Assembly (NCBI GenBank): GCA_034521595.1
Contig: JAXHMG010000002.1
Span: 128,001-192,000, forward strand
Source of the DNA: Gemmatimonadota bacterium
GTDB lineage: Bacteria > Gemmatimonadota > Gemmatimonadetes > Longimicrobiales > Gaopeijiaceae
DNA: 64,000 nt
Direction: 5' to 3'
The notes under the pieces were generated by a model. It did not search any database. It was given only the letters and a program-made list of their open reading frames with translations, and was not told the origin of the DNA. Made by a program: the position numbers and the translations under genes. Below, piece by piece: positions 1-64,000 of the stretch. Position 1 is the stretch's first letter; every line of letters starts with the position of its first letter.

Positions 1-765
1 GGCCATCGTCCGCGCGCGCATCGCGTCGGGGTCGTTGCCCGAGACCCGCTGCACGTCTCCGGCCACGAGCTTGAGGTTGGCGCCCTGGTACGTGGCCCCG
101 CTCTCGTTCTCCAGAGTCACCCACCCGGTGAGGTCACCGGCCGTATCGTCTTCGTTGAGCACCATCACGTAATCGGCGGACCAGCTCAGATTCCGGGTCA
201 GGTACGACACCTCCACCCGTTGATCGCCTCCCGCGGCATCGAGTCGCCAGAGGAGGGTCGGCTCGGCGATGAGGTTGTCCGGAAGCTCCGGAAAGCCGAA
301 ACGGCCGGGATAGTCGAAGGTGATCTCACCGTCGATGCGGAGAATCGGTCCCCCGTTCACGGAGAGAACCTCGGCCTGGCGCGGCACGTCGACCCCGTCC
401 TCGTTCGTCCGGTACACGGTGACCGTCCGGCCCACGTACTTCTCGAGCAGCTTGTCCGGATTGAGCAGGTCGTACTGGTAGTTCTGCTCGAGCACTCGCA
501 TTCCCCCGCCTCCGAGCGGCCGAATGTGCACCGTCTCCGGCTGGATGCCCGACGCCACGTCCGCGAACTCGAGGTCCACCCGACCGTCGGCGAGGTCGAG
601 CGTGCGGACCTCGCGGACCAGCCCGAAGTTCTGGTTGTAGACGGTGATCGCGACCGACTCGCGCTCGTCGGCCGAGGAGTGGCGCACTTCCTGACCCGCC
701 ACCGGCACGGGAAGAGGGGTCGTGAGCGCGACCACCGCGATGGCCGCGGCTACGAAGTTACGCAT
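1..765 (-). CDS. DUF4139-domain secreted protein (3' end runs off the window)
   Basis: Own translation from ATG 765 (SD GGAGGT at 771-776): MRNFVAAAIAVVALT signal peptide, then VAITVYNQNFGLVRE, VLEQNYQYDLL, LSWSADYV, DLTGWVTLENESG. Not in the ORF track. Confidence 0.85.
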   Translation of the reverse strand, partial: MRNFVAAAIAVVALTTPLPVPVAGQEVRHSSADERESVAITVYNQNFGLVREVRTLDLADGRVDLEFADVASGIQPETVHIRPLGGGGMRVLEQNYQYDLLNPDKLLEKYVGRTVTVYRTNEDGVDVPRQAEVLSVNGGPILRIDGEITFDYPGRFGFPELPDNLIAEPTLLWRLDAAGGDQRVEVSYLTRNLSWSADYVMVLNEDDTAGDLTGWVTLENESGATYQGANLKLVAGDVQRVSGNDPDAMRARTMA

Positions 766-952
766 GGTGAACCTCCGAAGGGGTCGGAACAGGGCGATTC
801 CACGATGTCCGAAGCGCTCGGACGACGCGGTCTTCACAGGGTCTTGACGTTTCATTCGCTGCTTCGTGCACACGGCCGGGCACCCGGACCGCGCGGTTGA
901 ACACGCGGCTCGGCGCCGACATAGTGGACGGGTGTTCGATCCGCTTGGAGCC

Positions 953-2257
953 ATGACGCGACGAAGACGCCCGCCGGGCTTCCGCCCGACGGCGTGGGTC
1001 GTCGCGTGCGTGGCCGTCGCGGCCTGTGGCGGCGCTGAGGGCGGTGACACGGACGGTGCGGTCGAGCTCGAGGTGTGGTACCACGCCGGACAACCCGGAG
1101 AGCGCACCGCCCTCGAGGCGCAGGCGGCACGTTTCAACGCGCTTCAGGACTCCATCCGGGTCTCGCTCACGTTCCTGCCCGAAGGGTCCTATAACGCGCA
1201 GGTCCAGGCGTCGGCCGTCGCGGACCGACTCCCCGACCTCCTCGATCTCGACGGACCATACATCGCCACGTACGCGTGGCAAGGGCATATCCGCGCCCTC
1301 GACGATCTGCTCCCCGACTCGGTTCGGCGGGAGCTCCTCCCGTCCATCGTCGCCCAGGGAGAATGGCGCGGTTCGCTCTACGGCGTGGGCACCTTCGACT
1401 CGGGCCTCGCGCTCTACGCGGACGCCCGGGCGCTCGCGGCGGTCGAGGCCCGCATCCCTCGGAGTCCCGGTGAGGCGTGGAGCCGTGCCGAGCTCGACGA
1501 TCTCCTCGAGCGGCTCGCGGCAAGGGATCCCGACGGCGCCGTCCTGGACCTCAAGCTGAACTACGACGGGGAATGGTTCACCTACGCGTTCCAGCCCGCG
1601 CTTCGGTCCGCGGGCGGAGGGCTCCTCGACACCACGGGAGAGCGACCGGCGGCGAGCGGGATCTTGAACGGACCCGGATCGGTGTCGGCGGTCGGCGCGC
1701 TCCGGTCCTGGATGATGGACGGCCTGGTGGACCCCAACCTGGACGACGCGGCGTTCGTCAGGGGGCGTGTCGCCCTCTCGTGGAGCGGCCACTGGGACCA
1801 TCCCCGGTACCGCGAAGCGCTGGGCGACGACCTGTTGGTGCTCCCGCTCCCGGACTTCGGACGAGGAACCCGAACCGGACAGGGCTCCTGGGTCTGGACG
1901 ATTCCCGGAAGCACCGAGCATCCGGAAGCGGCCGCCGCGTTCCTCTCGTACCTGCTCGAGCCGGAGCAGGTTCTGGAGATGACCGACGCCAACGGAGCCG
2001 TGCCGGGAACCCGAGCCGCCGCCGCGGCCAGCACCGCCTACCGAGAGGGAGGCCCGCTCCACCTGCTGCTCCGACAGCTCGAGGAGGGGTGGTCGGTGCC
2101 CCGGCCGCAGACGCCGGCGTACCCGTTCGCTTCCTCGATCTTCCAGGACGCCTTCGAAGCGGTGCGGAACGGTGAGGACGTCACGGCGGTGCTCGACGAG
2201 GCGGCCCGAACCATCGACCGCGAGATCGACGACAACCACGGCTTCCTGGCTCCATGA
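953..2257 (+). CDS. Sugar ABC transporter substrate-binding lipoprotein
   Basis: Lipobox VAACG, SBP motifs LPDLLDLDGP and GQGSWVW; first gene of an ABC operon. Confidence 0.9.
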   Translation: MTRRRRPPGFRPTAWVVACVAVAACGGAEGGDTDGAVELEVWYHAGQPGERTALEAQAARFNALQDSIRVSLTFLPEGSYNAQVQASAVADRLPDLLDLDGPYIATYAWQGHIRALDDLLPDSVRRELLPSIVAQGEWRGSLYGVGTFDSGLALYADARALAAVEARIPRSPGEAWSRAELDDLLERLAARDPDGAVLDLKLNYDGEWFTYAFQPALRSAGGGLLDTTGERPAASGILNGPGSVSAVGALRSWMMDGLVDPNLDDAAFVRGRVALSWSGHWDHPRYREALGDDLLVLPLPDFGRGTRTGQGSWVWTIPGSTEHPEAAAAFLSYLLEPEQVLEMTDANGAVPGTRAAAAASTAYREGGPLHLLLRQLEEGWSVPRPQTPAYPFASSIFQDAFEAVRNGEDVTAVLDEAARTIDREIDDNHGFLAP

Positions 2258-3195
2258 GCACGGGACGCTCGCCCCGCGGAGCCGACATCCATCCGTGGAG
2301 CACTTCGCTCCGACTCGCGTCCACCCTGGCCGGACCGGCCTTCGTGGGGCTCGGCCTCTTCGTGGCGGCCCCCTTCCTGCTCGCGGTCGTCCTGTCCTTC
2401 ACCGACCTGCGGCTGGGCTCTCCCCTCCCGATCGAGTGGGTCGGGCTCGAGCAGTACCGCAGGGTGCTCACCTCCCCGACCTTCCGGCGCGCGTTCTTCA
2501 ACAACGTGTACTTCACCGCCGTCGTCGTGCCGGTTCAGACCGCCCTGGCCCTGGCCGCCGCGCTCCTGCTCGACCGGGGCGTGCGCGGCACCGCGCTCGC
2601 CCGCGTGGCTCTGCTCCTGCCGGTGGTCTTTCCCATGGCCCTCATCGCCGTGGTCTGGGAGCTTCTCTACGCCGCGGGCCCCGACGGCCCGCTCAACGCG
2701 CTCCTCGGAAGCCTGACCCTCGGGCTCTGGACGCCTCGTGACTTCCTGCGCGATCCCGCCCTGGCCATGCCCGCGATCATGGTCCTTTCGATCTGGCAGG
2801 GGATGGGCTTCCAGATGGTCATCCTCTCGGCGGGCCTCCAGGCGATCCCGGACCACCTCCACGAAGCGGCCGCGCTCGACGGCGCGGGACCGTGGGGCCG
2901 CTTCCGCCACGTCACGCTCCCGGGCCTGAAGCGTCCTCTCGTTCTGGTCGGGGTGGTAACGGCGATCCTCTCCTTCCGGCTCTTCGACCAGGTGCGCATC
3001 CTCACGCGCGGCGGGCCGGAGGAGCGCACCACCACGGTCATGTACGAAGCGGTCACGGCGGCGTTCGACCGCCAGCAGGTCGCGCTCTCGGCCGCGATGA
3101 GCGTGATCTTCTTCCTCGTCGTCCTCTCGATCTCGCTGGTCGGGAGTCGCGCCGGCGACTCGCACGCCCCGGCACGCACGGCGGAGGGCACGTGA
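2254..3195 (+). CDS. Carbohydrate ABC transporter permease
   Basis: EAA loop EAAALDGAGPWGRFRHVTLP, multiple TM segments, ATGA overlap. Confidence 0.92.
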   Translation: MSTGRSPRGADIHPWSTSLRLASTLAGPAFVGLGLFVAAPFLLAVVLSFTDLRLGSPLPIEWVGLEQYRRVLTSPTFRRAFFNNVYFTAVVVPVQTALALAAALLLDRGVRGTALARVALLLPVVFPMALIAVVWELLYAAGPDGPLNALLGSLTLGLWTPRDFLRDPALAMPAIMVLSIWQGMGFQMVILSAGLQAIPDHLHEAAALDGAGPWGRFRHVTLPGLKRPLVLVGVVTAILSFRLFDQVRILTRGGPEERTTTVMYEAVTAAFDRQQVALSAAMSVIFFLVVLSISLVGSRAGDSHAPARTAEGT

Positions 3196-4067
3196 GCGCG
3201 GGCGTGCCGCCGAACACCGCACCGAGCGGGTGGCGGGCGGGATCGGGCCGGGGGCGGCTCCTCACCGGCATGGCGCTCGGCGTGGCCGGTCTCGTATGGC
3301 TGGCACCGGTCCTGGTGATGGTCACGGCCAGCTTGCGTCCCGAGTCGCGAGTCCTCACCGAAGCCGGCACGCTCCGAGGCCTCGTCCCCGACGATCCCAC
3401 GCTCCAGAACTACCGGGACGTCTTCGACCGGGTCGCCTTCGCGCGGATCCTCTGGAACACCTTCGTCATCAACGCGTCGATCGTGGTGGGTGGGCTGGCG
3501 GTCAACTCCACCGCCGCGTACGCCCTCGCCCGTCTGGAGTGGCCCGGGCGCCGGCTGACGCTCGCGTTCGTCCTCGCGCTTCTGGTCGTGCCGTTCGAAG
3601 CGATCGCCGTGCCGCTCTTCTACGCGACGACCGTCCTGGGATGGCGGGACACGTATCTGGTCCAGATCCTCCCGTTCGTCGCCAACGCGCTCTCCATCTA
3701 CATCTTCTACACGTTCTTCCGCGGGCTCCCCCGCGAGGTGGAAGACGCGGCTCGGGTCGACGGCGCCGGACCGTGGCGCATCTTCCTGGAGGTCGTGGTG
3801 CCCTCGTCCCGGACGGTCTTCGCCACCGTGGCCATCGTCACCTTCGTGCTCCACTGGGGCCTGTACCTGTGGCCTCTCCTGGTCACCAGCCGCGTCGACG
3901 TGCGTCCGCTGCCCCTCGGGATCGCCACGTTTCGCACGCTGCCCCCGATCCAGTGGGGAGACGTCATGGCGTTCGCGGTGATGATGGTGGCGCCGGTCGC
4001 GCTCATCTTCACGATCCTCCAGAGGTGGTTCACGCGGAGCATCGCGGCCACGGGACTCAAGGGCTGA
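3192..4067 (+). CDS. Carbohydrate ABC transporter permease (second subunit)
   Basis: EDAARVDGAGPWRIF loop, AAYALAR motif; GTG start overlaps the previous stop. Confidence 0.92.
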   Translation: MSAGVPPNTAPSGWRAGSGRGRLLTGMALGVAGLVWLAPVLVMVTASLRPESRVLTEAGTLRGLVPDDPTLQNYRDVFDRVAFARILWNTFVINASIVVGGLAVNSTAAYALARLEWPGRRLTLAFVLALLVVPFEAIAVPLFYATTVLGWRDTYLVQILPFVANALSIYIFYTFFRGLPREVEDAARVDGAGPWRIFLEVVVPSSRTVFATVAIVTFVLHWGLYLWPLLVTSRVDVRPLPLGIATFRTLPPIQWGDVMAFAVMMVAPVALIFTILQRWFTRSIAATGLKG

Positions 4068-4068
4068 C

Positions 4069-5295
4069 ATGGCGGATATCCGGCTGACGAGCGTCGACAA
4101 GGTCTACCCTGGCGGCGTGCATGCGGTGCGTAAGCTCGACCTCGCCATCGAGGACGGGGAGCTCGTCGTCCTTCTGGGGCCGTCGGGGTGCGGGAAGTCC
4201 ACGGTGCTTCGCTTGGTGGCGGGGCTGGAGTCGCTGAGCGGGGGGGAGATACACATCGCCGGACGACGGGTGGACTCGGATCCACCGGACCGCCGGGACG
4301 TGGCCATGGTCTTTCAGAGCTACGCGCTGTACGGCCACATGACCGTACAGGAGAATCTCGAGTTCCCCCTGCGCATGCGTGGCGTCCCCGCGGCCGAGCG
4401 CCGTTCGCGCGCCGTGGAAACCGCCACGTTGCTCGAGCTGACCGACCTCCTCGATCAGCGCCCCGGAGCTCTTTCCGGGGGACAGCAGCAGCGGGTCGCC
4501 ATGGGGCGAGCGCTGGTACGGCAACCCGCCGCCTTCCTGCTGGACGAGCCCCTCTCGAACCTCGACGCCCGCCTGCGCGTGCACGTTCGCGAAGAGATCC
4601 GGAGCATCCAACGCAAGCTCGGCGTAACCACGCTGCACGTCACGCACGACCAGGTCGAAGCGCTGAGCCTCGGCGACCGCATCGCGGTGCTTCGCGACGG
4701 ACGCCTCCAACAGGTCGGGCCCGGCCAGGAGCTCTACGACCACCCCCGCAACACGTTCGTGGCGGCTTTCCTCGGACAGCCCGGAATGAATCTCCTCGAG
4801 GGCCGGCTCGCCCCGGAGCCTTCCGAACCGAATGGCGAGCCCACCGCGGAACGGCGGTCCGCACCTGCCGGAGCGTCCCCGCCCTCCGAGACCGCGGGCT
4901 CGTGGCGAGTCACGTTGACGGGCATGGAGGGCCGGCTCCCCGTGCCCGCATATCCGGCGGAGCTCGGCCGTTCCGCCACGTCGGGGCCACCGGACTCGGT
5001 GATCGTCGGCATCCGCCCGGAAGACGTGGACGTGGTCGGAGCCGAAAGCGGGCTGCTCCAGGGCACCGTGGAGACGGTCGAGGAGTTGGGAAGCGAGCGC
5101 GTTCTTCACGTGGAGCTACCGGCGCCAACCATGGACGCCACTCGCGAGGGAGGGACCCCCGCCCGGACGCTGTTCGCCGTGAGAACTCCGCGCACCCGAA
5201 CGTCCCCGGGGCCGGGGGAACGCATCCACCTGCACCCCCGTATTGAGAAGATCAGGGTATTCGACGCGCACGGCACCGCGATCGACATGGACTAG
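4069..5295 (+). CDS. Sugar ABC transporter ATP-binding protein (MalK/UgpC type)
   Basis: Walker A GPSGCGKST, LSGGQQQR signature, LLDEPLSNLD. Confidence 0.95.
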   Translation: MADIRLTSVDKVYPGGVHAVRKLDLAIEDGELVVLLGPSGCGKSTVLRLVAGLESLSGGEIHIAGRRVDSDPPDRRDVAMVFQSYALYGHMTVQENLEFPLRMRGVPAAERRSRAVETATLLELTDLLDQRPGALSGGQQQRVAMGRALVRQPAAFLLDEPLSNLDARLRVHVREEIRSIQRKLGVTTLHVTHDQVEALSLGDRIAVLRDGRLQQVGPGQELYDHPRNTFVAAFLGQPGMNLLEGRLAPEPSEPNGEPTAERRSAPAGASPPSETAGSWRVTLTGMEGRLPVPAYPAELGRSATSGPPDSVIVGIRPEDVDVVGAESGLLQGTVETVEELGSERVLHVELPAPTMDATREGGTPARTLFAVRTPRTRTSPGPGERIHLHPRIEKIRVFDAHGTAIDMD

Positions 5296-5303
5296 AGGGG
5301 CAT

Positions 5304-5543
5304 ATGTCATCCACGGATGCGACGGGCTACCGGCCCATCGACTGCAGCGTTCACGACCGCCTGGAAGCCTTCGCGGTGTCACGGACCGATTGCCGCGTCA
5401 CCTACACGGACCCGGCCACGGAGGAGCGTACGATCACCGGACGCATCGTCGACGTGTTCACCCGGGATGGCGCCGAGTTTCTGCGGATGGACGAGGGATC
5501 CGAGATCCGACTCGACCGCCTTCGCTCCTGCGAGCGCGTCTGA
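5304..5543 (+). CDS. rof: Rho-binding antiterminator Rof (YaeO) family
   Basis: 79 aa with YRPIDCSVHDRLE N-terminus and EIRLDRL C-terminus. Confidence 0.8.
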   Translation: MSSTDATGYRPIDCSVHDRLEAFAVSRTDCRVTYTDPATEERTITGRIVDVFTRDGAEFLRMDEGSEIRLDRLRSCERV

Positions 5544-5583
5544 TTATCTTCCGCGCCCTCGCGAACCGACACCCGGACATGCC

Positions 5584-6084
5584 ATGCCCAAGAACCAGTC
5601 CTTCGACATCTCCACGTCCGTAGACCTCCAGGAAGTCGACAACGCCGTCAATCAGGTGAACAAGGAGATCGCGACGCGTTACGACTTCCGGGGCACCAGT
5701 TGCACCGTGGAGCTCGACCGGGAAGCGGGCGTGGTGAAGCTGGACGCCGACGACGAGTACCGCCTCCAGGCCGTGCTCGGCGTGCTGCGAGAGAAGCTCA
5801 GTCGCCGCGGGGTTCCGCTGAAGAACGTGGACCTCGGCGAGGTCGAGGTCGGCACGATGGGGCGGGCCCGGCAGAGCGTGACGCTCAAGCAGGGCATCGA
5901 CCAGGAAACGGCCAAGCGGATCTCCAAAGACATCAAGGACGCGGGACTGAAGAAGGTCCAGGTCCAAATTCAAGGGGAGGAGGTCCGGGTGACCTCTCCG
6001 TCGCGTGACACCCTGCAGGAAGTCATCGCACTCGTGAAGGGAGGCGACTACGGCATGGAGTTGATGTTCGGCAACTTCCGCTGA
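5584..6084 (+). CDS. yajQ: YajQ family nucleotide/c-di-GMP-binding protein
   Basis: SFDISTSVDLQEVDNAVNQ, RYDFRG, VQIQGEEVRVT, ends FGNFR. Confidence 0.95.
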   Translation: MPKNQSFDISTSVDLQEVDNAVNQVNKEIATRYDFRGTSCTVELDREAGVVKLDADDEYRLQAVLGVLREKLSRRGVPLKNVDLGEVEVGTMGRARQSVTLKQGIDQETAKRISKDIKDAGLKKVQVQIQGEEVRVTSPSRDTLQEVIALVKGGDYGMELMFGNFR

Positions 6085-6160
6085 GCACCCGTAGGAACCC
6101 GCACCTTCCCACGGGCGCGGGCCCTCACGGCCCCGTCCCTCCGCCGTCGATCACATCGTA

Positions 6161-8119
6161 ATGGATCTCCATCCGCTCTGGCTCCAGGAGCACAGCGCAT
6201 CGTCGCTCGGGCGCCTCATGCCCCGCATCGAAGCCCGCTTCGCCGGCGAGGCCGACCCCGCCGAATGGGAGGCGTACGTCGAGCGGCTCCGGCGGCACTT
6301 TCCACGTCTCTTCGCCCAGCTCCACGCCCTCTACGGCCACCACTACGACTTTTTCTACCACCTCGAGAGCATCCTCACTTCCGCGACGGAGATGTGGCTC
6401 GCGCGGCCGGGGGAGTTGAAGGCGCTCGACGGGGTGCGGACCGCCGATCCGCACTGGTACCAGTCGAACCAGATGGTCGGCGCCTCCTGCTATGTCGACC
6501 GGTTCGCCGGGGATCTGGACGGCCTCCGAGAGCGGGTCCCGTACCTCTCCGAGCTCGGGGTCACGTGCCTCCACCTCATGCCGCTGTTCGAGGGGCCGGA
6601 AGGCGACGACGACGGGGGTTACGCGGTGAGCAGCTACCGACGGGTGGACCCGGAGCTCGGGACCATGGAGGAGCTGAGCGAGCTCGCGACCGAGCTCCGG
6701 CACCGCGGCATCTCCCTCGTCCTGGATTTCGTGTTCAACCACACGTCCGACGAGCACGAGTGGGCCCAGCGCGCCCTGGCCGGCGAGCCGGAGTACCGGG
6801 CGTTCTACCGCATGTACCCGGACCGCGAGATGCCGAACGCCTTCGAGCAGAGCATGCCGGAGGTCTTCACCGACGACCATCCGGGCGCGTTCACGTACCG
6901 CTCGGAGATCCGGAGGTGGGTGTGGACGACGTTCCATACGTACCAGTGGGACCTCAACTACGAGAACCCGGTCGTCTTCAACCGGATGCTCGAGGAGATG
7001 CTCTTCCTGGCCAATCAGGGCGTCGAAGTCCTCCGGCTCGACGCCGTGGCCTTCCTCTGGAAGCGGCTCGGCACGAACAGCCAGAATCTTCCCGAAGCCC
7101 ACCGCATCATTCGGGCGTTCAACGCGGTCGTCGCCATGGCCGCCCCCGCCACCGTGCTCCTCTCCGAAGCGATCGTCCACCCCGACGAAGTGCGGAAATA
7201 CGTGAGCGTCGAGGAGTGCCCCCTCTCATACAACCCCCAGCTCATGGCCCTCCTCTGGGAGGCCATGGCCACCCGCGACGTCCGCGTGCTGAGAACGTCC
7301 ATGGAGCGTCGGCTCGCCCTTCCCGAAGGGTGTAGCTGGATCAACTACGTGCGCTGCCACGATGATATCGGGTGGGCCTTCGCCGACGAAGAAGTCCGTG
7401 AATGCGGGTTCGATCCGGCCGCGCACAGGAAGTTTCTGACGGCGTTCTACACGGGTGCGTTCGACGGCAGCTTCGCGCGGGGAGAGCCCTTCCAGCCCGA
7501 TCCGGTCACCGGCCTCGCGCGGGTGTCCGGGACGGCGGCATCACTCGGCGGCGTCGAAGCGGCGCTCGAGGAGGAGGACGACGAGGAGCTCGAGCTCGCG
7601 ATCCGGCGGGTGCTGCTCCTGCACGGCATCGCGATCACCGTCGGGGGCATCCCCTTGATCTACCTCGGTGACGAAGTCGCCGCGCTCAACGACTACGGCT
7701 ACCACGACGATCCGGAGATGGCGGGGGACACGCGGTGGCTTCACCGGGCCGTGTTCGATCCCGAGCGAGCCGAGCTCCGCCATGACCCCGAGTCCGTCCC
7801 CGGACGGGTGTACCACGGGCTCTTGCGGCTGCTCCATCTGCGAAAGAGCAACCTGGCCTTCGGCGAGGCGACCACGGAGATCACGGACATGGGCAATCCG
7901 CACGTGTTCGGGTTCATCCGGAGCCGGGGCGACCGGATGGCTTTCGTGATCGCGAACTTCACCGAGCGTGCACAGTCGGTGGAAGCACGTCGCCTCCGTC
8001 AGATGGGGCTACGCAAGACCGCCGTGGACCTCTACGCGGGACGGACCGTGACGGCCACGCGCGAGCTGCGCCTCGAGCCGTATCAGCTCATGGTCCTCAG
8101 TCGGGGCCGCGCGGGCTGA
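6161..8119 (+). CDS. GH13 amylosucrase/sucrose hydrolase-like glycosidase
   Basis: DGGYAVS, LDFVFNHTS, catalytic RLDAVAF, SEAIV, RCHDDIG. Confidence 0.88.
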   Translation: MDLHPLWLQEHSASSLGRLMPRIEARFAGEADPAEWEAYVERLRRHFPRLFAQLHALYGHHYDFFYHLESILTSATEMWLARPGELKALDGVRTADPHWYQSNQMVGASCYVDRFAGDLDGLRERVPYLSELGVTCLHLMPLFEGPEGDDDGGYAVSSYRRVDPELGTMEELSELATELRHRGISLVLDFVFNHTSDEHEWAQRALAGEPEYRAFYRMYPDREMPNAFEQSMPEVFTDDHPGAFTYRSEIRRWVWTTFHTYQWDLNYENPVVFNRMLEEMLFLANQGVEVLRLDAVAFLWKRLGTNSQNLPEAHRIIRAFNAVVAMAAPATVLLSEAIVHPDEVRKYVSVEECPLSYNPQLMALLWEAMATRDVRVLRTSMERRLALPEGCSWINYVRCHDDIGWAFADEEVRECGFDPAAHRKFLTAFYTGAFDGSFARGEPFQPDPVTGLARVSGTAASLGGVEAALEEEDDEELELAIRRVLLLHGIAITVGGIPLIYLGDEVAALNDYGYHDDPEMAGDTRWLHRAVFDPERAELRHDPESVPGRVYHGLLRLLHLRKSNLAFGEATTEITDMGNPHVFGFIRSRGDRMAFVIANFTERAQSVEARRLRQMGLRKTAVDLYAGRTVTATRELRLEPYQLMVLSRGRAG

Positions 8120-9086
8120 CGTCGTCCGGGGCCTTCGGCGGGTCGTGCTCCGACGGCGGTGCCGCCGTCGTCTCGGAGGACCCGTCGGGAGTGGTGCGTC
8201 CACCGTTCGTCATTCGCACGGGAAAGTCGTCGGTCGCGCTTCCGACGTAGAGTGTCCGGTGCGGGAAGGGGATCTCCACCCCTTCGGCGTCGAAGCGCGC
8301 CTTGATGTCGAGCTGGATGCTCGTCTTCAGGCGCAGAAAGTTCTCCCGGGTCGTCCATACGCCGAACAGGAAGTCGATGGACGAGTCCCCGAACCCCTCG
8401 AAGATGACGATGGGGGGCGGCTCCATGAGACAGGTGGGGTTCTGCTTGGCGACGTCGAGAAGGATGTCCCGCACGCGAGCCGCGTCCTCCTTGTAGGCTA
8501 CACGGATGCGCACGTCCACCCGGCGGATCGGGAACCGGGTGACGTTGATCATCTGGCTCTTCACGAGCGTCTCGTTGGGAATCCGCACCATCCGGTTGTC
8601 CAACGTCCGGAGCTGCACGCTGAGCGTGTCGATCGAGACGACCCTCCCGCGCACGTCCCCTACCTCGATCAGGTCCTCGACCACGAAGGGACGCTCGGCG
8701 ATCAGGAAGAGCCCGCTGATGACGTTGGATACGCTGGTTTGCGACGCGAAGCCCAGGGCGATGCCGAGGACGCCCGCCGCCCCGAGCAGGGGCGCCAAGC
8801 TGAAGCCGAGCTCCCGCATGGTGGAGATCACGACCACGGTGAGGCCACCGTACAGCACGAGCTTGCCGGCCACCAGACCGGCCTGCGCGTGCATCCGGTT
8901 GGTCATCCACGCTCTGGCGGCGCGCGCCGCCAGGAGGACGAGCGGCACCCCGAGCAGGACCATGACCAACGCGCGCAGCGTCGTGCCCACCGGGACCGCT
9001 TCGACGAGGCGCGTCCATAGCGGAATGCCGGATCCTTCGGCTTCTTGGAACGCCAGCACGAGGGGGAGCGCACGCACAGGGCTCAC
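8097..9086 (-). CDS. Small-conductance mechanosensitive channel (MscS family)
   Basis: LGAAGVLGIALGFASQTSVSNVISG, RPFVVED, RIPN; GTG start overlaps the upstream stop. Confidence 0.9.
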   Translation of the reverse strand: MSPVRALPLVLAFQEAEGSGIPLWTRLVEAVPVGTTLRALVMVLLGVPLVLLAARAARAWMTNRMHAQAGLVAGKLVLYGGLTVVVISTMRELGFSLAPLLGAAGVLGIALGFASQTSVSNVISGLFLIAERPFVVEDLIEVGDVRGRVVSIDTLSVQLRTLDNRMVRIPNETLVKSQMINVTRFPIRRVDVRIRVAYKEDAARVRDILLDVAKQNPTCLMEPPPIVIFEGFGDSSIDFLFGVWTTRENFLRLKTSIQLDIKARFDAEGVEIPFPHRTLYVGSATDDFPVRMTNGGRTTPDGSSETTAAPPSEHDPPKAPDDVSPRGPD

Positions 9087-9850
9087 CCTCCGAGCATCGT
9101 GAAGGTGCGGAGCCGGTCGAAGGTGCGCGCCTGCAACCCCCGCCGTATTCCGATCCGGGGCTCGGAGACGGGGACCGCGTCCGGTGCTTCGGCGGGTGGG
9201 CTCCCGCCGAACTCGATCTCGCTTCCCTCCGCGGCGGCCAGATACCGGACGCCGACCTCGTCCGTCCAGATCCTGGAACCGCTCCTGAACAGGGACAGGT
9301 GGAGCGCGCGCACGGCGAACCGGTCGACCGGAAGCGCTTCGTTGGACTCGTTCTCCAGCCGGACCGGACACATGGCCATATGGGGAACGAATAGCTCGTC
9401 CGAAACTTCCGCCCGGGCCTTGGTCGTGAGCCAGTAAGCCAGCTCCCCTTCCTGGATGGTGCCCCACCAGGTATCGGAGAGCACCACGCTGGGCGCATCC
9501 AGCACCAGGAGGTCATCGAGCTCGGCGCTCACCACGACACCTTGGACGAACACAGGAAGACGCACGAACACCCGTGCGTCCCGGCGACCCGGAAGATGGA
9601 AAGGATATTCGTGCGAAACGACGAGGAGTCGGTCGGGCGCCGCCGGCCGGAGGTGGAGGCGAGCGTCCTCCGGAACCGCCCAGCGCTCCCAGTCCGCATC
9701 GGCTTCTTCGTCCCAATCGACGTCCCGTCCCACGCGCAACCGGATCTCGGTGTCCTGACGCCGCACGACGATGCGGAGCGTGCCGATCGTGAGCTCGGTG
9801 GAGTCACCGGGCGCGAGGTCGAGCGTGCCCCAGGGCGGTGAGTGGGTCAT
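9083..9850 (-). CDS. DUF432-like protein
   Basis: LSDTWWGTIQEGELAYW motif; coupled to the MscS gene. Confidence 0.65.
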   Translation of the reverse strand: MTHSPPWGTLDLAPGDSTELTIGTLRIVVRRQDTEIRLRVGRDVDWDEEADADWERWAVPEDARLHLRPAAPDRLLVVSHEYPFHLPGRRDARVFVRLPVFVQGVVVSAELDDLLVLDAPSVVLSDTWWGTIQEGELAYWLTTKARAEVSDELFVPHMAMCPVRLENESNEALPVDRFAVRALHLSLFRSGSRIWTDEVGVRYLAAAEGSEIEFGGSPPAEAPDAVPVSEPRIGIRRGLQARTFDRLRTFTMLGG

Positions 9851-9902
9851 AATGGACTCTTCGCCATCCGGAGCGACCCCGTCAAGACACCCACCCACAC
9901 GA

Positions 9903-9938
9903 AACGGGCGGGCCGGCTCGTGGCCGGGCCCGCCCGTT
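9903..9938 (-). terminator. GC-rich hairpin, probable terminator after slyD
   Basis: AACGGGCGGGCC...GGCCCGCCCGTT inverted repeat with a short U run on the minus strand. Confidence 0.55.
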
Positions 9939-9962
9939 CGTGCCGGCTGTCCTCCGATCCAC

Positions 9963-10391
9963 TCAGGCGATCTTGACCAGGAGGAGATCGAAGGTCAGCT
10001 CTTCGCCCGCCAACGGATGGTTGGCGTCGATCTTGATCTCCTCTTCGGTGGTGTCCGCGACGACGACCGGCACGGCCTGGCCGTCCGGGGTCTGCATGCG
10101 GAGCTGCTCACCCGGCTTGGGATCGAGCCCTTCCGGAAGCTGCGTGCGCGGCACGTCCATGACGAGCTCGTCACGACGCGGCCCGTAGGCTTCTTCCACG
10201 GGAACCTCAGCCGTCTTCTGGTCGCCGACGGACATCCCCTGGACGGCTTTCTCGAAGCCGGGGATCACGGCGCCCTCACCGATCGTGATCTCGAGAGGGT
10301 CACGATCCTGAGAACTATCGAACGTGGTTCCGTCCTGGAGGCGTCCGGTATAGTGAACATGAACGGTGTCGCCTTGCTTCGCCTCGGCCAT
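9963..10391 (-). CDS. slyD: FKBP-type peptidyl-prolyl isomerase (SlyD/FkpB-like)
   Basis: VHYTGRLQDGTTFDSS, IPGFE, IDANHPLAGEELTF; no His-rich tail. Confidence 0.9.
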   Translation of the reverse strand: MAEAKQGDTVHVHYTGRLQDGTTFDSSQDRDPLEITIGEGAVIPGFEKAVQGMSVGDQKTAEVPVEEAYGPRRDELVMDVPRTQLPEGLDPKPGEQLRMQTPDGQAVPVVVADTTEEEIKIDANHPLAGEELTFDLLLVKIA

Positions 10392-10546
10392 GGGCGGGGT
10401 CTCCTGTCTCTTCTCTTGAATGCTACTTTAGAATGGCGGTAGGAACAGTACCACCCCGAAGACACTAGAATGTTCACGGGCACTCGGGAAGGGCTCCCTG
10501 CCTCCCACGAACACTCGAGAAAGATTTCCCCGATCCAACAGTCTTC

Positions 10547-12160
10547 ATGAGCACATCCCTCGCCGACGAGATCGCTCGGCGACGCACCTTCGCGATCATC
10601 AGTCACCCGGACGCGGGTAAGACGACGCTCACGGAAAAGCTCCTCCTGTACGGGGGCGCGATCCACAAGGCGGGCTCCGTGAAGAGCCGGCGCGCCTCTC
10701 GGCACGCCACGTCGGACTGGCTCGACATGGAGCAGGAGCGCGGCATCTCCATCACCGCGAGCGTGCTGCACTTCGACTACCAGGGCTTCCGCATCAACCT
10801 GCTCGATACCCCGGGCCACCAGGACTTCTCGGAAGATACGTACCGAGCGCTCATGGCGGCGGACAGCGCGATCATGCTGCTCGACAACCGGAAGGGGGTC
10901 GAGGCACAGACGGAGAAGCTGTTCAGCGTGTGCAAGCGCCGCCGGCTGCCGATCTTCACGTTCGTGAACAAGTGCGACCGCGTAGGAGAAGATCCGCTCG
11001 GCCTCATCGACGACGTCGAAACGGAGCTCGGGATTCGCTGTTTCGTCGCGACCTGGCCGGTCCGCAAGGACGGCCGGCTCATCGGCGTCTACGACCGGTC
11101 CCGAGGGAACGTGCTCCTCTACGCCAAGGAGGCGGACCACGGAGCGTCGATGCCGGAGGCCCACGCGGTCCCGCTGGACGACCCCGAGCTCGAAGCCGAG
11201 CTGGGCGCGGACGGAGTGGCCCGCCTGGAGGAGGAGATCGAGCTGATCGAGGTAGCCGGGGCCCCGATGGATTTCGACGCCGTGGCCACGGGGGAGGCGA
11301 CGCCCGTGTACTTCGGCAGCGCGTTGACCAACTACGGGGTGGACGTGTTCCTGGAACGGTTCCTCGCGTCGGCGCCTCCGCCGCCCGCTCGCGAGAGTGT
11401 CGACGGACCCGTGGACCCGGTCACGCGGCCGTTCTCCGGCTTCGTCTTCAAGGTTCAGGCGAACATGGACCTCCGCCACCGCGACCGAATCGCCTTCGTG
11501 CGCATCTGCTCGGGACGCTTCGAATCAGGCGCGGAGGCACGGGTCGCGCGAACGGACAAGACGCTGCGGCTCGCCCAACCCCAGGAGTTCATGGCACGGG
11601 AGCGCAGCCACGGCGAAGACGCGGTGGCGGGAGACGTAGTGGGACTCCACGACCGGGGCAACCTGAGGGTGGGCGATACCGTCGCGGTCGGAGAGGCGAT
11701 CGAATATCCCGGCGTGCCCCGCTTCTCGCCGGAGCTCTTCGCTCAGGTACGGATGGACGACGCGCTCCGCCGCAAGCACCTCGACCGCGGACTCAAGCAC
11801 TTCGCCGAGGAGGGCACGATCTTGCTCCTGTTCGCTCCCTCGATCACGGGACACGTCCCGATCGTCGGGGCCGTGGGGCAACTCCAGTTCGACGTGCTCG
11901 TCGACCGGCTCGAACGGGAGTACAACGTGAACGTCCGACTCGAGCCGCTCCCGTTCCACTGCGCCCGCTGGGTGGTCGGCCCCGAGCAAACGATCGACAA
12001 GGTCGCGTCGCTCTATGGACGCCGGCAGGTCGAGGACGCCGACGGCAATCCCCTGATCCTGTTCGACACCGAATGGGCGCTCAAGCGCACCATCGAGCAG
12101 GAGAAAGATCTCGTGTTTCACGACGTGCAGCCGCGCCAAAAGAAGAAAGCGGAGGTCTGA
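10547..12160 (+). CDS. prfC: Peptide chain release factor 3
   Basis: RRRTFAIISHPDAGKTTLTEKLLL, DTPGHQDFSEDTYR, FKVQANMD, GAVGQLQFDV. Confidence 0.97.
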   Translation: MSTSLADEIARRRTFAIISHPDAGKTTLTEKLLLYGGAIHKAGSVKSRRASRHATSDWLDMEQERGISITASVLHFDYQGFRINLLDTPGHQDFSEDTYRALMAADSAIMLLDNRKGVEAQTEKLFSVCKRRRLPIFTFVNKCDRVGEDPLGLIDDVETELGIRCFVATWPVRKDGRLIGVYDRSRGNVLLYAKEADHGASMPEAHAVPLDDPELEAELGADGVARLEEEIELIEVAGAPMDFDAVATGEATPVYFGSALTNYGVDVFLERFLASAPPPPARESVDGPVDPVTRPFSGFVFKVQANMDLRHRDRIAFVRICSGRFESGAEARVARTDKTLRLAQPQEFMARERSHGEDAVAGDVVGLHDRGNLRVGDTVAVGEAIEYPGVPRFSPELFAQVRMDDALRRKHLDRGLKHFAEEGTILLLFAPSITGHVPIVGAVGQLQFDVLVDRLEREYNVNVRLEPLPFHCARWVVGPEQTIDKVASLYGRRQVEDADGNPLILFDTEWALKRTIEQEKDLVFHDVQPRQKKKAEV

Positions 12161-12229
12161 GCGGAGGAGTCACGCGCCTTCCGAGCCGCCGTGGTCGAAG
12201 GTGAAGGACGGCTTCACCCCATCGCGCCC

Positions 12230-12745
12230 TCAGGGATCGAACTCGAGGTTGGTCATCGGGGGAGCGGTCGGACGGACGATGCGCAAAGCCTCTCGCTCGG
12301 ACGCGATGTGACAGCTGTTGCAAGCCTGCGTGAGCTGGTCGAACGCGCGGACGAACCCGTCCCGGTCGCTCCCGTCCACCGTCGCCTCGAGCTCCGCCAG
12401 GGCGGGCGCCGTGGTTTCGTCGAGCAGCTCGGCCACGGGAATCTCGTCGTACACGGGATGCAGAGTCTCGATGTCCTCGATCAGCTCCTCGAGCTCGTGA
12501 AGCTGATAGTCGGCGAGCGACCAGTTCTCGGCGTCACCGGCAAACCACAGGGCAGCGTGCCGCTCGCCAACCTCCCCCATCAGCGTGTGGAGTCCAGGGG
12601 TAAACCGCTCCTCGATCGCGGCGAGCCTGGCCTCCACGGCCGCCGTGTCGACCCGGTCGCCCGCCGGTTCGGCGCATGCTCCGACGACGAGCGCGCCCAG
12701 CGCCCAAGCTGCCGTAGACCCGAGCTGCACGGCCCGATGCGTCAT
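12230..12745 (-). CDS. Lipoprotein with C-terminal CxxCH (cytochrome c'-like helical bundle)
   Basis: Lipobox VGAC, PGLHTLMGEV, ACNSCH heme-binding motif. Confidence 0.65.
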   Translation of the reverse strand: MTHRAVQLGSTAAWALGALVVGACAEPAGDRVDTAAVEARLAAIEERFTPGLHTLMGEVGERHAALWFAGDAENWSLADYQLHELEELIEDIETLHPVYDEIPVAELLDETTAPALAELEATVDGSDRDGFVRAFDQLTQACNSCHIASEREALRIVRPTAPPMTNLEFDP

Positions 12746-12746
12746 G

Positions 12747-14570
12747 TCACCCTCCTACTGCCACGCGGTTGTTCGACGGGTCCGAATCCAACAGCACGAC
12801 GTCGGGATCGACCACGACCGCCTCGGGACGCTGCTCGGTCACGACCTCCACGGTCTGTTCCCGCTCCCGTCCCTCCAGGAGGATCCGCTCCGCCCCCACC
12901 CCCACCGTCACCGGCATCCAGGCTTCACCCCGGCGGGTGACGGTCGCGGTCGTGCGCCATCCGCCAGCGGTTTCTTCAGTCCGCACGTCCGAGACGCCGT
13001 AGTCGAGCGTGGCCGTGGTGTGGAGCCATTGCTCGAAGAACCATTCGAGGTCCCGGCCCGACGCGTCCTCGATCGCCCTCCGGAGATCGTCCTCGACCAC
13101 GTGCTCGAACGCCTTGCGCTCGTAATAGAGCGCGAGCCCCTCCCGCATCGTGTCCGCACCGACCAACTCGCGGAGCATGCGCAGAACGATCGCCGGCTTC
13201 GTGTACGAGAGCAGTCCGTAGACGTCATAGCTCGGCATCTCGTGGCTCGGCGTCGCCACCGGCACGGGAAGCCCGCGCGCCTCCATCTGTCCGACACCGC
13301 GCACCGCGCGAGACCAGGGGTCGATTCCTCCCACTTCCTCCATGAACCAGTTCCCGAGGAAGCTCGCCATGCCCTCGTCCATCCAGGCATCCTTCCACTC
13401 GTTGCTCCCGAAGATCCCCATCGCGTACTGGTGCGCGAACTCGTGCACGATGAGCCCCTGCCCGGGGCTCCCGTCCATGACGAGCATCGGGAACTCGGTC
13501 CCGCCGGACTCCAGGCGGTGGAGGTTCGTGATCTGGGGGTAGGGATACGGTCCGAAGATCGTCTCCAACCATTCCAGCGCCCGGATCGAACGGTTCACCG
13601 CCGCACCGAGGTCCCAGTCCACGTCTCCGGGACGATAGAGAACATGCACCGCCACGTCGCCGTGCCGCCCCGCCTCGTATCGGTACTCGGGGCTGGTGCT
13701 CCACGCGAAGTGGTGGATGTCCTCGCCGTAGAACCGCACGCGCTTGCGTCCTTCGGTGACGGAGGACGACAGGAAGCCGGGCGAGACGGGCTCCCGGGGG
13801 CGCACGTACCATGAGGACTGCTTACGCACGACGTCGACGGGACTCGTGGGCTCGAGCTTCCACCCGGGGTCGCCCTCCAACACCGCGCCGGTCGCGCCGA
13901 CGACCTGGTCTTCGGCGAGATCGAGCGTCACGTCGAAGATTCCATACTCTCCGTAGAACTCACCCTGCGGATGGAGCGGGTGGCCTTGCCACCCGTCCTC
14001 GTCGTACACCGCGATGCGCGGGTACCACTGCGCGAAGTCCCAACTCCGGCCCTCACGGCACTGTCGGCGACACAACGTCGCCGGACGCGCCCGCCACTCG
14101 AACGTGAACGTGCGCATCTCGCCCGGCTCGATCGGCTCCGGAAGGCTGAAGCGAACGACGGTCGAGTCCGGCGCGAACGGGTACTCGGGCGTGAGCGTCT
14201 CGCCCTCCATGCGCATGGAGCGGAGCCGCTCGTATCCGTAATCCGGATCCTCCAGCGACTGGAAGTCGTACTCCTCGCGCTCCTCCACCTCGGCCCAGCG
14301 GCTGTTCGGGCGAAAGGCGTTCAGGTAGAGGTGAAAGTAGACCTCGTCGAGCACGTCCGGCGACCGGTTGTGGTAGACGAGGCTGCCGGCGCCCTCGAGC
14401 CGCTCGGCCGCTTCGTTCAGCGACGCTTCGATCGTGTAGTGCGCCTCCTGCTGCCAGTAGTCGGCGGCTCCCCCGGCCTCCGCTTGCGCCGTCAGGCCGA
14501 CCGGCACCACTCCGAGAAAGGCCAGGACACTCGCGAGCCCGCTGGTCCTCCACCTCGTCGGCCGTCTCAT
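12747..14570 (-). CDS. M1 family metallo-aminopeptidase, secreted
   Basis: YWQQEAHY, QWYPR, GGTEFP, HEFAH...WMDEG zinc motif. Confidence 0.92.
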   Translation of the reverse strand: MRRPTRWRTSGLASVLAFLGVVPVGLTAQAEAGGAADYWQQEAHYTIEASLNEAAERLEGAGSLVYHNRSPDVLDEVYFHLYLNAFRPNSRWAEVEEREEYDFQSLEDPDYGYERLRSMRMEGETLTPEYPFAPDSTVVRFSLPEPIEPGEMRTFTFEWRARPATLCRRQCREGRSWDFAQWYPRIAVYDEDGWQGHPLHPQGEFYGEYGIFDVTLDLAEDQVVGATGAVLEGDPGWKLEPTSPVDVVRKQSSWYVRPREPVSPGFLSSSVTEGRKRVRFYGEDIHHFAWSTSPEYRYEAGRHGDVAVHVLYRPGDVDWDLGAAVNRSIRALEWLETIFGPYPYPQITNLHRLESGGTEFPMLVMDGSPGQGLIVHEFAHQYAMGIFGSNEWKDAWMDEGMASFLGNWFMEEVGGIDPWSRAVRGVGQMEARGLPVPVATPSHEMPSYDVYGLLSYTKPAIVLRMLRELVGADTMREGLALYYERKAFEHVVEDDLRRAIEDASGRDLEWFFEQWLHTTATLDYGVSDVRTEETAGGWRTTATVTRRGEAWMPVTVGVGAERILLEGREREQTVEVVTEQRPEAVVVDPDVVLLDSDPSNNRVAVGG

Positions 14571-15709
14571 TCGCCCGGGGCCCTTCCCATTCCCGTCACG
14601 TTGCGGCCGAGCTCCAGGACCTCGATCGCTTCGAACGATCGCGTGTCGATGACGGTCACATTCCCCACGCCTGCACCGTCTTCACGGCCTCCGGAGCCGG
14701 TCATGCCCTCCATGGACCCTCCCGTCCCGTTGTTCGAGACGAACGCCCGGGTCCCGTCCGGTGAGAAGACGACCTGATGCGGTTGCCGGAAGCTCTCGGC
14801 CGTGATGCGGCGCTCGACCGTCCAATCCGCCGTTCGGACGACCGCGATCTCGTTCTCCCCCTTCACCGGCACCCAGACGCTCGATCCGTCGGGCGTGAAG
14901 ATCGGGTCGAAGGCCATCGGACCGAGTCCGACGGAGGCCACCTGGCGGGGGTGCGCAGGGTCCTCGAGGTCGAAGGCGAGCAACCGACCGGACACCTCGG
15001 TCGAGCCCACGAGCCAACGGCCGTCGGCGGATACCGCGAACTGCACGAGCGCGTGCGGGGGACCGTCGAGGTCGGTGAGCGTCACCTCCTCGGTCTCGAG
15101 GTCGATCGCCGCGATTTGATTCACGCCCAGGCTCCCGGTATACGCCCAGCGCCCGTCGGGTGTGAGCGTCATCGGGTGCGGGCGTGGAAAGAACACGTCG
15201 ATCTCATCGCCGTCCATGGTCCGAGTGTCGATCCACCCCACCCGCGTCGGCGGGTTGGTCGCACTCATCGACCGACTGGCCAGGAGCCGGCCCGTGCCCG
15301 GCTCGAAGCTGAGCATTCCGGGCGTCGACATCTCGAACGTCCCCTGGAGCTCACCGCCCCGGTCGAAGCGAGCTACAAGGTCCTCGCCGATGAGCGACAC
15401 GTACCAGCGCTCACCGCCCGGCTCGACCGCGACGTGATGGGGCTTGGCATTGGAGGAGAAGCCGAGCGTGGTCAGATCGATCGTCCGCGCGACCTCCAGG
15501 CCGTCCATGTCGATCACCGCGATGCGTGCATCGTCCTGCACGCAGGCGTACAGATACTCGGGCGCAGCCTCGTCGCCGGTGTTGCCCGGGCTCACGGCTT
15601 GGGCGTCGGAGGAAGTGGCGGGCGCCGCGCACGCCAGCAGGGGAAGCAGCGCCAGCGCCTCGAAGAACGAGCGCCGGCGGGGAGAACGTACCGTCACGGT
15701 TCTGGTCAT
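14567..15709 (-). CDS. YncE/YVTN-type beta-propeller lipoprotein
   Basis: Lipobox LLAC, repeated PH..TPDG/SPDG blades. Confidence 0.8.
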   Translation of the reverse strand: MTRTVTVRSPRRRSFFEALALLPLLACAAPATSSDAQAVSPGNTGDEAAPEYLYACVQDDARIAVIDMDGLEVARTIDLTTLGFSSNAKPHHVAVEPGGERWYVSLIGEDLVARFDRGGELQGTFEMSTPGMLSFEPGTGRLLASRSMSATNPPTRVGWIDTRTMDGDEIDVFFPRPHPMTLTPDGRWAYTGSLGVNQIAAIDLETEEVTLTDLDGPPHALVQFAVSADGRWLVGSTEVSGRLLAFDLEDPAHPRQVASVGLGPMAFDPIFTPDGSSVWVPVKGENEIAVVRTADWTVERRITAESFRQPHQVVFSPDGTRAFVSNNGTGGSMEGMTGSGGREDGAGVGNVTVIDTRSFEAIEVLELGRNVTGMGRAPGE

Positions 15710-15740
15710 GAGTTCCTGTCCGGATCGGGTTGCTGGAGGA

Positions 15741-16202
15741 CTACGCGCTGGCCCCTGCAGCGGCCGAGCCGTCCGACTCGACCTGCTCGCGGATCTGGCG
15801 CTTCAGCCGGTTCAAAATCGCGCTCATTCCCCGTAGCCGCAGGGGAGACACCACCTCACCCAGCCCCATTTCGGAGTAGAAGTCCGACGGGACCTCGAGC
15901 ACCTCCTGCCACCCGGCTCCTTCCAAACCTTCCCTGAGGATGCCCGCGAAGCCACGCACGGTCGGACTCTCCGCGGGCGCATCGAAGAAGAGGTGAACCG
16001 CTCCGTCGTCGTCGACCCGCGTGGCGAGGAAAAAGGGCGTCTGGCATTCGTGCACCTGTTCGAGCGACGAACGGTCATCGGCGAACTCGGCCGGAAGCTC
16101 CGGCACCTTGTTCGCGAACTGCAGGAGTGCCTGGACCCTCAGGTCCTTGGGCGCGCTTCCGAACCGATCCACGATCTTGGACAATGCGGGTGGGATGCTC
16201 AT
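15741..16202 (-). CDS. sufE: SufE family sulfur-acceptor protein
   Basis: VHECQTP, ESPTVRGFAGIL, SPLRLRGM. Confidence 0.9.
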   Translation of the reverse strand: MSIPPALSKIVDRFGSAPKDLRVQALLQFANKVPELPAEFADDRSSLEQVHECQTPFFLATRVDDDGAVHLFFDAPAESPTVRGFAGILREGLEGAGWQEVLEVPSDFYSEMGLGEVVSPLRLRGMSAILNRLKRQIREQVESDGSAAAGASA

Positions 16203-16403
16203 GTGTCCGGGCTACCGCACGAACGGCTCCGGGTTCCGTCGCGGGCACCGTAGCGGACCGAGCTCCGGAAACGTCGTCCGGGTGAACTCGCGACTCGGAT
16301 CGGGGTTACGTTCATGCTCGGGCACGGACCGGACCGGGTGCCCCGCACCCACGCGTGCCGCACGAAAGAGGAACGACAATGCGACTGCCCACCTGGAGGA
16401 CCC

Positions 16404-17279
16404 ATGCCAGCTCCCAACGACTCCGATCCCCGGTTCGAGCGCTACGCCCATCCGGATAAGCTCGTCTCCACGGACTGGCTCGCCGAGCACCTCGACGACT
16501 CCGACGTAGCCATCGTGGAGTCCGACGAGGACGTGCTCCTCTACGACACCGGCCACATCCCGGGCGCGATCAAGATCGACTGGCACATGGATCTGAACGA
16601 CCCGGTGACCCGGGATTACCTGGACGGGAAGAAGTTCGCCGAGCTCATGTCGTCGAAGGGCATCGACCGCGACACGACCGTCGTCTTCTACGGCGACAAC
16701 TTCAACTGGTGGGCCGCGTACGCGCTTTGGGTGTTCACCCTCTTCGGCCATCCGGACGTACGGTTGCTCGACGGTGGCCGCAAGAAGTGGATCGACGAAG
16801 ACCGGCCGCTCACGACGGACGTGCCCGAGCGCCCCCGCACGGAATACCCGGTCGTCGAACGGAACGACACGGAGATCCGGGCGTTCCGCGACGAAGTGCT
16901 CGAGCACATGAGCGCGGGCGGCAAGCTGGTCGACGTCCGGTCACCTCAGGAGTACAGCGGCGAGCTGCTGCACATGCCGGACTACCCGCAGGAGGGCTCG
17001 TTGCGAGGCGGCCACATCCCGGGGGCCGCGAACGTCCCGTGGAAGCGGGCCGCCAACGACGACGGCACGTTCAAGGACGTCGACGAGTTGAAGAAGATCT
17101 ACGAGCAGGAGCAGGGCCTCTCCCCCGATGCGGACGTCGTCGCCTACTGCCGGATCGGCGAGCGCTCGAGCCACACTTGGTTCGTGCTGCAGCACCTGCT
17201 CGGGTACCCGAAGGTCCGGAACTACGACGGTTCCTGGACGGAATGGGGGAACATGGTCCGCGCGCCGATCGAGCGCTGA
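16404..17279 (+). CDS. Tandem-domain rhodanese / thiosulfate sulfurtransferase (SseA/CysA-like)
   Basis: GHIPGA twice, active site [25 protein letters not shown] upstream. Confidence 0.95.
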
Positions 17280-17322
17280 GCGACGCCGTGGACGCGGGGC
17301 GGGTCGGCGTCAGGCGGAAGCC

Positions 17323-17335
17323 CTAGCAGCCCGTG
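17323..17335 (+). repeat. Short left-type copy of the MITE terminal inverted repeat
   Basis: CTAGCAGCCCGTG is identical to 25007-25019. Confidence 0.55.
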
Positions 17336-18639
17336 CTGGAGGCGTCGAGCGGGTTCTTGCGGATGATCGAGCGAGCCATGTTGAAGTGGCGGAGCCCGGC
17401 TTTCGGATCGTAGACCACGAACATGGCGCCGTGCTGGTCGTACCCCTCCGGGTTCACACCCGAGTAGTCCATCAGGGTCCGGGCGAACTCGGCCGTCATC
17501 TTGTTCCCGAGCTCGTCCTCACCCAACGGGCTGCGGAACAGGGCATCCATCGGGAGGTTCAGCTCCGAGCCCTTGTGTAGCGCGATCAGCACCTTCGCGA
17601 TCAGGGCGTTGTGCGGAAAGTTGAAGTGCAGGTCCAGGGGCGAATACCGGTCCGGGCGGGGCCGGTGCCGCTCGAGGTCCTCGAGGATGGCCTCCTGGTG
17701 TCGCCCGAAGAGCCGTTTGAACTCCGTGAGCTCGTTCCGGTACCCGTCGAGGGCGGCCGGCGGCCGCTCGAAGAACGCCCAGGGGTCGGGCGTGAGTCCG
17801 TTGATCATGCCCTCTACCACCGGATCACGCTCGTCCTCCGACGCGCCCCGCTCGACGAGGCGGTCGTATGCCCGCACCAGCTCGAGCACGGCGGTGAGCA
17901 GCCACGGGTAATCGCCCACGTTGTCGTCCCGCATGCGGCCCACGTCCCGGCGGTACATGACACCGAACCCCCAGCGCAGGTGTCCGGCGAGGACGGCCGT
18001 TCCCAGCCTCGCGAAGCGGACGCGGCGCTCCTCGACTCCGAGCCTCCAGACTTTCTCGACCAGGCGGTCGTAGGCGGCCTCCTCGGGATGGAACTGCGAC
18101 ATCCCCAGAATGAGCAACGTCTCGGCATGCTCGACGAAGAGGTGGCCGCTGCCATCGCGGCCCTGTAGCCGCTCGATCAGCGCATCGACCCGATCCATGT
18201 ACGCCGCCGGATCCTCGGCGTCCCACGCGCGCATGGTCAACAGGATCAGAAGGTGGAAGAAGTAGTAGTCCAGCAATATGGCCAACACTTCGCGCTCGGT
18301 GCCCTCGACCATCCCGATGTCGGAGAAGTAGTCGAGAAGGATGACCGGCGTGTTCTCCCGGCTGAACTCCAGAGCACGGAAGTTCCAACTGTGGAGGACT
18401 CGGAAGCCCTCGCTCCGGGTGCGGTGGTCCAGCCGATCCACGACGTCGCGAAGCTCGTGTCGCGTCGACTCGGTCTCGAACGTGTGCGCTTGCATGGCGC
18501 CCCGGATATGCTTCAAGGCACGCCCCATCGAACCCTGCGCGAGCGCTTCGTCCACCAACTCACCGCGGAACGGCCCTTCGAGCATCGCTTCGAGGCGTTC
18601 CGCCGCGACCTCGCAGAGGATCTCGGTTGTCTCGGACAT
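17323..18639 (-). CDS. Hypothetical protein (~438 aa)
   Basis: Long ORF with genome-typical codon use and SD-like GGAAGG; no family recognised. Confidence 0.8.
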   Translation of the reverse strand: MSETTEILCEVAAERLEAMLEGPFRGELVDEALAQGSMGRALKHIRGAMQAHTFETESTRHELRDVVDRLDHRTRSEGFRVLHSWNFRALEFSRENTPVILLDYFSDIGMVEGTEREVLAILLDYYFFHLLILLTMRAWDAEDPAAYMDRVDALIERLQGRDGSGHLFVEHAETLLILGMSQFHPEEAAYDRLVEKVWRLGVEERRVRFARLGTAVLAGHLRWGFGVMYRRDVGRMRDDNVGDYPWLLTAVLELVRAYDRLVERGASEDERDPVVEGMINGLTPDPWAFFERPPAALDGYRNELTEFKRLFGRHQEAILEDLERHRPRPDRYSPLDLHFNFPHNALIAKVLIALHKGSELNLPMDALFRSPLGEDELGNKMTAEFARTLMDYSGVNPEGYDQHGAMFVVYDPKAGLRHFNMARSIIRKNPLDASSTGC

Positions 18640-18663
18640 CGACCTTCCCTGAAAAATCAGATT

Positions 18664-18695
18664 CGGCCCGGCCAACTTCTGCCACGGGCTGTTAG
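18664..18695 (-). repeat. Right-type copy of the MITE terminal inverted repeat
   Basis: 18664-18693 matches 25325-25354 at 27/30; ends in TTAG. Confidence 0.85.
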
Positions 18696-18743
18696 GAGCG
18701 CGCTACAGCCGGAGGGACACGCCTCCGCCGCTCGGCGTTGCGA

Positions 18744-19514
18744 TCAGCGTTGCAGGTTGATCGGGATGAGCGCGACCGCCCGGTGGGCCATGCGCTCCAT
18801 GAACTGGTGCGTGTAGGCCCGGATCTCGAGCCCCCGGCCATACACCTCCACGAGGTAGAGGTCGTAGGGTTGGTAGGTCGCGAGCTGATCCAGCCCCCCG
18901 ATCACCGGCATCTCGTCCACGTACACCCGGGGCTGCTCGAGGCGCCCGCGCCGCTGGATGCACAGCGTCCCGAAGGCTCGGGTGCCACACGACCGGGGGT
19001 GGAGCGCCGCTTCCATTCGCAGGAAGTCCAGGAAATCGCGGGCGGCGGACTGCACCAGACGCTCCTGGTCGAACGCGCGGACCGACGTGGCCGTCGCGTT
19101 CCGGCGGCGGCGCAACCGCTGGTCCATCAGCTCCAGCCGGTCGGTGACCACGTTCAAGCCGTCCAGCAAGACGGCCTCCGGCGGCAAGGGGATCCGGACC
19201 TCGAGCGCCCCTTCGGTCGGAACGACGGCCTCCATGCCGGTCGTTTGGTACCCGTAGCGGCGGACGGTCACCCCGAGGGAACCGCTCGAGAGCTCCCCGA
19301 GGTCGAACAGGCCCGCGGAATCGGTGAGCACGGCATACCGCTCGTCGTCCACGACCACCAGCGCGTCGGCGATCGGAAGGCCCGTGACCTCATCGACGAC
19401 GAGGCCGGAGACCCGGGCATGGTTCGGACGCGTCTCCGGCTCCTGGGCGGCGGAAGGGCGTGCCCAGCCCGCGACCGCCATCACGGCCACCCCTGCGAGC
19501 ACGATCTTCCTCAT
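18744..19514 (-). CDS. Secreted carboxypeptidase-regulatory-like domain protein
   Basis: Signal peptide; VSGLVVDEVTGLPIADALV, TDSAGLF, RRYGY. Confidence 0.8.
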   Translation of the reverse strand: MRKIVLAGVAVMAVAGWARPSAAQEPETRPNHARVSGLVVDEVTGLPIADALVVVDDERYAVLTDSAGLFDLGELSSGSLGVTVRRYGYQTTGMEAVVPTEGALEVRIPLPPEAVLLDGLNVVTDRLELMDQRLRRRRNATATSVRAFDQERLVQSAARDFLDFLRMEAALHPRSCGTRAFGTLCIQRRGRLEQPRVYVDEMPVIGGLDQLATYQPYDLYLVEVYGRGLEIRAYTHQFMERMAHRAVALIPINLQR

Positions 19515-19586
19515 GTGCGCCTCCCGTGAGCGCGGTTCCCTGGAGCACTCGAACCGTAAGCGGGCCGAGGGGCCCCGGCAAGCGGC

Positions 19587-21233
19587 TCAACCCCCGATGC
19601 GCTCACCCTCCAATGGCGGCGTATGGACCGGGCTCCGGCGGGCTCGGGTGAGTTGCTCGAACGCATATCCCAACGCCAACAGCCGGGGCTCGCTGAACGC
19701 CGTTCCGAAGAAGGAGATCCCGACCGGCAGGCGGTCGCTCGTGAATCCGGCCGGCACGATCAGATCCGGAAAGCCGGTGAGGTTCGCGATGTTCGTCGGG
19801 GACGGCCCACCGCCCCCACCACCACCCGACACGAGCCCCGGCCGGGTCGGCGAAGTCGGATACACGATGGCGTCGAGCTCGTGGCCGGCGAAAAGGCCCT
19901 CCACGATCCCCCGCACGAGCGGGAGGCCGTGCTCACGCATGGTCACGTAGTCCGGGTCGTCGGTGGTGCCGCTCCGCTCCTCGTTCTCGAGCAGGGTCCA
20001 ACGCGTCGGATTCGGGCCGCCGTGGTCGGAGGTGAGGGAGGTGATCTCGCGGCTCCGCTCGACCATCTCCGCGAGGGATTTCGGGTACTCGGGGTCGAGG
20101 GTGGCCAAGTAGTCGGGGATCTGGGCGCGGAAATCGGGCCAACGGATGGTCGTGTACCATTCACCTTTGACGTCGAGCAGCCACTGCGGGTACCGCACCT
20201 CCACGATCGTCGCACCGGCGTCGCGCATGGTGTGAAGCGCCGACTCGACGATCCAATCGACCTCCGAGTCCTGACCCATGAAGTCGCGGGCGATGCCGAT
20301 ACGGGCCCCATCGAGCGCTTCCGCGTCGAGGGATGCCGTGTAGTCGTCCGCCCGGCGCTCGTCGGCGTCGCTCGTGGCTTCATCGGCGGCGTCGCTCCCG
20401 GCGATCGCGTTCAACGTGTGCGCGATATCCGAGACGTGTCGCGCCATCGGGCCGGGCACGTCGAAGGTCAGCGAAAGCGGAATGATCCCGTCCCGGCTCA
20501 CGAGACCGTGGGTGGGCTTCAGACCGACGATCCCGTTCGAGGTCGACGGCCCCCGCACCGAGCCACCGGTATCCGTCCCGAAGCCGACCTCGGCATACCA
20601 CGCCGCGATCGCGGCCCCGGTGCCACCCGACGAGCCCGAGGGGCTGCGCTCGAGATCGTGCGGATTTCGGATGTACCCGCCCACGGAGCTCATCGTCACG
20701 CCGGAGGCGAGCTCGCTCATGTTGAGCTTGGCCAGGATGATCGCGCCGGCCTCGCGCAGGCGCGCCACGAGGTGCGCGTCGTCGGGCGGGATCGAGCCTT
20801 CCAGGAGGAGTGAGCCCCCGGTGGTGGGCATGTCGTGCGTGTCGAAGTTGTCCTTGAGCACGACGGGGATGCCGTGGAGCGCCGACCGGGGCCCCTGCTC
20901 CTCGCGTTCCCGATCGAGAGCGCGCGCCGTCTCGAGCGCCTCGGAGTTCACGTGGAGCACCGCGTTGAGGCCGGGACCTCGCTGGTCGTAGGCCTCGATG
21001 CGGGCGAGATGCATCTCCAAGAGCCGTTCGGCCGTGAGCGTGCCCTCCGCGAAGGCGCGCCCGAGCTCCTCGATGGTGGCGTGGGCGAGAGAAAGCTCCT
21101 GCGCGGCCGCCGAGTCGGGCACCCCGACGACGAGGGCACCGACCGCGGCGCACGCCAGACGGACCCGCCTCCGGCCACGGACGGGGGAGCGCGAAGACCG
21201 GAGAATGGAACGACGGCGGCACGGACTCGGCAT
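19587..21233 (-). CDS. Amidase-signature family protein, secreted
   Basis: LHGIPVVLKDN, GSSGGTG, GTDTGGSVRGP. Confidence 0.93.
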   Translation of the reverse strand: MPSPCRRRSILRSSRSPVRGRRRVRLACAAVGALVVGVPDSAAAQELSLAHATIEELGRAFAEGTLTAERLLEMHLARIEAYDQRGPGLNAVLHVNSEALETARALDREREEQGPRSALHGIPVVLKDNFDTHDMPTTGGSLLLEGSIPPDDAHLVARLREAGAIILAKLNMSELASGVTMSSVGGYIRNPHDLERSPSGSSGGTGAAIAAWYAEVGFGTDTGGSVRGPSTSNGIVGLKPTHGLVSRDGIIPLSLTFDVPGPMARHVSDIAHTLNAIAGSDAADEATSDADERRADDYTASLDAEALDGARIGIARDFMGQDSEVDWIVESALHTMRDAGATIVEVRYPQWLLDVKGEWYTTIRWPDFRAQIPDYLATLDPEYPKSLAEMVERSREITSLTSDHGGPNPTRWTLLENEERSGTTDDPDYVTMREHGLPLVRGIVEGLFAGHELDAIVYPTSPTRPGLVSGGGGGGGPSPTNIANLTGFPDLIVPAGFTSDRLPVGISFFGTAFSEPRLLALGYAFEQLTRARRSPVHTPPLEGERIGG

Positions 21234-21381
21234 ATGTACTCTCCACGGAAGTTACGGTAGGGAGAGCGAACGTACTTCCCGACCCGAGGTGGCAACAGGA
21301 CGAGGCGGCCGGGCACGGGTGCCCGGAGCACCGGTCTTGGTATTTCCCGAACCGTTCGCCCAGGGGGCGAGGAGACCTTCC

Positions 21382-21967
21382 ATGGCATCGCTCTTCCGTC
21401 GTTCCACACGTCCGGCCTTGGTCGCGGTCTCGGGCCTCCTGATGCTCGGACCGGTGACCGCCCCCCTCACGGCCCAAGCGCACGACGCCCCCCGCCCCAT
21501 CGCCGGCACCAACACCGTGTGGCTCGAGGAGATGACTTGGATGGAGGTTCGCGACGCGCTCGCCGAGGGCAGCACGACGATCATCGTGGGAACGGGCGGG
21601 ATCGAGCAGAACGGTCCGTACGTGGCGAGCGGAAAGCACAACTTCGTCCTCACCGCCACGACCGAGGCCATCGCGCGGGAGCTCGGGAACGCCCTGGTCG
21701 CGCCGATCGTGAAGTTCGTGCCCGAAGGAGACGTTCGAGGCGCTGCTCACGGATATCGCCTCCAGCTTCGCCGCACACGGTTTCACCGACATCGTCCTCA
21801 TCGGCGACAGCGGCGGCAATCGCCGGCGGATGGACGCGGGCCTCTTCAGCATCAACGGCGTGGACCTGGCGCCCCTCTCGCGCACCATCGCCAACGGCCG
21901 GAGGCTGGTGCGGTACCGGGCCGAGCTAACCGCACGGGCCATCCGGGAGGCGATCGCGGGAGGGTGA
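21382..21967 (+). pseudogene. Creatininase-family gene, frameshifted with apparent internal deletions
   Basis: Frame 1: LEEMTWMEVRD, GGIEQNGP, GKHN, KFVPEG. After ~21729 another frame reads TFEALLTDIASSFAAHGFTDIVLIGDSGGN and ends at TGA 21965-21967. Confidence 0.8.
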
Positions 21968-21985
21968 CATTGGCTGTTAAAGCGG

Positions 21986-22014
21986 TTGATCGTGCGCCGG
22001 AACCCACATATGCT
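21986..22014 (+). promoter_or_regulatory. Sigma70-type promoter for the leader/ATP-grasp/LLM operon
   Basis: TTGATC (21986-21991), 17 nt spacer, TATGCT (22009-22014). Confidence 0.65.
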
Positions 22015-22036
22015 TAGTCGCTACGCACAAGCTTCA

Positions 22037-22162
22037 ATGATCCCCACCGCCACAGCCATGCGCCCCGAACTCCGTCCCCGAACTCCGACCGCGACCATGA
22101 CCTGTCGCTGTTGTTGTCCGGCTCTCCCGCCGGGAGAGGCCGAGGGGCGCCCGTACATGTGA
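22037..22162 (+). CDS. Putative Cys-sensing attenuator leader peptide (41 aa; in-frame alternative ATGs at 22058 and 22097)
   Basis: MIPTATAMRPELRPRTPTATMTCRCCCPALPPGEAEGRPYM*, with four TGT codons at 22103-22117; lies between the promoter and the terminator. Confidence 0.75.
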   Translation: MIPTATAMRPELRPRTPTATMTCRCCCPALPPGEAEGRPYM

Positions 22163-22213
22163 CGGACGCGTGAACGACCACCGGGCTCAGCCCGGATCCC
22201 CGGCCCCTCTCCC
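22122..22213 (+). promoter_or_regulatory. Attenuator switch: protector (1:2) versus antiterminator (2:3)
   Basis: GGGAGAG(G) 22132-22139 pairs with CTCTCCC 22122-22128 or CCTCTCCC 22206-22213; GAGGGGC 22142-22148 pairs with GCCCCTC 22203-22209. Confidence 0.7.
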
Positions 22214-22234
22214 CGCGAGAGGGGCCGTTTTTTT
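22201..22234 (+). terminator. Intrinsic terminator in the 5' leader (attenuator 3:4)
   Basis: Perfect 11-bp stem CGGCCCCTCTC/GAGAGGGGCCG, 5-nt loop, T7; 26 nt before the ATG at 22261. Confidence 0.92.
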
Positions 22235-22260
22235 GTCCCGTTCCACACCGACCGAGACCC

Positions 22261-23277
22261 ATGACTCGTTCCGATATCCCCGGTGCCGCCAGCGGCGCCA
22301 TCGCCATCTATCACGAGCACCCGGACTGGTTCCGGCCGCTGTTCGACGAGCTCGACGCCCGCGGCGTGCCCTACGTCCGACTCGATGCGGCCGACCACGT
22401 GTTCGACCCGGCGGCCGAGGATCCCGACTACGCACTCGTCTTCAACCGGATGAGCCCCTCGGCGTTCCTGCGCGGCCGGGCGTCGGCGGTCTTCTACACG
22501 TCGCAGTACCTCGCCGACCTCGAGCGGCGCGGCATCCGGGTCATCAACGGGTGGAAGGCCTGGCAGACCGAGATCTCCAAAGCCGCCCAATTGTCGCTCC
22601 TGGCCGAGCTCGGCCTCCCCGCGCCCCGAGCACGCGTCATTCACCGGGCGGAGCAAGCTCCGGCCGCGGCCGAAGGCCTTCGCTTTCCCGTGGTCGTGAA
22701 GCCGAACATCGGTGGAAGCGGCGCGGGCGTGCGGCGTTTCGACAGGCCGGAGACTCTCGCCACGGCGACGAACGAACTCGATCTCGGCATCGACTCCACC
22801 GCCCTCGTGCAGGAGTTCGTGCCGGCAGAATCGGGACGGATCGTGCGCGTGGAGGTGCTCGACGGGAAGTTCCTCTACGCGATCCGGGTCTACACCGACG
22901 GGTCGGACTTCAACCTCTGCCCGGCCGACGCCTGCCAGAGCGTGGACGGCGCCGAGCTGGAGCGCGCCGCCTGCGCGGTGGACGCCCCCAAGAACGGCAT
23001 GCGGGTGGAAGGCTACGAGCCTCCCTCCGATGTCGTGGAGGACGTGGAGCGGATCATGGCCGCGGCCGGCATCGAGATCGGGGGCGTCGAGTACATGATC
23101 GACGAGCGTGACGGCCGACGGTACTACTACGACGTGAACGCGCTCTCCAACTTCGTGGCCGACGCGCCCAACGTGGTGGGGCTCGACGCCTTCGCGCGGC
23201 TGGCCGACTGGCTCCAGCGGGAGGCCGGCCTGACCCCGGCCCACGCGGAAGCCGCGATCCAAGGAGGTGCGGCATGA
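22261..23277 (+). CDS. ATP-grasp (RimK-like) ligase
   Basis: FPVVVKPNIGGSGAGV, LVQEFVP, GGVEY, YDVNALSNF. Confidence 0.85.
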   Translation: MTRSDIPGAASGAIAIYHEHPDWFRPLFDELDARGVPYVRLDAADHVFDPAAEDPDYALVFNRMSPSAFLRGRASAVFYTSQYLADLERRGIRVINGWKAWQTEISKAAQLSLLAELGLPAPRARVIHRAEQAPAAAEGLRFPVVVKPNIGGSGAGVRRFDRPETLATATNELDLGIDSTALVQEFVPAESGRIVRVEVLDGKFLYAIRVYTDGSDFNLCPADACQSVDGAELERAACAVDAPKNGMRVEGYEPPSDVVEDVERIMAAAGIEIGGVEYMIDERDGRRYYYDVNALSNFVADAPNVVGLDAFARLADWLQREAGLTPAHAEAAIQGGAA

Positions 23278-24326
23278 GGTTCGGTTACTGGCTCCCCGTC
23301 TTCGGCGGCTGGCTTCGCAACGTCGAGGACGAAGGGATGGAAGCTTCGTGGGAATACGTCAGCCGCCTGGCCCGCCGCAGCGAGGAGATCGGCTTCGATC
23401 TGTCGCTCGTCGCCGAGCTCAACCTGAACGACATCAAGGGCATGGACGCGCCTTCGCTCGACGCTTGGAGCACCGCCGCCGCCCTCGCCGCCGTCACCGA
23501 GAAGCTCGAGCTCATGGTGGCGGTACGCCCGACCTTTCACGCTCCGGCGCTCCTGGCGAAACAAGCGGCGAACATCGACCGGATCAGCGGAGGCCGCCTC
23601 TCGCTCAACGTCGTGTCGTCGTGGTGGGCGACCGAGGCGAAGAAGTATGGCGTGCAGTTCGACGAGCACGACGACCGCTACGCCCGCACGGCGGAGTGGC
23701 TCGAGATCGTCGACGGGATGTGGAAGCAGCCGGAGTTCTCGTTCAAGGGACGGTACTACGAGGTCGAGGACGCGATCCTCGAGCCGAAGCCCGTGCGCCG
23801 GCCGCGGCCTACCGTGTACGCAGGCGGCGAGTCAGCCGCCGCCAAGGAGCTGATCTCGACCAAGTGCGACGCGTGGCTGACCCACGGTGACCCACCCGAC
23901 GTCATCCGCCCCAAGGTCGACGACATGCGGGAACGACGGGCGCGGACCGGTCTCGAACCCATGTCGTTCGGTGCCGCCGGCTACGCCGTGGTCCGGCCCA
24001 CGGAGCGCGAGGTCCGGCAGGAGCTCGAGCGCATCACGAACGTGCGCGAGAACGCACGCGGCTATGCGAATTACCAGGACTGGATCAACAACACCGAGCT
24101 CGAGCGGCAGGTGAGCATCGAGGACTACTCGGTCTCCAACCGGGGGCTCCGCAGCGGGCTCACGGGAACGCCCGAGCAAGTGGCCGAGCGGATCTTGGAG
24201 TTCGAGCGGGCGGGCCTGGACCTACTGCTGCTCCAGTTCTCCCCACAGCTCGAGGAGATGGAGCGGTTCGCCGAGGAGGTCATTCCGCTCGTGCGGGAGG
24301 AGTCGGAGGCGAGTCGGGTGGCGTAG
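23274..24326 (+). CDS. LLM-class flavin-dependent monooxygenase (SsuD/SfnG-like, organosulfur)
   Basis: MRFGYWLPVFGGW, ELMVAVRP, IDRISGGRLSLNVVS, YAGGES, GLTGTPEQVAERI; ATGA overlap. Confidence 0.88.
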   Translation: MRFGYWLPVFGGWLRNVEDEGMEASWEYVSRLARRSEEIGFDLSLVAELNLNDIKGMDAPSLDAWSTAAALAAVTEKLELMVAVRPTFHAPALLAKQAANIDRISGGRLSLNVVSSWWATEAKKYGVQFDEHDDRYARTAEWLEIVDGMWKQPEFSFKGRYYEVEDAILEPKPVRRPRPTVYAGGESAAAKELISTKCDAWLTHGDPPDVIRPKVDDMRERRARTGLEPMSFGAAGYAVVRPTEREVRQELERITNVRENARGYANYQDWINNTELERQVSIEDYSVSNRGLRSGLTGTPEQVAERILEFERAGLDLLLLQFSPQLEEMERFAEEVIPLVREESEASRVA

Positions 24327-24329
24327 CTG

Positions 24330-25007
24330 CTAGGATCCGTCCGAAGTCGAATCGGTCACGCTGGACCGGATCTGGTCCGCCCCCGTCACCATGCGATGGA
24401 AGTTCCCCTCCCAGGACTGCCAGGCGAGCACCAACGCGGCGACCACCAGCATCACGGAGGCTCCCTTCATCATGCGCTGCTGCCATGCGCGTGTGAGCCG
24501 CCGGTGCCCGTACGCCGCGAGCCCGGCGACGACCGACCGGACAGCGAGCAACTGGAGGATGAACGCACCCGCGAACGCACCGCCGAGCTCCCAGGAGACG
24601 CGCCAGAAACCCACGAACAGGGGCGCGCCCACCAACATCCAGAAGACCCAAGGAGTCGGTGAGACGAGCGCCAGCAATGCGGCTTCCAGGCTCCGGCGTG
24701 ACGCCTCGTCGGGGACGTGCGCCACCGGATCTTCCTGGGCCCGCTTCCAGGTGCCGCGGGCGAGATAGAGGATCAGGACGCCTCCGACGATCCCCATCCA
24801 CCGGAGCAAGCCGTCCGGAAGCTGCGCGACCACCAGAGCCGCGGTCGTCAGCACCACCAGCTCCGAAAGAAGCGGCACGACCGCCACCCGAAATCCCGCC
24901 CGGAAGCCGGATTTCAGGGAGGTCGCCGCCACGAGCGCGGAGAAGGGGCCGGGAATCGCGCCGGCGACGAGTCCCAGCACGAATCCCAGGAAAAGAGGTT
25001 CCGACAC
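24330..25007 (-). CDS. LysE/RhtB family translocator
   Basis: GLVAGAIPGP, GFRAG, LVSPTPWVFW; hydrophobic; start uncertain because it abuts the MITE. Confidence 0.82.
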   Translation of the reverse strand: MSEPLFLGFVLGLVAGAIPGPFSALVAATSLKSGFRAGFRVAVVPLLSELVVLTTAALVVAQLPDGLLRWMGIVGGVLILYLARGTWKRAQEDPVAHVPDEASRRSLEAALLALVSPTPWVFWMLVGAPLFVGFWRVSWELGGAFAGAFILQLLAVRSVVAGLAAYGHRRLTRAWQQRMMKGASVMLVVAALVLAWQSWEGNFHRMVTGADQIRSSVTDSTSDGS

Positions 25008-25008
25008 T

Positions 25009-25354
25009 AGCAGCCCGTGGCAGAAGTTGGGTGGGCCGGACCCGGGCTGCGCCCGGGTGCCCCGGGAGCGCCACGGCCCCAGATCCTAGGCGCCACGACG
25101 AAGGCATAGCCTTGAGCTACGTCGAGGAGTGGCAACGACGGAGATGGGGCCGTGCCGCCCCGGGCACCGCCGCGCCAGCGGTGGTCCGAAGGGCACAAGG
25201 GACCAACGCTATCGCGTCGGTGCCCGCGGCATCATACTGCGTCATAGCTCCTCCCCGATGCTTTGGCATCGCATTCGTCGCTCTTCCTTGTCTGATATCC
25301 GCAAGACCCCTGCGCGCGTGTGCGCGGCCCACCCAACTTCTGCCACGGGCTGCT
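25009..25354. mobile_element. MITE-like non-autonomous element (346 bp)
   Basis: Perfect 30-bp inverted repeats AGCAGCCCGTGGCAGAAGTTGGGTGGGCCG at 25009-25038 and 25325-25354; CTAG/CTCG at the termini; no transposase ORF. Confidence 0.8.
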
Positions 25355-25388
25355 CGCTCTCCAAATCTCCTTCATTCAGTCGACGGCG

Positions 25389-25404
25389 TAGCAGCCCGTG
25401 GCAG
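25389..25404 (+). repeat. Additional left-type copy of the MITE inverted repeat
   Basis: TAGCAGCCCGTGGCAG is identical to 25008-25023. Confidence 0.7.
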
Positions 25405-25628
25405 GCCAGGGCCTGACGCTCGGGACCGAGACGCGGAAGACCTCGACCTCGGGCGGGGAAACCGGAAAGCTGGGACGGGATCCGCGGCCCGTCGAGGCCA
25501 CGGAAGACCGGCGGGCCCCTCCGAGTGCCTCGTCCAGCTTCTCCCCGAACGGCTCCCGAGGTACTTGTCGAACCCTCGTGCGGTGCGCACTCTGTGCACG
25601 TCTCGGTTCCCTTCCCGGAGGTGCGCTC

Positions 25629-28088
25629 ATGGACCGCTCCCGCCAGCCGATCCCCCGCCAGCCCGACGACGCCGCCGCGGCCGGTCGCCCACGCCCGAGC
25701 GCTCGGAAGCTCCGCCGTTTCGGTCTGGCCGTTGCGCTCCTCGCGCTTCCGCTGCCCGCCGCCGCACAGCAGCTCTACGACTTCGGCACGGCGTTCGGAC
25801 GGGCGGCCGCCGTAGCGGACGGCGAGGTGCTGGTCGCCGAGCCGCAGAACGTGATCCGGCCCGGGCGGGTGTACGTCTTCCGGCCGGCGACGACGTCGGA
25901 GCGGACGACCCAGGTGCTCACCGCCTCGGACGGAATCCGCTCGGACGGATTCGGGCGGGCGCTCGCCGCGCATGGCGAGGCCGTGTTGGTCGGCGCTCCC
26001 AACGCGGCGGAGGGCGCGGGTGCCGGGTATCTGTTCGTGCGTAGCGACGAGGGTTGGCGGGAGGCCGCGCGGTTGGACGCCCCCGACGGCACGGAAGCCG
26101 TGGGCTCGGCCGTAGCGCTTTCGGAACGGGTCGCGGCGGTCGTGGAGCAGAGCGGCGAGCGTGAGCGCGTGAGACTCTACCGACGCACCGGAAGCGCCCT
26201 CGCGGAAGAAGCGCTGCTCGAACCTCGGTCGGGCGACCGACGCTTCGGCGCGGCGCTGGCGGTTCTCGGAGACGACGGCCTCGTGGTCTGCGGATCCGAC
26301 GAGGCGGGGATGCTCTTCCTGGACCACTTCCGCAGGGGAACGAGCGGTGAATGGCGTCGCGTGAGTCGAGTCGAAAGCGGCGAGCCGCTCTCCAACCAAG
26401 GCGGCCTGCTCTCACAGGACCCGTACAAGGAGTGCAGCCTCGCGACGGACGGAGACGGCGTTGCCGTGGGCATGCCCCTCGCGGGAGCCGGCGAAGGTCG
26501 GGTCGCTCTGTACCGAACCGAGGACCCGGACGGCACGCTCGTCGCGGACACCACGCTGGACGCACCCGACGATGCTACACCGGGCTTCGGAACGACCGTC
26601 GCGGTGAGTGGTGGAAGCCTCTGGGTGGGTGCGCCCGAGGCGCGCTCACGGCTCGGCGCGGTGGCCCGGTTCCAGCGAGCGGAGGGCCGGTGGGGCGATC
26701 CCGAGATCCTCACCGGGCCGGGAACGAACTTCATGCCCGTGTTCGGGCTGGCCCTCGCGGCCGGTCCCGAGCTCGCGGTCGTCGGCTCGCCGGGCGACGC
26801 GTACGGCGCCGGTACGGCCGTCGCCTATCGGAGAACCGAGGCCGTGGGGGCCACATGGACCGAGGGCACTACCCTCGCCGGAGAAGCCGAAGGATACGAG
26901 GCCGTGCGCGGCGAGCGGGTGGATTGCGCGGACGGCGAGGCCGCCATCTTCACCTGTGAGCAGATGGATCTGGTCGCGCTTCTCCCCGTCGAGGAGATGG
27001 GGGCGTCGCGGGGCGCGATGGTCAACGACGTCTGGGGTTGGACCGACCCGGAAACCGGGCGCGAGTATGCCGTGGTGGGCCGCTCCGACGGCACCTCGTT
27101 CGTCGACGTCACCGAACCGACCCGTCCCATCTATCTGGGTCAGCTTCCCAAGACCCCGGGGAGCCGCGGGCAGGCGTGGCGGGACGTGAAGGTGCTGAGG
27201 AACCATGCACTCGTGGTGGCCGACAACGCGGGCGAGCACGGCATGCAGGTCTTCGACCTCACCCGTCTGCGCGACGTCGATCCGGCCGACCCACCCACCT
27301 TCGAAGTGGACGCCCTCTACACCGACATCGCCAGCGCGCACAACCTGGCGGTGAACGAGGAGACCGGCTTTGCCTACACGGTCGGCAACTCCGGAGGGGG
27401 GCGGGGCTGCGGCTCGATCCACATGATCGACCTGAACGACCCCGACAACCCGACCTTCGCCGGCTGCTACACGGACCCCTCGGTCGGCCTCGGCGCTGCG
27501 GGCCAGACGCACGACGCGCAATGCGTCGTCTACCGAGGGCCCGACGACGCCTACCAGGGACGCGAGATCTGCATCGGGTTCAGTGAGACCGCCATCACCA
27601 TCGGAGACGTGACGGACAAGGAAGATCCGGTGGTCGTGACCCAGGCGACCATGCCGAACACGGCCTATATCCACCAGGGTTGGCTCACCGAGGATCAGCG
27701 CTACCTGTTCGTGAACGACGAGCTCGACGAGATGAACGGTCTCACCGAACGGACCCGCACGATGATCTGGGACGTGGCCGAGCTCGACGATCCCGTGCTC
27801 GCCGGGACGTATCTCGCGGAAAGCAACGCGACCGACCACAACCTCTACGTCACCGGGAACCTCATGTATCAGTCGAACTACGCGGCCGGGCTCAGGGTCC
27901 TCGACGTAACCGATCCGGAGCAGCCCCGTGAAGTCGGGTTCTTCGACACGGCACCGTTCGCCGAGGATGTCCCGGGGTTCTTCGACGGCTCTTGGAGCAA
28001 TTACCCGTTCTTCGAGAGCGGAAACGTCCTGGTGACGAGCCACAAGCAGGGGCTTTTCGTGCTCCGAAGGAGCGTGCCCTTGAGCTGA
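25629..28088 (+). CDS. Choice-of-anchor B family secreted protein (FG-GAP-like repeats + LVIVD repeats)
   Basis: Signal peptide, FGxALA/VGAP repeats, NDVWGWTDPETGREYA, WRDVKV, HQGWLTED, DHNLY, GSWSNYPFF. Confidence 0.88.
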   Translation: MDRSRQPIPRQPDDAAAAGRPRPSARKLRRFGLAVALLALPLPAAAQQLYDFGTAFGRAAAVADGEVLVAEPQNVIRPGRVYVFRPATTSERTTQVLTASDGIRSDGFGRALAAHGEAVLVGAPNAAEGAGAGYLFVRSDEGWREAARLDAPDGTEAVGSAVALSERVAAVVEQSGERERVRLYRRTGSALAEEALLEPRSGDRRFGAALAVLGDDGLVVCGSDEAGMLFLDHFRRGTSGEWRRVSRVESGEPLSNQGGLLSQDPYKECSLATDGDGVAVGMPLAGAGEGRVALYRTEDPDGTLVADTTLDAPDDATPGFGTTVAVSGGSLWVGAPEARSRLGAVARFQRAEGRWGDPEILTGPGTNFMPVFGLALAAGPELAVVGSPGDAYGAGTAVAYRRTEAVGATWTEGTTLAGEAEGYEAVRGERVDCADGEAAIFTCEQMDLVALLPVEEMGASRGAMVNDVWGWTDPETGREYAVVGRSDGTSFVDVTEPTRPIYLGQLPKTPGSRGQAWRDVKVLRNHALVVADNAGEHGMQVFDLTRLRDVDPADPPTFEVDALYTDIASAHNLAVNEETGFAYTVGNSGGGRGCGSIHMIDLNDPDNPTFAGCYTDPSVGLGAAGQTHDAQCVVYRGPDDAYQGREICIGFSETAITIGDVTDKEDPVVVTQATMPNTAYIHQGWLTEDQRYLFVNDELDEMNGLTERTRTMIWDVAELDDPVLAGTYLAESNATDHNLYVTGNLMYQSNYAAGLRVLDVTDPEQPREVGFFDTAPFAEDVPGFFDGSWSNYPFFESGNVLVTSHKQGLFVLRRSVPLS

Positions 28089-28192
28089 GTGGACGGGTTG
28101 CAGCATCCGGCCGCTTGCGAACGAGCGGCCCACACCTACGTTCGACGCAGGTGCCGCGCAGGCACCTCGCCACTTCACGCACGATCCGCTTC

Positions 28193-28603
28193 ATGCCCAC
28201 AGGCTATTCGGGGACCCCGCTCGTGAGAAAGCTCGGCCTCAAGCCGGGCATGCGGTGCCGTGCGATCGAGCCTCCGGAGGACTACGCCGAGCTCCTCGGC
28301 GACCTTCCCGATGGCGTGCGCTTTCTCGAGCGTTCCTCCGACGCCCTCCACTTCGTGCACCTGTTCGTGCGCGAAGCCGCCGGCCTGCAACGCCAGCTCC
28401 GAGAGCTCCGCGGCAGCATCGCGCCCAACGGCATGATCTGGGTTTCCTGGCCCAAGAAGGCCTCGGGCGTCGAGACCGACGTCAACGGGAACGTGGTCCG
28501 TGATGCCGGCCTCGGCGCGGGTCTCGTCGACATCAAGATCTGCGCGGTCGACGACACCTGGTCGGGGCTCAAGTTCGTGATTCCGCGGATAAGGCGTGAG
28601 TGA
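28193..28603 (+). CDS. DUF3052 family protein
   Basis: GYSGTPLVRKLGLK, IWVSWPKKASG, GLVDIKICAVDDTWSGLKF. Confidence 0.85.
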   Translation: MPTGYSGTPLVRKLGLKPGMRCRAIEPPEDYAELLGDLPDGVRFLERSSDALHFVHLFVREAAGLQRQLRELRGSIAPNGMIWVSWPKKASGVETDVNGNVVRDAGLGAGLVDIKICAVDDTWSGLKFVIPRIRRE

Positions 28604-29743
28604 TCACCGCCTCACCCATGTCAGCTCCCGGATCAGTTGGCGCATCTCCTCCGCGCGTCCCGCGGCCTCCAACTCACGCCACATGAGCTCGACCGCGGCT
28701 TCGTCCACCAGCCCGGGAGGGCTCCCGCCGGAGTCCGGGTGGGAGAGGCCCTGATCGCTCCGGAAGGCGTCGACCGCGGCGGCGATCTCGTCCCCGTACA
28801 CCCGCCATCCATCCTCGCGCTCGAGCGTGTCCACGTCCTCCCGGTAGTAGCCGAGCGCGTGCATGATCAGCTTGACCTGCCAGACGTCCGACCCGGCCTG
28901 CTGCTGTAGGGTACGGAAGCCCAGCTTCCCGGAGATGGTGTCGTAGATCCGGCGCATCTCACCCACGGGCTCCGGATGCTCGCACACGTTCACGTGCACC
29001 GTCTGCCCGTCGTCCCTCCGGGCCATGCCCTCGCGGGGATCCGCGACCATGACGGCCGCCGACTGAATGCGCCCCCGGCGTCGGTCACCCCCGGCCGCCT
29101 GACCCGCTTCCATCGCGGCGATGAGCCGGTCGGCGAGGTGCAGGTGCGATCCCTCCGTCGCTTCGAACGACGTCGCCACCGCCTCGAGCACTTCCGGGCC
29201 CACGAGCACGTTCCCCTGCGTGGCGTAGTTGAGCCCGGCCCGCTGCCCGGCCCACGCGCCCGGATTGCTTCCCGTGTGCTGGGCGCTCCGTCCGTCGAGC
29301 GCGATCACACCGATCTGTCGGCTCTCGGCCCGCTCGTCCGGCGCCAACGCCTCGGCGAGCGCGTCCTCCGGGCTCATGCCCGACTCGATGAGATCGAGGA
29401 GCTCCTCGCCGTACTGGGTCCGCGTCGAGGCCTGGGTGGCGACCGCCCCGACGCCCACCCGGACCCACGGGACGCCGTTTCCGACGCACGCGTTGCGCGT
29501 CGTGACCGCGGCGCCGACCTCCCCGGTCTCCGGGTCCACTCCGACGATCGAGAAGGTGTGGAACTCGAGATCGGGACCCCATTGCACGGGCTCCTGGGCG
29601 CTAGCGCCCGGTGCGCGCAGAAGGGAAGGGAGAGCGAGCACGAACACGGCCAGCACGGCGACTCGCGCCGCGGGAAACGTCGTGCCGCGGACATGGAACC
29701 ACCGCGGCTTCGGGATCACGGAGATCGGGGAACAGTCTTTCAT
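28604..29743 (-). CDS. DUF1028 family (Ntn-hydrolase-like) protein
   Basis: HTFSIVGVD, GVGAVATQA, RQIGV, QGNVL, AGGDRR. Confidence 0.88.
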   Translation of the reverse strand: MKDCSPISVIPKPRWFHVRGTTFPAARVAVLAVFVLALPSLLRAPGASAQEPVQWGPDLEFHTFSIVGVDPETGEVGAAVTTRNACVGNGVPWVRVGVGAVATQASTRTQYGEELLDLIESGMSPEDALAEALAPDERAESRQIGVIALDGRSAQHTGSNPGAWAGQRAGLNYATQGNVLVGPEVLEAVATSFEATEGSHLHLADRLIAAMEAGQAAGGDRRRGRIQSAAVMVADPREGMARRDDGQTVHVNVCEHPEPVGEMRRIYDTISGKLGFRTLQQQAGSDVWQVKLIMHALGYYREDVDTLEREDGWRVYGDEIAAAVDAFRSDQGLSHPDSGGSPPGLVDEAAVELMWRELEAAGRAEEMRQLIRELTWVRR

Positions 29744-29929
29744 GGGACTTCTCGCCGTCGCTGAAGGAACGATTCGGCGAAAGTAGGGCGGCGGACGGGG
29801 CGACGGGAAGAGCCAAGGCGGCGCGGCGCCCCATCCGGAACGCGAGCGGCCCTCGCCCGAATTCGGACGAGGGCCGCTTTACCATGCGTCGCCGGGATCG
29901 ATCCGGTCGGCGCTGCTGTCGGTCCTACC

Positions 29930-30544
29930 TCAGGCGCTGAACGACACGGAGTCGGAGAAGCTGACACCGCAGACGCTCCCGGACATCGTAACCGACCCGC
30001 TCTGGCCCGCCTGGCTGACCTCGGCCGTGAAGGTGACGTCGACGCTGCAAGTCCCCTGCTTGTCATCCGTCGACCAGTCGACGCTACCCGCGTAGCCACC
30101 GTCGAGCGTCACGAGGTCCTCACCGGCTTCCACCGTGAAGTTCGCCGTGACGTCCGGCGCACCGTCCAGCGTGAAGCGAACGCCGTCCTCGGACTCGCCG
30201 ACACAGCTCTGGTGCACCTGGGTCACCGTGTAATCGATGGTGACGTCCTCGCTGGTCTCGCTGGTCTCCATGACCACGTCCCCGGACACGGAAACGGATC
30301 CGCTAAGCTCACAGCTCGCCTCGAGCTGCACGCTCCGCTCGAACGTCGCGAGGGACGGCGCCATGGCCGCCTGGCCTTGATCCTGCTGCCAGGTCGCGAA
30401 GACGTTCTCCGACATCACTTCGGCCAACGCGGCGGCTTCGGCTTCGCTCAGCTCGTCGGTAACGACGTCCGTCGCGCTATCGCCGCACGCGCCCACGGCC
30501 ACGAGTAGCGCGAGTCCCACGCCTCGAACATGCATCCGGTTCAT
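29930..30544 (-). CDS. Hypothetical lipoprotein
   Basis: Lipobox VGACG; beta-rich with several Cys. Confidence 0.75.
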   Translation of the reverse strand: MNRMHVRGVGLALLVAVGACGDSATDVVTDELSEAEAAALAEVMSENVFATWQQDQGQAAMAPSLATFERSVQLEASCELSGSVSVSGDVVMETSETSEDVTIDYTVTQVHQSCVGESEDGVRFTLDGAPDVTANFTVEAGEDLVTLDGGYAGSVDWSTDDKQGTCSVDVTFTAEVSQAGQSGSVTMSGSVCGVSFSDSVSFSA

Positions 30545-30721
30545 CGATCAGATCCTGGTTGGGTTGACGGTCCTTTGGAATGCCTCGGTTGCACGCAAGA
30601 CCCGGGCCAGGGATCCGAAGCCACGGTCCGGCGCTCCGTGGCGCGGTCCAGGAACCCGAAAGCCGCATTCATCTCCGGCGATCTACGAGCGCTTCCCGCA
30701 ACATGCGGCGCGGACCGACGC

Positions 30722-32707
30722 TCATTCCAGGTAGGTGTACCCTCGCAGCCCCTGGTCCAGAAACCGGCGCAGGCTCACGGTTTCCTTCAGAGTCAGCCGG
30801 CCCGCGGCGAGGGACTCCTCCGCGTCTTTCCGGAGCTCCTCTCGCATGTGGTCGGCGTCATACTGCACGTAGTCGAGCACCTCGCGGACGGTGTCGCCTT
30901 CCACGACTTCGTCGATGCGCCAGCGGCCGCGCTCGTCCAAGGTGACATGCACGGCGTGGGTGTCACCGAACAGGTTGTGAACGTTACCCAACGTTTCCTG
31001 GTACGCACCGGTCAGGAACACCCCGAGGTAATACGGTTCGAACTCCTGGTCGGGATCGTCCGGGGCCGGGATCAACTCGTGGAGGTCGAGCGTGCCCCGC
31101 GGGCCGTCCTCGGAGGGAAACTGCTCGATACGCCCATCCGAGTCGCACGAGATATCGACCAGGACGCCCGAGCGGGTCGGCCGTTCGTTCAGCCGGTGGA
31201 TCGGCATGATGGGAAAGAGTTGGTCGATCGCCCACGAGTCGAGCAAGGACTGGAAGACGCTCATGTTCACGAAATAGAGGTCGGCGAACGTCGCCGTGAG
31301 ATCGGCGAGCTCCTCGGGCACCTCCCCGTCCAGCATCTCCAGGACTCGCCGGCCGACGCACCAGTAGAGCTCCTCGGTCACGGCCCGCGACGTGACGTCC
31401 ATGTACCCCAGGTTGAAGAGGCTCATGGCCTCCTCGAATGCGTGGGCCGCGTCGTTGAGCAGCTCGAGGGGATCGGCCTCCGCGGCACCCTCGGCGTCCA
31501 TTCGCTCGTAAGCCTCCAGGATGTCACGCAGGGGTTGGGGGACGGAGTCGGACGCCATGGCCCGCGCGATGAGTGCCTCGTTCGGCGTCTCCAGCAATTG
31601 ACGGCTCGCCACCGCTTCACACACCAGCGCCGTACAGTGGCTCACGAGCGCCCGACCCGACTCGGAAAAGATGTGCGGCGGAGCGATCTCGGCGTCGTCG
31701 CAGATCGACTTGATGCGATGCACGACGTCCAGCGCGTATTGCTCCACCGTGTAGTTGGACGATGCCGGGCTCGCCGTCTGCGTACCGTCGTAGTCCACAC
31801 CGAGCCCGCCCCCCAGGTCGAGCATTCCCATGGGCGCGCCGTGCTGCACCAACTCGGCGTAGAGGTGCGTCACTTCGCTCACGGCGTACTTGACCGTCCG
31901 GATGTCGTAGATCTGCGAGCCGATATGGCAGTGGAGAAACTGCAGGGAATCCAGCAGATCCCGCTCCTTCAGATAGTCGACGGCCTGGAGCACCTCGCTC
32001 ACAGAAAGGCCGAACTTGCCGCGCAGGCCGGACGACGTCGCCCACCGACCGATGCCCCCGGCCCCGAGGCGGACCCGGATCCCGATCCGCGGCTGGACAT
32101 CGTGGGCCTTGGCCTGCTTGGCGATGAGCTCGAGCTCGTGGAACTGCTCGACCACGGGGATCACGTTCCGGCCCATCTTGGCCGCCAGGATCACCGTCTC
32201 GATGAACTCGTCGTCCTTGAAGCCGTTGCAGACGAGCGGCATCGAGTTGCGTCCCACCGTGAGGGCGAGCCCGGCCAACAGCTCGGGCTTCGAGCCCACC
32301 TCGATCCCGAAATCGAGCTCCTCGGCGACGTCACAGACGGCCTCGCAGAGCTGCCGCTGCTGGTTCACCTTGATGGGATACACGCACGAGTAGCGGGCAC
32401 CGTATCCCACCTCTTCGATGGCGGCAGCGAAAGCGTCCCGGAGCTTCGTCATGCGGTGGCGGAGCAGGTCCGGAAAGCGGAGCACCACCGGCGGAGTGAG
32501 GCCCCGCGTCTCGAGCCCTTCGACGATCTCGAGCAGATCCATCGAATGCTCGGGCGAACCCGTCGGGTGGACGACGAGGGTTCCCTGCTCGGAGATGCCG
32601 AGGTATCCGTCGCCCCATTCCTCGAATCGATAGGTGTCGGCGGCGTGTTGCGTCGACCACTCGGTTTCTCGCTCGGACTCGGTCGTGGCTGCTTCGCTCA
32701 TGGGCAT
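30722..32707 (-). CDS. speA: Biosynthetic arginine decarboxylase
   Basis: VYPIKVNQQR (PLP lysine), GSKPEL, CNGFKD, DLGGGLGVDYDG, SCDSDG, GAYQETLG. Confidence 0.96.
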   Translation of the reverse strand: MPMSEAATTESERETEWSTQHAADTYRFEEWGDGYLGISEQGTLVVHPTGSPEHSMDLLEIVEGLETRGLTPPVVLRFPDLLRHRMTKLRDAFAAAIEEVGYGARYSCVYPIKVNQQRQLCEAVCDVAEELDFGIEVGSKPELLAGLALTVGRNSMPLVCNGFKDDEFIETVILAAKMGRNVIPVVEQFHELELIAKQAKAHDVQPRIGIRVRLGAGGIGRWATSSGLRGKFGLSVSEVLQAVDYLKERDLLDSLQFLHCHIGSQIYDIRTVKYAVSEVTHLYAELVQHGAPMGMLDLGGGLGVDYDGTQTASPASSNYTVEQYALDVVHRIKSICDDAEIAPPHIFSESGRALVSHCTALVCEAVASRQLLETPNEALIARAMASDSVPQPLRDILEAYERMDAEGAAEADPLELLNDAAHAFEEAMSLFNLGYMDVTSRAVTEELYWCVGRRVLEMLDGEVPEELADLTATFADLYFVNMSVFQSLLDSWAIDQLFPIMPIHRLNERPTRSGVLVDISCDSDGRIEQFPSEDGPRGTLDLHELIPAPDDPDQEFEPYYLGVFLTGAYQETLGNVHNLFGDTHAVHVTLDERGRWRIDEVVEGDTVREVLDYVQYDADHMREELRKDAEESLAAGRLTLKETVSLRRFLDQGLRGYTYLE

Positions 32708-32838
32708 GCATCCTTGGACGGCTGGGGCGTCACTGCGCCCGACCGGCGCGCGGCCCGGCGGCGGTGCCTTTCCGGTTCAGGGTGGCGAGGGGCTGCAATA
32801 TGGCACGCTACCGACAGGCGTGTAATGGCACGTCCCGC

Positions 32839-33595
32839 TCACACCTCCCCCGACACCACCCGCCGGAAGACCTCCAGCGCGGCCTCCAGCTTCTCGCGGC
32901 TCGTTCCGACCCACTCCCGCCACTCCTCGGAGTCCTCGTCGACCCGCTCCAGCAGCGCCTCCACGACGCGCTCGACCAGATCCAGCACCTCGGGTGCGGC
33001 CAGATTCAACTTCGGCCACATACCGGCGACGATGGTCATGGTCTCGCGGCTCCGGCGGAAGAGGTCTCCCAACTCCTGGTCGGTAAAGAAGGGGCCCCGC
33101 GCCGCGGCGTCGAGACACGCGCCCAACAGCTCGACCACGTCGTCGTCGAGCTTGCGCAACAGCACCTTCTCGGACCGGAACTCGAGCACGCGGCCCAGGA
33201 AGGTCATGAGCGGATACACGGCTTCGCCGAGGTGCTCGAGGGTGACGGGCGGCGCTTCTCGCGTGATAGAGATAGAGCCGGTCCCAGTGCTCGTCCTTCT
33301 GGCCGACCTTCTTGGACATCTCGGGCGAGATCCAGTCGTATCCGACGAGGTCCTCGAAGCGCACCAGATCCACTCCCTCACCGTCGAGCGCCCGTTGGAT
33401 GCGGCGTGGCGTGACGACGAGCACCGCGCCGTCGGTCTTCTCGATCCGCACGGCCGCGCCGGCGCCCGCCAGCACGTCCTCTTCACCCAGGGGGCTCCGC
33501 GCGACCAGCGTCGCATTGAGCCCCGTGCGCGTCTCCACCGCTTCCTGAAAGATCTCCGCCAGCTGCTCCGTGAGGAGCCAGTCCACCATCGTCAT
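32839..33595 (-). pseudogene. Hypothetical protein with a single frameshift near 33265
   Basis: Protein-like N-half (MTMVDWLL...HWDRLYLY) and C-half (TREAPPV...VSGEV*) lie in different frames; removing one base gives ~251 aa. Confidence 0.65.
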
Positions 33596-33702
33596 GCGTC
33601 GTGGGCTCCCGCCTTCTCGGCGTCACATTCGCAGGGCGTCGTTCGTCCCCTCTGATACGACGGAGTGATCGACACGCCGTCCTACGCAAGGGAGACACGA
33701 TC

Positions 33703-34368
33703 ATGACGAAACTAATCGCTCGCGGACTCCTGAGAACGCTCCCCGGGCGCACGCTTCTCCTGACCGTCGCCCTGGGGTCGGCCTCCTTCGTCACGGAGAC
33801 GCGAGCTCAGGCTATCGATCTCGACTTCGCGGTGGAACAGGCGTTGACGTCCGTCGACGACATGGCGAGCCCGACGGGCTACCGGGCGGGCCTCACCCTC
33901 CCGTGGATGCTCGGCCCGGTCGGGCTCGAGCTGGGCTACCGGAGCGTCTCCGAATATCTGGGCGAGCGTCCCGAGCGCTGCGGCATGGACGTCTGTACCC
34001 CCGGGCCGTTCGACGCCGTGATGCGGATGCGCTCGGCCGCGCTCGGCGTCAGCGTCTCGCGCATGCTGAACCCGTTCGTGGAGTTCTCAGTGGGAGGCAC
34101 CGCGACACTGACGTGGCACGATTCGGAGTACGGCCCGGCCGACGGCGCCACCGAAGCGGTGACGCCGTCGACCGAGACCGCCGGACCGGACCCGGGCGTC
34201 GGCGCCTTCGTGAGCTGGCGCTTTCCCCCGTTGGTCTCCGTGCTTCGCCCGTTCCTCTACGCCCGAGCCGAGTGGATCGGACGTGGCTCGTGCGCCGCGG
34301 ACGCGCTCTGTTTCGGCACGCGCTACTTCGGGAGCGCCGGCATCGGAATGTACGCCCGCTTCCCGTGA
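33703..34368 (+). CDS. Hypothetical secreted / outer-membrane beta-barrel-like protein
   Basis: SD GGGAG, signal peptide, amphipathic strands, C-terminal GIGMYARFP. Confidence 0.65.
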   Translation: MTKLIARGLLRTLPGRTLLLTVALGSASFVTETRAQAIDLDFAVEQALTSVDDMASPTGYRAGLTLPWMLGPVGLELGYRSVSEYLGERPERCGMDVCTPGPFDAVMRMRSAALGVSVSRMLNPFVEFSVGGTATLTWHDSEYGPADGATEAVTPSTETAGPDPGVGAFVSWRFPPLVSVLRPFLYARAEWIGRGSCAADALCFGTRYFGSAGIGMYARFP

Positions 34369-34414
34369 GCGGGCCGGCGCCGGCGCCGCTGCCGAGCTCA
34401 CCGGCCGAGGGCCA

Positions 34415-34810
34415 TCAGCCCTGTACGGCCCGGTCGGTTCCTTCCGCACGCTCGAACACGCCGGAAAGCACCAACGCCCCACCGGCGAGCGCCGTGTCCT
34501 TGAGCATGCTGCTCATGGAGGCCTGCATCGCCGCCGGGTCCTGCGCGTTCATCACGCCCACGAGGTGGATGGTCAAGGCGAAGATGAGAAGCATGAGCCC
34601 CAGGAGACGCGTCGCGAGGACCGCATGCTTTCCGACGCCGATGCTCACCGCGGCGGCGAGAAGCGCGAGTCCGGTCAGGTAGATCCAGAATACACCTCCA
34701 GGGATCGGCACCATCCCCGCCATCGAGCTCGCGTTCATGAAGTGGAACAGACCGAAAATGGCCATGGGAATGGCGTACAGGTATCGGCCTACCGTGGGCA
34801 ATGCGGACAT
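34415..34810 (-). CDS. DoxX-like membrane protein
   Basis: GRYLYAIPMAIFGLFHF, WIYLTGLAL, LKDTALAGGAL. Confidence 0.8.
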   Translation of the reverse strand: MSALPTVGRYLYAIPMAIFGLFHFMNASSMAGMVPIPGGVFWIYLTGLALLAAAVSIGVGKHAVLATRLLGLMLLIFALTIHLVGVMNAQDPAAMQASMSSMLKDTALAGGALVLSGVFERAEGTDRAVQG

Positions 34811-35057
34811 ATCGGTGTCTCCTGCTCGAGTGGTGATGCACTCACGAGGAATCGTCGAGTCTGGAAATACGTTCCCGAGCGGCCACCGGAAACCCCCCGC
34901 GGACGTGCGAGCGTGCGAGCCCCGTGGAGCCCCCGACCCCAAACGCAGGGTCGAGTGACTCCACGAAGCCCCGCTCGTGGTTCTTCTCGTAGTTCTTCAT
35001 GAACGACCGTCCCGCCCCGTGAGGGGCCGGTCGGGAACCACCGCGATGGGCGACGGC

Positions 35058-35534
35058 TCAGTTCACGTGCACGTGCACCGCCGTCGTCTCGAAATCGGCA
35101 TGCCCGCTGCCGACGTCGCCGTGCATGAGCTTGAACACGGCGTCGGTCTCGCCCGCGGCCAAGCCGTGGAGGTGCCCGCCGAACTCTCCGGGCGTGTCCT
35201 GCTCCCACTCCGCGATCGTCTCGTCCCCGATGTCGACCTCGAGGTAAGTATCGTCCTCGGGCGACACCTGGGTCCCGTCGTGATCGACGAAGCGCACGGT
35301 GATGTGTGCCGTCTCCTGGCCTTCCCCCACATCGAGCTCACCGGTCCAGGTGCGGCTGTCACCGTCGAACGAGGCGAGGACCTGCCCGTTCAGAACGAGC
35401 TCGACCCCTTCCACATCCTCTTCATGATCGTCGTCATCGATGCCGACGGGGTCGTCGCTGCACGCCCCGAGTCCTACCGCTCCCGCTACGGCCAGAGCCA
35501 ACAGCGGGGTCTTGTACGCATGCTTGGTCTTCAA
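35058..35534 (-). CDS. Acidic/His-containing lipoprotein, putative metal-binding partner of the TonB receptor
   Basis: TTG start with SD GAGGAG, lipobox LGAC, DDDDHEED, HGDVGSGHADF. Confidence 0.75.
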   Translation of the reverse strand: MKTKHAYKTPLLALAVAGAVGLGACSDDPVGIDDDDHEEDVEGVELVLNGQVLASFDGDSRTWTGELDVGEGQETAHITVRFVDHDGTQVSPEDDTYLEVDIGDETIAEWEQDTPGEFGGHLHGLAAGETDAVFKLMHGDVGSGHADFETTAVHVHVN

Positions 35535-35604
35535 CGTTGTTCTCCTCTTCGATGGATTCGGGCCGCCTCCGGAGGGGTCGCGTCGAGCCCCGGGTGGCCA
35601 CGGT

Positions 35605-37854
35605 TCAGAACACGACGCGATACGTGATGCTCAGCCCTCTCCCGGCCTCCGGCATGATCTCCTTCACCCGGGAGAGGTGGTTGCGGTACTCCGCGTCGGT
35701 GACGTTGTCGGCGCTAACGGTGAGAACGTGCAGACGGCCCGACACCGTCAGCCGCAGCCCGGCGGACGCGTCGAAGACCGCGTAACCCGGTGTGACCGTC
35801 TCGAACTCGCCGATCCGATCCTGGCGCGCCGCCAGATTCGTTTCTCCGCGAACGAACCAGTCCGGCCGGTCGTACTCGAGGCCGAGGGTTCCCTGCAGCG
35901 GTGGGATCAGCGGGAGCGGTGCGTCCTCTTCGTCGCGCGTGCCTTCCACGTAGGAAGCGGTGCCGTGCAGCGTGAGGTCGCCGACGGCATTCCAATCGAC
36001 CCCGCCTTCGAACCCGAGCAGTAAGGCATCGTCTCCCCGGAACTGGTAGATCGGAAGATTGGTCCGGCTCGTGTCGGCGGTCTCGGCAGGGTAGATGTAG
36101 CCCGAGATGTCGTTCCTGAAGCCGGTCAGCTCGGCCGACACGTCCTCTCGCTCCAGGCGCACGAATACGTCCAACCCCGTGCCGACCTCGTTCTCGAGCG
36201 AAGGATTCCCGACCTCGAACGCGTAGGCCGCCAGGTGCGGTCCCTCGGAGTAGAGCTCGTTCACGTCCGGCGTGCGGAAGGCGCGCGCCATGCTCGTGCC
36301 TACCGTGAAGCCCCCGGCGAGGTTGTACAACACCCCCAAGGAGCCCGATGCCGCGTGGAACGTCCGCTCCCGGATCGCCCCGATGGGCGAATCGGGATCC
36401 GGCTCACGCGGCTCCGCGCGCGCCCAGTCGTAGCGGAGCCCGGCTTCGATGCGGAGCGGCTCGAGATCGATCTCCTCGAAAACGTATGCGGCGAGAGTGC
36501 TCCGCTTCGTATCCGGCGTGGACAGCCCCCCCGCGAAGTTGAAATCCTCCATCGACGCGCGCGCACCCACGGCACCGTTCGAAAACGGACCCCACACCTC
36601 GTGCCGGGCCAGAACGTCGGCGCTGGTCATCTGGCGCTTGAAAAAGGTTCCGATGATGTCCGGCGGCTCGATCTCGAGGTGGCGATACCACGTGTACTGG
36701 CCGTCGAGCTCGAGCGAGCGGAACGGCCCCCACTCACCTTCCACGCGGCCGTCCACCTTCGTGGCCATCCGCTCCATCTCGATGGTCACCCCTTCCTCGT
36801 GGCCGCCCACGAAACCCCCGGGGATGCCGTAGTCATTCTTGTGCGCCCGGAACGCGGCACCGAAGTGTCCGTTCTCCTCGACCCAGGCAGCCCCGGCCCC
36901 CGCGTTCCAGCTATTCGTTCCGGTATTCTCGAGCGTCCCTACCGGCGTCTGTAGATCCCCCGAAGAGCGTCCCCCGACCTCGACCCGCACCGGGATCCGA
37001 TCCGTTACGGCGGCACGCATGTGTCCGTTTCCCCCGAGCGTTCCGGTGACCGTTTGACCCTGAAGGGTCACGGCACCCGTCGGATGGTGAGGCACGTCGG
37101 AAGGCACCTCGTCGCGGATGACGTTGATGACGCCGCCGAGCGCGTTACTCCCGTAGAGGATGGCCGCCGGCCCCCGGACGACCTCGATCCTGCGAGCGGA
37201 CGACGGATCGAGCGCCGAGGCGTGGTCCGATCCCGTGCTGGACATGTCGCCGCTCCGGGATCCGTCCTCGAGCATGAGGACACGATCGCCGCTCAGGCCC
37301 CGGATGACCGGCTGGGCCGTCGCCGGTCCCATGCCCGTGACCGACACGCCGGGCTCGGACGACAGCGTCGCGGCCACCGTGCCCTCCAGGCGTGCCTGCA
37401 GGTCCTGGCCGCTCAAGACGTTCACGGGGCGTAAGGCTTCGGACGCGTCCCGCTCGCTCAACGAACCGGTCACCACCAACCCACCCACATCGAGCGGGGA
37501 CGATTCCAGCTCGATGACCACGACCGTGCCCTCGTCTCCCGTCGTGACGTCCACGGTCCGAGTTCGGTAGCCGAGCCGTTCCACCCTCAGGGTGTGCTGC
37601 CCTGCTGGCAAACCTCCAATGTGGAAGGAGCCGTCTCCGTGCGTGGTGGCCGCGGGACGAGCGCCGACGACCGACACCAGGACGCCGGCCAGCGGGTTCC
37701 CGGTGTCCGCGTCCCGGACCACGCCTTCGATCTCGCCCTCGTGCTCGGGGGCTTGTGCACTCGTGTCGACCGCCGAGACGAGCCCGACGAAAAGCACGGG
37801 CCCAACGAAGGACAGGCACGTGCGGACGAAAGTCTGCAGATGGGGAATAGTCAT
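35605..37854 (-). CDS. TonB-dependent receptor, ZnuD-like (metal uptake)
   Basis: N-terminal carboxypeptidase-like domain, plug PVIRGLSGDRV and IEVVRGPAAILYGSNALGGVINV, YGIPGG..GHEE, C-terminal F. Confidence 0.9.
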   Translation of the reverse strand: MTIPHLQTFVRTCLSFVGPVLFVGLVSAVDTSAQAPEHEGEIEGVVRDADTGNPLAGVLVSVVGARPAATTHGDGSFHIGGLPAGQHTLRVERLGYRTRTVDVTTGDEGTVVVIELESSPLDVGGLVVTGSLSERDASEALRPVNVLSGQDLQARLEGTVAATLSSEPGVSVTGMGPATAQPVIRGLSGDRVLMLEDGSRSGDMSSTGSDHASALDPSSARRIEVVRGPAAILYGSNALGGVINVIRDEVPSDVPHHPTGAVTLQGQTVTGTLGGNGHMRAAVTDRIPVRVEVGGRSSGDLQTPVGTLENTGTNSWNAGAGAAWVEENGHFGAAFRAHKNDYGIPGGFVGGHEEGVTIEMERMATKVDGRVEGEWGPFRSLELDGQYTWYRHLEIEPPDIIGTFFKRQMTSADVLARHEVWGPFSNGAVGARASMEDFNFAGGLSTPDTKRSTLAAYVFEEIDLEPLRIEAGLRYDWARAEPREPDPDSPIGAIRERTFHAASGSLGVLYNLAGGFTVGTSMARAFRTPDVNELYSEGPHLAAYAFEVGNPSLENEVGTGLDVFVRLEREDVSAELTGFRNDISGYIYPAETADTSRTNLPIYQFRGDDALLLGFEGGVDWNAVGDLTLHGTASYVEGTRDEEDAPLPLIPPLQGTLGLEYDRPDWFVRGETNLAARQDRIGEFETVTPGYAVFDASAGLRLTVSGRLHVLTVSADNVTDAEYRNHLSRVKEIMPEAGRGLSITYRVVF

Positions 37855-38013
37855 GATACCACAGGGCGGAGGTTGCTCCGATGCCACGGCCTCCGACACG
37901 GCTCACACTCCGAATAGAGTGCGACGCCTGGCCGGGACCCGACCGGCCGCAGAGCGGCCGGACATCGGGACCAATTGAAAGGAGCTGTCGGGCGGACGCC
38001 CGCAGCGGGTGTG

Positions 38014-38382
38014 TTATCGGGCGGGAGGCGCCCGGGGGCCGGATGAGCCCTTCAGGACCGGCTCGACGACGTCGGCGGCATCCACCACCCGAATACCGGG
38101 CAGCAGCCGCGGTACCGCGTCCGCCTCGACATGGACGGCCGGCCGGGCCGGGGTCGCCAGCGCAGTGGTCCGGACGAGCTGACAGAAGGCGTGATCGTGG
38201 TGCGGGGTGCAGTCGTCACGTCCTTCGGACTCCACGTGCACGGGCGTGCCGAGCTGCTCCACGTCCAACTGTCCGTCGGCCGCGGGAAGCGCGACGGCTC
38301 CCGTGAGATGGAAGAGCGCCAGAACGAGCGCGCCGAGGCGGCGCGCGAGCCGACGTTCGTTCGGAAGGATCCTGGAGTCCAT
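38014..38382 (-). CDS. DUF2946/CruR-like leader protein with C-terminal RAPP arrest motif
   Basis: N-terminal hydrophobic segment, HVE..CTPHHDHAFC, ends GPRAPPAR*; directly upstream of the TonB receptor. Confidence 0.78.
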   Translation of the reverse strand: MDSRILPNERRLARRLGALVLALFHLTGAVALPAADGQLDVEQLGTPVHVESEGRDDCTPHHDHAFCQLVRTTALATPARPAVHVEADAVPRLLPGIRVVDAADVVEPVLKGSSGPRAPPAR

Positions 38383-38435
38383 GCCTTCCTGCTACAGAAA
38401 GCGGCTCAGGATGGTTCCCTACCCTGGGCTCCCCG

Positions 38436-39467
38436 TCAATCGATCTCGAACACCGCATCGTCGACGAGCTCGAGGTACGAAAGCGACGCGTTCGCCCGGT
38501 CCACGTTGCACGAGTGATAGCGGATCGTGCCCTGCACCTCGATCTCGTCGTACGGCTCCGTGCCGGAGAAGCCCCCCACCAACATCCCGTCGATCGAGCC
38601 CCTCACGCGGTCGTCGACCCAACCGGCCAGAACGATGCCCTCCCAGGAGAAGCTCGGAACCGCTCGAAACTCCTCCGTGACGATCAGCACGCCCCGCCCG
38701 CTCCAGGACGGATTGAGCATCGGACTCCCGTTCAGCCGGACGACCGGGAACGAGTCCGCCGGTAGCGTGGAAAAGGGCGGGCGCACATCCTCGAAGTCCA
38801 CCGGGAACGACGGGTCCGTCAGGATGTCCCAACGGAGCGCCACCTGGTTCATGAACTGGGCGTAGCCGCCCGGCCAGAGCTCGTATTCGGGGCTCCCCTC
38901 CAGCGTCCCGTCCTCCGCCACCCCTTCGCGCGCGATCGCACCGGTGATACTCGGCTGGGCACCACCGGGGCACACCGCCCCACCCGCGTCGTCCCCCGAG
39001 ACCTCCGCCGGATTCTCCACGCTGATGTCGGCCACGCTGAGCACCAGGGCACCGTGCAACGGCAGCGGGCGCCTCCGGTGGTACGCGTATGCACCCACGA
39101 CCCGCCGGGAGGGGCTGCCTTGCGCCAGCGGATCCGGGACGGTGGCGGCCGAACGGACGAAGTACATGTGCGTGAATTCGTCCACCTCCGCGACCCGTCT
39201 CGCGCTGACCGCCGCTTCGCCGTTCCCCATCGCGTACCGAGCCGAGTCCGCGACCACCCCGAGCTGCTCCGACACGAAGCGGTTGAGTCCGCCGCGCGCG
39301 ATCGCCAGCGCCTCCTCGCTCTCGCCCGAGTGCCGCGCCATGCGCGACTCGGCGCTGACCACCAGGTAGCCGGCGCCGCTCGCCATGGCGATCGCGAAGA
39401 GCATGAGCACCACCAGCGCCAGCACGAAGCCGCCCTCCCGCTCCCGCCCCCCCACCGGCGGCGTCAC
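38436..39467 (-). CDS. PilX-like minor pilin
   Basis: GFVLALVVLML N-terminus (no E5), EALAIARGGL; GTGA overlap. Confidence 0.75.
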   Translation of the reverse strand: MTPPVGGREREGGFVLALVVLMLFAIAMASGAGYLVVSAESRMARHSGESEEALAIARGGLNRFVSEQLGVVADSARYAMGNGEAAVSARRVAEVDEFTHMYFVRSAATVPDPLAQGSPSRRVVGAYAYHRRRPLPLHGALVLSVADISVENPAEVSGDDAGGAVCPGGAQPSITGAIAREGVAEDGTLEGSPEYELWPGGYAQFMNQVALRWDILTDPSFPVDFEDVRPPFSTLPADSFPVVRLNGSPMLNPSWSGRGVLIVTEEFRAVPSFSWEGIVLAGWVDDRVRGSIDGMLVGGFSGTEPYDEIEVQGTIRYHSCNVDRANASLSYLELVDDAVFEID

Positions 39468-40327
39468 GGCGCGTTCCTCAAGAGCAGGTTCGTGCTCCAC
39501 CCGAACGTGACGTCCTCTTCCTCGGCGCTTTCGGACAGCCGGCGGGCGTCGAGCTGCAGCTGCACCGCGTCGATGTCGTCCAGATCGCCCTCCGGGATCG
39601 TGTCCCGGTAACTCGACTCCCCGCTCAGGCGGTACCCGAAGCGTGCCGTCGAATCGATTCCGGAAGCGAACTCGACCGGATCCTCCAAGTACGGCTGCCT
39701 GAACAGCGCGAGCATGGGAGGCTCGAGATCGGAAGGCTCGATCGTGAACGTCGTCTCGCGGAACAGCATGACGAGCTCGCCGACGTCCGGCGCATCCGAG
39801 CCCAGCGCCAGGGCCAGGAGCCTCAGAGTATGGAAATCCTCGGACGCATCCGTCGTGTCGGCCGCGGTCGCGGTGGCACAACGCGCCGCGCTGGCGCTGC
39901 TGCCCCCGTCCATGATGAACCACGGCCACAGCTGGTACTCCCAGGCGCCGTCCGCGGGATCGTGAGCCGCCACCCCGGCGATCTCCTCCGTGGCCATGCG
40001 GGCCGCGCCCCCGTCGAAGTGCACGTCCCGGTCGGCCAGGAATCCGCTGCCCCGCTCGCAGACGCTCCCGACGGCGACGGGTGAGCGCACGGTGAGCGTT
40101 CGCGCACCCGCCACGACGATGCCCCCTCTCATGGAGGAGCGCAGCTCCCGCGAGATGAGGTCGGTGGCCGAGCGCACGTTGTCGTGCGCGGCCGCCCGAA
40201 GAACCTGGTTCGCCTGGTATCTGTTCTGCACCAGGAACGTCGTGCTGACCAGGATCAGGACGAGGGAGGAGAGCACGAGCGCAATGAGCGCTTCGACCAG
40301 AGTGAACCCGTGGATCCTGTTCACCAC
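39464..40327 (-). CDS. PilW-like prepilin
   Basis: G/FTLVEALIAL prepilin motif; ends LLLRN. Confidence 0.82.
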   Translation of the reverse strand: MVNRIHGFTLVEALIALVLSSLVLILVSTTFLVQNRYQANQVLRAAAHDNVRSATDLISRELRSSMRGGIVVAGARTLTVRSPVAVGSVCERGSGFLADRDVHFDGGAARMATEEIAGVAAHDPADGAWEYQLWPWFIMDGGSSASAARCATATAADTTDASEDFHTLRLLALALGSDAPDVGELVMLFRETTFTIEPSDLEPPMLALFRQPYLEDPVEFASGIDSTARFGYRLSGESSYRDTIPEGDLDDIDAVQLQLDARRLSESAEEEDVTFGWSTNLLLRNAP

Positions 40328-40719
40328 GCCTCCGCCACGTACGACGTGGTCCTGAAGGTGGGACCGTCACCTCCGACGGGTGTGATCTCGATCTCCACGC
40401 GCGCGAGGAGCGGCGTGACCCGGGTGAGCGTCACGCTCCGCTCGTAGGCGAGCCCCATGATCGTGAGCGTGTCCGCGTCGGCGCCCATCGTCAGCGAAGC
40501 GGACGGCTGGGCGTCGAGCGAGTCCAGACGCTCGGCCGCGCGCACCGCGAGCTCCGACCTGATCCCCGCATAGCGCATCTGCGTACCCGTCGCGGTGCTC
40601 AAGCGAACCACCATGAGCACGCCGACCGAGAAGATGACGAAAGCGCCGATGACCTCGATGAGAGTGAACCCTTCCCGTGCGAGCGCGGCGCGCCGCGAAA
40701 CACCCCGGTCAACCTTCAC
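40321..40719 (-). CDS. PilV-like prepilin
   Basis: G/FTLIEVIGAFVIFSVG motif. Confidence 0.8.
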   Translation of the reverse strand: MKVDRGVSRRAALAREGFTLIEVIGAFVIFSVGVLMVVRLSTATGTQMRYAGIRSELAVRAAERLDSLDAQPSASLTMGADADTLTIMGLAYERSVTLTRVTPLLARVEIEITPVGGDGPTFRTTSYVAEAW

Positions 40720-41195
40720 GACGCCCCGATTCGCGAAGCCCCGAGCCCGTTGAACGAGACCGCGTACGACCACTCGCCCGACCGGAAGGTCGCCACGCCG
40801 AGCGTTCCCGGCGCGCCCGAGAGGTCCGCGAAACCCCGCCGGTCGAACACCAGGGAGTCGCCGTCGAGATCCAGCTCGATATCCGACAGGTCGACCCCGT
40901 CCGAGTTCGAGAACCGGCGCCGTACGATCTCGGTGGTCCCGTCCAGGGTCACGATCTCGTACTCACGCGCGCCCTCATCGAACCGCAGCACGACGGGCTC
41001 CCGCGTCCGCACGGCGAAGCCGCGGGCCCGGGTCAGATCCTGGGCGAAGACCTGGGCCGCCCGTCGAACCGTGGTTCTACCGAAGTAACGTCCCACCGTG
41101 AGACCCGCGTAACCCAACATGACCGCGCTCAGCGTGAGCACCACGAGCAGCTCGATCAAGGTGAAGCCGTCGCGGAAGCCCCGTCGTCCGGTCAT
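40716..41195 (-). CDS. FimT/GspH-like prepilin
   Basis: G/FTLIELLVV, DLTRARGFA, VFDRRG. Confidence 0.82.
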   Translation of the reverse strand: MTGRRGFRDGFTLIELLVVLTLSAVMLGYAGLTVGRYFGRTTVRRAAQVFAQDLTRARGFAVRTREPVVLRFDEGAREYEIVTLDGTTEIVRRRFSNSDGVDLSDIELDLDGDSLVFDRRGFADLSGAPGTLGVATFRSGEWSYAVSFNGLGASRIGAS

Positions 41196-44100
41196 GCCCG
41201 GCGATCCGCCAGGGCCGCGAGCTCCCGCGCCACGACGGAGACCGCCGCGAATCCGACGGCGCTCTCGGCCTTCAGATCCGCCACGACCCCGCGGAATCGC
41301 TCGATCTCGCGAGCGCGCGTCCGGAGGAGCCGGTCGATCGCCACGGAGACGTCGTCCGTGGAACCGGTACGCCCGAGCACGTGCACCACCAACTTCCGGT
41401 GGGCGCGCGACAGGTCCTCGGAAAGGGCTTGGGCCGCCCGGTGCTCCCACTGATCGTCACCGACCGACGCGAAGGCCGACCGACGCAACCAGGGAATCTC
41501 GAACAGCTCGGAGGTCCGGTAATACGCATGCGCGGTCGCCACGGGATCGGATTCCGTATCCCGGGCGATATCGAGCACCTCCAGGAGCTGGTCGAGGAAG
41601 CGCAGCGTGATGAGGCGCCGTGAGAAGACTTCGTCCGCGCCCACCTTGCGGATCTCTTCCACCCTCGCCTCGAAGAGGGTTCGCTCCTCACCGGTGACGA
41701 ACGACCCGAAATTGTCCCGCAGCACGGCCAATCCCGGCACGCTCTCCGCCACGACCGTCGCGGGGGAAGTCTCCGGCTCCACGTTCTGGAGCACCCACCG
41801 AGTGGTCCGCTCCAGCACGCGCTGGAGACCCAGGATCCAGCGATAAGCGGCCCGGGTGTTGATCCGGTCCTGCTGCTCGGCGATCTGGGCCACGAGGGCA
41901 CGGTGATCGGCAAGCCGGGAGGCGACCAGCCAGGCACGGGCGACTTCTTCGACCCGCGAGCCCGTGTCACGGGCCACCCGCGTGATGAAGGTCGCGCCCA
42001 TCACGTCGACCAGATCGTTCGTGAGCTGACTGGCGATGATCTCGCGCCTCAGTCGATGCCCCTCGAGGCGCTCCCGCCCCGCGGCGGCGATGGCGGCCGA
42101 CGGGAAGTAGCCGAGGAGGTAACTCTCGGTGACCGGGTCGTCCGGCAAACCACCAGCCAGCAAGCGCGTCTTCAGGGCGAGCTTCGCATAGGAGAGCAAC
42201 ACGCAGAGCTCCGGACGCACCAGCGTTCTGCCTCCTTCCCGTCGCTCGCCCAAAACGTCGAGCGACGGAAGTCCTTCACCGGCCCGATCGAGCTCGCCCG
42301 TCTTCTCGAGCGCGAACATCAGGTCCCGGAAATCGTCGAAGCTCTCCCGCACCCGCTGCTCGTCGAGCGACACCGCGAGGCTCTGGCTCCGGTTGTCCTC
42401 GAGGACCAGATGGGCGATCGACTCGGTCAGCTCCTCCAGGAGCTCATTGCGCTCGTCCACCGACATGCGACCCTCCGCGACGGTCGGCTGCAGGAGGATC
42501 TTGAGGTTGACCTCGTGATCGGACATGTCGACGCCGCCCGAGTTGTCGAGCGCGTCCGTGTTGATGCGTCCACCCCGCAACGCGTACTCCACCCGAGCGG
42601 CCTGCGTGAAGCCCAGGTTACCCCCCTCTCCGACCACCTCGCACCGCAGCTCGGAGGCATCGATGCGGACCGAGTCGTTCGCGGGGTCCCCGGCATCGGC
42701 ATGGGTCTCCGAATCCGCCTTCACGTACGTCCCGATGCCTCCGTTCCAGAGGAGCTCCACCGGAGCCCTCAGCACGCACCGGATCAGCGTCTCGCCATCC
42801 ATCACTCCCGGCTCGTCGTCCGAAAGGCCGAGCGCCCGCCGTGCTTCGGGGGTGAGCTCGACCTCCTTCGCTCCCCGGGGAACCACCATCCCGCCGGGGC
42901 TGAGGAGGTCGGTGTCGTAATCTTCCCAGCTAGACCTCCCGAGCTCGAACACGCGCTTGCGCTCGGCGAAGGAAGTCGCGGGATCGGGGTCCGGATCGAT
43001 GAACACGTGCCGGTGGTCGAAGGCGGCCACCAAGCGAATCTGTTCGGACAGGAGCATCCCGTTGCCGAACACGTCGCCGCTCATGTCACCGATGCCCGCG
43101 ACCGTGAAGGGCTCCGTCTGGACATCCTTACCCTTCTCACGGAAGTGTCGCCTCACGCACTCCCACGCGCCGCGGGCGGTGATCCCCACCATCTTGTGGT
43201 CGTAGCCGTGCGACCCCCCGGAAGCGAACGCGTCATCGAGCCAGAAGCCGTATTCCGCGGCCACGGCGTTGGCGATGTCCGAGAAGGTGGCGGTCCCTTT
43301 ATCGGCCGCCACGACCAGATACGGGTCGGGAGGGTCGTACGCGACGATCCCTTCGGGCGTTACCGTGTCCCCTTGCACGTAGTTGTCCGTGATGTCGAGA
43401 AGGCCACGGATCAAGGTGCGGTACTGCCGCCGGCCCTCCTCCATGCGCGCGTCGGGCTCGGAGGGGACCCGGCGGGTGATGAAGCCTCCCTTCGAGCCCC
43501 CGGGAACGATCACCGCGTTCTTGACGACCTGTGTCCGCACCAGCCCGAGCACCTCGATCCGGAAATCGTCCGGGCGGTCGCTCCAGCGGATGCCGCCGCG
43601 GGCCACTCGCGCGCCGCGCAGATGCACTCCCTCCATCCGGGCCGAGTGGACCCATACCTCGTAGAGGAGGCTGGTCCTCCGTCCGAAGTCGAGCTCGTTG
43701 CTGTCGAACTTGAAGGAGACGTAGGGGGCGCCACCCGACCGCGCCTCGGGCCTCGCCCCACCGGTCCGATAGTAGTTCGTGCGCACGGTGGCGGAGATCA
43801 ACTCCGCCAGACGCCGAAGCGCTCGGTCGGCCGAGAGAAGCGCGACGCCCCGCAGCGACGCCTGAAAGGCCGCCCGGATGTCGGCCACGGCCCGGTCCCG
43901 CTCTTCCACCCCGAGGGAGCGTGACGGGTCGAAGCGGGTCTCGAAGAGCTCGAAGAGCTCCCGAGCGATGCCGGGGTGGGCTACCAGTGCGGAGGGCAGC
44001 GCCAGCCGGCTCGGGACCGCTCCGACCTGGAAGGCGAAGCCCGCGTATGCGCGGAGGGCGTCGACCTCCCTCCACCGCAGCCCGGCCGTGACGACGAGCG

Positions 44101-46090
44101 CGTTCAACCGGTCGCTCAACGCATCCCCGGAACGCACGGCCAGAATCGTCTCCGAGAGGAGCTCACCGCAGCGGTCGACGTCGAGCCTCCCACCCGAGGC
44201 ATCGAGCACCGCGAACAGATAAATCGTAGCCTCCGGGACCCCGTCGTCCTCGACGTCGAACGGCTTCACGCCCAACACGGTCAGCCCCGCGTCTTCGAGC
44301 ACCGGCATGAAGTCCGACAGGACGAGCCGCTCGCCACGGAGAAACACCTTGAGCTCGGTCACGCCCTCCGCACCCGCCACGGGCCCTTCCCGGTTCGCGA
44401 ACGCGATCGACGTGGTGCGTCCGTCGGCCTTCATCGCTTCGAGCGTTTCGATGTCCGACACCGCGACCGCGGGATCGATGACGGCCTGATACTCCCGGCT
44501 CATGGTGCGGGCGTAGTCGCGTGCGAGGCGCCGCGCGTCGTCCGAGCTCCACCGGCCCGCGAGCCCTTCGTGAATCCGATCTTCCCAGGTCCGGATGAGG
44601 CGGCCGACGACCTGCTCGAGCTCCTTCGCGTGGGCCTCGCGCCCCACCTCTGCGCGCGTGCCCATGTGGAAGTGCAGCCGCGCCTGATCGCCCGAACCGA
44701 GGGCCAGGTGGTAGTTGAGCACGTCCCCGTCGAAGATCCGGACCAGCGCTGCTTCGATCTCCTTCCGCACGGCGCCCGAGAACCGGTCCTTGGGCAGGAT
44801 CACCATGACCGAGAGCCCCCGCTCCAGCGGGTCCTCGCGCAGCGCCACCCGGACGTCGTCGGTGTTGTAGGCGGTGAGCACCGTGCGCACGTCGGCGCCG
44901 ATCTCCTCGGCCGAGGTGAGGAAGAGCTCCTCCTTCGGCATCGAGTTGAAGATCGTGATGATCTCCTTGTAGTCGTGCGATCCCGGACGGACGTGCTCGG
45001 CCTCGAGGATGTCCGCGAGCTTCTGCCGCAGGATCGGGATGTTCTCCGCCGCTTCCGAGAAGGTACGGGACGTGAAAAGCCCCACGAACCGGTGCTCGCC
45101 GACGGATCGTCCCTCCTCGTCGAGCTTCTTGATCCCGATGTAGTCCATCCGGGCGCGCCGGTGGACGGTCGACTCGGCGTTCGTCTTGCTGATGATGAGA
45201 ACGGGCCCGCGCTCCGCGAGTCGGCGCATGCCTTCGTCGAGCTCGGAGAGAGGCACGCCCGCCGCGAAGCGGGACTCGGCTTCGTTGCGGAGGACGCCCA
45301 GTCCGGATCCGGGCTCCACGATGACCACCCGGTCCCCGTCCTCTCGCGGGACGAAATCGTAGGCCCGGTATCCGAGGAAGACGAAGCCGTCGTCACGCAG
45401 CCATTTCAGAAAGTCCCGGATCTCGGCGAGCTCGGAGGAGCGCTCTTCCACCGCGTCCCGATGCCGCTCCAAATCCGCGACCACCCGGTCGAGGGCCCCG
45501 ATCATCGGCTCGAAGTCATCGGTTGCCCGTACGACATCCTGGAGGCGGCGCCGGAGCTCGCCACGGATGTGCTCGAGGCGCCCGGGGTCGGTCACCCGGT
45601 CGATCTCCAAGTGGACCAGCGATTCCTTGTTGCCGGTATCGCTCGGGGGCGCGACCGCGGTTACCCGGCCTTCCGCGTCCCGGCTCACGTCGAGAATCGG
45701 ATAAACCATCCAGGCGACCGGGAGGTCCTCCGCGTGCAGGAACTCGCGAATCGTATCGATGATGAACGGCCGCTCGCTGACGTTCGTCCTGATCACCGTG
45801 GTCCCCGCATCCCACCCTTCTTGCTCGACCGTCGGGGTGCCCACATCCACCCGATCGGGACTCGAAGCCGCGAGGAAGCGGTAGGCACCGAGCGTCATAC
45901 CGGCGACGTCCTCACCGCTTCGACCCCGAAGCAGCTCCTCCGGAGCACGCTCGAGAAACGCGCGGGCGAAATCGACCGCGAGATCGGCTTCCTCCTCGGG
46001 CACGAGGCCGCGGACATGGTCGCAGACCGATTCCACGTTCTCGGCAGGTTCTAAGATTCGGCGCGGTGCCGATTCCGTGGTTTCGCCCAT
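41192..46090 (-). CDS. Large NAD-specific glutamate dehydrogenase
   Basis: ARGGIRWSDR, VKNAVIVPGGSKGGF, YLVVAADKGTA, GIGDMSGDVFGNG, GEGGNLG, NTDALDNSGGV. Confidence 0.96.
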   Translation of the reverse strand: MGETTESAPRRILEPAENVESVCDHVRGLVPEEEADLAVDFARAFLERAPEELLRGRSGEDVAGMTLGAYRFLAASSPDRVDVGTPTVEQEGWDAGTTVIRTNVSERPFIIDTIREFLHAEDLPVAWMVYPILDVSRDAEGRVTAVAPPSDTGNKESLVHLEIDRVTDPGRLEHIRGELRRRLQDVVRATDDFEPMIGALDRVVADLERHRDAVEERSSELAEIRDFLKWLRDDGFVFLGYRAYDFVPREDGDRVVIVEPGSGLGVLRNEAESRFAAGVPLSELDEGMRRLAERGPVLIISKTNAESTVHRRARMDYIGIKKLDEEGRSVGEHRFVGLFTSRTFSEAAENIPILRQKLADILEAEHVRPGSHDYKEIITIFNSMPKEELFLTSAEEIGADVRTVLTAYNTDDVRVALREDPLERGLSVMVILPKDRFSGAVRKEIEAALVRIFDGDVLNYHLALGSGDQARLHFHMGTRAEVGREAHAKELEQVVGRLIRTWEDRIHEGLAGRWSSDDARRLARDYARTMSREYQAVIDPAVAVSDIETLEAMKADGRTTSIAFANREGPVAGAEGVTELKVFLRGERLVLSDFMPVLEDAGLTVLGVKPFDVEDDGVPEATIYLFAVLDASGGRLDVDRCGELLSETILAVRSGDALSDRLNALVVTAGLRWREVDALRAYAGFAFQVGAVPSRLALPSALVAHPGIARELFELFETRFDPSRSLGVEERDRAVADIRAAFQASLRGVALLSADRALRRLAELISATVRTNYYRTGGARPEARSGGAPYVSFKFDSNELDFGRRTSLLYEVWVHSARMEGVHLRGARVARGGIRWSDRPDDFRIEVLGLVRTQVVKNAVIVPGGSKGGFITRRVPSEPDARMEEGRRQYRTLIRGLLDITDNYVQGDTVTPEGIVAYDPPDPYLVVAADKGTATFSDIANAVAAEYGFWLDDAFASGGSHGYDHKMVGITARGAWECVRRHFREKGKDVQTEPFTVAGIGDMSGDVFGNGMLLSEQIRLVAAFDHRHVFIDPDPDPATSFAERKRVFELGRSSWEDYDTDLLSPGGMVVPRGAKEVELTPEARRALGLSDDEPGVMDGETLIRCVLRAPVELLWNGGIGTYVKADSETHADAGDPANDSVRIDASELRCEVVGEGGNLGFTQAARVEYALRGGRINTDALDNSGGVDMSDHEVNLKILLQPTVAEGRMSVDERNELLEELTESIAHLVLEDNRSQSLAVSLDEQRVRESFDDFRDLMFALEKTGELDRAGEGLPSLDVLGERREGGRTLVRPELCVLLSYAKLALKTRLLAGGLPDDPVTESYLLGYFPSAAIAAAGRERLEGHRLRREIIASQLTNDLVDVMGATFITRVARDTGSRVEEVARAWLVASRLADHRALVAQIAEQQDRINTRAAYRWILGLQRVLERTTRWVLQNVEPETSPATVVAESVPGLAVLRDNFGSFVTGEERTLFEARVEEIRKVGADEVFSRRLITLRFLDQLLEVLDIARDTESDPVATAHAYYRTSELFEIPWLRRSAFASVGDDQWEHRAAQALSEDLSRAHRKLVVHVLGRTGSTDDVSVAIDRLLRTRAREIERFRGVVADLKAESAVGFAAVSVVARELAALADRRA

Positions 46091-46241
46091 GGGATAATCG
46101 CGGCTCGGGGGACCGTCGTCGGAGCGAGGGATGGATGCTCGCACAACATTATCTGAGATCGCCGTGGCGGGAAACCCGAACGTGGCGGTGGAGACCCCGC
46201 TTGCGAATTTCCCGGCCCCGCCCTTTCATCTACCTTGCTGC

Positions 46242-47498
46242 ATGCGCTTCCTCCACCTGGCAGACGTCCACCTCGACACCTCCTTCTCCGGTCGGTCCGA
46301 GAAGGTCCGCCGGCGCCTCCGCGACGCGTCCCGGGAAGCGTTCCGCCGCGCGGTGGACCTGGCGCTGGAGGAGGATGTCGACGCGGTGCTGATCGCCGGG
46401 GATCTGTTCGACGGAGACCGGCTCTCGTTCCAGACCGAGCGCTTCCTTCTGGAACAGGTGGGCCGGCTGGGGGACCAGGGGATCTCCGTGATCTACGCGA
46501 CGGGCAACCACGATCCGGGCTCGGCCGCGGGGGGACCACGCACCCTCCAGTGGCCGCCCAACGTGGTCACGGCCACCGACGCCACGCCGAAGCGCATCGG
46601 CGTCGCCGCCCGGGCGGGAGGCACCGCCGGGTACGTGAGCACGATCGGCCACGAAAGCGCCGGCGAGGAGCGGGACCTCGCCCGCATGATCCCCGCCCCC
46701 GAGGGCGAGTTGCCGGAGGTCGGTCTGCTCCACACGCAGGTGCGGACATCGGCCGGCGCGGAACAGCACGGGTCCTACGCGCCTTCGGAGCTTTCCTACC
46801 TGCGCCGGGCCGGATTCGACTACTGGGCGTTGGGGCACATCCACGTGCCACAGGAGCTCTCCCCCGACCCGCCGATCTGGTACTCCGGCAGCCTACAGGG
46901 CCGGAGTCACGGCGAGCAGGGCGCACACGGCGCGCTTCTCGTCGATCTGAGGGACCGGGACGCGCCCGTCGTCGCGTTCCGTGCGCTCGCGAGCGTCCGG
47001 TGGGAAACCGTGACCGTTCCGCGACTCGACGGGATCGCGTCCTTCGACGCGCTCCTCAGCCACCTCGGCGCCGTCTGGGACGACGCCCGTGCGTCGGATC
47101 CCGGCGTTCCGGGCACCGAGTGGATGGTACGGGTCGTGCTCCGAGGTCCAAGTCCCCTTTGGGCCGAGCTCCAGAGCGACGAGGACCGGGAAACCCTGTC
47201 CGCGGAGCTGCGCGACCTCCTCGGGGTGCTCGACGCCACGGTGATCACCGACGGGGTCCATCCCGTCATCCCGATCGACGAGCATCGGACGCGTACCGAC
47301 GTGCTGGGCGAAGCGTTGCGGCTCGCCGCGGACGTGCGTGCCGGCCGGGCGGTGCTCGCCGACATCGGAGCGGACGAGCTGGCCGGCGCGCCCGGCACGG
47401 CCGGCGATGCCGTCGCCGACTACGTCCGGGAGCTTCTCCATGGCATTGACGGAGAGCTCGCCGCCCGACTCCTCGACGACGCCGGAAGCGCCTCGTGA
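46242..47498 (+). CDS. Mre11/SbcD-like metallophosphoesterase nuclease (YhaO-like)
   Basis: HLADVHLD, AGDLFD, GNHD, YWALGHIH, YSGSLQG. Confidence 0.92.
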   Translation: MRFLHLADVHLDTSFSGRSEKVRRRLRDASREAFRRAVDLALEEDVDAVLIAGDLFDGDRLSFQTERFLLEQVGRLGDQGISVIYATGNHDPGSAAGGPRTLQWPPNVVTATDATPKRIGVAARAGGTAGYVSTIGHESAGEERDLARMIPAPEGELPEVGLLHTQVRTSAGAEQHGSYAPSELSYLRRAGFDYWALGHIHVPQELSPDPPIWYSGSLQGRSHGEQGAHGALLVDLRDRDAPVVAFRALASVRWETVTVPRLDGIASFDALLSHLGAVWDDARASDPGVPGTEWMVRVVLRGPSPLWAELQSDEDRETLSAELRDLLGVLDATVITDGVHPVIPIDEHRTRTDVLGEALRLAADVRAGRAVLADIGADELAGAPGTAGDAVADYVRELLHGIDGELAARLLDDAGSAS

Positions 47499-50188
47499 GG
47501 ATCGAGCGTCTGGACATCGAAGGCTTCGGACGTCTGTCGGGTTTCGATAGCGGCGAGGAGGCGCTCCCCTCGCTGGTCGTCGTGCTCGGACCGAACGAGG
47601 CCGGCAAGTCGACGCTGTTCGAGTTCCTCACCACCATGCTGCACGGCTTCCTCCCCGCGTCCCGCGACCTGAACCCCTTCGTTCCATGGGGAACCGACGA
47701 GGCCCGGGGATCGCTCGATCTGAGGCTCGAGGACGGACAGGCGGCCACCGTGACCCGTCGCCTCCGTTCCCAGCCGGCGGGGCAGCTCTCCCTGGACGGG
47801 GCCGTGACGGATCTCCGTAACCATCCCCTTCCCTGGGCGGAGCACGTGCCGAGGCGCGTCTTCCGCCAGGTGTTCGCCATCACGTTGGGGGAGCTGGCCA
47901 GTCTCGATGACGAAACCTGGGCGCGCATCCAGGATCGTGTGGTCGGGTCCATGGGGGCCGCCGACCTCGAGCCCGTACGGAGCGTGGCCTCCGAGCTGGA
48001 GCGAGAAGCCGGTGAGCTCTGGCGTCCCAACCGGAGGGGGAACCAGAAGGTGCGCGCGGCCCGGGACCGCATCCGCGAGCTGCGCGGCCGCCGACGCGAA
48101 GCGAGCGAGCGTGACCGGGAGCTGCGGCGAAAGGTCGAGGAGCTCGAACGAGTCCGTCACAACCTCCACGCCCTCCGTGAGCGGCGAGCCAGGGACGAGG
48201 TGGTCCTCGAGCGCGCGCAGGTGCTCGTCCCGATCCGGGCGCAGCTCGAGCGGATCGACGGGTTACGTGCCGAAGGAGGCCCCATGGAGCTCCTCGCCGA
48301 CCTTCCCCCGTCACCACACGATCGGCTGCGGAAGCTCCAGGAAGAGGCACGCGCCGTGGAGCAGCGGCTGTCGGACCTCGAGGCGGAGCGTGCGACGCCG
48401 GAAGAGCAGGTGGCCATGCTGACGCCCGACGTCCGCACGCTCCTCGATCGGCGGGACGAGGTCACCCGGTTCGTCTCGTCGGCCGCGCGGGTCGCCGCGG
48501 ACCGGGATCGAGTCGTGGAGATCGGAGCCGAGATCACGGCGCTCGAGGAAGGGCTGGATCGGTTGACCCGCGAGCTGGTCGGGACGTCCTGGTCGGAAGC
48601 GCCCAGGGACGAACTCCTGGACCTCACGCCCAGCCGGGTCCGGGACCTCGTCGAGCGGATCGAGCGTGCACGACGACGCACCGCGGTCGGGGAGAGGGAG
48701 CTGGAATCCGGAGACGGGGTGAGCGGTGGCGCCGGACTCGCCGGCGCCATGGGGCTCACGGCCGCCGGGCTGGTCCTGGCCGTCTGGGGCCTCGCCTCGG
48801 CCGCGATGCTCCCGGCCACCCTGGGGGTCGCCCTGACGACCACGGGTGCGGCGCTCGCCTGGCTCACGCTCCGTGAGCGCCGGGCTCGGGCCGTCGCACG
48901 GGCGGAACGGCGGCGAGAAGCAGAGGAGGCCCACGTCGAGCTACGGGACGCGACGGCCGAGTTCCGAGAGATGGTGGAGTCACTCGCGGTCGCGTCCCGG
49001 CACGTGGACGAGCCCGGACCCTCGTTCGTCACCGCGGTGGAGCGCCTCCACGATCTCGCCGGCCAGCGCCACGGGAAGCTACGGGCGCAGGAGGAAGCCA
49101 CCGGCCGTATCGAAGCGATCGCGGCGGAAGGACGGGCCCTGGCCGCCCGGGTCTCCGTCGAATGCGGTCCGGACGAAGCACCGGAGGAAGTCGCCGCGCT
49201 CCTATCCGACCGTCTCCGGCGCGCGGAGCGCATCGAGCAAGCCGCGGACACCGCGAGCCGGGAGTTGGAGCGACTCGACCGGGAAGAGGGGGAGACCCGG
49301 AAGACGCTCGAAGACGTTCAGGCTCGAATCACCGCGCTGAGGGAGGCGGCGAAGCGGTTCGGGGAAGACGCTCCGAGCAAGGCCCTCGAGCACGCTTCTG
49401 GCCGCATGAAGGCCCACGAGCGGGCACGGCAGCTCGAAGAGGAGCTCGAACGTGGCCATCCCGACCTTCCGAGGCTTCGCAAGCGGATCGAAGAGGCCCA
49501 CCGCGAAGGCGCGACATGGCTCACGGACGAAGGGGAGATCGCCGACCGAAAGGCCCGCATTCAGCAAGTCACCGAGGAGATCGAAGAGCTCAAAGGCCGA
49601 ACGGACGCGCTGACGACCGAGATCGAACACGCCCGCACCCAGGAAACGGCCGACTGGGTCGACGGACAGATCGCGACCCTGGAAGCGGAGATCGGGAGCC
49701 TCGTGCGAGAGAGGGACCGCAAGTGGGTCCTGGCCCGACTCCTCCGCGAAGCCGACCGCCGGTTCCGGGAAGCGCACCAGCCGGACTTGATGCGCAGAGC
49801 CGGAGCCCACCTGGCGCACCTCACGGGCGGCCGGTACGACAGGTTTCTCGTCGAGGAGGCCGACGACGGAGACCTCTTCAAGATCACCGGCGCCGGCGTA
49901 GCGGGCCCCATCCCGCTCAGGCACCCGATCTCGACGGGAACGCTCGAGCAGGCTTACATGAGCCTTCGGCTCGCGATCGTGGACCATCTCGACTCGGGCG
50001 AGGAATCACTGCCGCTCTTCATCGACGAGGTGTTCGTGAACTGGGATGCGGAGCGAAGGGCCCGCGGGCTCGAGGTCGTGGCGAGCATGGCGGACGAGCG
50101 ACAGATCTTCGTCTTCACCTGCCACCCCTACCTCGCCGGCGAGCTCCGCGACCGGGGAGCGGGGCTCATCGAGCTGGAGGGCGCGTGA
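47495..50188 (+). CDS. YhaN-like SMC/Rad50-related coiled-coil ATPase
   Basis: GPNEAGKST, long coiled coil with two central hydrophobic helices, STGTLEQAY, LPLFIDEVFVNWD, FTCH. Confidence 0.9.
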   Translation: MRIERLDIEGFGRLSGFDSGEEALPSLVVVLGPNEAGKSTLFEFLTTMLHGFLPASRDLNPFVPWGTDEARGSLDLRLEDGQAATVTRRLRSQPAGQLSLDGAVTDLRNHPLPWAEHVPRRVFRQVFAITLGELASLDDETWARIQDRVVGSMGAADLEPVRSVASELEREAGELWRPNRRGNQKVRAARDRIRELRGRRREASERDRELRRKVEELERVRHNLHALRERRARDEVVLERAQVLVPIRAQLERIDGLRAEGGPMELLADLPPSPHDRLRKLQEEARAVEQRLSDLEAERATPEEQVAMLTPDVRTLLDRRDEVTRFVSSAARVAADRDRVVEIGAEITALEEGLDRLTRELVGTSWSEAPRDELLDLTPSRVRDLVERIERARRRTAVGERELESGDGVSGGAGLAGAMGLTAAGLVLAVWGLASAAMLPATLGVALTTTGAALAWLTLRERRARAVARAERRREAEEAHVELRDATAEFREMVESLAVASRHVDEPGPSFVTAVERLHDLAGQRHGKLRAQEEATGRIEAIAAEGRALAARVSVECGPDEAPEEVAALLSDRLRRAERIEQAADTASRELERLDREEGETRKTLEDVQARITALREAAKRFGEDAPSKALEHASGRMKAHERARQLEEELERGHPDLPRLRKRIEEAHREGATWLTDEGEIADRKARIQQVTEEIEELKGRTDALTTEIEHARTQETADWVDGQIATLEAEIGSLVRERDRKWVLARLLREADRRFREAHQPDLMRRAGAHLAHLTGGRYDRFLVEEADDGDLFKITGAGVAGPIPLRHPISTGTLEQAYMSLRLAIVDHLDSGEESLPLFIDEVFVNWDAERRARGLEVVASMADERQIFVFTCHPYLAGELRDRGAGLIELEGA

Positions 50189-50207
50189 ACCAGCCCGGAG
50201 CGGTCCG

Positions 50208-51029
50208 ATGAGCACCCGACCACGCCTCCACGTGACGCGGAGTGGACGCCCGCTCCACCCGGACGGGGAGACGTTTCTCCTCCTCCACGGCTTCGGCGGC
50301 TCTTCGTTCAGCTGGCGCTGGTGGACCCCCGCGCTGGAGCATCGGGGCCACGTCGTCCAGGTGGACCTCCTGGGCTTCGGACGGTCACCCATGCCGGTCG
50401 AGGGCCCATACGACCCCGAGGGCCAGGCGGGTCTCGTGCTGGACGTGCTCGACGGGATCGATCCGGCTCGACTCACCATCGTCGGCCACTCCTTCGGCGG
50501 AGCGATCTCCCTTCTGCTCGCCCTCGAGCTCCAGGAGCGCGGACGCGCGCCCGAGCGGCTGGTCCTGGTAGCGGGCGTCGCGTACCGACAGCGAATCCCT
50601 CCGTTCGTGCGGATCGCCCGTTACCCGCGCCTCGGTCAGGCCCTCTCCGAGCTGGTAGGTGTGCGGACCATCATGGCACAGGCGCTTCGCTCCGTCGTCT
50701 TCGACACGACCTCCGTCACCTCCGAGCTCGTCACCGGATACGCCCGCCCCTTCACGCGCGAAGGCGCCATACGAGCGGTCCTCACCTGCGCCACCCGAAT
50801 CCAGCCCCCGCGGATGGACGCCATCACGGCGCTCTATCCCCGGCTGTCGATGCCCACGCTCCTCCTCTGGGGACGACACGACCCCGTCGTGCCGCCCTGG
50901 GTCGGTGCACGCCTCGCCCACGATCTCCCCAACGCTCGGCTCCGCACCCTCGAACGGTGTGGCCATCTCCCCCAGGAAGAGCTACCGGAAGCGTCGCTGG
51001 CGGAAGTCGAAGCGTTTCTCGATTCCTGA
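50208..51029 (+). CDS. Alpha/beta hydrolase
   Basis: LLHGFGGS, DLLGFGRS, GHSFGG nucleophile elbow, CGHLPQEE. Confidence 0.92.
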   Translation: MSTRPRLHVTRSGRPLHPDGETFLLLHGFGGSSFSWRWWTPALEHRGHVVQVDLLGFGRSPMPVEGPYDPEGQAGLVLDVLDGIDPARLTIVGHSFGGAISLLLALELQERGRAPERLVLVAGVAYRQRIPPFVRIARYPRLGQALSELVGVRTIMAQALRSVVFDTTSVTSELVTGYARPFTREGAIRAVLTCATRIQPPRMDAITALYPRLSMPTLLLWGRHDPVVPPWVGARLAHDLPNARLRTLERCGHLPQEELPEASLAEVEAFLDS

Positions 51030-51080
51030 CGGGCATGCCCGCGCTCGGCGAATCGGAAGCACCAGGGACATCGCGGACCG

Positions 51081-52169
51081 TCAACGAGTGAACCTCAGCC
51101 TGGCCGCGACCCCCTCGGCCTCGTCATCCAAGCGGTCGGCGCTCTCTTCGGCCAACTCTTCCACGGCGGCTCCCTGCTCGAAGGCGGTGCCTACGAAGTG
51201 GTCCGCGAGATCCGGATGCGCTTCCCGGAACGCCCGGGTGAGAAGCAGGGTCTCCACGCGCGCCCCCCGCAACGCGTCTTCGGTCGCCTCGATGCCGAGG
51301 GAGCCCTTGCCGCCCGAGCGTGCCTGGTCGAAGACCGCTTGTAGAAGCTCGCCCTGCCGCCGCGCGCTCACTTCCGAAGCAGCCCTCTCGACCACGGCGC
51401 GCACTTCGGCATCGCTCATCGCCAGATGCAGGGAGGGCTCGGTGCTCAGCCGGTCCGAGAGTCCGGCGAGTTGGTGCTCGACCGCCGATTCGGCTTCCTT
51501 GGTCCCCCCGAGCACGACGAAGCCATCCGATCCAGCGAGATCGCGGACCACCTCGATAAGCCGACCGTGAAGACGGGAGGCGCTCACCTCCAACGCCCGG
51601 TGAGCAGCGTCGGTGCCGGTTTCGCCGCGCGCCCCGGAATGCGTGGCGGCCCGCTTCGACATGCCGGCCTCCCCGTAGTCCCCGATATCCGCGTCCGCGA
51701 GCAGATCTGCTCGCTCCCGGAGCTCTCCGCCCCGGTACGTGAACACGCGGGCCTTCCGATTGTCGACGAGCGCGGCGACCACGGTGCGATCCTGCTTGAG
51801 CGCCCGCACGTAGGGAGCCGCGCGCAATCCCTTCTCCCATCGGACCAGGTGCGGCATCGGGACGGGGACCTCTTCCGCATAAGCCAACTCGTCGGGCGTG
51901 GCGAAGCCGACCCAACCCTTGGCCGGCAGGAACGCGCCGAACCGTCCAAGACGATCCTCGACCTGGGCGCGCGCCCGATCGAACGCTGCGACTTCCGCGG
52001 GTGCTTCGGCTTCGAGGCGCGCCCGCTCCTTCGCCAACCCCTGCTCGAGCTCCAGGGCCCACGCACGGCGCTCGGCCGGATCATGGCCGTCGCCGTCCAC
52101 GTACACGCTGAGCACGTTCTGGTCGCGGTGGGTTCTGTACAGGTCGATCAGTCGGTCCCGATTCAGCAT
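51081..52169 (-). CDS. Bacterial aeRF1/Pelota-superfamily (baeRF) protein
   Basis: VLSVYVD, ALVDNRKARVF, GIEATEDAL..ARVETLL, GVAARLRF; no GGQ. Confidence 0.78.
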   Translation of the reverse strand: MLNRDRLIDLYRTHRDQNVLSVYVDGDGHDPAERRAWALELEQGLAKERARLEAEAPAEVAAFDRARAQVEDRLGRFGAFLPAKGWVGFATPDELAYAEEVPVPMPHLVRWEKGLRAAPYVRALKQDRTVVAALVDNRKARVFTYRGGELRERADLLADADIGDYGEAGMSKRAATHSGARGETGTDAAHRALEVSASRLHGRLIEVVRDLAGSDGFVVLGGTKEAESAVEHQLAGLSDRLSTEPSLHLAMSDAEVRAVVERAASEVSARRQGELLQAVFDQARSGGKGSLGIEATEDALRGARVETLLLTRAFREAHPDLADHFVGTAFEQGAAVEELAEESADRLDDEAEGVAARLRFTR

Positions 52170-52530
52170 GAAGTCGTCTCCTCCGAATGGACGTGGCAGG
52201 GCGTGCGCGATCGAAGATCGCCACCCGCTACGCGGTCATTGCCGTCAAAAGTTGGTATCCCCCCGTGAACGTCATCGTTGCATCGCAGGAGCGGCTCCGG
52301 CTCCGAGCCCTGCTCCGCGGAGGTGCGCACGCGATGCGTCGAGCTTCCCTCCCGTGTCCATGGGGTCACGATACGGTTCGGGACCGCGCTGAACAACACG
52401 ACGGAGCCGCGGCCCAAAAGAGCCGGCCTCGACCGGACGCCGGAACGGCTCGGATGGCCGGACGTCAGCACCCGGTGGCGGGAACCCTGCCCGCCGGAGG
52501 CCTCACGACGGACGACACGTGCGACTCGAT

Positions 52531-52998
52531 TCAGCCCTCTTCGATGATGTCGGCGGTCCAGACCACCTCGACCGCACCTTCGAGACTCTTCGCCGTCGGA
52601 CACTTCGCGACATGGGTTTCAAGCGCTCGATCGACCTTGTCCCTGGGCGCGCCCGCCGGGAGCCGGAGGGTGTAGTGGACGTGAATCCGCGTCAGGACCA
52701 CGACCTTGTCGACCACTTCGTTCATGCCTTCGGCCCGAACCTGAATCGCATCGGGCTCCATCGGAATCCCGCGCACCTCCAGTGCGCCATTGAGGGTTCC
52801 GAGTAGTCACCCGGCCGCCGCCGCGACCAGGTAGTCGACCGGAAGCGGACGATCCGGCTCGTCGTCGAGCCCGTAGGCCGATTTGACCGGACCGTGCACG
52901 CCGAACTCGAGAGTCGTTCCATCGTGCAGCGTCGCACGCCGATGCACACCGGCGATCTTCTCGACCTTCGACCGTGACACGTATACGGGATCGCTCAT
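52531..52998 (-). CDS. OsmC/Ohr-family protein with in-frame UGA, probable selenoprotein (155 aa)
   Basis: Two ORF-track fragments share one frame across TGA 52807-52809: PVDYLVAAAAG-U-LLGTLNGAL...HVAKCPTAKSL. Confidence 0.82.
52761..52802 (-). promoter_or_regulatory. Putative bacterial SECIS hairpin
   Basis: Upper stem GCGCAC/GTGCGC with loop UGGAG 25 nt after the UGA; lower stem UCGGAACCC/GGG(A)UUCCGA. Confidence 0.68.
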
Positions 52999-53099
52999 CG
53001 ATCATCTCCTCGAGCCGTGTTCGTGATGACTGCGGTGCCGCTCGAACGATAACAAAAGAAGCCGATGGGACTTAACAGCCCGTCGTAGCTCACGGGCGG

Positions 53100-53306
53100 C
53101 TATGCATCCCGGTCCGCCTCCGGCTCGTAGCCCGAGCAACGCAGCACGGGGAGCGGGGGGTATTTGCTGAAGCGGTCGTCCGTGAGCGACCGTTCGCACA
53201 TGTAGAAGCGCGAGCCCCGTCGGTTCTCGACGACTCGCCGGTGGCGACACGACGCGCAAAGCCCCGCGAACGCCACGGCAGGGTCGGGCCCCGATGCCAC
53301 CGTCAC
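53100..53306 (-). CDS. Small four-cysteine protein (putative metal binding)
   Basis: GLCASC..FYMC..KYPPLPVLRCSGY; GTG start overlaps the pgeF stop. Confidence 0.72.
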   Translation of the reverse strand: MTVASGPDPAVAFAGLCASCRHRRVVENRRGSRFYMCERSLTDDRFSKYPPLPVLRCSGYEPEADRDA

Positions 53307-54082
53307 TGGCGGATGCCTAGGAACGCGACCTGCCGGCCCGTGTCACCGCCACGGTGCGAGAAGAAGCGCCCGTCCCCGCACCGGGTGCAGTGTCCCGACA
53401 CGGAGATCTTGCCGGCGTCGATCCCCGCCGTCACTGCCCGGCGGGCGAGCACCAGCCGGAGGTCGACGGGCTCGGGCCCGGGTGGGACCGGGAGCCCGAG
53501 GGCCTCGAACACCTCTCCCCCGACCTCGTAGCAGGCCCCGCATATCGACGGCCCCATATGGACGTACAAGCCACCGCGACGCTCCTCGGGGAAGGCCCTG
53601 ATCCCTCGCTCCAACACGCCGGCCGCGGTCCCTCTCCAACCCGCGTGCAACAGCCCGACCTCGCGCTCCTCCGGCTCCACGAGGGAGACGGGCACGCAGT
53701 CGGCGACCGAGACGGCGAGCACCACGCCCGGCACCTTCGTGACGTGACCGTCGCAATCCGGCGGCAGAATCAAGCCGGGGCCGGTCTGCCGGTGGCGCCG
53801 GACCGTCGCGCCGTGCACCTGCTTCGCGTGGACGACCGATCGCGTGCCCAGGCGGCGACGGAACAGCCTCCACCGTTCCCGGGCACCGACGGCTTCCACG
53901 GCACCGCCGAACAAGCGGAGGTCGAATTGCCCGTCTCCCGCCTCGCTTCCCCGCGTCGTCGTCCCCTGTAGCAACCACGGAAACGCCCGCGACCAAGCCG
54001 CGTGCGTCACCGCCGGAACCTCGTCCCACGGCTCCTCGTACACCACGGATACGTCGGGCCACTCCGTTGTCTCGGTGCCCAC
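53303..54082 (-). CDS. pgeF: YfiH/PgeF laccase-domain protein
   Basis: QVHG, CDGHVT, ADCVPV, HAGWRG, CYEVG, CTRC..FFSHR; SD GGAGGT. Confidence 0.9.
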   Translation of the reverse strand: MGTETTEWPDVSVVYEEPWDEVPAVTHAAWSRAFPWLLQGTTTRGSEAGDGQFDLRLFGGAVEAVGARERWRLFRRRLGTRSVVHAKQVHGATVRRHRQTGPGLILPPDCDGHVTKVPGVVLAVSVADCVPVSLVEPEEREVGLLHAGWRGTAAGVLERGIRAFPEERRGGLYVHMGPSICGACYEVGGEVFEALGLPVPPGPEPVDLRLVLARRAVTAGIDAGKISVSGHCTRCGDGRFFSHRGGDTGRQVAFLGIRQ

Positions 54083-54236
54083 GAAAGGGAACCTCCATCG
54101 GTATCGAAGTCGGTCGATCCCCAGAAAGTAACGAGCCTCGCCGAAATTCACCCTCCAACAGGCGGACCGATTGCGGTACCTTTGTCGGATACTTCGAAGC
54201 TCTGCTTTTCGTTGACGGCTCATCGGCCGCACCAGG

Positions 54237-57110
54237 ATGATGGACGACACGCTTTTCGACAGTTTCAACGCCGCGTACGCGCAGGCGATGTACGAGCAGT
54301 TCGCCCGCAACCCCGACGCCGTCCCGGCCGAGTGGCGCCGGCTCTTCGCCGACGGGGGGTCCCAGGCGATCGCCGAGGGACTCTTCCTTCCCGACCAGCT
54401 GAACGGACACCGCGCTGCCCCGCCCGAGGCGAGCACCGTGCCGGCGCCGACGGCCCCGGAAGAGGAGATCTCGGACGAGTCGGCCGAGATGCTACGGCGG
54501 TCCCTGCCCGCGATCTCCCGTGCGACCGCCCTCGTGCAAGCGTTCCGTGACCACGGACACCAACTCGCTCGAATCGACCCGTTGGGGACCGAACCGCCCG
54601 GACACCCACAACTCTCTCCGGCGTTCTTCGGCACCTCCATGGAGGAGCTCGCGGAGGTTCCCGCCTCCTTCATCCTGGACAACCTGGAGAATGCCGGAGA
54701 GGGTGCGTCCGTGGCCGACGCCCTCCAGCAGCTGAGCGAGATCTACGCGGGCAGCATCGGGTACGAGTTCGAGCATCTCGACGACCACAAGAAGGTTTCG
54801 TGGCTGTGGACTCAGGTCGAAGGCGGCACACATACGCCTTCCCTCTCCGCGCAGGAAAAGAAGGAGCTCCTTCGGCGCCTGACCCAAGTCGAGGGTCTCG
54901 AGCAGTTCATACACAAAGCCTACCTCGGCCAGAAGCGGTTCTCCCTGGAAGGCAACGACACGCTCATTCCCATGCTGGACCTCGCGATCCACATGTCTGC
55001 TCGCGGAGGCGGGAGCGAAGTCGTCATCGGCGCGGCGCACCGGGGACGATTGAATGTCCTGACCCACACGGTCGGCGTGTCGTACGGCGAGCTTCTGGCG
55101 GAGTTCGAAGGCCCGTCATACAAGGGCGGGCAACTCGACATCGGTGGAACCGGGGACGTCAAGTACCACCACGGCGGACGCGGCAAGCGGGTGTTCAGCC
55201 AGGGGGAGTCCATCGACGTGTCGCTAGCGCCCAATCCCAGCCACCTGGAGTTCGTGAACCCGGTGGTGATGGGCATGGCGCGCGCCCGCCAACTCGACGG
55301 CCCTTCAAAGAGCCTGAAGCCGGACACACAGAGCGTACTTCCTATTCTGATGCACGGCGACGCCGCATTCGCGGCGGAAGGCGTGGTCGCGGAAACGCTC
55401 AACATGGCCCGGCTCGAAGGCTACAACGTCGGCGGAACGATCCACGTCATCGTCAACAACCAGGTCGGATTCACGACGGACCCGAAAGACGGCCGGTCGA
55501 CGCACTACGCGAGCGATCTCGCGAAGGGCTACGGAATCCCCGTGGTGCACGTGAACGCCGACGACCCGGAAGCTTGCCTCGCTGCCATGCGCCTGGCGAT
55601 GGCCTACCGGAGCGAGTTCGGGGACGACTTCGTGATCGACCTGCTCGGCTACCGCAGATACGGGCACAACGAGGGGGACGAGCCGGCCTACACACAGCCG
55701 ATCCTGTACCGTAAGATCGCCGAGCACCCGACCGTCCGCGCGTTGTACACCGAGCGCCTCGTGGGTGAGGACGTGTTGACGGAGGACGACGCTTCGGCCT
55801 ACCAGGACGAGGTTTCCGAGGTACTCAGAACCGCCCAAGACCACGTACGGGAGGAGCTCGCGTCCGGAAACGGGGCCGAGGGCGAGCCCGAGATCGAGCC
55901 GGACGACCCCCATCCGGAAGTCGAGCCCGAGAGCACGGCCGTGGCTTTCGACGTGCTGGCGCACATCAACGAGACCAGCCTCACGGTTCCCGAGGGGTTC
56001 AAGCCGCACGACAAGCTCTGGCGGCAGCTCTCCCGCCGGGCCAAGGACTTCTCGCCCGAGCGGTCCCTCGATTGGGGACATGCCGAGTCACTGGCCTTCG
56101 GGAGCCTGTTGATCGACGAGATTCCGGTGCGTCTCACCGGCCAGGATGCGGAGCGCGGCACATTCAGCCATCGGCACCTCGTGCTCCATGACTCCGAGAC
56201 CGGTCAGGAGATCCTCCCGCTCCAAGCAGTGGCGGACGCGCGACTGGAGGTCTTCAACTCGCCGCTCACCGAGACCGCGGTCATCGGCTTCGAGTACGGC
56301 TACTCGGTCGGAGCGGACGAGGACGTGGTGCTCTGGGAGGCGCAGTTCGGCGATTTCGTGAATGTCGCGCAGGTGATGATCGATCAGTTCCTGTCCTCGG
56401 GCCTGACCAAGTGGGGGCAGCACTCGCGTCTCATGCTGCTCTTGCCCCACGGACACGAGGGTCAGGGGCCGGAGCACTCCAGCGCGCGACTCGAACGCTT
56501 CCTTCAGCTCTGCGCCGAAGGGAACATGCGGGTCACCTACCCGACGACGCCGGCCCAGTATTTCCACATGCTGCGCCGTCAGGCGTTCCGTCGCCCCGAG
56601 CGGCCGATGATCGTGATGACGCCGAAGAGCCTTCTCCGCCACCCGATGGCGACGTCGACGGTGCAGGACCTGACGGAAGGAGGGTTCCAGCCCGTGCTCC
56701 GGGACCCGAACGAACCCGACCCGGACAAGGTCACGCGGCTCGTGCTCTGCACGGGTAAGATCTACTACGACATCGCGGGGCACGATCGCAGGTCCGAAGC
56801 AGAGGAAGTCGCGATCGCGCGGATGGAGCTCCTCTATCCGTTCCCGGCCGAAGCGCTGGAAGCGCTCCTGGGCTCGTATCCCAACCTCCGTGAGGTCGTG
56901 TGGACCCAGGAAGAGCCGCGGAACATGGGGGCCCTCACCTACGTGGGCCCGCGGCTTCGCCCGGTGGTGCCGCGAGAGGTCGCACTCTCGTATACGGCGC
57001 GGCCCGAGCGCGCGAGCCCCGCCGAAGGGAAGAGCCGAGACCACGTCAAGCAGCAGAATCGACTCGTGCTGGAGGCGCTGGGGCTGGAAGGAGCTTCGGA
57101 AGAGAGCTAG
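54237..57110 (+). CDS. sucA: 2-oxoglutarate dehydrogenase E1
   Basis: KRFSLEG, HRGRLN, GDVKYH, NPSHLE, HGDAAF, WEAQFGDF, GPEHSSAR. Confidence 0.97.
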   Translation: MMDDTLFDSFNAAYAQAMYEQFARNPDAVPAEWRRLFADGGSQAIAEGLFLPDQLNGHRAAPPEASTVPAPTAPEEEISDESAEMLRRSLPAISRATALVQAFRDHGHQLARIDPLGTEPPGHPQLSPAFFGTSMEELAEVPASFILDNLENAGEGASVADALQQLSEIYAGSIGYEFEHLDDHKKVSWLWTQVEGGTHTPSLSAQEKKELLRRLTQVEGLEQFIHKAYLGQKRFSLEGNDTLIPMLDLAIHMSARGGGSEVVIGAAHRGRLNVLTHTVGVSYGELLAEFEGPSYKGGQLDIGGTGDVKYHHGGRGKRVFSQGESIDVSLAPNPSHLEFVNPVVMGMARARQLDGPSKSLKPDTQSVLPILMHGDAAFAAEGVVAETLNMARLEGYNVGGTIHVIVNNQVGFTTDPKDGRSTHYASDLAKGYGIPVVHVNADDPEACLAAMRLAMAYRSEFGDDFVIDLLGYRRYGHNEGDEPAYTQPILYRKIAEHPTVRALYTERLVGEDVLTEDDASAYQDEVSEVLRTAQDHVREELASGNGAEGEPEIEPDDPHPEVEPESTAVAFDVLAHINETSLTVPEGFKPHDKLWRQLSRRAKDFSPERSLDWGHAESLAFGSLLIDEIPVRLTGQDAERGTFSHRHLVLHDSETGQEILPLQAVADARLEVFNSPLTETAVIGFEYGYSVGADEDVVLWEAQFGDFVNVAQVMIDQFLSSGLTKWGQHSRLMLLLPHGHEGQGPEHSSARLERFLQLCAEGNMRVTYPTTPAQYFHMLRRQAFRRPERPMIVMTPKSLLRHPMATSTVQDLTEGGFQPVLRDPNEPDPDKVTRLVLCTGKIYYDIAGHDRRSEAEEVAIARMELLYPFPAEALEALLGSYPNLREVVWTQEEPRNMGALTYVGPRLRPVVPREVALSYTARPERASPAEGKSRDHVKQQNRLVLEALGLEGASEES

Positions 57111-57116
57111 CGACCC

Positions 57117-58106
57117 TCACCAGCTGAGCAGGATCTTCCCGAAGTTGCGGTTCTCCTCCATATAGTGATGCGCGGCGGGCGCGTCGCGGGCCTCGAACGC
57201 TCGGTCGACGACGGGGGTCAGGGCACCGTCCGAAAACCCCGGGAGCACGTCTTCCTCGAAAGCCCGAGCCAGCTCGATCTTCTCCGAGAGCGGCCGGGAC
57301 CGGAGCACGGTGCCGCGGAGCGTCGCGCGCCTGCGCATGAGGGTGCCCAGGTTTACGGAAGCCCGGGCGCCACCGGGTATCCCCACCACGATGTGCCGCC
57401 CTCCGTGCCCCAACACGCGCTGATTCCCTTCCAGGTACGCGCCTCCCACGAGGTCGAGCACAACGTCGGCCTGCCGCCCCCCGGTGGCATCGAGCATGGC
57501 GTCCGCCCAGTCATCACCGCCTTCGATCCCGGTCTTCAGGCCGAGCTCGGTTGCGGCCTCGAGCTTCTCGGACGTCCGGGACGTACCCACGACCTCCGCC
57601 CCGAGCCGAAGCCCGAGCTGGAGCGCGGCGGTGCCGACGCCGCTGCCCACGGCGTGCACGAGGAGAAGCTCGTCCCGATTCAATCGGGCCTGCAACAAGA
57701 CTGCGTCGTAGGCGGTCATGAACGCCTCGGGAATCGCCGCGGCGGTCACGAGGTCCATCGACGCGGGGACGAGGAGGAGCTCGTCGGGGAAAGCGATCAC
57801 GTACTCGGCATAGCCGCCGCCCCCCGTGATCCCCATGACGCTCCGGCCGGTCCACGCCTCCGACACTCCGTCCCCCACGCGGTCGACGACGCCGGAGAAC
57901 TCCATGCCGGGAATGTCCTGGGGATAGCCGTCCGGCGCGGGGTACCGGCCGAGCCTCTGAACCAGATCGGCCCGATTCACGCCGGAGGCGGCAACCCGCA
58001 CCCGCACCGTTCCGGACGCCGGCTCGGGTCTGGGGACCGAGGCCGGCTCCAACACGTCCGGGGGGCCGGGCTCGCGAATTCGAATTACCTGCATACGCTC
58101 GCTCAT
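57117..58106 (-). CDS. NAD(P)H-quinone oxidoreductase, PIG3/MDR family
   Basis: GVNRADLVQRLG, PGMEFSG, HAVGSGVGTAA, NFGKILL. Confidence 0.92.
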   Translation of the reverse strand: MSERMQVIRIREPGPPDVLEPASVPRPEPASGTVRVRVAASGVNRADLVQRLGRYPAPDGYPQDIPGMEFSGVVDRVGDGVSEAWTGRSVMGITGGGGYAEYVIAFPDELLLVPASMDLVTAAAIPEAFMTAYDAVLLQARLNRDELLLVHAVGSGVGTAALQLGLRLGAEVVGTSRTSEKLEAATELGLKTGIEGGDDWADAMLDATGGRQADVVLDLVGGAYLEGNQRVLGHGGRHIVVGIPGGARASVNLGTLMRRRATLRGTVLRSRPLSEKIELARAFEEDVLPGFSDGALTPVVDRAFEARDAPAAHHYMEENRNFGKILLSW

Positions 58107-58209
58107 CCTCGGACGCTACCCACCGCCCGGACCGCTGTCCACGCCGTGCTGCATGGCGCTCCGCCCGTCGCTACCTTCTTTTCCCCTTCGAGCCTCCGAC
58201 CCCTACACG

Positions 58210-59115
58210 ATGAACCTACCGTTCCAGCTCGACCGACCGCTCGTCTTCTTCGACCTCGAGACGACAGGCCTCGACGTCAAACGGGATCGGATCGTGGAGA
58301 TGGCGCTCATCAAGATGACGCCCCACGGCGACGTCCTCGAGCGTGTCCGGCGCTTCGACCCCGAGATGTCGATTCCACCGGAGGCCACCGCGGTGCACGG
58401 GATCGCGGACGCGGACGTGGCGGACGAGGAGCCGTTCTGCCGGCGAGCCCGCGGGCTCGCAGAAATCCTGGAAGGATGCGACCTCTGCGGCTTCAATATC
58501 CGCGGTTACGACCTGCCCATGCTCCTCCAGGAGTTCAAGCGCTGCGGCGTTCGGTTCTCCCTCGAAGGCAGGAGGGTGATCGACGTGCAGAACATCTTCC
58601 ACCGTGAAGAGCCGCGCGATCTTTCGGCGGCCGCGCGGTTCTACCTGGAGCGGGAACACGAAGAGGCGCATACCGCCCTCGGCGATATCCGCACGTCGGC
58701 GGCGGTCTTGGGAGCCCAACTCGAACGCTACGAATCGCTACCGCGGGACCTCGACGGCTTGCACGAGTACTGCGAGGAGTACGCTCCCATCCGCACCGAG
58801 CTGAGTCGCTGGTTCTCCGGTCCCGAAGGCGGCCGCGCATTCCGTCGGGGCAAGCACAACGGCCGCCCTCTCGACGAGGTCGCGAGATCGGATCCGGGCT
58901 ACCTGGAGTGGATGCTCGGAGCCGACGACATGGACGACGATGTCCTGGCCGTGGTCCGCGACGCGCTCGAGCGTGCACGTGACGGACGTGATGAAGCCGA
59001 GCCCGGATCGAATTCCGGACCGTCGGGCACATCGAGTCATGGTTCGGGGTTTACACCCCGCGACGGAGATTCGGAGCCCGCGACCCGCTCGACCCAACCG
59101 GACCCACCCACATGA
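58210..59115 (+). CDS. DEDDh 3'-5' exonuclease (DnaQ-like)
   Basis: FFDLETTG, GFNIRGYD, HTALGD, C-terminal GKHNG..DPGYLEW. Confidence 0.9.
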   Translation: MNLPFQLDRPLVFFDLETTGLDVKRDRIVEMALIKMTPHGDVLERVRRFDPEMSIPPEATAVHGIADADVADEEPFCRRARGLAEILEGCDLCGFNIRGYDLPMLLQEFKRCGVRFSLEGRRVIDVQNIFHREEPRDLSAAARFYLEREHEEAHTALGDIRTSAAVLGAQLERYESLPRDLDGLHEYCEEYAPIRTELSRWFSGPEGGRAFRRGKHNGRPLDEVARSDPGYLEWMLGADDMDDDVLAVVRDALERARDGRDEAEPGSNSGPSGTSSHGSGFTPRDGDSEPATRSTQPDPPT

Positions 59116-59498
59116 TCCTGTTCTACGCACACTCCGGCTTCCGCTACCTCGTGCTGCTCGTCGGCCTGCTCGTCATCGCCTACGCGGCATACGGCCTGGC
59201 GACCAAGCGACCGTACGACCGCACGATGCGGATCCTCGCAGTGACCTTCACCGGCTCGGTCGACCTGACCGCGCTACTCGGCGTCTCGTACCTCTTCGTG
59301 GGCACGTTCTACCCGCAGCTCGGCGGCCACATCGTGACCATGATCCTGGCCGTGGTCGTGGCCCACGTCGTCTCCGGCGTCATGAAGCGACGGCCTTGGG
59401 AGGAACGGACTTACGCACCCCACCTCGTCGGCACGGTGATCGTGCTCGCGCTGGTCGCGACGGGCATCCTTGCGATCGGGCGTCCCATCGTAGGCTGA
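59112..59498 (+). CDS. Hypothetical 4-TM membrane protein with conserved-looking His residues
   Basis: HSGFRYLVL, HIVTMILAVVVAH; ATGA overlap. Confidence 0.75.
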   Translation: MILFYAHSGFRYLVLLVGLLVIAYAAYGLATKRPYDRTMRILAVTFTGSVDLTALLGVSYLFVGTFYPQLGGHIVTMILAVVVAHVVSGVMKRRPWEERTYAPHLVGTVIVLALVATGILAIGRPIVG

Positions 59499-59520
59499 CG
59501 AGCCGTACGAGGCCATTTCC

Positions 59521-60742
59521 ATGACGTTCGACCCACCACCGCTTCCACCGCTCGAACCGGTCGTGGAACGCTCTCCCTGTCCCCGACCCGAGGACCTCGG
59601 GATCGTCATGGGTGGGGGCGGAGCGCGGGCCGCGTACCAGGTGGGCGTCCTCCGGTTCATGGCCCGTCGGTTTCCGGAGCTCGGCGTTCCGTACATCACA
59701 GGGAGTATCCGCGGGCGCCATCAACGCGGCTCTGCTCGCTTCTCATCACGGGAGCTTCCTCCAAGCCGTCGACGAGCTCAACCACCTGTGGGGACACCTC
59801 ACCCTGGAGAACGTCTTTCGGGTCGATACACGCACCCTGCTCACGAATGTCTTCCGGTGGCTTCGTCAGCTTGCCTCCGGAGGTTTGGGAACGACCGATC
59901 CCGCGCGGGGCCTCGTGGATACGCAACCGCTCCGTGAGTACCTGACCGAGGTTCTGCACGCGGTCGACGGAGAGCTGACCGGCATCCGCTACAATCTGGA
60001 GCACGGCCGGCTGCAGGCGTTAGCCATCAGCACGTCGAGCTATTCGACCGGGGAGTCGGTCACGTGGGTTCAAGGCGCCGACATCAGGGAGTGGGAGCGC
60101 CCGGGACGGACCGCGCGCAAGACGACCATGGGTGTGGAGCACATCATGGCCTCGGCGGCTCTTCCCCTGTTCTTTCCGGCCGTCCGGGTGGGGAGCGAAT
60201 GGTACGGGGATGGCGGAGTGCGCCTCACGGCACCACTCGCGCCGGCGCTGCATCTCGGAGCGCGCCGGGTCCTGGCGATCTCCACGCGGTACGAGGACCC
60301 GAATCCCGACGGGGCTACTCCGACGGCCCACGGCTACCCACCGCCGGCACAGGTCGTGGGTGTGCTCATGAACTCCATCTTCCTCGATCTGCTCGACCAG
60401 GACGCGGTGCGACTCCAACGCCTCAATCGCCTCCTCGCGCAGCTCCCCGAAGCACATCGTGAAGGCTTGGAGCCGGTGCGGCTCTTGACCCTCCGACCCT
60501 CCCGCGACCTGGGGAAGCTCGCCGGGGACTACGAAGCACGGCTCCCGAGGGCGTTCCGGTTCCTCACGCGGGGCCTCGGAACCAAGCAGACCCGCAGCCC
60601 GGACGCCCTGAGCTTGATCCTGTTCCAGCCCGATTACTTGCGCGCGTTGATGGATATCGGAGAGGAGGACGCCGAGACCCGAGCAGAGGAGATCGAGGAG
60701 TTTCTCTGCGCCGGACCGGCGAGCGCGGCACGGCCGGTATGA
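59521..60742 (+). pseudogene. Patatin-like phospholipase with a +1 frameshift at ~59701
   Basis: GGGGARAAYQ in frame 1; G-V-S-A-G and DGG in the next frame; deleting one G from GGG 59701-59703 restores YITGVSAGAIN. Confidence 0.85.
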
Positions 60743-60838
60743 GCTGGGCGTGCGTAATCCCGCGATCTCCGGTCGACCTGTTAGATTTCGCTGCGGTCCC
60801 TCGGAGACGCGCGACCCCTTCCGACCGAAGGAGAGGCC

Positions 60839-62770
60839 ATGACTGAGACGAACAAGCCGGCGTCGGAGCTCGAATCCCGGGAAGTCGCGGAAGGCGCGCG
60901 CGAGCAGGATTGGGAGAAGAAGAGCTTCGCACGCGCCCTCTTCGAAGGGCGCTTCGATCTCGATCTCGTTCACCCGCACCCCGAGCCCGATCCGGACGAG
61001 CAGGCACGCGCGGCAGAGTTCCTGGAGCGGCTCGAAGCGTTCGCGCGCGATCACATCGACGGGGACACGATCGACCGCGACGGATGGGTTCCGCAGGAGG
61101 TCCTCGACGGCCTCGCGGAGCTCGGGGCGTTCGGCATCAAGATCTCCCGGGAGCACGGCGGACTGGGATTCTCGCAGCTCACGTACAACCGAGCCCTCGA
61201 GATCGTGGCCTCCCGCTGTGGGTCGACGGGGGCGTTCCTCTCGGCCCACCAGAGCATCGGCGTTCCGGGACCCATCCAGAAGTTCGGGACGCCCGAGCAG
61301 AAGGAACGGTACCTCCCTCGGTTGGCGAAAGGAGCGCTCTCGGCGTTCGCCCTCACCGAACCCGACGTGGGCTCGGACCCCGCGAACATGTCGACCACGG
61401 CGGAGCTCTCCGAAGACGGTTCCCACTGGATCTTGAACGGGGAGAAGCTCTGGACGACGAACGGTCCGCGGGCCGAGATCATCATCGTGATGGCCCGCAC
61501 CCCGGCCCCCGATGACTCGAAGGGCAAGCCGATCACGGCTTTCGTGGTGGAGACCGAGTGGGAAGGTGTCGAAACCGTCCAGGAATGCCAGTTCATGGGG
61601 CTCCGAGGGATCTCGAACGGGATCATCCGGTTCACCGACGTCAAGGTCCCGCGCGAGAACGTGGTGTGGGGCGAGGGCAAGGGCCTGAAGCTGGCGCTCA
61701 TCACGTTGAACGTGGGCCGCCTGGCGCTGCCCGCCTTCGCCGCAGCGTGCGGTAAGGGCTCGCTCGAGATGTGCCGCGACTGGGCGTCGTCGCGCGTGCA
61801 ATGGGGTCGTCCCATCGGACACCACGACGCGATCGCGCAGATGCTCGGCAAGATGGCGGCCGACACCTTCGCGCTCGAAGCCGTCGTCGAGCTCACCGCG
61901 TTGATGGCCGACTCCGACCGGTACGACATCCGGCTCGAGGCCGCCATCGCCAAGATGTGGGGCACCGAAACCGGATGGGACATCGTCAACGACGCCCTGC
62001 AGATCCGGGGCGGCCGCGGGTACGAGACGCACGACTCGCTCGCCGCGCGCGGCGAGGTCCCGTACCCCGTCGAGCGCTACCTCCGCGACATGCGGATCAA
62101 CACGATCTTCGAAGGATCCTCGGAGATCATGCGGCTCTTCATCGCGCGGGAGGCGGTGGACACCCACCTGCGTGTCGCCGGCGACCTCGTGGACCCGAAA
62201 GCGTCGACGGGGGCCAAGCTCAAGGCGTTGGTCCGGGCGGGCGCGCACTACGCGTGGTGGTACCCGACGCGCTTCCTGGGATGGAGCCATTGGCCGCGCT
62301 ACAGCGAGTTCGGGCCACTCGCCACGCACCTCCGGTTCGTGGAGCGCACCGCCCGTAAGCTGGCCCGGGCGACCTTCCACGCCATGCTGCGCTTCGGACC
62401 CGCTTTGGAAAAGCGCCAGTCCGTGCTCGGACGGATCGTGGACGTGGGCGCCGAGCTCATGGTGATGACCGCCGTGGTGATCCGCGCGGACATGCTCATG
62501 AAGAAGGGCGACGACGCGCCCGGCGCGAACGCGCTTGCCGATCTCTATTGCCGCCAGGCGAGAGCGCGCATAAAGGATCGCTTCCGCACGCTCTTCAGGA
62601 ACGACGACAAGCGAGGGTATTCGGTCGCGCGACGCTTCCTCGCCGACGAGTTCGATTGGCTCGAAGCGGGCGTCGTCTCCCTGGAAGGGTATCGCCGAAT
62701 GGTCGAGAACGGCCCGGTTGAAGTCCCCGAGCCGGCGGACCGGCGAGGTGATCCCGTGACCGCTGGATGA
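60839..62770 (+). CDS. Acyl-CoA dehydrogenase (long, ACAD9/VLCAD-like)
   Basis: AFALTEPDVGSD, LNGEKLWTTNG, QIRGGRGY, RDMRINTIFEGSSEI. Confidence 0.95.
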   Translation: MTETNKPASELESREVAEGAREQDWEKKSFARALFEGRFDLDLVHPHPEPDPDEQARAAEFLERLEAFARDHIDGDTIDRDGWVPQEVLDGLAELGAFGIKISREHGGLGFSQLTYNRALEIVASRCGSTGAFLSAHQSIGVPGPIQKFGTPEQKERYLPRLAKGALSAFALTEPDVGSDPANMSTTAELSEDGSHWILNGEKLWTTNGPRAEIIIVMARTPAPDDSKGKPITAFVVETEWEGVETVQECQFMGLRGISNGIIRFTDVKVPRENVVWGEGKGLKLALITLNVGRLALPAFAAACGKGSLEMCRDWASSRVQWGRPIGHHDAIAQMLGKMAADTFALEAVVELTALMADSDRYDIRLEAAIAKMWGTETGWDIVNDALQIRGGRGYETHDSLAARGEVPYPVERYLRDMRINTIFEGSSEIMRLFIAREAVDTHLRVAGDLVDPKASTGAKLKALVRAGAHYAWWYPTRFLGWSHWPRYSEFGPLATHLRFVERTARKLARATFHAMLRFGPALEKRQSVLGRIVDVGAELMVMTAVVIRADMLMKKGDDAPGANALADLYCRQARARIKDRFRTLFRNDDKRGYSVARRFLADEFDWLEAGVVSLEGYRRMVENGPVEVPEPADRRGDPVTAG

Positions 62771-62774
62771 AGCG

Positions 62775-63728
62775 ATGAGCCTATCGCTGAATCCAGGGGA
62801 CGGGGAGCGGCCCCTGCACCCGCGAGCATTCGCGGTCACGGTCTTCTGGACCCTCGCGCTGCTCTTCCTCGGCAGCATCGTGCACGCCACCGAATCGAGT
62901 CTCGCGTGCCCGGACTGGCCCACGTGCTTCGGTTCGATGGTGCCGGAGATGACGGGAGGCGTGTTCTGGGAGCACCTCCACCGGTTGGTGGCGGGCGGCC
63001 TGGTGCTGATGTTCGGGCTCGCGACATGGCTCGCTCGACGGGAAGCCACCGACCGCCCCTGGATGTTTCGCACGGGAATGGCCGGCCTCGGCCTTCTCCT
63101 CGTGCAGTCCGTGTTCGGCGGCATCACCGTCATTTATGAGCTTCCGAGCCTGGTGTCGACCACGCATCTCGCACTCGCGTTCGCGTTCGTCGCTTTGGCC
63201 ACGGTCCTGACCTCGTCCACCGCGTGGCGGCCGCGAACCAGAGCCGCCAACCCGGAGGTCGCCCGGCGTCTCCGCAATCTCGCGGGTGCCTCCGCGGGGC
63301 TGGTGTTCGCCCAATCCGTCACCGGAGGCCTCGTGCGGCACCTCGACGCGGGCATGTCGTGCCCGGATGCGCCGCTCTGTCTCGGGCAGGTCGTCCCCCC
63401 CCTCGTGAACCCTCTCATCACGGTGCACTTCGGTCACCGGGTCCTCGGATTTCTGACCGCGGCGGCCGTGGTCGCCCTGGCCGTCTGGGCATCCCGCGTG
63501 GACCTTCCGCCGCGCCTCCGTCGCTGGACGACGTTCGCGGCATGGCTCGTCGTGGCCCAGGTGCTTCTGGGCTTCGCCTCGGTCTTGACCGTCCTCGCCG
63601 TGGTTCCGGTGTCGTTCCACACGCTCGTCGCCGCGACGCTCATCGTCGTGCTCGTGCACGTAGCGACGTCGGGCGCCGCGCTAGCGGCTCGTCTCCCCAC
63701 CGCCATGGCCGGGCATGGATTGGAGTAG
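62775..63728 (+). CDS. ctaA: Heme A synthase (COX15/CtaA)
   Basis: ACPDWPTC, EHLHR, second CPDAPLC and HFGHR, conserved His in TM helices. Confidence 0.9.
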   Translation: MSLSLNPGDGERPLHPRAFAVTVFWTLALLFLGSIVHATESSLACPDWPTCFGSMVPEMTGGVFWEHLHRLVAGGLVLMFGLATWLARREATDRPWMFRTGMAGLGLLLVQSVFGGITVIYELPSLVSTTHLALAFAFVALATVLTSSTAWRPRTRAANPEVARRLRNLAGASAGLVFAQSVTGGLVRHLDAGMSCPDAPLCLGQVVPPLVNPLITVHFGHRVLGFLTAAAVVALAVWASRVDLPPRLRRWTTFAAWLVVAQVLLGFASVLTVLAVVPVSFHTLVAATLIVVLVHVATSGAALAARLPTAMAGHGLE

Positions 63729-64000
63729 CGTCGGGGACACGCTGGCGGCGGTGAACGCGGCGCTCAACGCCACCAGCGCCGTGGCCCTCTTCACGGGCTT
63801 CTACTTCATCCGCAGGAAGGACAGGGTAAGGCACCGTGCCGCCATGCTGACGGCTGTCGGCGCTTCCGCGCTCTTCCTCGTCTTCTACGTGACCCGCGTC
63901 GTGCTGACGGGCACCCACGAGTTCGCGGGAAGCGGTACGGCCAAGGTGGTGTATCTGGCCATCCTCCTCTCCCACATGCTCCTGGCCATCGTCGTCGTCC
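63715..64000 (+). CDS. DUF420 (CtaM-like) membrane protein, truncated by the window end
   Basis: Own translation: MDWSSVGDTLAAVNAALNATS..HRAAML..FLVFY..YLAILLSHMLLAIV. Confidence 0.85.
   Translation, partial: MDWSSVGDTLAAVNAALNATSAVALFTGFYFIRRKDRVRHRAAMLTAVGASALFLVFYVTRVVLTGTHEFAGSGTAKVVYLAILLSHMLLAIVVV

Follow-up and report, generated by a model that had tools for sequence, protein, structure and literature searches.

We find that a two-gene operon of a Gemmatimonadota bacterium is preceded by what is very probably (about 0.85, judged from sequence analysis) a classical ribosome-mediated transcription attenuator, in which a run of cysteine codons with methionine codons serves as the sensor. 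The DNA is positions 128,001 to 192,000 of the forward strand of contig JAXHMG010000002.1 (assembly GCA_034521595.1); this whole 64,000-nt stretch is the window, and all coordinates are those of the window unless another sequence is named. Ribosome-mediated attenuation is textbook knowledge for Trp, His, Leu, Thr, Ile/Val, and Phe. The original prediction, a trp/his-type attenuator that reads Cys, is supported by conservation of the leader, by covariation in the 1:2 hairpin and the terminator, by folding, and by the sulfur-related genes that leaders of this type precede. The features are as follows:

21986-22014, plus strand: candidate promoter-like pair read from the sequence, TTGATC (21986-21991) and TATGCT (22009-22014) with a 17-nt spacer
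22037-22162, plus strand: leader ORF (uORF), possible starts 22037, 22058, and 22097, stop TGA at 22160-22162
22097-22117, plus strand: putative sensor codons ATG ACC TGT CGC TGT TGT TGT (M T C R C C C), read directly, with Cys/Met runs at the equal place in orthologous leaders
22119-22142, plus strand: 1:2 anti-antiterminator hairpin of segment 1 (22119-22128) and segment 2 (22132-22142), -15.5 kcal/mol
22132-22148, plus strand: proposed antiterminator strand, of which 22132-22142 would pair with 22201-22213
22147-22169, plus strand: hairpin around the stop codon of the uORF, -9.3 kcal/mol
22181-22195, plus strand: spacer hairpin CCGGGC-TCA-GCCCGG, -10.3 kcal/mol
22201-22234, plus strand: intrinsic terminator, 11-bp stem (9 G-C) with a 5-nt loop (22201-22227) and T7 (22228-22234), -23.4 kcal/mol
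22261-23277, plus strand: predicted RimK-like ATP-grasp ligase (PF08443, 32.4 bits)
23274-24326, plus strand: predicted luciferase-like (LLM) FMNH2-dependent monooxygenase of the SsuD/SfnG/MsuD group (PF00296, 213.8 bits)

The proposed mechanism is as follows. Transcription would start upstream of the uORF, with a translating ribosome following RNA polymerase closely along the leader. If Cys-tRNA (and Met-tRNA) is plentiful, that ribosome would pass 22103-22117 and reach the uORF stop (22160), and in its wake segment 1 would pair with segment 2; the terminator would form, and transcription would stop short of the ATP-grasp gene. If charged tRNA-Cys runs low, the ribosome would stall on the Cys codons with its footprint over segment 1, and the free segment 2 would pair with the terminator 5' arm (22201-22213) as the arm emerges, the hairpins at 22147-22169 and 22181-22195 shortening the distance between the two. 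The terminator would thereby be blocked and the ATP-grasp and LLM genes transcribed. Because the uORF stop lies ~18 nt beyond segment 2, it would have to be the 1:2 hairpin, not the terminating ribosome, that sequesters segment 2. We infer from this arrangement that the uORF is translated and that ribosomes stall on it, and likewise the order in which the RNA would fold over time and its response to Cys or Met.

If the leader works in this way, its conservation with the downstream genes is expected to be visible in relatives, and the upstream regions of many orthologous ATP-grasp/LLM operons do have the Cys-run uORF and the terminator in common. By automatic criteria, 48 of 97 loci have a Cys-rich uORF with an intrinsic terminator 5' of the orthologous ATP-grasp gene. 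Of these 48, 4 are the locus of the window itself, duplicate, or doubtful; the flagged loci bear labels of several phyla. In five further loci the leader lies one gene more upstream, before an FMN reductase, and about half of the orthologous loci are without a Cys leader by the criteria used. Within L001-L017 (the window's own locus and 16 from relatives), the criteria picked out a Cys-dense uORF with a terminator in 15 of 17, one of the 15 being the own locus and one (L012) being flagged in the wrong frame. The leader of L002 is masked by N, and L014 has a C-R-C-R-R-C uORF and a hairpin, with the T tract absent. The genes upstream of the leader vary between loci; thus, the leader is conserved with the downstream gene and not with the upstream one. 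An Rfam search of 20 leader-negative orthologous loci at gathering scores returned two tRNAs only and no riboswitch.

The proposed promoter has its hexamers and 17-nt spacer where they were claimed to be, but the pair scores 8/12 in a consensus scan with a threshold of 9, and the scan gave no promoter-like site; TTGAT(C/T) is retained in the three closest loci (L002, L003, and L004). The first ATG lies at least ~16 nt, and by direct reading 23 nt, 3' of the -10-like hexamer in the window, and 6-10 nt 3' of a -10-like box in L008-L010 and in a second leader of the same genome. The unannotated uORF, with its 4 Met codons, is present as predicted by direct reading; its product is MIPTATAMRPELRPRTPTATMTCRCCCPALPPGEAEGRPYM, followed by the stop, and has no Pfam match. 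Of its three candidate starts, 22037 is not conserved: its ATG is absent from L003, L004, and L007, the first two among the closest relatives, where ATGs matching 22058 and 22097 are retained. As the original prediction had noted, no clear Shine-Dalgarno sequence is seen for the uORF.

The TGT CGC TGT TGT TGT run (22103-22117) was found as described, and the claim that all four uORF Cys codons are TGT against an apparent preference of nearby genes for TGC is borne out: in 1163 long high-GC3 ORFs of the genome, TGT makes up 1086 of 4360 Cys codons (24.9%), so four of four is unusual (0.25^4 = 0.004). Cys-dense windows number 169 in six frames of 3.49 Mb, or ~0.006 expected per 240-nt leader. 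As a genome-wide search for further leaders, this listing, made without a terminator filter, was too noisy, most of the 169 being alternative frames of genes. Methionine accounts for 28 of the 63 non-Cys codons within the Cys runs, compared with 1.8% of codons in genes. Given this interleaving, Cys and Met are probably both sensed, rather than Cys alone; thrL offers a parallel in that it mixes Thr and Ile sensor codons. Within the conserved Cys runs the third base varies between TGT and TGC, and the uORF frames always stay open to a stop 33-78 nt beyond the last Cys codon, which together point to selection at the level of codons. Outside the Cys/Met run nothing is common across clades, the uORF tails being wholly different, and in loci labeled Bacteroidota the uORF stop comes directly after the run. 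Close relatives retain the tail motif P-x-L-P-x-G-E-A-x-G-R, which overlaps RNA segments 1 and 2, with the changes sitting in loop positions.

Downstream of the sensor, the elements of the terminated fold are where the original prediction had put them: CTCTCCC of segment 1 (22122-22128), GGGAGAGG of segment 2 (22132-22139), the small hairpin at 22181-22195, and the perfect 11-bp terminator with its T7 before the first gene. Segment 1 starts 2 nt past the last Cys codon. We scored pairing on two covariance-model alignments, A7 and A9, and the values must be read with the knowledge that both are fitted to the model and include non-independent kin, and that A9 has ~10 partial or spurious rows: for the terminated fold, 93.7% of cells were paired on A7 versus 78.6% in shuffles (0 of 500 shuffles reached this value), with 23 of 28 pairs changing on both sides, and 91.7% versus 70.2% were paired on A9, with 26 of 28 pairs changing on both sides. 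Among the individual elements, the 1:2 hairpin has changes on both sides in 7/7 core pairs (89.5% of cells paired on the 51 rows of the model-fitted A9), the uORF-stop hairpin in 6/7 pairs (89.7%, A7), and the terminator in 10/11 pairs (98.3%, A9). The spacer hairpin has a counterpart at the equal place in close relatives when read by eye. Three MAFFT alignments of the leader (A2, A3, and A8) misaligned terminators or segment 2 and were left out of the pair counts.

The proposed antiterminator is competitive in folding, as the original prediction had it. Its strands, CCTCTCCC (22206-22213) in the terminator 5' arm and GAGGGGC (22142-22148), were confirmed in the sequence, the latter offering an alternative register of pairing with 22203-22209. 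Once the 5' arm has been made, in a transcript ending at 22216, the minimum free energy structure is the antiterminator with or without a ribosome mask; for the full-length leader this structure combines the 1:2 hairpin with the terminator. Because the antiterminator wins at equilibrium in the shorter transcript even when no ribosome is stalled, and also when one sits on the stop codon, the switch would have to be kinetic. The window's antiterminator duplex is modestly better than its shuffles (-17.5 versus -13.4 ± 2.2, p = 0.03), and 19 of 45 leaders reach p ≤ 0.05 against dinucleotide shuffles. Leaders pair better with their own terminator arms (-15.06 kcal/mol) than with foreign ones (-12.51 ± 0.38 kcal/mol; 0 of 20000 permutations as low), a preference that holds within groups at p ~0.01. 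At the group level, the window-type leaders (CCTCTC arms) do not pair better with their own arm type (-13.9) than with two other types (-13.6 and -14.0). The predicted covariation of stems holds strongly for the 1:2 hairpin and the terminator but not for the antiterminator, which column by column is no better than controls: 79.3% paired versus 79.1% in shuffles on A7 (285 of 500 as high), with a second figure of 71.9% versus 70.5% (141 of 500), and 72.8% versus 72.8% on A9 (273 of 500).

This last result would fit a uORF that sensed Cys by stalling but took effect by translational coupling, by exposing the ribosome-binding site, or via Rho or mRNA stability, with the hairpin as a constitutive and leaky terminator. 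There is precedent in mycobacteria, where, in the available part of the report on proven polycysteine sORFs (Canestrari et al. 2020, bioRxiv 10.1101/834739), the Cys tract pairs with the Shine-Dalgarno sequence of the next gene, control is translational with no terminator, and the sORFs are leaderless. We nevertheless consider such an output unlikely here. In almost every flagged leader, a strong terminator with a T tract separates uORF and gene. The stretch that pairs best with the terminator 5' arm begins 5-25 nt past the last Cys codon in 38 of 42 leaders (10.6 expected if uniform), and the specificity for the own arm survives permutation. By direct reading, no Shine-Dalgarno sequence that could be masked is seen before the ATP-grasp start at 22261, and the computed folds contain no pairing between the Cys tract and the gene start.

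The reading as a transcription attenuator is further supported by the company the leader keeps. The same genome has a second poly-Cys leader with terminator (C1:84160-84300, minus strand) 5' of an SDF-family transporter. Relatives have Cys/Met leaders before O-acetylhomoserine sulfhydrylase (TIGR01326, 651-658 bits, cutoff 495), and also before a MetN-like ATPase, SusC/RagA proteins, and the SDF transporter. Sister leaders rich in Leu, Ile/Leu/Val, Thr/Ile, and Phe/Tyr/Trp codons lie 5' of leuA, ilvB, thrB, and DAHP synthase, respectively, and a Val-rich leader lies 5' of a class IV aminotransferase in the same genome. The predicted targets of the leader type, together with the organosulfur group of the LLM protein, would place the controlled genes in sulfur amino-acid metabolism.

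That the amino acid of the run follows the controlled pathway argues against a terminator under the control of a trans-acting factor, whether protein or small RNA, or of an RNA that binds a metabolite, with the Cys-rich frame being incidental. Such control would agree with the stability of the leader (z = -3.17 relative to shuffles) and with the habit of SsuD/SfnG-type genes, which are usually under protein regulators, e.g., CysB/Cbl and SfnR. It is very unlikely given that Rfam 15 returned only noise for 21800-22400 at E ≤ 10 (best E = 3.2, 17 bits versus a gathering score of 77) and that the leaders show codon-periodic TGY/ATG, synonymous variation, and open frames across the labeled phyla, none of which a ligand-binding RNA needs. 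Least likely of all is that the uORF encodes a Cys-rich RiPP precursor or mini-protein modified by the ATP-grasp and LLM enzymes, with the hairpin a partial terminator that sets the ratio of precursor to enzyme, as would suit the conserved gene pair, the retained tail motif, and the layout of graspetide-type clusters (a small peptide gene beside an ATP-grasp ligase with a terminator between): the varied targets, which include genes with no ATP-grasp nearby (SDF, O-acetylhomoserine sulfhydrylase, MetN-like, and SusC/RagA), and the sister leaders before matching biosynthetic genes disfavor it and support classical ribosome-mediated attenuation. Moreover, nothing but the Cys/Met run recurs from clade to clade, the part of the tail that is conserved falls on segments 1 and 2, and the ATP-grasp protein scores 30.1 bits with the graspetide maturase model TIGR04187 (cutoff 350), too low for a RiPP maturase.

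As for the operon itself, the ATP-grasp protein falls far under the cutoff of every NCBIfam equivalog that it matches. Its orthologues, 60-78% identical, come from loci labeled with many phyla; names from an Atlas look-up are generic (RimK/ATP-grasp), and matches to PDB sequences are weak (E ~1e-6). The LLM protein scores under the cutoffs of both the SfnG model TIGR04021 (260 bits, cutoff 382.95) and the SsuD model TIGR03565 (187.8 bits, cutoff 518.2), and by these scores it is a related subfamily only and no SfnG or SsuD equivalog; among solved chains, 3rao (444.5 bits) and 8vw6, an "alkanesulfonate monooxygenase" (357 bits), come closest. Its gene lies directly 3' of the ATP-grasp gene in 83 of 96 loci, and in 5 relatives an NADPH-dependent FMN reductase gene (PF03358, family checked in 2 of the 5) is the first gene of the operon. 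From these assignments, the most likely role of the operon is a two-component monooxygenase route that scavenges sulfur. A literature search on the ATP-grasp/LLM pair gave nothing relevant.

Among known systems, the window operon resembles SsuE/SsuD, MsuE/MsuD, and SfnG in that its LLM protein is nearest to alkanesulfonate and dimethylsulfone monooxygenases and that an FMN reductase accompanies it in the five relatives. It differs in the ATP-grasp ligase, which those systems lack, and in its predicted control by a leader peptide rather than by proteins of the CysB/Cbl/SfnR type. With the enterobacterial leaders trpL, hisL, leuL, thrL, ilvL, and pheL, the window leader shares a short uORF with a sensor run, the layout of alternative hairpins (1:2, 3:4, and a proposed 2:3), and an intrinsic terminator (textbook knowledge and the available part of 10.1101/834739); unlike them, it would sense Cys and Met and would control an ATP-grasp/LLM pair instead of a biosynthetic pathway, and it belongs to a Gemmatimonadota host. 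As far as the available text describes them, the mycobacterial polycysteine sORFs of the "Cys ribulon" (10.1101/834739) are alike in their consecutive Cys codons in an unannotated sORF, the sensing (proposed for the window) of charged tRNA-Cys by ribosome pausing, and a regulon of cysteine-related genes at several independent loci of one genome, whereas the window leader has a terminator and a proposed antiterminator, interleaved Met codons, and no visible Shine-Dalgarno sequence, and so departs from the mycobacterial type, with its pairing of Cys tract and Shine-Dalgarno sequence and its lack of a terminator. In Actinobacteria, Cys leader peptides have been predicted 5' of cys/cbs operons (Seliverstov et al. 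2005, PMC1262725); in the portion of that paper available, they are likewise short ORFs with Cys runs near the stop, upstream of cysteine genes, but the authors report no conserved terminator hairpins and suggest Rho, in contrast to the strong conserved terminator of the window. The claim of novelty in the original prediction thus has to be limited to leaders with an intrinsic terminator and to the targets and taxa described here, since Cys leaders had already been published for Actinobacteria (PMC1262725 and 10.1101/834739, as far as available). Among the papers searched, we found no terminator-type Cys/Met leader, and none that brings together Gemmatimonadota, leader peptides, and attenuation.

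We lean slightly toward a broader proposal, that the leader is a member of a cross-phylum "sulfur amino-acid ribulon" of terminator-type attenuators with a mixed Cys/Met sensor, which would stand before genes for Cys/Met uptake and synthesis and before the widely conserved FMN-reductase/ATP-grasp/LLM module. In Gemmatimonadota-like genomes, the same switch (CTCTCCC...GGGAGAGGCGG plus a CCCTCTC terminator) would be common to the Leu, Ile/Val, Thr, and aromatic leaders. One switch module shared by leaders of different codons suggests a single attenuator chassis that has been re-coded, and would offer a natural system for studying such re-coding. A conserved terminator-type Cys/Met leader, if true, would extend the classical mechanism to sulfur amino acids and bring it to phyla for which the papers searched describe no leader peptides. 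The ATP-grasp/LLM pair would gain a regulatory label, predicted induction on sulfur amino-acid shortage, and its biochemistry thereby becomes directly testable.

Several other positions in the genome were considered as extra leaders. We rejected C3:1257997 as a duplicated terminator-bearing repeat, C3:536350 and C3:2506697 as lying in or against coding regions, and the model matches C3:58867 and C3:2238158 as a gene-end terminator and a coding region, respectively. Candidate extra leaders in the same genome lie at C3:370165, C3:2037650, and C3:2949050.

We put the probability at roughly 85% that the ATP-grasp/LLM (luciferase-like monooxygenase) operon is controlled by ribosome-mediated leader-peptide transcription attenuation. 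The original prediction had read the leader as a trp/his-type Cys attenuator, and this reading is supported by conserved Cys runs with terminators, by covariation in the terminated fold, and by run amino acids that correspond to the regulated pathways. On re-reading the sequence, we found all of the predicted elements at their expected positions.

Leader and operon features in the window
21986–21991 and 22009–22014, plus strand: promoter-like pair TTGATC and TATGCT, 17 nt apart (sequence reading)
22037–22162, plus strand: leader ORF (uORF) of 41 codons, product MIPTATAMRPELRPRTPTATMTCRCCCPALPPGEAEGRPYM followed by the stop
22103–22117, plus strand: Cys run TGT CGC TGT TGT TGT (sequence reading)
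22122–22128, plus strand: CTCTCCC (sequence reading)
22132–22139, plus strand: GGGAGAGG (sequence reading)
22142–22148, plus strand: GAGGGGC (sequence reading)
22181–22195, plus strand: small hairpin (sequence reading)
22201–22234, plus strand: terminator with a perfect 11-bp stem, a 5-nt loop and seven T (terminator scan)
22261–23277, plus strand: RimK-like ATP-grasp ligase (profile searches)
23274–24326, plus strand: LLM (profile searches)

The proposed sigma70-like promoter was borne out in its hexamers and 17-nt spacing but not by a consensus scan, which lists no site there (the pair gives 8/12 matches), and calling it a promoter is a guess. The uORF was said to use TGT throughout against TGC-favouring genes; its four Cys codons are indeed all TGT, which is unusual because TGT accounts for only 24.9% of Cys codons (1086/4360, in 1163 long high-GC3 ORFs) in the window's genome (G000, 3.49 Mb). 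A search of the leader against Rfam gave no family match.

To assess conservation, we took the 450 nt 5′ of the ATP-grasp gene's orthologues in 16 related genomes and on 80 named contigs, which together with the window's own locus make 97 loci. An automatic test for at least three Cys within 7 codons, an open frame ending before the gene, and then a hairpin of –9 kcal/mol or lower with a T tract flagged 48 of the 97, so the anticipated Cys-run uORF is conserved before orthologous operons. The 48 include the window itself (L001), a duplicate (L031, of L005), a locus flagged in the wrong frame (L012, whose true leader, located by covariance model, has M-C-M), a dubious 9-codon frame (L054), and three Bacteroidota-labelled loci (L064, L076 and L101). 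In these last three, which are Pontibacter/Rufibacter records, the uORF before the ATP-grasp/LLM pair lies 150–250 nt 5′ of the gene, stops right after the run (...HCCFC, ...YCCCCCC and ...NRCCC) and is followed by weak hairpins only; the wiring of the leader may differ there. One further leader (L002) is masked by N and hence unreadable, and at another locus (L014) a C-R-C-R-R-C frame comes with a hairpin that lacks a T tract. A search further upstream flagged 6 of 47 loci, one of them dubious; the other five (L052, L059, L060, L063 and L078) have a Cys leader and terminator about 600 nt upstream of the ATP-grasp gene. The nearest named relatives of the window's ATP-grasp gene are MAGs labelled Gemmatimonadetes or Longimicrobiales, and leader-bearing loci are labelled Gemmatimonadota, Acidobacteriota (Terriglobia, Vicinamibacterales, 'Angelobacter'), Methylomirabilota, Eisenbacteria, Limnocylindrales and Bacteroidota; MAG labels may be imperfect. 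Genes 5′ of the leader vary from locus to locus; thus, the leader stays together with its downstream operon.

Conservation lies in the codon run: the peptide outside the run varies by clade (e.g. ...MMCRCCRPALPRGEAVGRPYM, ...NMAMCCCMCMCTRERPVLSNFS and ...TSTYCCCCCC), TGT and TGC interchange freely within the conserved Cys runs, and the frame continues for 33–78 nt beyond the last Cys codon in all 42 non-Bacteroidota leaders. From first to last Cys, 38 distinct runs comprise 207 codons: 144 Cys, 28 Met and 35 others. Because 28 of 207 run codons are Met, compared with 1.8% of codons in genes, the Met codons are probably part of the sensor. TGT makes up 45 of 85 Cys codons in 24 high-GC leaders, kin that are not independent and for which the 24.9% baseline comes from G000 only.

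The proposed switch would pair segment 2 (22132–22142) either with segment 1 (22119–22128), as the 1:2 or anti-antiterminator hairpin, or with the terminator 5′ arm (22201–22213), as the antiterminator. Folding gave –15.5 kcal/mol for the window's 1:2 hairpin (22119–22142) and –23.4 kcal/mol for the terminator. When the transcript was folded to 22216, where the terminator 3′ arm is absent, the minimum free energy (MFE) structure paired 22132–22142 with 22201–22213 whether or not a ribosome mask was imposed, and the antiterminator is therefore competitive, as the original prediction required; for the transcript to 22234, the MFE structure was the 1:2 hairpin plus the terminator. Since the antiterminator wins at equilibrium even with no ribosome stalled, the choice must be a kinetic one, in which the local 1:2 hairpin would fold ahead of its rival except where a stalled ribosome hides segment 1.

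Covarying stems had also been expected, and were found for one of the two folds. We built a covariance model from four close leaders (R1), rebuilt it from 15 (R2), and used both for structure-guided alignment, giving A7 (15 rows) and A9 (51 rows, of which some 10 are partial or spurious), both fitted to the terminated fold. For this fold, 93.7% of cells were paired in A7 (78.6% when shuffled), with changes on both sides in 23 of 28 pairs and 0 of 500 shuffles as good, and 91.7% were paired in A9 (70.2% when shuffled), with both-side changes in 26 of 28 pairs. In contrast, the antiterminator, in two registers across A7 and A9, showed no covariation above controls (79.3% versus 79.1%, 71.9% versus 70.5%, and 72.8% versus 72.8%); it lies in conserved columns with a high content of G and of C/T. 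The putative translation start and an antiterminator without column-wise covariation are the weakest links of the attenuator reading.

Tests that need no alignment favour the antiterminator. In 38 of 42 leaders (10.6 expected), the sequence that pairs best with the terminator 5′ arm begins 5–25 nt beyond the final Cys codon, and the arm–partner duplex was better than 95% of dinucleotide shuffles in 19 of 45 leaders and better than 99% in 9 of 45; the window's own duplex scored –17.5 against –13.4 ± 2.2 (p = 0.03). Leaders paired better with their own arm (–15.06) than with other leaders' arms (–12.51 ± 0.38), with 0 of 20000 permutations as low, and permutation within groups gave p ~0.01 in three groups. 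The GCCGCTC and CCGGAAGG arm groups clearly preferred their own arm type; the window's CCTCTC type showed no such preference (–13.9 for own-type arms, compared with –13.6 and –14.0 for arms of two other types).

Of 96 loci, 83 have the LLM gene after ATP-grasp. The LLM's closest PDB chains are 3rao (444.5 bits) and 8vw6, 'alkanesulfonate monooxygenase' (357 bits), followed by SfnG, MsuD and SsuD, and it falls under the curated cutoffs for both SfnG and SsuD. In the five loci with distant leaders, which are Gemmatimonadales-labelled, the order is Cys leader, NADPH-dependent FMN reductase (PF03358; tested in two of the five), ATP-grasp, LLM. Together with the FMN reductase encoded in some operons, the LLM looks like a two-component organosulfur monooxygenase, and the gene order of these five loci supports a two-component flavin system. 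Downstream, the LLM stop ends at 24326, 3 nt from the end of a convergent LysE-family translocator gene (24330–25007, minus strand; PF01810), and the terminator scan reported no terminator-like site between the two. Upstream of the leader, a creatininase-family gene (21301–21967, plus strand) is split over two frames near 21728, with PF02633 positions 1–64 in one frame, 82–117 in the other and the remaining domain absent; either the gene is disrupted or the assembly is in error.

Leader-peptide attenuation as such is known; the Cys/Met sensor, the intrinsic terminator, the targets and the phyla would be new. In the available portion of Canestrari et al. (10.1101/834739), mycobacterial polycysteine leaderless sORFs act by unmasking a Shine–Dalgarno sequence, whereas the window's leader has an intrinsic terminator, and those authors state that, to their knowledge, cysteine uORF-mediated attenuation was not previously described. 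Cys leader peptides were predicted in Actinobacteria, where, in the portion available, terminators were not found (Seliverstov et al., PMC1262725), unlike in the window. The accessible text of Naville and Gautheret (PMC2965389) confines its mention of leader peptides to Proteobacteria, Actinobacteria and some Firmicutes. Our literature search, with most subscription journals outside its coverage, did not turn up any terminator-type Cys leader, nor any paper on leader-peptide attenuation in Gemmatimonad- taxa.

Across 40 related genomes, R2 gave 50 matches (E ≤ 0.01). We inspected 22 R2 loci away from the ATP-grasp gene (4 unclear) and compared 10 downstream proteins with NCBIfam. Cys/Met leaders precede O-acetylhomoserine sulfhydrylase at five loci, four of one genus (two tested; TIGR01326, 651 and 658 bits, cutoff 495), a MetN-like ABC ATPase at one (291 bits, under the cutoff of 499.7), SusC/RagA outer-membrane proteins at two, and a sodium:dicarboxylate-symporter-family (SDF) transporter at four (one tested). 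A second Cys leader in G000 (C1:84160-84300, minus strand; L111:4161-4301, minus), found both by R2 and by an independent Cys-run and terminator scan, encodes MMHTRTNATASCCCCGAPPGASGG..., has its own terminator and precedes an SDF transporter gene (PF00375, 331.7 bits), for which a role in cystine uptake is a guess. Other leaders precede 2-isopropylmalate synthase (leuA; Leu-rich, three loci, one tested), acetolactate synthase (ilvB; rich in Ile, Leu and Val), homoserine kinase (thrB; Thr/Ile) and DAHP synthase (Phe/Tyr/Trp). A Val-rich leader in G000 (C3:129313-129446, plus strand; L114:1501-1634), with product MSGLGLMRSELVVVEFIREGRG... and a terminator, precedes a class IV aminotransferase (PF01063, 140.7 bits) and looks like a branched-chain amino-acid attenuator. 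Such agreement between the run's amino acid and the regulated pathway is the hallmark of leader-peptide attenuation. It rules out the alternative in which the uORF would encode a RiPP precursor linked to the ATP-grasp ligase.

The C1 leader also has a promoter-like TTGACG-17-TATAGC about 9 nt 5′ of GTGATGATG. Leu, Ile/Leu/Val, Thr/Ile or Phe/Tyr/Trp leaders, each with a terminator, occur at L135, L136, L142, L141, L139 and L138; these R2 matches and the Cys leaders have in common a ...GGAGAGGCGG... / CCCTCTC switch module. Elsewhere in G000, an element of ~100 nt with a 12-bp terminator hairpin occurs at C3:1257997-1258327 (minus strand) as two tandem copies ~230 nt apart.
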